A stretch of 15,847 nucleotides of DNA, taken from Candidatus Jordarchaeales archaeon. GTDB taxonomy: Archaea > Asgardarchaeota > Jordiarchaeia > Jordiarchaeales > Freyrarchaeaceae. The notes beneath the pieces are model-generated. The model ran no database searches. It was not told the origin of the DNA and was given only the letters and a program-made list of their open reading frames with translations. The DNA is taken from assembly GCA_038858525.1 (NCBI GenBank), contig JAWCFL010000038.1, positions 1 through 15,847 of the forward strand. Direction: 5' to 3'. Positions 1 through 15,847 of this stretch are shown one piece after another (the first letter of the stretch is position 1; each line of letters begins with the position of its first letter). A program made the translations under genes and the position numbers.

Positions 1-164
1 AACTCGGAAAGATACCACCGCAAAACAAGCTCGAAAAAAGTTCTCCTCACGATTTCCATTGCGCCCTGCACCAATCGGCTCAGACCTTCCAACAAAAAAG
101 ACGTTCTACGCGTCACGTCGCCTTCATCCACTACCTCCCCACCATTCATCTTTCGCTCAAGCAA
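1..164 (-). CDS. 5' part of a hypothetical protein running off the left edge
   Basis: Manual translation from TTG at 164 gives 54 stop-free codons to the edge (MLERKMNGGEVVDEGDVTRRTSFLLEGLSRLVQGAMEIVRRTFFELVLRWYLSE). RBS GGAGGGTGA at 179-171. Not in the ORF track. Confidence 0.55.
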   Translation of the reverse strand, partial: MLERKMNGGEVVDEGDVTRRTSFLLEGLSRLVQGAMEIVRRTFFELVLRWYLSE

Positions 165-180
165 CACGCATCACCCTCCA

Positions 181-360
181 TCCCGAACAAATATTTTAAT
201 AATCGAAGAATATATATATTTATTGTTTTTCTAATTTTACAGATTTCCTTAAAAAGAAATTATAATTTCGAAATCTCTTATTAATTTTTATGTTAAAGCA
301 TGCACTTTGCATGGAAACTTCCTTTTTAGCATGAATTTTTAAATGCTGATGCCTCATAGG
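181..360. promoter_or_regulatory. AT-rich divergent promoter region with palindromes
   Basis: Very AT-rich gap between divergent genes, with TATA-like tracts, perfect palindrome GAAATTATAATTTC (256-269) and CATGCA-ctt-TGCATG (299-313). Confidence 0.5.
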
Positions 361-386
361 AAACTGAAGCGGTGAGTGGTGGCAGA

Positions 387-629
387 ATGAGCAGTAAAAG
401 CGTCAAGTCAACTATAAACCGCGTTCTTTGGGACCCATCTCTGGTCCCCAAAGACTTCAAGGCTGTTTACACTGACCGGTTTGAAGGCGCCTGCAAAGAG
501 TTTAGCTTAGCTGACATCGAACGTGTCGAAGGCTCCTTCATCTTTCTGAAGTCCGGTACACTTATACCCTCTCACAGAATAAGAAAAATATACAACACTA
601 AAACCGGAGAAACACTGATTTCAAGGTAG
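387..629 (+). CDS. DUF504 / UPF0248 (MJ1316-like) family protein
   Basis: Motifs 'INRVLWDP', 'Y.DR' and 'IPSHRIRKI' are typical of DUF504. ATG at 387 follows GGTGG; the ORF track start at 372 is an alternative. Confidence 0.8.
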   Translation: MSSKSVKSTINRVLWDPSLVPKDFKAVYTDRFEGACKEFSLADIERVEGSFIFLKSGTLIPSHRIRKIYNTKTGETLISR

Positions 630-630
630 G

Positions 631-1083
631 CTAGCTTGCTTCCCCCTTAACCTTCCCAGCTATTGCTAGGCCCAGCTCCCTGCATCGCCTCAACCCGTCC
701 TCGTCCGGGTCCTCTATTATCCTCAACGGATCAGTGACCACATTGAAGCCCAAGCTCCTCATTCTTCTCTGAACTTCATAAACCGCCTCCCCACTCCATC
801 CGTATGAGCCGAAGACCGCCCCAATCTTTCCCTTGACGTTCAACTCCTCCATTTTAGATAGGAGAACGTTAACCTCATAGGCAGGCATGTAGTCATGGGT
901 AGGCGTGCCAACCACAACGGCCTTAGCCTTCTCCAGCTCCTCTTTAAAATCCTCAAAGATGCTCCTACGGAGATCATATACTTTGACGTCTAGTCCTCCT
1001 TCAACCAAGCCCTCAGCCACAGCCTTCGCCATCCTTCCAGTACTACCCGACCTAGTCGAGTAAACAACAACCGCGTCAACCAA
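631..1083 (-). CDS. Flavodoxin (stand-alone, FprA C-terminal-like)
   Basis: FMN-binding motifs YSTRSGSTGRMA, VVGTPT and FGSYGWSGEAV; 150 aa; RBS GGAGGGTGA before TTG. Confidence 0.9.
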   Translation of the reverse strand: MVDAVVVYSTRSGSTGRMAKAVAEGLVEGGLDVKVYDLRRSIFEDFKEELEKAKAVVVGTPTHDYMPAYEVNVLLSKMEELNVKGKIGAVFGSYGWSGEAVYEVQRRMRSLGFNVVTDPLRIIEDPDEDGLRRCRELGLAIAGKVKGEAS

Positions 1084-1122
1084 TCAGCTCACCCTCCATC
1101 AAACCTTCCACAACACCAACAC

Positions 1123-1150
1123 ATATTTAAAAAATACGTTTTTAACGTAT
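1123..1150 (-). promoter_or_regulatory. TATA box plus adjacent 7-3-7 inverted repeat upstream of flavodoxin
   Basis: ATACGTT-ttt-AACGTAT at 1134-1150 lies directly upstream (minus strand) of a TTTAAATA-like element about 45 nt before the start codon. Confidence 0.5.
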
Positions 1151-1263
1151 CAACCAAATTAATGAAGCAACAGCTTGAAAACCCTCAAATTAAAAGGGCA
1201 GACAGGAGCTGCCAAAGGACGCTCACAGGATGCGCATGCCTGCAGTTTCAGTTTACCTCTTTT

Positions 1264-1452
1264 TCAATTCGTGTATTTTAGCAATATGTCGTTTATGAGT
1301 CTTTGTCTGTCTCCCTTTTCCTTAGCGGCCTCCAGCATCTCTTTCAGCATCAGGAAAAACCGCTCCCTGCTAAGGTTAAGTTTTCTAAGCTCTTTTTCCT
1401 CTTCCCAGGATAATCGCTCCACCTCTTTCTCCACGAACTCGAATATGTCCAT
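1264..1452 (-). CDS. Small charged helical hypothetical protein (62 aa)
   Basis: RBS GAGGTGA (1463-1457) 4 nt before ATG at 1452; E/K/R/L-rich helical composition. Confidence 0.65.
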   Translation of the reverse strand: MDIFEFVEKEVERLSWEEEKELRKLNLSRERFFLMLKEMLEAAKEKGDRQRLINDILLKYTN

Positions 1453-1737
1453 CACGTCACCTCGCGATAAAATAACAGCTAATTATCATAACAGAAGGTC
1501 ATTTTTTAGACCAAGAAATCAGCGGCCATCCACTCAAAACTACCAACTTTTACATATTAAATTTTTCGAAGCAAAAACAGCACATCAACTCAGAACTGGT
1601 CAAAATCCCCAAAAAACAGCACCCCCTGCTAGAAACATGTGATTAATGCATCTTCGCATCTTTAATAAACGTGTTTTTTTCTCAAAAAGTTTATTAGCCT
1701 ACCAGTAGCAGTTACCAAAAAACTTGGTAGTGAGTTA

Positions 1738-2748
1738 ATGAGTGCTTCTAAGTCGCTACTTTTCCTCCTCGCCGCATTAGTACTTTCCCTTGCCCTGTCA
1801 CAAGCGCTTCTCGCCCCCCAACCCGTCCTCGCGATAACCGGAGAAAAACCATCCTACACGGTCGGAGACACCTGGAAATATAACCTAACCATCACAAATA
1901 CAACGGACGGCACCACAAGCAAGCTACTAACCCTTTCCGTCAGCGGAGCCGGAGCCATAACGAGCTTCAACAGGACACCAATAGACTGCTATACCCTCAA
2001 ATACCAGCCTGCCCTAGACCCATTCACCCTCTTCATACTATATATCCAGCTATTTGGAGGCATGAGCATCAACGAATACATAGAAATTCTTGAGAACAGC
2101 TACTCCGAGTTTTACGTCGCGAAATCCAACAATGAGCTAATCGGAATGCACATATACCTCTACTACTTTGACGGTTCTTCAAACGGGGTCAACCTCTCAG
2201 TCACCTTTAAATTCAACGAAACATATCCCTACCCTCTAAAATTCCCACTAGAAATTAACTCGACATTCGGCAACTACAGCGACGAAATGGCCTACAGCCT
2301 CCAAGGATATATTTTCATTTACAACAGCACAACTCACAATTGGGATAACGTAACATCTCCAGAAACAGGAACAATTGGATGGTACGTCTTCTTGCTGTTC
2401 CCCCTAGTCAACGTCACTGGAACCGAGAACGTTACGGTTCCGGCTGGAACCTTTGAATGCTGGAAAATGGAGTACCCTCAAAATCCCGATATTCTAAAAA
2501 TTTGGTATTCACCCGAAGTTAAGAGCATCGTTAGACTCAACTTTTCACTGGAAGGCGCAGTGTTATACGAGATGGATCTGCAGAGCTATAGCCATGCGCT
2601 CTTAACACCGGAACAGCAAACGTTTCTTCTCTTCTATTTCTTCCAGCAGTCTTCTCAGCAGTTCATGTTTTTCATTGCATTGGGAGGAGCGGCAGCAGCA
2701 TTAGGGGTAGCAACGATAGCAATTTTAGCTTGGAAGAAGAGGAAATAA
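1738..2748 (+). CDS. Secreted, C-terminally membrane-anchored surface glycoprotein (DUF3108-like beta domain)
   Basis: N-terminal signal peptide, 12 N-x-S/T sequons, 'NVTVPAGTFECWK...WYSPEVKSIV' motif, C-terminal TM helix followed by WKKRK. Confidence 0.75.
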   Translation: MSASKSLLFLLAALVLSLALSQALLAPQPVLAITGEKPSYTVGDTWKYNLTITNTTDGTTSKLLTLSVSGAGAITSFNRTPIDCYTLKYQPALDPFTLFILYIQLFGGMSINEYIEILENSYSEFYVAKSNNELIGMHIYLYYFDGSSNGVNLSVTFKFNETYPYPLKFPLEINSTFGNYSDEMAYSLQGYIFIYNSTTHNWDNVTSPETGTIGWYVFLLFPLVNVTGTENVTVPAGTFECWKMEYPQNPDILKIWYSPEVKSIVRLNFSLEGAVLYEMDLQSYSHALLTPEQQTFLLFYFFQQSSQQFMFFIALGGAAAALGVATIAILAWKKRK

Positions 2749-2756
2749 CAACCTGT

Positions 2757-2777
2757 TCCCCTTTTTTCTTTTTCTTC
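2757..2777 (+). terminator. Oligo-T archaeal terminator
   Basis: CCCCTTTTTTTCTTTTTTCTT just after the stop at 2748. Confidence 0.55.
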
Positions 2778-2916
2778 GGAATTCACATTAATCTCTGACA
2801 ATTTACACTGTCCTTTCATTCTCTTGGTCTACTTTTCCATCCTCTTATTATCTTTTTTTCTAAAATTAGTAATATTTATTAATTTATGTTTTTTGATTAT
2901 TAAAATGGTGGTTCGC

Positions 2917-3810
2917 TTGGCTCATGTTCATCTACCTGATGGCGTTATGCCTTTGGAGTGGTGTGCTGTCTGGTTCGTGGTGGCTGGTTTGCTGGTGGGC
3001 GTGGTCGTGGTTGTTGCCGGTAGGCGGCTGGAGCTTAAGCAGAGAGTGGCGGCCGCCTTCTTCACCGTGATCCTCTTCGTGGCCATGTTGATTCCCGTTC
3101 CGTCACCTTTCGGCGGAACACACATGAACATGACGCCGCTTGCTGGCGTGGTTGCAGGGCCAGCCGCTTCAGCCCTAGTTGTCTTCACGGTTAGCTTGCT
3201 GATGACGTTCCTGGGACATGGCGGCGTCACTGTTCTGGGAGCGAACATGCTCATTCTTTACTTCGAGTGTGTTACAGCTTACTTGCTCTACAAGTTTTTG
3301 AGGCACCGCTTCAGTGTTTACTTGTCTGCATTCACAGCAACGCTTGTCTCGCTTGTCCTCAGCACCTTTCTGGCGAGTGGCATGCTTTCCATTTCCGTAG
3401 CAGGATCCCCCTCATACTACCTCGGCGAGTACATGGCTGAAGGCGTTTTGGTACATGGCCTGCTTCCCGAGGAGCTGGCGGAGAACCCGCTGATACATGA
3501 ACTGGTGCACGGTTACTTGTCGGGAAGTGCCTGGTTCCACGAGGCTGTCCATAAGTTGGCGTCGAGTCCCTTGCTTCCTTGGCTTTGGCTCTCCTTTGAG
3601 CATCACTTGGAGGAGCTTTTATTCTTGGTGTTGAGAGTTGCCGAGGTTTCGTCTCCTTTGCGTTTCTTCGTGGTTTTTACTGTTGCCACGTTGCCTGCTA
3701 ACGTGTTCGTGGCGGTTATCGAGGCTGCTGTGACGGGCGTCGTTGTTCGGAGCACTGTGAAGTCGAGGCCGGATGTGGTGGTGGCTGAACAAGACAAACG
3801 GGAGGGTTGA
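2917..3810 (+). CDS. cbiM: ECF-type Co/Ni transporter substrate component CbiM/NikM with His-rich insert
   Basis: N-terminal HLPDG motif, 'GGTHMN', 'GHGGVTVLGAN' and C-terminal 'AVIEAAVTG..V...RPD'. Start placed at TTG 2917 with RBS GGTGG (2907-2911); ATG 2905 is an alternative; the track's 2824 start lies in AT-rich promoter DNA. Confidence 0.9.
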   Translation: MAHVHLPDGVMPLEWCAVWFVVAGLLVGVVVVVAGRRLELKQRVAAAFFTVILFVAMLIPVPSPFGGTHMNMTPLAGVVAGPAASALVVFTVSLLMTFLGHGGVTVLGANMLILYFECVTAYLLYKFLRHRFSVYLSAFTATLVSLVLSTFLASGMLSISVAGSPSYYLGEYMAEGVLVHGLLPEELAENPLIHELVHGYLSGSAWFHEAVHKLASSPLLPWLWLSFEHHLEELLFLVLRVAEVSSPLRFFVVFTVATLPANVFVAVIEAAVTGVVVRSTVKSRPDVVVAEQDKREG

Positions 3811-4550
3811 GCCTGGCATCGTTCATTGAGAGATACCTGCCAAGCACCCCTATGGTCGAGTACTTCTCTACACGTAGGTCTTTCTATCACGCCTTTCACT
3901 CCGCTTCAAAGCTTGTTTTTTCACTCTCCATGATACTGGTCACGGTTTACCTTAAGAGCGCCCTGCTGATTGCTCTCATGCCTCTAACCGCCTTGCTGGT
4001 TATGCTGTCAGCCCGCCTCCCCTTGAGAACCGTTATGTCCTGGTCCCTTACACCGTTTCTTTTTGCTGTAGCCCTATGCGTTCTTCTCCCCCTCATAGGC
4101 TACCCCCTGCTTGACGCTTTCTTGATCCTTGTTAAGGCCGTTGTAGCCGCTTGGTTCATGTTCCTACTGGTGCTAACTACTCCAATGACTCACCTTGCAA
4201 GGCTCGCTTCGAAGTTTCTCCCGTCATGGCTCGCTGACACGTTCGTGCTGGCTTCAAGATACTTCTTCCTAATTTTTGATGAAGCTCAGAGGATGGTTAA
4301 AGCTATGAACTCTAGGGGAAACCCTCCACTTAAGAGGAAAGTCACACTTGTCGCCAACGTCATGGCGAGCCTCTTCTTGAAGGGCTACGAGAGGGCGGAA
4401 AGAGTTTATGTCGCGATGACTTCCAGAGGCTACAGGGGTAAGATACCCCTCACGTCTCCGGAGCGCTTCAGACTACGGGATGCCCTCTTCGTAGCTACAT
4501 CTTTAGCCTTCTCCCTAGTAATGGTCTACGTGGAGGTGCTAGTCATTTGA
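3807..4550 (+). CDS. cbiQ: ECF transporter transmembrane T component CbiQ
   Basis: Multi-TM protein with two conserved coupling motifs, AMNSRG and AMTSRGY; TTGA overlap with cbiM. Confidence 0.9.
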   Translation: MSLASFIERYLPSTPMVEYFSTRRSFYHAFHSASKLVFSLSMILVTVYLKSALLIALMPLTALLVMLSARLPLRTVMSWSLTPFLFAVALCVLLPLIGYPLLDAFLILVKAVVAAWFMFLLVLTTPMTHLARLASKFLPSWLADTFVLASRYFFLIFDEAQRMVKAMNSRGNPPLKRKVTLVANVMASLFLKGYERAERVYVAMTSRGYRGKIPLTSPERFRLRDALFVATSLAFSLVMVYVEVLVI

Positions 4551-5362
4551 GAGCGGTTGAAGTTGACTGTGTCGAGCACGTTTACCCTGACGGGACTAGA
4601 GCTTTATGTGGTGCCCGTCTTGAGGTTGAGGAAGGTGAGTCCGTGGCGATTCTGGGGCCGAACGGCTCCGGCAAAACAACCCTCATCCTTCACCTTAACG
4701 GGACTCTTCTCCCCCATGAGGGGGAAGTCAGAATATTTGGTGAGTCCGTATCGAAGAAGAACCTCGACTGGGTTAGGAAGACGGTGGGAGTAGTGTTTCA
4801 GAACTCGGACGACCAGCTCTTCATGCCTACGGTATTCGAGGATGTCGCCTTCGGCCCCCTGAACGTTAAGCCACGGAAGGAGGCGTTGAGGGAGGCAGAA
4901 TCCGCCATGGAGGAGCTCGGCATAATGGAGCTAAGGGATAGAGTTCCTCACTTTTTAAGCGGAGGACAGAAGAGGCTTGTTGCCATAGCCGGGGTCATAG
5001 CGATGAAGCCGAAGATCCTTGTTCTTGACGAGCCGACAATAGGCCTAGACTCTGAAGCCCGGGACAAGATAATTTGGGTCCTATCCCAGTTGAAGAAACG
5101 CTACAAGCTAACCCTGATATTTTCCACGTTCGACGTCGAAATTGTACCTTTGCTTGCAGACAAAGTTGTTGTGCTCAAGAACGGATCCGTCATCTATCAA
5201 GGAGACGTTAGGAGAGCGCTGACCGACACCAAGCTTCTCAGGGAGGCACGCCTCGACCAGCCACCCTACGTGAAGCTAGCAGAGGAACTAGGCCTAAATG
5301 AGAAACCCCTAACTCTAAAAGAAGCCTCAGCCTTATTCTCAAAAATTATTAAAAAAGAGTAA
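4547..5362 (+). CDS. cbiO: ECF transporter ATPase CbiO
   Basis: Walker A GPNGSGKT, Q-loop VFQNSDDQLF, signature LSGGQ, Walker B/D-loop VLDEPTIGLD. The H-loop reads STFD instead of STHD. Confidence 0.92.
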   Translation: MRAVEVDCVEHVYPDGTRALCGARLEVEEGESVAILGPNGSGKTTLILHLNGTLLPHEGEVRIFGESVSKKNLDWVRKTVGVVFQNSDDQLFMPTVFEDVAFGPLNVKPRKEALREAESAMEELGIMELRDRVPHFLSGGQKRLVAIAGVIAMKPKILVLDEPTIGLDSEARDKIIWVLSQLKKRYKLTLIFSTFDVEIVPLLADKVVVLKNGSVIYQGDVRRALTDTKLLREARLDQPPYVKLAEELGLNEKPLTLKEASALFSKIIKKE

Positions 5363-5587
5363 GTGCCTTTCTAGTGTACTTTTTAAACTTCAATGACCGT
5401 TTTACTCGACTACACATCAAATAAACGGAAAATCAGTTTATCTTGCATTTTGAATATTAACTCAACATGTTTAAATCTCTCTTCAAATTTTCACGTCAAC
5501 TTAAAATAGCGAATGCGTTTCTTGAAGAGTTAATTTCATATCCTTTAGCGAGCTCTTTCTAAGCCTTGCCGAGAGAGGAGAGGGTGG

Positions 5588-5827
5588 TTGGTTGGAGTGA
5601 TGTTCAAAAAAGTCCTCCTTAGGCATGGTTTCCGGAGGAATAGGAGAAGCGACGAGCTCCAATACATAACGCACTGGGATAACGTAGGAGGAGTTTACGT
5701 CACGCTCAAACCAAAAATGGCCATCGTGGAAATCAAGGACAGGAACGTCATCCACGTTTTTAAAAGCGCTAAGGAACTTGACGCGTTTATTAAGAACCTC
5801 AGGGAATCATCGATACCATTCATGTAG
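5588..5827 (+). CDS. Small hypothetical protein (75-79 aa)
   Basis: Purine-rich RBS-like sequence upstream (GGAGAGGGTGG; GGAG before ATG 5600); globular alpha/beta-like composition. No family recognised. Confidence 0.6.
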   Translation: MVGVMFKKVLLRHGFRRNRRSDELQYITHWDNVGGVYVTLKPKMAIVEIKDRNVIHVFKSAKELDAFIKNLRESSIPFM

Positions 5828-5983
5828 CGTTCAACATCTACTTGTAACGAAAACTTCACACTAAACGATACTTGGCTCAACACGTCTCACGAAGACATGG
5901 CATCATAAAGATTCAAGGTCGCTAACAACCAAGTTACTGAACTAAATCATGGCCGCTTCTTTACTTCACAGTTAAGAATGCGC

Positions 5984-6382
5984 CTAGCTTTGGGTGAGTG
6001 TCGTCGCCTTCTCGTACTTCATAATTCGCTGAACCATTTTTCTGCTTAAAACACCAATTATCCTTCCTTTGTCTGTTACCGCCAGCCTCTTGACGCCCGT
6101 AGACTGGAAAAGCTTCCAGGCATCTGTGAGCGTTGCATCCTTGTCTATCGTGTAAACCTCCCTGACCATTATGTCTCCTGCTTTAACGTTCTCTGGATTC
6201 TGGCGCTGAGCAACAAGCCGGAATATCTGCCCATCAGTTATCAGCCCGACGATCTTTCCACTTCTGTCCTCCACGAAAACTGAACCAACCTCCTCTTCAA
6301 CCATTAACTTAGCGACGAAGGGAACATCGTCATCGATCCTGCAGGTAACCAGTTTACGCCTAGCAACATCCTCAACCTTCAC
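5984..6382 (-). CDS. CBS-domain pair (Bateman) protein
   Basis: Two CBS repeats (VGSVFV...GKIVGLITD; VKRLAV...GRIIGVLS); RBS GGAGG before GTG. Confidence 0.9.
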   Translation of the reverse strand: MKVEDVARRKLVTCRIDDDVPFVAKLMVEEEVGSVFVEDRSGKIVGLITDGQIFRLVAQRQNPENVKAGDIMVREVYTIDKDATLTDAWKLFQSTGVKRLAVTDKGRIIGVLSRKMVQRIMKYEKATTLTQS

Positions 6383-6618
6383 GCTCTCGCCTCCAAAATA
6401 TAATCGTTAAATCATCTTAATAGATAAAGAGCGAATAATAAGCTTTTCGTGAATTTTCACCAAGGAAAAATTCGTCTATTCATGTTTTTCCCATACCCTT
6501 AAAGCCTACCTTTGTATCAAAACGCGCACCGGTTGGTAGGCGTGACATAGCATCCCCCAATATCCCGCCACGGTAACCCTTAAGTGGAGTTTAGCTTTTC
6601 AGGCTTTTGGTGGTTGGA

Positions 6619-6900
6619 TTGAACGTTAAAGTTAATGACCTAGTAAGAATGAAGCGGGGCGTTATCCCCGGCATCGCGAGAAAATTCCGGATAAGTGAGA
6701 GCCAGGCTGAAAACTTTCTCAGGATCGCTATAGAAGAAGCAGCTAGGTCGAAGCGGCTGAGCGTGAAGAAAGGTGAAATATCAGGAGACGACGCAGCAAT
6801 TTCAGAGCTCTTTAGGGAAGTTGAAAGCTGGACTGAAGACGAATTTGACGAAGAAGACTTTGAAATACTCGGATACTGCCGATCGATAAGAGAAGAATAA
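6619..6900 (+). CDS. Hypothetical protein with acidic C-terminus (~93 aa)
   Basis: RBS GGTGG 5 nt before TTG 6619 (track start 6607); basic N-terminal half, acidic tail WTEDEFDEEDFE. Confidence 0.65.
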   Translation: MNVKVNDLVRMKRGVIPGIARKFRISESQAENFLRIAIEEAARSKRLSVKKGEISGDDAAISELFREVESWTEDEFDEEDFEILGYCRSIREE

Positions 6901-6941
6901 GCAATCTTAACGCCACTTTTACCTTCTGCCTCTTTCTCCTT

Positions 6942-7250
6942 TCACACCTCGATAAGTTCCTCTGCCGGTATGAATCTCCTATACCATTTTTCCAGCAATT
7001 CCTCTGTGACCACGTGGAGCTCAACGTTTTCCTCCACGCTTCTGTAAACCTTAACCATCATCTCATATTTGCGCTCAACAACTCCTGTAACTACCATTAC
7101 GTCTATGTCGCTCATCGCCGTAGCCTCCCCCCTAGCAGCTGAACCGAAAATGTAAACCTTCGCCTCCGGATCTATGCTGTGGACTATGCTCTTAACTCTT
7201 CTAGCCACTTCGATGTGCCCTTCAGACACCCGAGCCCTTGAGCTCATCAA
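6942..7250 (-). CDS. Minimal nucleotidyltransferase (MNT), putative antitoxin
   Basis: Intact Pol-beta NTase motif YIFGSAARG...SDIDV plus VELHVV strand; overlaps the HEPN stop. Confidence 0.9.
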   Translation of the reverse strand: MMSSRARVSEGHIEVARRVKSIVHSIDPEAKVYIFGSAARGEATAMSDIDVMVVTGVVERKYEMMVKVYRSVEENVELHVVTEELLEKWYRRFIPAEELIEV

Positions 7251-7633
7251 ACCCCATCCATAAACTTCTTGAACTCCTCAACTACAAACCTGTAGAGACT
7301 TAAAGCCTCCCTTTCCTCATAAACATATGGCGTATACCTTGAAGTTATGTATGCCTCCTCAAGCCTAGCTACATAATGCAACCTGCTCTCATCTTCAACT
7401 AGGGAACTCAGGTCAGGATGAATCCTAGCGAGCTCCCTTATAAGTCTCCTAAGAGAGTGCGTCCTAGGATACGAGCCCGTCTCAACCAACAACTTGTACT
7501 TAAGAATAAGCTGGCAGTACTGCTCCAAGTTGAAAACAGCCAGATCCCACTCCCCGCTCTTAAGCAGCTGCTCAGCGTTCCTCAGAAACGCCTCAGCCCT
7601 CCTCCTAATGACCTCAGCCTCCTCAAGCGACAT
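7247..7633 (-). CDS. HEPN-domain protein, putative toxin
   Basis: Motifs 'DLAVFNLEQ..QL.LK', 'PRTHSL' and 'YITSRY'; RBS GGTGA; directly upstream of MNT. Confidence 0.88.
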   Translation of the reverse strand: MSLEEAEVIRRRAEAFLRNAEQLLKSGEWDLAVFNLEQYCQLILKYKLLVETGSYPRTHSLRRLIRELARIHPDLSSLVEDESRLHYVARLEEAYITSRYTPYVYEEREALSLYRFVVEEFKKFMDGV

Positions 7634-7987
7634 AAGCCATCACCAACTAAAACGCTCCCAATGGGACCAAATCATCACATAGAAAACTCGTTGAGATACA
7701 AGGCTTCGTTTAAATAAACTGGAAGCCAATTAAAGGTAATTAATGTTTTCTCTTTCCTGCTGCTGGACGGGAAAGGCATTTCGCAACATCTGAAAAGGCA
7801 CACAGAGACCGAAGCATTTGTGAGATATCGGGAAGAGTTACGAGTCCCATACGTTCGGCTCGATCAAAGTAGAGAATACATTGTGGCACAAGTTTACTGT
7901 GAGAGGTGCGGCGTCTATGAATCCGTCTGATCCGCTGGGGCAAGGATTAAAGCCGTTAAAAATAGATGGAAGACCATTCAGGAGTAG

Positions 7988-8021
7988 GTTTGGCTTCCTC
8001 TTAAGTTTGGCTTCCTCTTAA
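7988..8021 (+). repeat. Perfect tandem duplication of 17 nt
   Basis: GTTTGGCTTCCTCTTAA at 7988-8004 and 8005-8021. Confidence 0.95.
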
Positions 8022-8409
8022 TAGTGGGCAGTTCGACGTGGGCGTGTCATGTCAAGTTTAGGCGAGTACTGTTGGAGGTCAAAGATGAACTAGAAAACAG
8101 GTTCGACGCCTATTTTGAGATGGCGTCAGAGATTGTGCCCCTGGTCGAGAACAGAGGCGGGGGAAGGTGATGGCACAGTCAGACGAGAAGGCTGCTCACG
8201 CCATATTGCGCGGGCAGCCTGTCGTGGTTCACCTTCAGGCCCGGCGCCGAAAACCATAAAGGATGTCCTTAAGAATAAAGGAAGTGTTTAAGAAAGTTGA
8301 AGAACTGATTGAAAGCCCGTGTCACGAAGCAACTTTGCTCCTTAAATGTTGAAAAAGGCGGTTTCTGCCCTTCTCGTATCAGTTCTTTGTTAGCCTTTTG
8401 GGTGCGAGG

Positions 8410-8787
8410 TTGGAATAGTTTTCCCTGTGTTCGAGTTTATGGGCGAGGAATCTGCTGTCTGCGGCCATTTTGGGATCTCCGTCCTTCACTGTTGTTGATG
8501 TTTCTGATGACGGAAAGATCCTCCTCCATGAGGAAAGAGAAGAACTTCGGCGAGTACTTTAGAGGAATGGGAAAGGTCGCTGAGCTTATAGCCCGCCTCT
8601 CCCCGGACGTTTTGATAGTTAAGAGCATAGGGCCAAGAGCTATAAGTATGTTTGAGTCAATGAGTGTTAATGTGGCGTCTTGCGATGCTTTAACACTGAA
8701 GGACGCTATTAACGCGTACTTTGAGGGCGCCTATTCAGCGCTGACGCATGCGGGGACGCCCGCCACAATCACGCGTGTGGAAGGTGA
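8410..8787 (+). pseudogene. Frameshifted NifB/NifX-family (dinitrogenase FeMo-cofactor biosynthesis domain) gene
   Basis: Family-like segments are spread over three frames: IVFPVFEFMGEESAVCGHFG (8415-8474), SPSFTVVDVSDDGKI (8476-8520), SMRKEKNFGEYFRGMGKVAELI...SIGPRAISMF...LKDAINAYFEG (8525-8728, the track ORF frame), and probably LFSADACGDARHNHACGR* (8731-8787). TTG 8410 follows GGTG. Confidence 0.8.
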
Positions 8788-8792
8788 GAAAA

Positions 8793-9629
8793 ATGGCTGA
8801 AAAACCGAAGCGTCAAGTGCAACGCCTCCAATTAGACGCGATAAAAAAGCGAATGTCCCACGTAAAGCACAAAGTCGTTATTATGAGCGGTAAGGGAGGT
8901 GTGGGCAAGAGCACTGTTGCAGCAAACCTCGCTGTTGTTCTAGCAGAAATGGGTCGAAAAGTTGGCTTGATGGACGCAGACTTCCACGGCCCATCCATAC
9001 CCAAAATACTTGGAGTCCAAGGCATACAACCACAGGTTGGCCCAACCGGAATATACCCAGTCATAGCTGAACGCGGCGTAAGAGTGATCTCCATAGACTT
9101 CTTCCTTCCATCCGGCGACTCGCCTGTGATCTGGAGGGGGCCGCTGAAGATGTCCGCTATAAGGCAGTTTCTCTCAGACGTGGAGTGGGGCGAGCTAGAC
9201 TATTTACTCGTCGATCTTCCCCCGGGAACCGGGGACGAACCCCTAAGCGTGATGCAGCTCATACCTGGAATAGACGGCGTCGTCATTGTGACGGCACCCT
9301 CAGACCTCTCCCAGTACGTTGTGAAGAAAGCTGTTTCCATGGCTAACAGGGTGGGTGTTAGAGTTATAGGGATACTGGAGAACATGAGTGGATTCGTCTG
9401 CCCCAACTGCGGGGCGCGCTTCAACCTCCTCGGCTCAGGAGGAGGGGAAAAAATATCCGTGGATATGGGAGTCCCCTTCCTGGGAAGGATACCGATAGAC
9501 CCAAGCATAAGTGAGGACACCGACCAGGGCACGCCCTTCACACTCAACCACCCTGACTCGCCCGCCACTAAAGCCTTCAAAGAAATAGTTGAACGCATAG
9601 TGAAAGCTGTCGAAGGAGAAAGCGCCTAA
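8793..9629 (+). CDS. mrp: Mrp/ApbC/NBP35-family Fe-S cluster carrier ATPase
   Basis: Deviant Walker A SGKGGVGKST, DADFHGPS, VIWRGP, DLPPGTGD and ENMS..VCPNC motifs; RBS GGTGA before ATG 8793. Confidence 0.93.
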   Translation: MAEKPKRQVQRLQLDAIKKRMSHVKHKVVIMSGKGGVGKSTVAANLAVVLAEMGRKVGLMDADFHGPSIPKILGVQGIQPQVGPTGIYPVIAERGVRVISIDFFLPSGDSPVIWRGPLKMSAIRQFLSDVEWGELDYLLVDLPPGTGDEPLSVMQLIPGIDGVVIVTAPSDLSQYVVKKAVSMANRVGVRVIGILENMSGFVCPNCGARFNLLGSGGGEKISVDMGVPFLGRIPIDPSISEDTDQGTPFTLNHPDSPATKAFKEIVERIVKAVEGESA

Positions 9630-9645
9630 AGGGGCATGGACAGCT

Positions 9646-10008
9646 TTGCTGGGTCCAGGAAGGTGCAGGAAGCGGTACAGGGGGAGCCCACCAATCCCGA
9701 GAGACATAGAACTAAGTTGCACGTCGTACGCTCCATCCCCCCGGGCCTTCCAAGCCTTCCCACCTCCAATCGTCCTTTATGATGATGAGCTTGAAGTGAT
9801 GCGTCTTCGTCAACCAGCTTGACTTAGTGCAGGAGGAAGCTGGCCGCAGAATAGGCGTATCGAGACGACCATCTGGCACATACTCCAAAGTGGCAGGAAA
9901 AAGGTTATTCAGGCGCCAGTTGGAGAAAGAGAACTAATAGTCTTTTCGAGAGACTTGTCTGAAAATTTATCCTCCAGCATTCGTGAAGATAATCAGCGCC
10001 GGGATTAA
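9646..10008 (+). pseudogene. Frameshifted DUF134 / UPF0251 helix-turn-helix gene (absent from ORF track)
   Basis: MLGPGRCRKRYRGSPPIPRD...IVLYDDELEVMRL (9646-9807), +1 shift to VNQLDLVQEEAGRRIGVSR (9809-9865), -1 shift back to TIWHILQSGRKKVIQAP...* (9868-10008). Matches the DUF134 pattern 'ELEALRL.D...L.QEEA..MGVSR.T..R.L.SARKKVA'. TGA at 9820-9822 interrupts the main frame. Confidence 0.85.
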
Positions 10009-10092
10009 CAGTAGCACATGGACTCAATATTTTTCCTTTTTTTAAGAATGAATTTCGAGCTACACCCTCCTAACGATGGAGGATGCCCTTCT

Positions 10093-10134
10093 AGATGCTT
10101 GTTTCTGGAGATGCTTGTTTCTGGAGATGCTTGT
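10093..10134 (+). repeat. Tandem 16-nt repeat, about 2.6 copies
   Basis: AGATGCTTGTTTCTGG at 10093-10108 and 10109-10124, plus partial AGATGCTTGT at 10125-10134. Confidence 0.95.
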
Positions 10135-10199
10135 GTGCTTCCAGTAGGGCGGCTGACGGAAACGTTTTAAGAATTTGTCCTTCATGTTACTGTTGAGAA

Positions 10200-11282
10200 G
10201 TGGCGTGGGGCGAGGGCTCTGTGGTGTTTTTTCCGGATTCAGGAGTCATACGGGATGTCTCCCTTTCGCTTGTAGTCGCAACAATATTTCTCTTAGCCGA
10301 GTTCCTTGTTCTGCTCCTCTACCAGTGGATTAAGAGTCCACGCAGGCTGGATGATATCCGCTTCGTCTGGTCTATTCTCGTGGCTTCATTCATCATCCTG
10401 TTTTTCTCATTCATCGTTTCAGACTTCTACGCTCCAAGCTGGGAACGAGAATTCTGGGTTAAAATCGGGTACATTTTCGCCCTATCTGGCATTACAGTGC
10501 TCGCCTTTGTGGCTGAGAAAAAGCTTCTGCGGACGCTTCACTTCTTCACGCTAATCGGCATCGTAGGAGTGTTTCTCACGCTTCTTCTCCCTCACACGTT
10601 CCTCAAGTATGCTGCCTACACGTTTCTCTTTCCTGCATATTCAATGTTCTTCATTTTGCTACTCTACCGTCTATATGAGAGAGCCGAGGAACCATTAAAG
10701 AAGCATGTTAGCTTTTTCGTCTTTGGATTTGTCCTTTTTCTGAGTGGCTTCATTCTGACGGCTGACGCCCCTGTCCAGTTTTCGAGAGGATTATCTTATG
10801 TAGTGGGTTCCCTCTTGATGATCGCGGGCATATCAGCCGTTAACTTCATGGTGTTAAGGATGCCGTCCTTCGGCGAGCTCGACTGGCAAGACAAAATCGA
10901 GGAGCTATACCTTATCTCGCGCACAGGCGCCCCTCTGCTCTACATTGACTTTAAAAGCGGGGTGAGCACCGTGGGACCTGACCAAGCGTTGACAGCAGCT
11001 GTGATATCCGCCCTATCACTAGGACTAAAGGGGGCAGGCAAAGATGAAAAAATAAGAATGGTTGACCAAGGAAAGCTAAAGTTTCTTTTTGGATACGCGA
11101 AAAATGCCATCTTGGTTTTAGCCGTAACAGAAGACCTGAACATCATACGCCGGAAAATTGACGAGTTCATGAACGAGTTCAGCACACTCTATGGGGAAAT
11201 ACTCGACTCATGGGATGGAAACATAAGTATCTTTAAGCCGGCTGAAGCCCTAGCAAAAAACATATTCATAAAAAAACGGTAA
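10200..11282 (+). CDS. Seven-transmembrane protein with C-terminal longin-like domain
   Basis: Seven hydrophobic segments in aa ~21-219, linker PSFGELDW, then a longin-like domain (KIEELYLISRTGAPLL...LAVTEDL..IRRKIDEFMNEF...Y...LDSWDGNISIF). Start may be GTG 10221. Confidence 0.8.
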   Translation: MAWGEGSVVFFPDSGVIRDVSLSLVVATIFLLAEFLVLLLYQWIKSPRRLDDIRFVWSILVASFIILFFSFIVSDFYAPSWEREFWVKIGYIFALSGITVLAFVAEKKLLRTLHFFTLIGIVGVFLTLLLPHTFLKYAAYTFLFPAYSMFFILLLYRLYERAEEPLKKHVSFFVFGFVLFLSGFILTADAPVQFSRGLSYVVGSLLMIAGISAVNFMVLRMPSFGELDWQDKIEELYLISRTGAPLLYIDFKSGVSTVGPDQALTAAVISALSLGLKGAGKDEKIRMVDQGKLKFLFGYAKNAILVLAVTEDLNIIRRKIDEFMNEFSTLYGEILDSWDGNISIFKPAEALAKNIFIKKR

Positions 11283-11292
11283 AGGAACCGCG

Positions 11293-11310
11293 GAAAGAGA
11301 GGAAAAAAGG
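11293..11310 (-). terminator. T-rich terminator for isf-afpA
   Basis: Minus strand CCTTTTTTCCTCTCTTTC downstream of the afpA stop, in the convergent gap. Confidence 0.4.
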
Positions 11311-11351
11311 TAGAGTAGCGCATCCTCCTGCAACTTCTCCATATGCTAATG

Positions 11352-11978
11352 TTAATAGATGTCGAATCTTGCTTCCGGGCTTCGTGCTGGTTGCGACCTG
11401 AAGTGCTTCTCGAAAACTAGAGGTATATCTTCTGGCTTTTCGAGGACGTGCACTCCATCCATCCCCATAAGTTTTTTAACGTGATCCACATCCTCCTTCC
11501 TTATCCTCAATTTGAGGTCTCTTCCATCGGGTAGCTTTGTGACCACCACACCCTCCCTGTAGTCCGATGGCATAATGTATACTGGGACAAAGGCCTTTAG
11601 CGCCATTATGGCGGAGTTTGAAAGCAGGGAGTCAGCCATGCCAGTCGCTATCTTCGCAACAGTGTTCGAAGTGGCGGGAGCAATGAGGAGGAACTCGAAC
11701 TTACCTGATTGAAGCTGCCCTGCGAGGAAAGGCGAGTTCGAGTTTACCTCAACCCAAACCTTTCCGAATTCTCTCTTTAGGACATCGGACAACCTGTAGT
11801 ACTTCACCACCTGGTCGCCTGCCTTCGAAAGGTAAACCTTTATCTCGACCTCGCCACCATATTCCTCCTTAACCTTAATCATCGTTTCAACAGTCTCAGT
11901 CAGCCTGTCTCCGCTACCGGTAATCCCCCAAGCAACCTTCTTTTTCTTAACCTTCACCTCACTCGTAACTCTCACCAT
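11352..11978 (-). CDS. afpA: Archaeoflavoprotein AfpA (HFCD-like flavoprotein family)
   Basis: Motifs VAWGITGSGDRL, LSKAGDQVVKYY, NSPFLAGQLQ.GK, IAPATSNTVAKIA.G.AD and VPVYIMPSDY. Confidence 0.85.
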   Translation of the reverse strand: MVRVTSEVKVKKKKVAWGITGSGDRLTETVETMIKVKEEYGGEVEIKVYLSKAGDQVVKYYRLSDVLKREFGKVWVEVNSNSPFLAGQLQSGKFEFLLIAPATSNTVAKIATGMADSLLSNSAIMALKAFVPVYIMPSDYREGVVVTKLPDGRDLKLRIRKEDVDHVKKLMGMDGVHVLEKPEDIPLVFEKHFRSQPARSPEARFDIY

Positions 11979-12565
11979 CCTTCTTTCTCAATCATCCTTA
12001 AAAGTGAGGCAAACTTCTTAACCGTCTTCCTAAGACTCCTAAAACCTTCCTCATCCCTCATAACTTCCTCAACGCTGTCCTTAGACCAGAAAGTCGCCCC
12101 CAGGTTCGCCCCGAAAAAACCTCCACTCACAGGTATCACCCCGTTAAGCACATAGAAAGTTATTATCTGTTGCAGTGCAAGCTCCTGCCCCCCAACCCTA
12201 TCCCCGCCGACAGCTATAGCCATCCCAACCTTGTTCCTGAAAACTCTCCTGTCAGAGGCGACGAGAGCCCTACACCTATCCATAACCGCCTTAATCTGTG
12301 CACTAACACCACCATTATAGACGGGCGTAGCGAAAACAAGCCCCTTCGCCTCCCTAAGCAACGGGTAGAGCTCATACATGTCATCCTTAATGGCGCACTC
12401 CCCATTTTTCAAGCAGTAGTCGCAATGCCTACAGAAACCAATACTCTTCCCCCGAACACTGAAAAAAGCTGTCTTGAACCCATCCTCCTCCAGCATCCTT
12501 AAAGCCTCCCTCAAACAATACTCAGTAGCCCCCCGCCTAGGACTACCGCAAACACCAACAATCAT
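11972..12565 (-). CDS. isf: Iron-sulfur flavoprotein (Isf; NADPH-dependent FMN reductase fold)
   Basis: GSPRRG FMN loop, compact Cys motif CRHCDYCLKNGEC (Cx2Cx2Cx5C), ATPVYNGGVSAQIKAVMDR, GGDRVGGQE. True start is ATG 12565 after GGGTGGG; the track's 12655 start adds low-complexity upstream DNA. Confidence 0.88.
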   Translation of the reverse strand: MIVGVCGSPRRGATEYCLREALRMLEEDGFKTAFFSVRGKSIGFCRHCDYCLKNGECAIKDDMYELYPLLREAKGLVFATPVYNGGVSAQIKAVMDRCRALVASDRRVFRNKVGMAIAVGGDRVGGQELALQQIITFYVLNGVIPVSGGFFGANLGATFWSKDSVEEVMRDEEGFRSLRKTVKKFASLLRMIEKEGW

Positions 12566-13182
12566 TAAGCCCACCCAGAACACGCAAACCCAATACAAAT
12601 TAAAACCAAATTTAAAATTTAAACCTAATCCTAATCTACACCTCCAAACAGCCAAGCCCTTTCACTCTGCAACCCCTCTAAATTTTTACCCAAAACTAAA
12701 GACAAAATCGCAGTTCTAGACGCACCGTTTATACTTCCTTTATCCCCCCTTCGTAGTGTTATGCTTCACACAATTATCCAGCTCTCTTACCACTACCCCC
12801 CACCCACACCGATGGGCTCGCAAAGCCCCTCTTGTGCAGAGTTAAGCTATCTTCTCAGTGATCGTGATGCGGCTCCTAGAGAGGGGACACCGAGATAAAG
12901 TTCACTTACAAGTTAACTCACACTTCGCACCCACCTCAACAGCACCGCTCTGGCTCATCCACCCAGTTCACATGAATAAAGAGAAATAAATATTCAACTG
13001 ACGGCAACCACCTCAGCTCCACTGTAGGATCCGGCATGCGGGTGCTCATGCTCTATGCCACACCTACATCTACTGGAAAAGAAATATGGATGCCCTCCGC
13101 TTCAGCGCAATGCTCAATTATGTTTTCAGTTCCTAGTGTTGCGTGTTGTACTTCTACTGTATACTGCTGAGTTTCTTTGAGT

Positions 13183-13524
13183 TTAAGCTTTAAGCTTCAT
13201 TCTGTGCGCTTCGATGGTTTGGCGAGCTTTGACGTAGCCTTTCAGCGCCATCTCAGCCTCCTCCCTAGTGACGCTTTCCTCCCTGTAGTCTGCCTTCACT
13301 CTAAGCACATACATTTCTCTGAGCGCAAAGGCGGCCTCCCCCAGACCCATACTGTCAAGCGAGTTCGCCAGCTTGTCATCCCGTCTAGGGATCGGCGCCC
13401 TAGCCTCCAAGAGGAACCTTTCAGCTAAGAACCTGAGTGAAAAGTAAAGGGCTGAGACAGCCTTGTTGTAGTAACCGTGTTTAATGTCGTCTAAAGCCTC
13501 CCTGTAGAGCTCGTCAGCCTTCAA
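13183..13524 (-). CDS. HEPN-superfamily protein (UPF0332-like)
   Basis: 'GYYNKAVSALYFS' and 'LRVKADY' motifs; helical, 113 aa; TTGA overlap with the upstream gene. Confidence 0.75.
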   Translation of the reverse strand: MKADELYREALDDIKHGYYNKAVSALYFSLRFLAERFLLEARAPIPRRDDKLANSLDSMGLGEAAFALREMYVLRVKADYREESVTREEAEMALKGYVKARQTIEAHRMKLKA

Positions 13525-14129
13525 CGGAAAGCCTCCAAGTAAAAACTTTCCTCTTCCTCTCTCACTATCATTGGTGCTATTCCCACTTTCCAGCCGTGTT
13601 GCTTTTCGGCTTCCCGCTCTGCCTCCACCACTTTCCGGCGCACGTCGACGGTGTCCTCCCTGACGACGACTACCACATTGCAGCCGTGGAACATGAAGTC
13701 CTCCCTTGGACCAGCGACGACGCTCACGAGCAAGTCCCCTAAAGACTCCCTCAACCTCTGCGCGAAGTCATCGACTGCAACCTTCCACTCTTCCGCTGAC
13801 ACGTCACTCTCGTAAGTTGAAAGAAAAAGGCGCAGCTCATCCTCTTCTTCCTCTCTCACTATCATTGGTGCTATTCCCACTTTCCAGCCGTGTTGCTTTT
13901 CGGCTTCCCGCTCTGCCTCCACCACTTTCCGGCGCACGTCGACGGTGTCCTCCCTGACGACGACTACCACATTGCAGCCGTGGAACATGAAGTCCTCCCT
14001 TGGACCAGCGACGACGCTCACGAGCAAGTCCCCTAAAGACTCCCTCAACCTCTGCGCGAAATAGCAAATAGCGCGCCCCCAATCATCGTTAAACCTCAAA
14101 AACAAGTGTTGCGTCCACCTCAAGGACAA
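13521..14129 (-). CDS. Two-domain degenerate nucleotidyltransferase-fold protein (MNT-like antitoxin)
   Basis: Two copies of helix-'LGD.LVSVV'-strand-'NVVVVVRE'-helix-'IAPMIV' architecture; no GS or DxD; RBS GGAGGG; upstream of a HEPN gene. Confidence 0.65.
   Translation of the reverse strand: MSLRWTQHLFLRFNDDWGRAICYFAQRLRESLGDLLVSVVAGPREDFMFHGCNVVVVVREDTVDVRRKVVEAEREAEKQHGWKVGIAPMIVREEEEDELRLFLSTYESDVSAEEWKVAVDDFAQRLRESLGDLLVSVVAGPREDFMFHGCNVVVVVREDTVDVRRKVVEAEREAEKQHGWKVGIAPMIVREEEESFYLEAFR
13552..14060. repeat. Perfect 215-bp direct repeat, period 294 bp
   Basis: 13552-13766 is identical to 13846-14060 by base-by-base comparison, with a 79-bp unique spacer; the period equals 98 codons, so the copies are in frame. 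Confidence 0.95.
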
Positions 14130-14166
14130 CCCTCCAATCTGCCTAATCAGGCTTCTCGACCCAAAT

Positions 14167-15102
14167 TTATCGGGTCACCGCCACATACTTCAATCCTACC
14201 TTCCTAACAATCCCCCTCCTCATAAGCTCCTCTAAATGCTTCTCTATCATAACTTTTTCCCAATACCTTAAAAGAGGCTCAGCGTAGGGAAATGACCCAT
14301 ATATTGGCGCCTCCTCGACGAGCTGATCTATCGTCTTTCCCTCCTCGAGGAGCTTCAGTATCCTCGTTTCTCTCTCGTCGATCCTACCTAGAAACTTGTT
14401 AAACTCGCCTTCTATGTTCTCTCTAACTATACCCTTATGCCCCGAGACGACGATTCTAGGCTTCAACGACCTAATCCTCTCTATCGACCTTCTTGTTTCA
14501 TCTATGCTGGATTCTCTATGCCCATACCATGGGCCGAAAGGCGTGAAGTCGTAGTCGAAGGAGAGTAGGACTCTTTCATGCGGCTCGTAGAAGCAGTAGT
14601 GGTCGGAGGTATGGCCAGGCGTGTGTAGGGCGACTAGAGTGGTCTCCCCGAACCTGAAAACATCCCCCTCGCTGTAGCTTACCGTTGGAATACACTCCTT
14701 AATGTTCATGTTCTCCTTCACGAAGTTTATCCAGTACTCGGTGATGTTCGGCTCAACAAATCTTTCAGCGAGAGCCTGCAGCCTTCCACTGGTAGCGAAC
14801 CCCTCACGAGGAACGTAGATGGGCACGTCCTCGAAAACCCAGTTTCCAGCGGAATGGTCAGGATGCGTGTGAGAATTGATGACGAGATCCACCCTCCACT
14901 CTCTTCTAATTTCCTTTAGATGCTCTATTCCGCATCCCGAGTCTACCAGCACGTTTCTTTCATCCAGAATGAGAACAGAGAATGAGTGAGGGAACCTGCC
15001 ATTACCATCTCCACGCACCAAGTAAATGTTACCACAAACCTTCTCTAGTACAACCACAATGGCTCCCCCAGAAAACATTAACGATTTTTGCGTAAAGCCC
15101 AC
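14167..15102 (-). CDS. Metallo-beta-lactamase-fold hydrolase with probable C-terminal winged-helix-like extension
   Basis: Motifs LVDSG, SHTHPDH, HTPGHT, FDYD and SGHKG. Start is GTG 15102 or GTG 15057. Confidence 0.88.
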   Translation of the reverse strand: MGFTQKSLMFSGGAIVVVLEKVCGNIYLVRGDGNGRFPHSFSVLILDERNVLVDSGCGIEHLKEIRREWRVDLVINSHTHPDHSAGNWVFEDVPIYVPREGFATSGRLQALAERFVEPNITEYWINFVKENMNIKECIPTVSYSEGDVFRFGETTLVALHTPGHTSDHYCFYEPHERVLLSFDYDFTPFGPWYGHRESSIDETRRSIERIRSLKPRIVVSGHKGIVRENIEGEFNKFLGRIDERETRILKLLEEGKTIDQLVEEAPIYGSFPYAEPLLRYWEKVMIEKHLEELMRRGIVRKVGLKYVAVTR

Positions 15103-15173
15103 TCAGCACCACAAAAATCTTCTCCAAGGATAACTTAAAAGGTGATAGAGGCGGCTTTAGTTTAGTTACTCTC

Positions 15174-15847
15174 TTAGTACTCTATGCCTATTCTTGCCTG
15201 CACTCCCCTCCTATACGGATGCTTAACCTCTCTCATTTCCGTAACTAGGTCCGCTGCCTCAATAACCTCTTTCGGCGCGTCTCTTCCAGTAAGCACGACT
15301 TCAACGTTTTCAGCCTTCTCAGCGAGTAATCTTATGACATCCTCCAGCCTGATGAGTTTTAGGTTTAGGGCAGTGTTTACCTCATCCAGTATGACGACGT
15401 CGTAATCCCCGCTCATCACTGCATCCCTCGCTTTTCTAAGAGCTTTCTCGGCTTCAACGTAATCCTCCTCCGATGGCGGGTTCGAAACGAAACGTCCACG
15501 GCCATAAGCTTCAAGGTGAAGGTTAGGAAGGTAAACTGACGAGTACAGTTCCCCGTAGTCGAAACCTCCCTTAATGAACTGTATTACACATACGCGTAGC
15601 CCTCTACCTATAGCCCTCAGCGCCAGCCCGAAGGCCGCACTCGTCTTACCCTTACCGTTGCCCGTGTAAACCTGAACAAGCCCCCTTTCAAGTCTGCGGC
15701 GAGGCGGAGGTGACACGTACTCGGCTTTAAGTACTCTCGCCAGTATCTCCTCAGCAGCGCTTTTCAAGTCCAGCTCGCCAGTCTCCACAAGTCTCTCTAT
15801 GGACCTAAACTCCTCCCTTTTCATTATGTTGAAAATCTTCTCCTCGA
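15174..15847 (-). CDS. cobA: Cob(I)yrinic acid a,c-diamide adenosyltransferase (CobA/BtuR/CobO type), probably the C-terminal domain of a longer 5'-truncated fusion
   Basis: GLVQVYTGNGKGKTSAAFGLALRA.G, IQFIKG, VILDEVN, VVLTGR.AP, ADLVTEMREVKHPY..G..AR.GIEY. The frame stays open upstream of ATG 15824 to the edge (xEEKIFNI), with no RBS seen. Confidence 0.9.
   Translation of the reverse strand, partial: EEKIFNIMKREEFRSIERLVETGELDLKSAAEEILARVLKAEYVSPPPRRRLERGLVQVYTGNGKGKTSAAFGLALRAIGRGLRVCVIQFIKGGFDYGELYSSVYLPNLHLEAYGRGRFVSNPPSEEDYVEAEKALRKARDAVMSGDYDVVILDEVNTALNLKLIRLEDVIRLLAEKAENVEVVLTGRDAPKEVIEAADLVTEMREVKHPYRRGVQARIGIEY

What the first reader, a model, noticed from the sequence alone, without database searches (positions are those of the whole stretch)
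15174..15847. Probable MeaB/ArgK GTPase - CobA adenosyltransferase fusion (single-chain B12 delivery machine)
Seen: the CobA core starts about 47 aa after the called Met, and the frame has no stop up to the window edge (…EEKIFNIMKREEFRSIERLVETGELDLKSAAEEILARVLK-AEYVSPPPRRRLERG-LVQVYTG). Known: MeaB/MMAA G-protein chaperones end in a helix resembling 'V..GE.DPYSAA..LL', and they gate transfer of adenosylcobalamin from the adenosyltransferase to methylmalonyl-CoA mutase. Fusions of this GTPase to a mutase (IcmF) are established. Inference: 'LVETGELDLKSAAEEIL' is a MeaB C-terminus joined by a Pro/Arg linker to CobA, physically linking cofactor synthesis and gated loading. I do not recall a characterised example.
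Basis: partly seen in the sequence, partly recalled or inferred. Interest (0 to 1): 0.8.

Follow-up and report, generated by a model that had tools for sequence, protein, structure and literature searches.

The report
MeaB GTPase–CobA adenosyltransferase fusion protein
The open reading frame cut off by the end of the window is the last 223 codons of a 500-residue archaeal protein that joins the G-protein chaperone of vitamin-B12 mutases (MeaB) to the enzyme that makes the active cofactor (CobA), an uncharacterised natural fusion that could serve as a single-chain model for how B12 is handed to its enzyme.

Summary
The window is a whole contig (G000:C38). The minus-strand frame 15174-15845 has no stop up to the edge. 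It holds a full CobA_CobO_BtuR domain preceded by about 50 residues homologous to the MeaB C-terminal arm.

The missing 5' part is not on any contig of this assembly. Twelve public contigs of the same species carry a 500-aa ORF with a complete MeaB GTPase (P-loop, switch I/II, NKAD). The four aligned are 99.4-100% identical to the window's flank. They also bridge contig C28 (mutase large and small subunits) to C38 across an 837-bp assembly gap.

The operon is flavin reductase, acyl-CoA mutase large subunit, B12-binding small subunit, then MeaB::CobA. The large subunit has Phe89/Gln207, the isobutyryl-CoA-mutase signature.

In 400 genomes sampled from the phylum, an uninterrupted fusion was found only in this family. 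About 30 further fused clusters (the named ones from Bathyarchaeia) exist in public protein data, auto-annotated as MeaB or as CobA. Related genomes have adjacent, separate genes.

No paper describing a MeaB-adenosyltransferase fusion was found. I read it as a new variant of the known MeaB/adenosyltransferase/mutase system. Its function is inferred, not tested. This scan noted the unfused four-gene module in other genomes, but not the fusion.

The parts
15174..15847 (-). 3' part (codons 278-500 plus stop) of the meaB::cobA fusion gene. It is cut by the contig end. The full gene is 500 codons in same-species contigs (L058:6001-7503).
   Evidence: Open frame. It is 100% identical to residues 278-500 of P0002 and P0003. 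Window base 15847 corresponds to L058 base 6830.
15732..15845 (-). C-terminal helical dimerisation arm of the MeaB domain (P0003 residues 278-315)
   Evidence: It aligns to the C-terminal helices of solved MeaB-family chains (3md0, 2qm7, 8dpb). It is helical in the AF2 model (H262-285, H288-298, H304-315). It forms part of the predicted homodimer interface.
15696..15731 (-). Pro/Arg-rich linker (P0003 residues 316-327, ...KAEYVSPPPRRR...). Its second half corresponds to the N-terminus of stand-alone CobA in relatives.
   Evidence: Columns are variable in length and poorly conserved among 28 fused proteins. The AF2 model shows coil at 316-333. In G005 the stop codon and ATG lie at this position (...KFVG*MITLRQRLTEG).
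15177..15695 (-). CobA/CobO/BtuR-type ATP:co(I)rrinoid adenosyltransferase domain (P0003 residues 328-500) with the P-loop GNGKGKTS
   Evidence: Pfam PF02572 scores 215.9 bits. TIGR00708 scores 192.8 against a cut-off of 167.75. S. enterica CobA 1g5r/4hut match at E 7e-27. Foldseek gives TMt 0.84-0.90.
14167..15102 (-). Downstream metallo-beta-lactamase-fold hydrolase gene. It follows the fusion in the same order in G004 and in same-species contigs. Its role in the system is unknown.
   Evidence: ORF. Pfam Lactamase_B on the orthologue in L056. The same neighbour is present in G004.

Best explanation
The window ends inside a single gene encoding a 500-residue, two-domain protein. The N-terminal part is a MeaB/MMAA-type G3E GTPase (residues about 1-315, including its C-terminal dimerisation arm). 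A 12-residue Pro/Arg linker joins it to a C-terminal CobA-type ATP:co(I)rrinoid adenosyltransferase (residues 328-500).

The gene is the last of an operon: flavin reductase, acyl-CoA mutase large subunit (Phe89/Gln207, isobutyryl-CoA-mutase type), B12-binding small subunit, then meaB::cobA. The window holds only codons 278-500, because the assembly breaks 837 bp into the gene.

Proposed mechanism (inferred):
- The protein is a homodimer held together by both the MeaB arm and the CobA dimer interface.
- The CobA domain adenosylates salvaged cob(I)alamin with ATP.
- The GTP-bound G domain binds the mutase's B12-binding subunit and holds it open.
- AdoCbl passes from the tethered CobA domain to the mutase.
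- GTP hydrolysis closes and releases the loaded enzyme. The reverse route removes damaged cob(II)alamin for re-adenosylation.

The fusion arose by loss of the stop codon between adjacent in-frame meaB and cobA genes.
For: SHOWN
- The frame is open to the contig edge and holds a CobA domain.
- P0002-P0004 (496-500 aa, MeaB plus CobA Pfam domains) are 100% identical to the window protein in the search table. P0003 lies on 12 contigs.
- blastn shows the window and G000:C28 are collinear with those contigs at 99.4-100% identity, leaving an 837-bp gap that equals codons 1-277.
- Both equivalog HMMs pass. PDB sequence hits are MeaB 8dpb/2qm7 for residues 12-311 and CobA 1g5r for residues 327-500.
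- In the AF2 model, the domains match MeaB (TMt 0.75-0.81) and CobA (TMt up to 0.90).
- Catalytic motifs of both domains are invariant across 28 fused homologues.
- G004, from the same family but another genus, has an uninterrupted 510-codon frame with the same neighbours.
- Relatives show the unfused precursor state, meaB-stop-ATG-cobA in frame.
- The adjacent mutase has Phe/Gln where the genome's second mutase and solved MCMs have Tyr/Arg.
- No PduO-type adenosyltransferase, CbiC, CbiB or CobS was found in the 92.7%-complete genome, so CobA-type enzymes are the only adenosyltransferases detected and are not serving de novo synthesis.
- G002 lost both mutase genes and the G domain in one 3.06-kb deletion but kept the MeaB tail plus CobA. 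It has no mutase anywhere in its assembly.

MODEL ONLY
- The homodimer prediction scored 0.70 against a best control of 0.00. That mark was reached by 20 of 30 proteins solved as pairs of one chain and by 1 of 23 solved as single chains.
- The runs agree in at least 75% of contacts, and partner pLDDT is at least 76.
- The interface uses residues 264-317 plus the CobA domain.
- MeaB and CobA dimers are both solved, so this pass may reflect likeness to known structures.
Against: - The G domain is absent from every contig of the window's own assembly.
- No activity, GTPase gating or cofactor transfer has been measured for any member.
- Known G-protein-gated transfer uses PduO-type (MMAB) adenosyltransferases. 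Direct transfer from a CobA-type enzyme to a mutase has not been shown, to my knowledge.
- Trp93 of S. enterica CobA aligns to Val/Ile, and the conserved Phe is offset by one position.
- The fused MeaB is the only MeaB found in G004, so it may serve the Tyr/Arg mutase as well. The client assignment is by gene neighbourhood only.
Confidence: 0.8

Rival explanations
1. In this strain the gene is a 5'-truncated remnant, as in G002. It would be a CobA with only a MeaB-tail leader, translated from the internal ATG at 15824 or a start just beyond the edge, with no G domain.
For: G002, of the same genus, has exactly such a 239-244-codon gene. No MeaB G domain is found on any contig of G000, G001 or G003. 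A GAGGAG lies 15 nt upstream of the ATG at 15824.
Against: G000 keeps both mutase genes, which G002 lost together with the G domain. Contig C28 ends 1 nt after the stop of the small subunit. Both contig ends are 100% identical to L057 and L058, where 837 bp of intact meaB lie between them. Homology to MeaB continues upstream of the Met to the last base of the window.
Confidence: 0.04
2. The fusion is real but has no channelling role. The CobA domain would be a general housekeeping adenosyltransferase that happens to be co-translated with MeaB. AdoCbl would be released to solution and used by any AdoCbl enzyme.
For: Fused and separate forms interconvert easily on the tree, with at least 3-5 changes, which suggests weak selection on covalent linkage. 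The linker is short and poorly conserved. S. enterica CobA acts on many corrinoids (established knowledge).
Against: The genome has a second, stand-alone CobA whose gene overlaps a ribonucleotide reductase gene. This suggests one adenosyltransferase per client rather than one general enzyme. cobA is linked to mutase, B12-subunit and meaB genes across Bathyarchaeia, G016 and several bacteria. Free AdoCbl release is disfavoured in the studied PduO-type systems (PMC11672702, section 5.1.3).
Confidence: 0.12
3. The long ORF is an assembly or gene-calling artefact, for example a chimeric join or a sequencing error that removes a stop between two separate genes.
For: Close relatives have a single in-frame stop at the junction (G005 TAG, G007 TGA), so one base error could mimic a fusion.
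Against: The identical 500-aa ORF occurs on 12 contigs, the four shown coming from four separate NCBI assemblies. Two further clusters at 84-85% identity, G004 at 73%, and about 25 more distant clusters are all uninterrupted. In the fused forms the junction has no relic stop or ATG. It has a distinct Pro/Arg linker instead.
Confidence: 0.02

Closest known systems
MeaB/MMAA G-protein + ATR (MMAB, PduO-type) + methylmalonyl-CoA mutase cofactor-delivery system (Methylobacterium extorquens, human)
   Same: It has the same three functions: a G3E GTPase with P-loop, switch I/II, switch-III-like D/Q/K residues and NKxD; an adenosyltransferase; and an AdoCbl mutase with a separate B12-binding element. 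The G domain aligns to 2qm7/8dpb over residues 12-311.
   Different: Here the G protein and the adenosyltransferase are one polypeptide. The adenosyltransferase is CobA-type (a P-loop enzyme, dimeric in the solved Salmonella protein), not PduO-type, which is trimeric according to the literature. No PduO-type gene was found in the genome. The neighbouring mutase has the Phe/Gln signature, not Tyr/Arg. The host is an archaeon.
IcmF (isobutyryl-CoA mutase fused; Cupriavidus metallidurans, 4xc6)
   Same: It is the only fused G-protein chaperone named in the literature I read (PMC10481361). It is also a MeaB-like G domain covalently tied to a partner in an isobutyryl-CoA-mutase-type system. The G domain matches residues 14-209 at E 1e-25.
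   Different: In IcmF the G domain is fused between the B12 and substrate domains of the mutase, and the adenosyltransferase is separate. Here the mutase subunits are separate genes and the G domain is fused to the adenosyltransferase.
Salmonella enterica CobA (1g5r, 4hut) / stand-alone archaeal CobA
   Same: It shares the fold and the P-loop GNGKGKT. Identity is about 35%, with TMt up to 0.90.
   Different: It has no free N-terminus, because the position of CobA's N-terminal segment is taken by the linker to MeaB. The Trp93 equivalent is Val/Ile. The host shows no de novo corrin pathway.
Unfused icmA-icmB-meaB-cobA operons of Bathyarchaeia (L060-L068), G016, and the window's sister family (G005-G010)
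   Same: The gene order and the Phe/Gln mutase are the same. The CobA part is 62-71% identical to the window's in Bathyarchaeia.
   Different: In these operons meaB and cobA are separated by a stop codon or overlap in different frames.

Membership tests
MeaB/MMAA G3E GTPase (TIGR00750, PF03308) | Whole-domain profile score above the curated equivalog cut-off | tested here: met
   TIGR00750 scores 323.2 bits against a cut-off of 240.75 over residues 19-312 of P0003. Only residues 278-315 of that domain lie in the window.
MeaB/MMAA G3E GTPase (TIGR00750, PF03308) | P-loop GxxGxGKS, switch I (GGAxLGDR), switch II (ETxGxGQS) and base-specificity NKxD | tested here: met
   All are present in P0003 and invariant in 28 fused homologues. 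They lie outside the window, in same-species contigs.
MeaB/MMAA G3E GTPase (TIGR00750, PF03308) | Switch III residues (Asp/Gln/Lys) needed for gating | tested here: met
   D179, Q182 and K185 in GDEIQALKAG are invariant. Their equivalence to MeaB D182/Q185/K188 is from memory plus the alignment offset, not from a structure overlay.
MeaB/MMAA G3E GTPase (TIGR00750, PF03308) | C-terminal helical dimerisation arm | tested here: met
   Window residues align to the C-terminal helices of 3md0 and 2qm7. They lie in the predicted dimer interface (model only).
MeaB/MMAA G3E GTPase (TIGR00750, PF03308) | GTPase activity stimulated by the mutase, and gating of AdoCbl transfer | not testable with these tools
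   This needs biochemistry.
CobA/CobO/BtuR ATP:co(I)rrinoid adenosyltransferase (PF02572, TIGR00708) | Profile score above cut-off and full-length domain | tested here: met
   PF02572 scores 215.9 against 25.7, covering profile positions 1-172 of 172, on the window's own translation. TIGR00708 scores 192.8 against 167.75.
CobA/CobO/BtuR ATP:co(I)rrinoid adenosyltransferase (PF02572, TIGR00708) | Modified P-loop GxGKGKT and acidic Walker-B (LDE) | tested here: met
   GNGKGKTS and VILDE are in the window and invariant in the family.
CobA/CobO/BtuR ATP:co(I)rrinoid adenosyltransferase (PF02572, TIGR00708) | Phe91/Trp93 pair of S. enterica CobA that displaces the lower ligand | tested here: inconclusive
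   The alignment places Arg-Phe-Val opposite Phe-Thr-Trp. A nearly invariant Phe (F396) lies one position later, and Trp is replaced by Val/Ile.
IcmF (NF045497) | G domain in one chain with mutase B12 and substrate domains | tested here: not met
   NF045497 scores 126.6 bits against a cut-off of 1500. The mutase large and small subunits are separate ORFs upstream.
Isobutyryl-CoA mutase type (IcmA/IcmB) for the neighbouring mutase | Phe and Gln at the positions of MCM Tyr89 and Arg207, and not Ile90/Asp117 as in 2-hydroxyisobutyryl-CoA mutase | tested here: met
   The neighbouring mutase reads TMRQF and EFIAQK. The second mutase in the genome and the solved MCMs have Tyr/Arg. HcmA (4r3u) has Ile and Asp where this protein has Phe and Ala. 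The meaning of the signature is recalled literature, and substrate use is untested.

The most novel reading that the evidence does not exclude
The fusion is a self-contained 'make-and-load' machine built on a different adenosyltransferase from the one studied so far. A dimeric CobA-type enzyme, tethered in cis to the dimeric G protein, would hand AdoCbl directly to an isobutyryl-CoA-type mutase under GTP control. This would show that G-protein-gated B12 delivery evolved independently of the PduO/MMAB fold.
Probability: 0.4. Interest if true: 0.7.

Novelty: new variant of a known kind. Interest (0 to 1): 0.58.

Why it matters
How AdoCbl passes from the adenosyltransferase to the mutase under control of the G protein is still debated, and the ternary complex is transient (PMC9164220, PMC11672702). 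A natural, probably thermostable, single chain holds the G protein and the adenosyltransferase at 1:1 stoichiometry. With small separate mutase subunits, it offers a tractable object for cryo-EM and transfer kinetics.

It also indicates that CobA-type enzymes, usually treated as biosynthetic or salvage enzymes, can take the MMAB-like delivery role in archaea that lack PduO-type enzymes.

For annotation, these 500-residue proteins are currently named after only one of their two halves. Half-length calls at contig ends, as in this window, hide the architecture.

Tried and rejected
- I searched the window's own genome for the G domain, with the G004 protein and with PF03308. Only weak hits to other P-loop GTPases came back, so the domain is not on any contig.
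- I tried to name the organism through cluster look-ups of neighbouring proteins. No names were returned.
- The class-level survey is small, at 11 genomes.
- The search for related loci suggested nine Bathyarchaeia 'fusions' covering residues 11-500. Inspection showed they are separate genes, divided by a stop or a frame overlap, so I did not count them as fusions.
- Literature searches for the Tyr89/Arg207 versus Phe/Gln signature returned nothing usable. That rule is cited from memory.
Read support across the gap and expression could not be examined, and read laying was not used.
- I considered a 2-hydroxyisobutyryl-CoA mutase identity for the neighbour, since its best PDB hit is 4r3u. I rejected it because the protein lacks Ile90 and Asp117.
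- I considered recoding of the in-frame stops in relatives. I rejected it because TAG, TGA and TAA all occur there, each followed by an ATG.

Full report
**Observation.** The window is the complete contig C38 of its assembly. On the minus strand, the frame 15845 to 15177 has no stop before the contig edge and ends at TAA 15174-15176. Pfam CobA_CobO_BtuR covers residues 53-223 of the 223-residue open frame (215.9 bits, full profile). The "called Met" at 15824 is internal, because the seven residues before it (EEKIFNI) align with EEKILSL in G004 and EEKLSSI in G002. The segment ERLVETGELDLKSAAEEIL aligns with the last helix of solved MeaB-family proteins.

**Extending the gene.** The contig cannot be extended within its assembly. 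No MeaB G domain is found on any of the 63 contigs, either with the G004 protein or with PF03308.

Three other lines recover the missing part.
- The same-family genome G004 has an uninterrupted 510-codon frame containing GPPGSGKS, DPSSP, ETVGAGQ and NKAD, followed by the same tail, linker and CobA domain. It is 74% identical to the window part.
- A search for longer homologues returned P0002, P0003 and P0004 (496-500 aa). They are reported as 100% identical to the window over all 223 residues (P0004 shows one Leu-to-Ile change in the printed sequence) and carry both PF03308 and PF02572.
- P0003 is encoded on 12 public contigs. The four shown come from four separate NCBI assemblies (GCA_038881135.1, GCA_038819355.1, GCA_038866325.1, GCA_038871535.1).

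blastn shows that the window aligns to these four contigs at 99.4-100% identity, up to its last base (window 15847 = locus position 6830). Contig C28 of the window's genome aligns at 99.8-100% and ends at locus position 5992, one base after the stop of the mutase small subunit. The assembly gap is therefore 837 bp and corresponds to codons 1-277 of the fusion gene (L058:6001-7503). A GGAGG lies just upstream of the ATG at 6001, and an alternative GTG start lies four codons later.

**What the protein is.** Both halves pass curated equivalog thresholds. TIGR00750 (MeaB) scores 323.2 against 240.75 over residues 19-312. TIGR00708 (cobA) scores 192.8 against 167.75 over residues 328-500. PDB sequence hits are MeaB (8dpb, 2qm7) and MMAA (2www) for the N-terminal part, and S. 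enterica CobA (1g5r, 4hut) for residues 327-500.

An AF2 model (mean pLDDT 79) shows two folded domains joined by coil at 316-333. Foldseek matches MeaB/MMAA chains at TMt 0.75-0.81 and CobA at TMt up to 0.90. No solved chain covers both domains.

In an alignment of 28 fused proteins, the catalytic motifs of both domains are invariant. The linker varies in length and sequence.
- MeaB half: GxxGxGKS, GGAxLGDR, ETxGxGQS, D179/Q182/K185 and NKxD.
- CobA half: GxGKGKT, DE, TGR and HP.

**Context.** In the same-species contigs the operon reads as follows (NCBIfam).
- A flavin reductase (171 aa).
- An acyl-CoA mutase large subunit (559 aa).
- A B12-binding small subunit (134 aa).
- MeaB::CobA (500 aa).
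- A metallo-beta-lactamase-fold hydrolase, which is the window gene 14167-15102.

The large subunit reads TMRQF and EFIAQK. The genome's second mutase (contig C9) reads TMRQY and EYIAR, and solved methylmalonyl-CoA mutases likewise have Tyr and Arg at these positions. 2-hydroxyisobutyryl-CoA mutase has Ile and an Asp that this protein lacks. By the literature rule I recall (Tyr89/Arg207 in MCM, Phe/Gln in isobutyryl-CoA mutase), the neighbour is of the isobutyryl-CoA-mutase type.

Across the loci I fetched, a linked cobA mostly accompanies a Phe/Gln mutase. This holds in Bathyarchaeia, in G016 and in several bacterial loci. There are two exceptions, G020 and G038, where the mutase is Tyr/Arg.

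**Cofactor economy of the host.** In the 92.7%-complete genome I found no CbiC, CbiB/CobD, CobS or PduO-type adenosyltransferase. The organism therefore appears to salvage complete corrinoids. CobA-type enzymes are the only adenosyltransferases detected, and they cannot be serving de novo synthesis. A second, stand-alone CobA (46% identical) lies on contig C20. Its gene overlaps the 3' end of a ribonucleotide reductase gene. This fits one adenosyltransferase per AdoCbl client.

**Evolution.**
- In 400 genomes sampled from the phylum, an uninterrupted fusion was found only in the window's family. The sister family (G005-G010) and G144/G146 have meaB and cobA adjacent, often in the same frame with one stop (TAG, TGA or TAA) followed by ATG.
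- GTDB-representative Bathyarchaeia have the same four-gene order with separate or overlapping genes.
- About 30 clusters of true fused ORFs of about 500 aa exist in the protein collection. The named ones are "Candidatus Bathyarchaeota", annotated as MeaB (MCK4669017.1, TET64169.1) or as adenosyltransferase.
- On a concatenated MeaB+CobA tree, the window's clade nests among Bathyarchaeia sequences (SH-aLRT 90) and away from its own order. The fused state needs 5 changes on the tree, of which well-supported branches force at least 3 (quick search, no AU test). Horizontal transfer and repeated fusion or fission are therefore likely but not proven.
- G002, of the same genus, is a natural deletion. 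About 150 bp replace 3.06 kb that held both mutase genes and MeaB codons 1 to about 265, leaving the MeaB tail plus CobA. G002 has no mutase anywhere in its 95%-complete assembly.

**Mechanism (inferred).** MeaB and S. enterica CobA were both solved as dimers. A homodimer prediction for the fusion scored 0.70 against a best control of 0.00. That mark was reached by 20 of 30 proteins solved as pairs of one chain and by 1 of 23 solved as single chains. The runs agree in at least 75% of contacts, and partner pLDDT is at least 76. The interface combines the MeaB arm (264-317) with CobA surfaces (329-384, 475-500). Because both parent dimers are solved, this pass may reflect likeness rather than new information.

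I propose the known MeaB logic (PMC11672702 section 5.1.3; PMC10481361) with the adenosyltransferase tethered in cis. CobA makes AdoCbl from salvaged cobalamin, possibly reduced with help from the upstream flavin reductase. GTP-bound MeaB opens the mutase through its B12-binding subunit. The cofactor is then transferred, and GTP hydrolysis closes the mutase.

**Novelty.** The papers I read name IcmF as the notable exception to stand-alone G-protein chaperones (PMC10481361; also PMC9164220 and PMC11672702). Six full-text searches found no description of a MeaB-adenosyltransferase fusion. The library lacks many subscription papers, so this is absence of evidence only. The sequences themselves are public and auto-annotated. 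Earlier notes of this scan describe the unfused four-gene module in other genomes, but not the fusion. I classify it as a new variant of a known kind.

**Limits.**
- The G domain's presence in this exact strain is inferred from same-species contigs.
- The taxonomic name was not obtained.
- All functional statements are inferences from homology and gene neighbourhood.

Noticed in passing
window 13549-13766 and 13843-14060 (inside ORF 13521-14129, minus strand): There is a perfect 218-nt direct repeat, with a spacing of 294 nt, inside a 202-aa ORF that has no Pfam hit. Copy number differs between otherwise near-identical same-species assemblies: the product is 102 aa in L057, 162 aa in L059 and 200 aa in L056/L058.
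   Followed up: partly
G000:C20 (L140:6304-6867 and 6840-8954, minus strand): A second, stand-alone CobA paralogue (187 aa, 46% identical) has a gene that overlaps by 28 nt the end of a 704-aa ribonucleotide reductase gene with an ATP-cone. This suggests a dedicated adenosyltransferase for an AdoCbl-dependent reductase.
   Followed up: partly
G000:C28:420-2192 (minus strand), off window: The mutase large subunit next to the fusion has Phe89/Gln207 (isobutyryl-CoA-mutase signature). The genome's other mutase (G000:C9, L042:1474-3141) has Tyr/Arg and sits beside thiolase and DUF35-like genes.
   Followed up: yes
G002:C1 (L055:4308-4458 against L058:3735-6794): A same-genus genome carries a 3.06-kb deletion that removed both mutase genes and the MeaB G domain. 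It kept the flavin reductase and a MeaB-tail-CobA gene, and it has no acyl-CoA mutase anywhere.
   Followed up: yes
G000 whole genome: No CbiC, CbiB/CobD, CobS or PduO-type adenosyltransferase was found at 92.7% completeness. The organism looks like a salvager of complete corrinoids.
   Followed up: partly
G000:C28:2256-2771; L056:3222-3737; L003:784-1317: A Flavin_Reduct-family gene heads the operon, and G002 retains it next to the CobA remnant. In G004 it lies upstream on the opposite strand. It may be the reductant supplier for cobalamin reduction, but this is untested.
   Followed up: no
G000:C38 end, G003:C89 end, G003:C90 start, G001:C109 start: Three of the four genomes of this genus break their contigs inside this operon, at different positions. 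The cause is not determined; it could be strain variation or the paralogous mutase.
   Followed up: no
L069-L079, L093 (Geobacteraceae and other bacteria): These bacterial loci carry cobA, the mutase B12 subunit and meaB together but in a different order, with cobA first. The linkage of a CobA-type adenosyltransferase with MeaB is therefore not confined to archaea.
   Followed up: no
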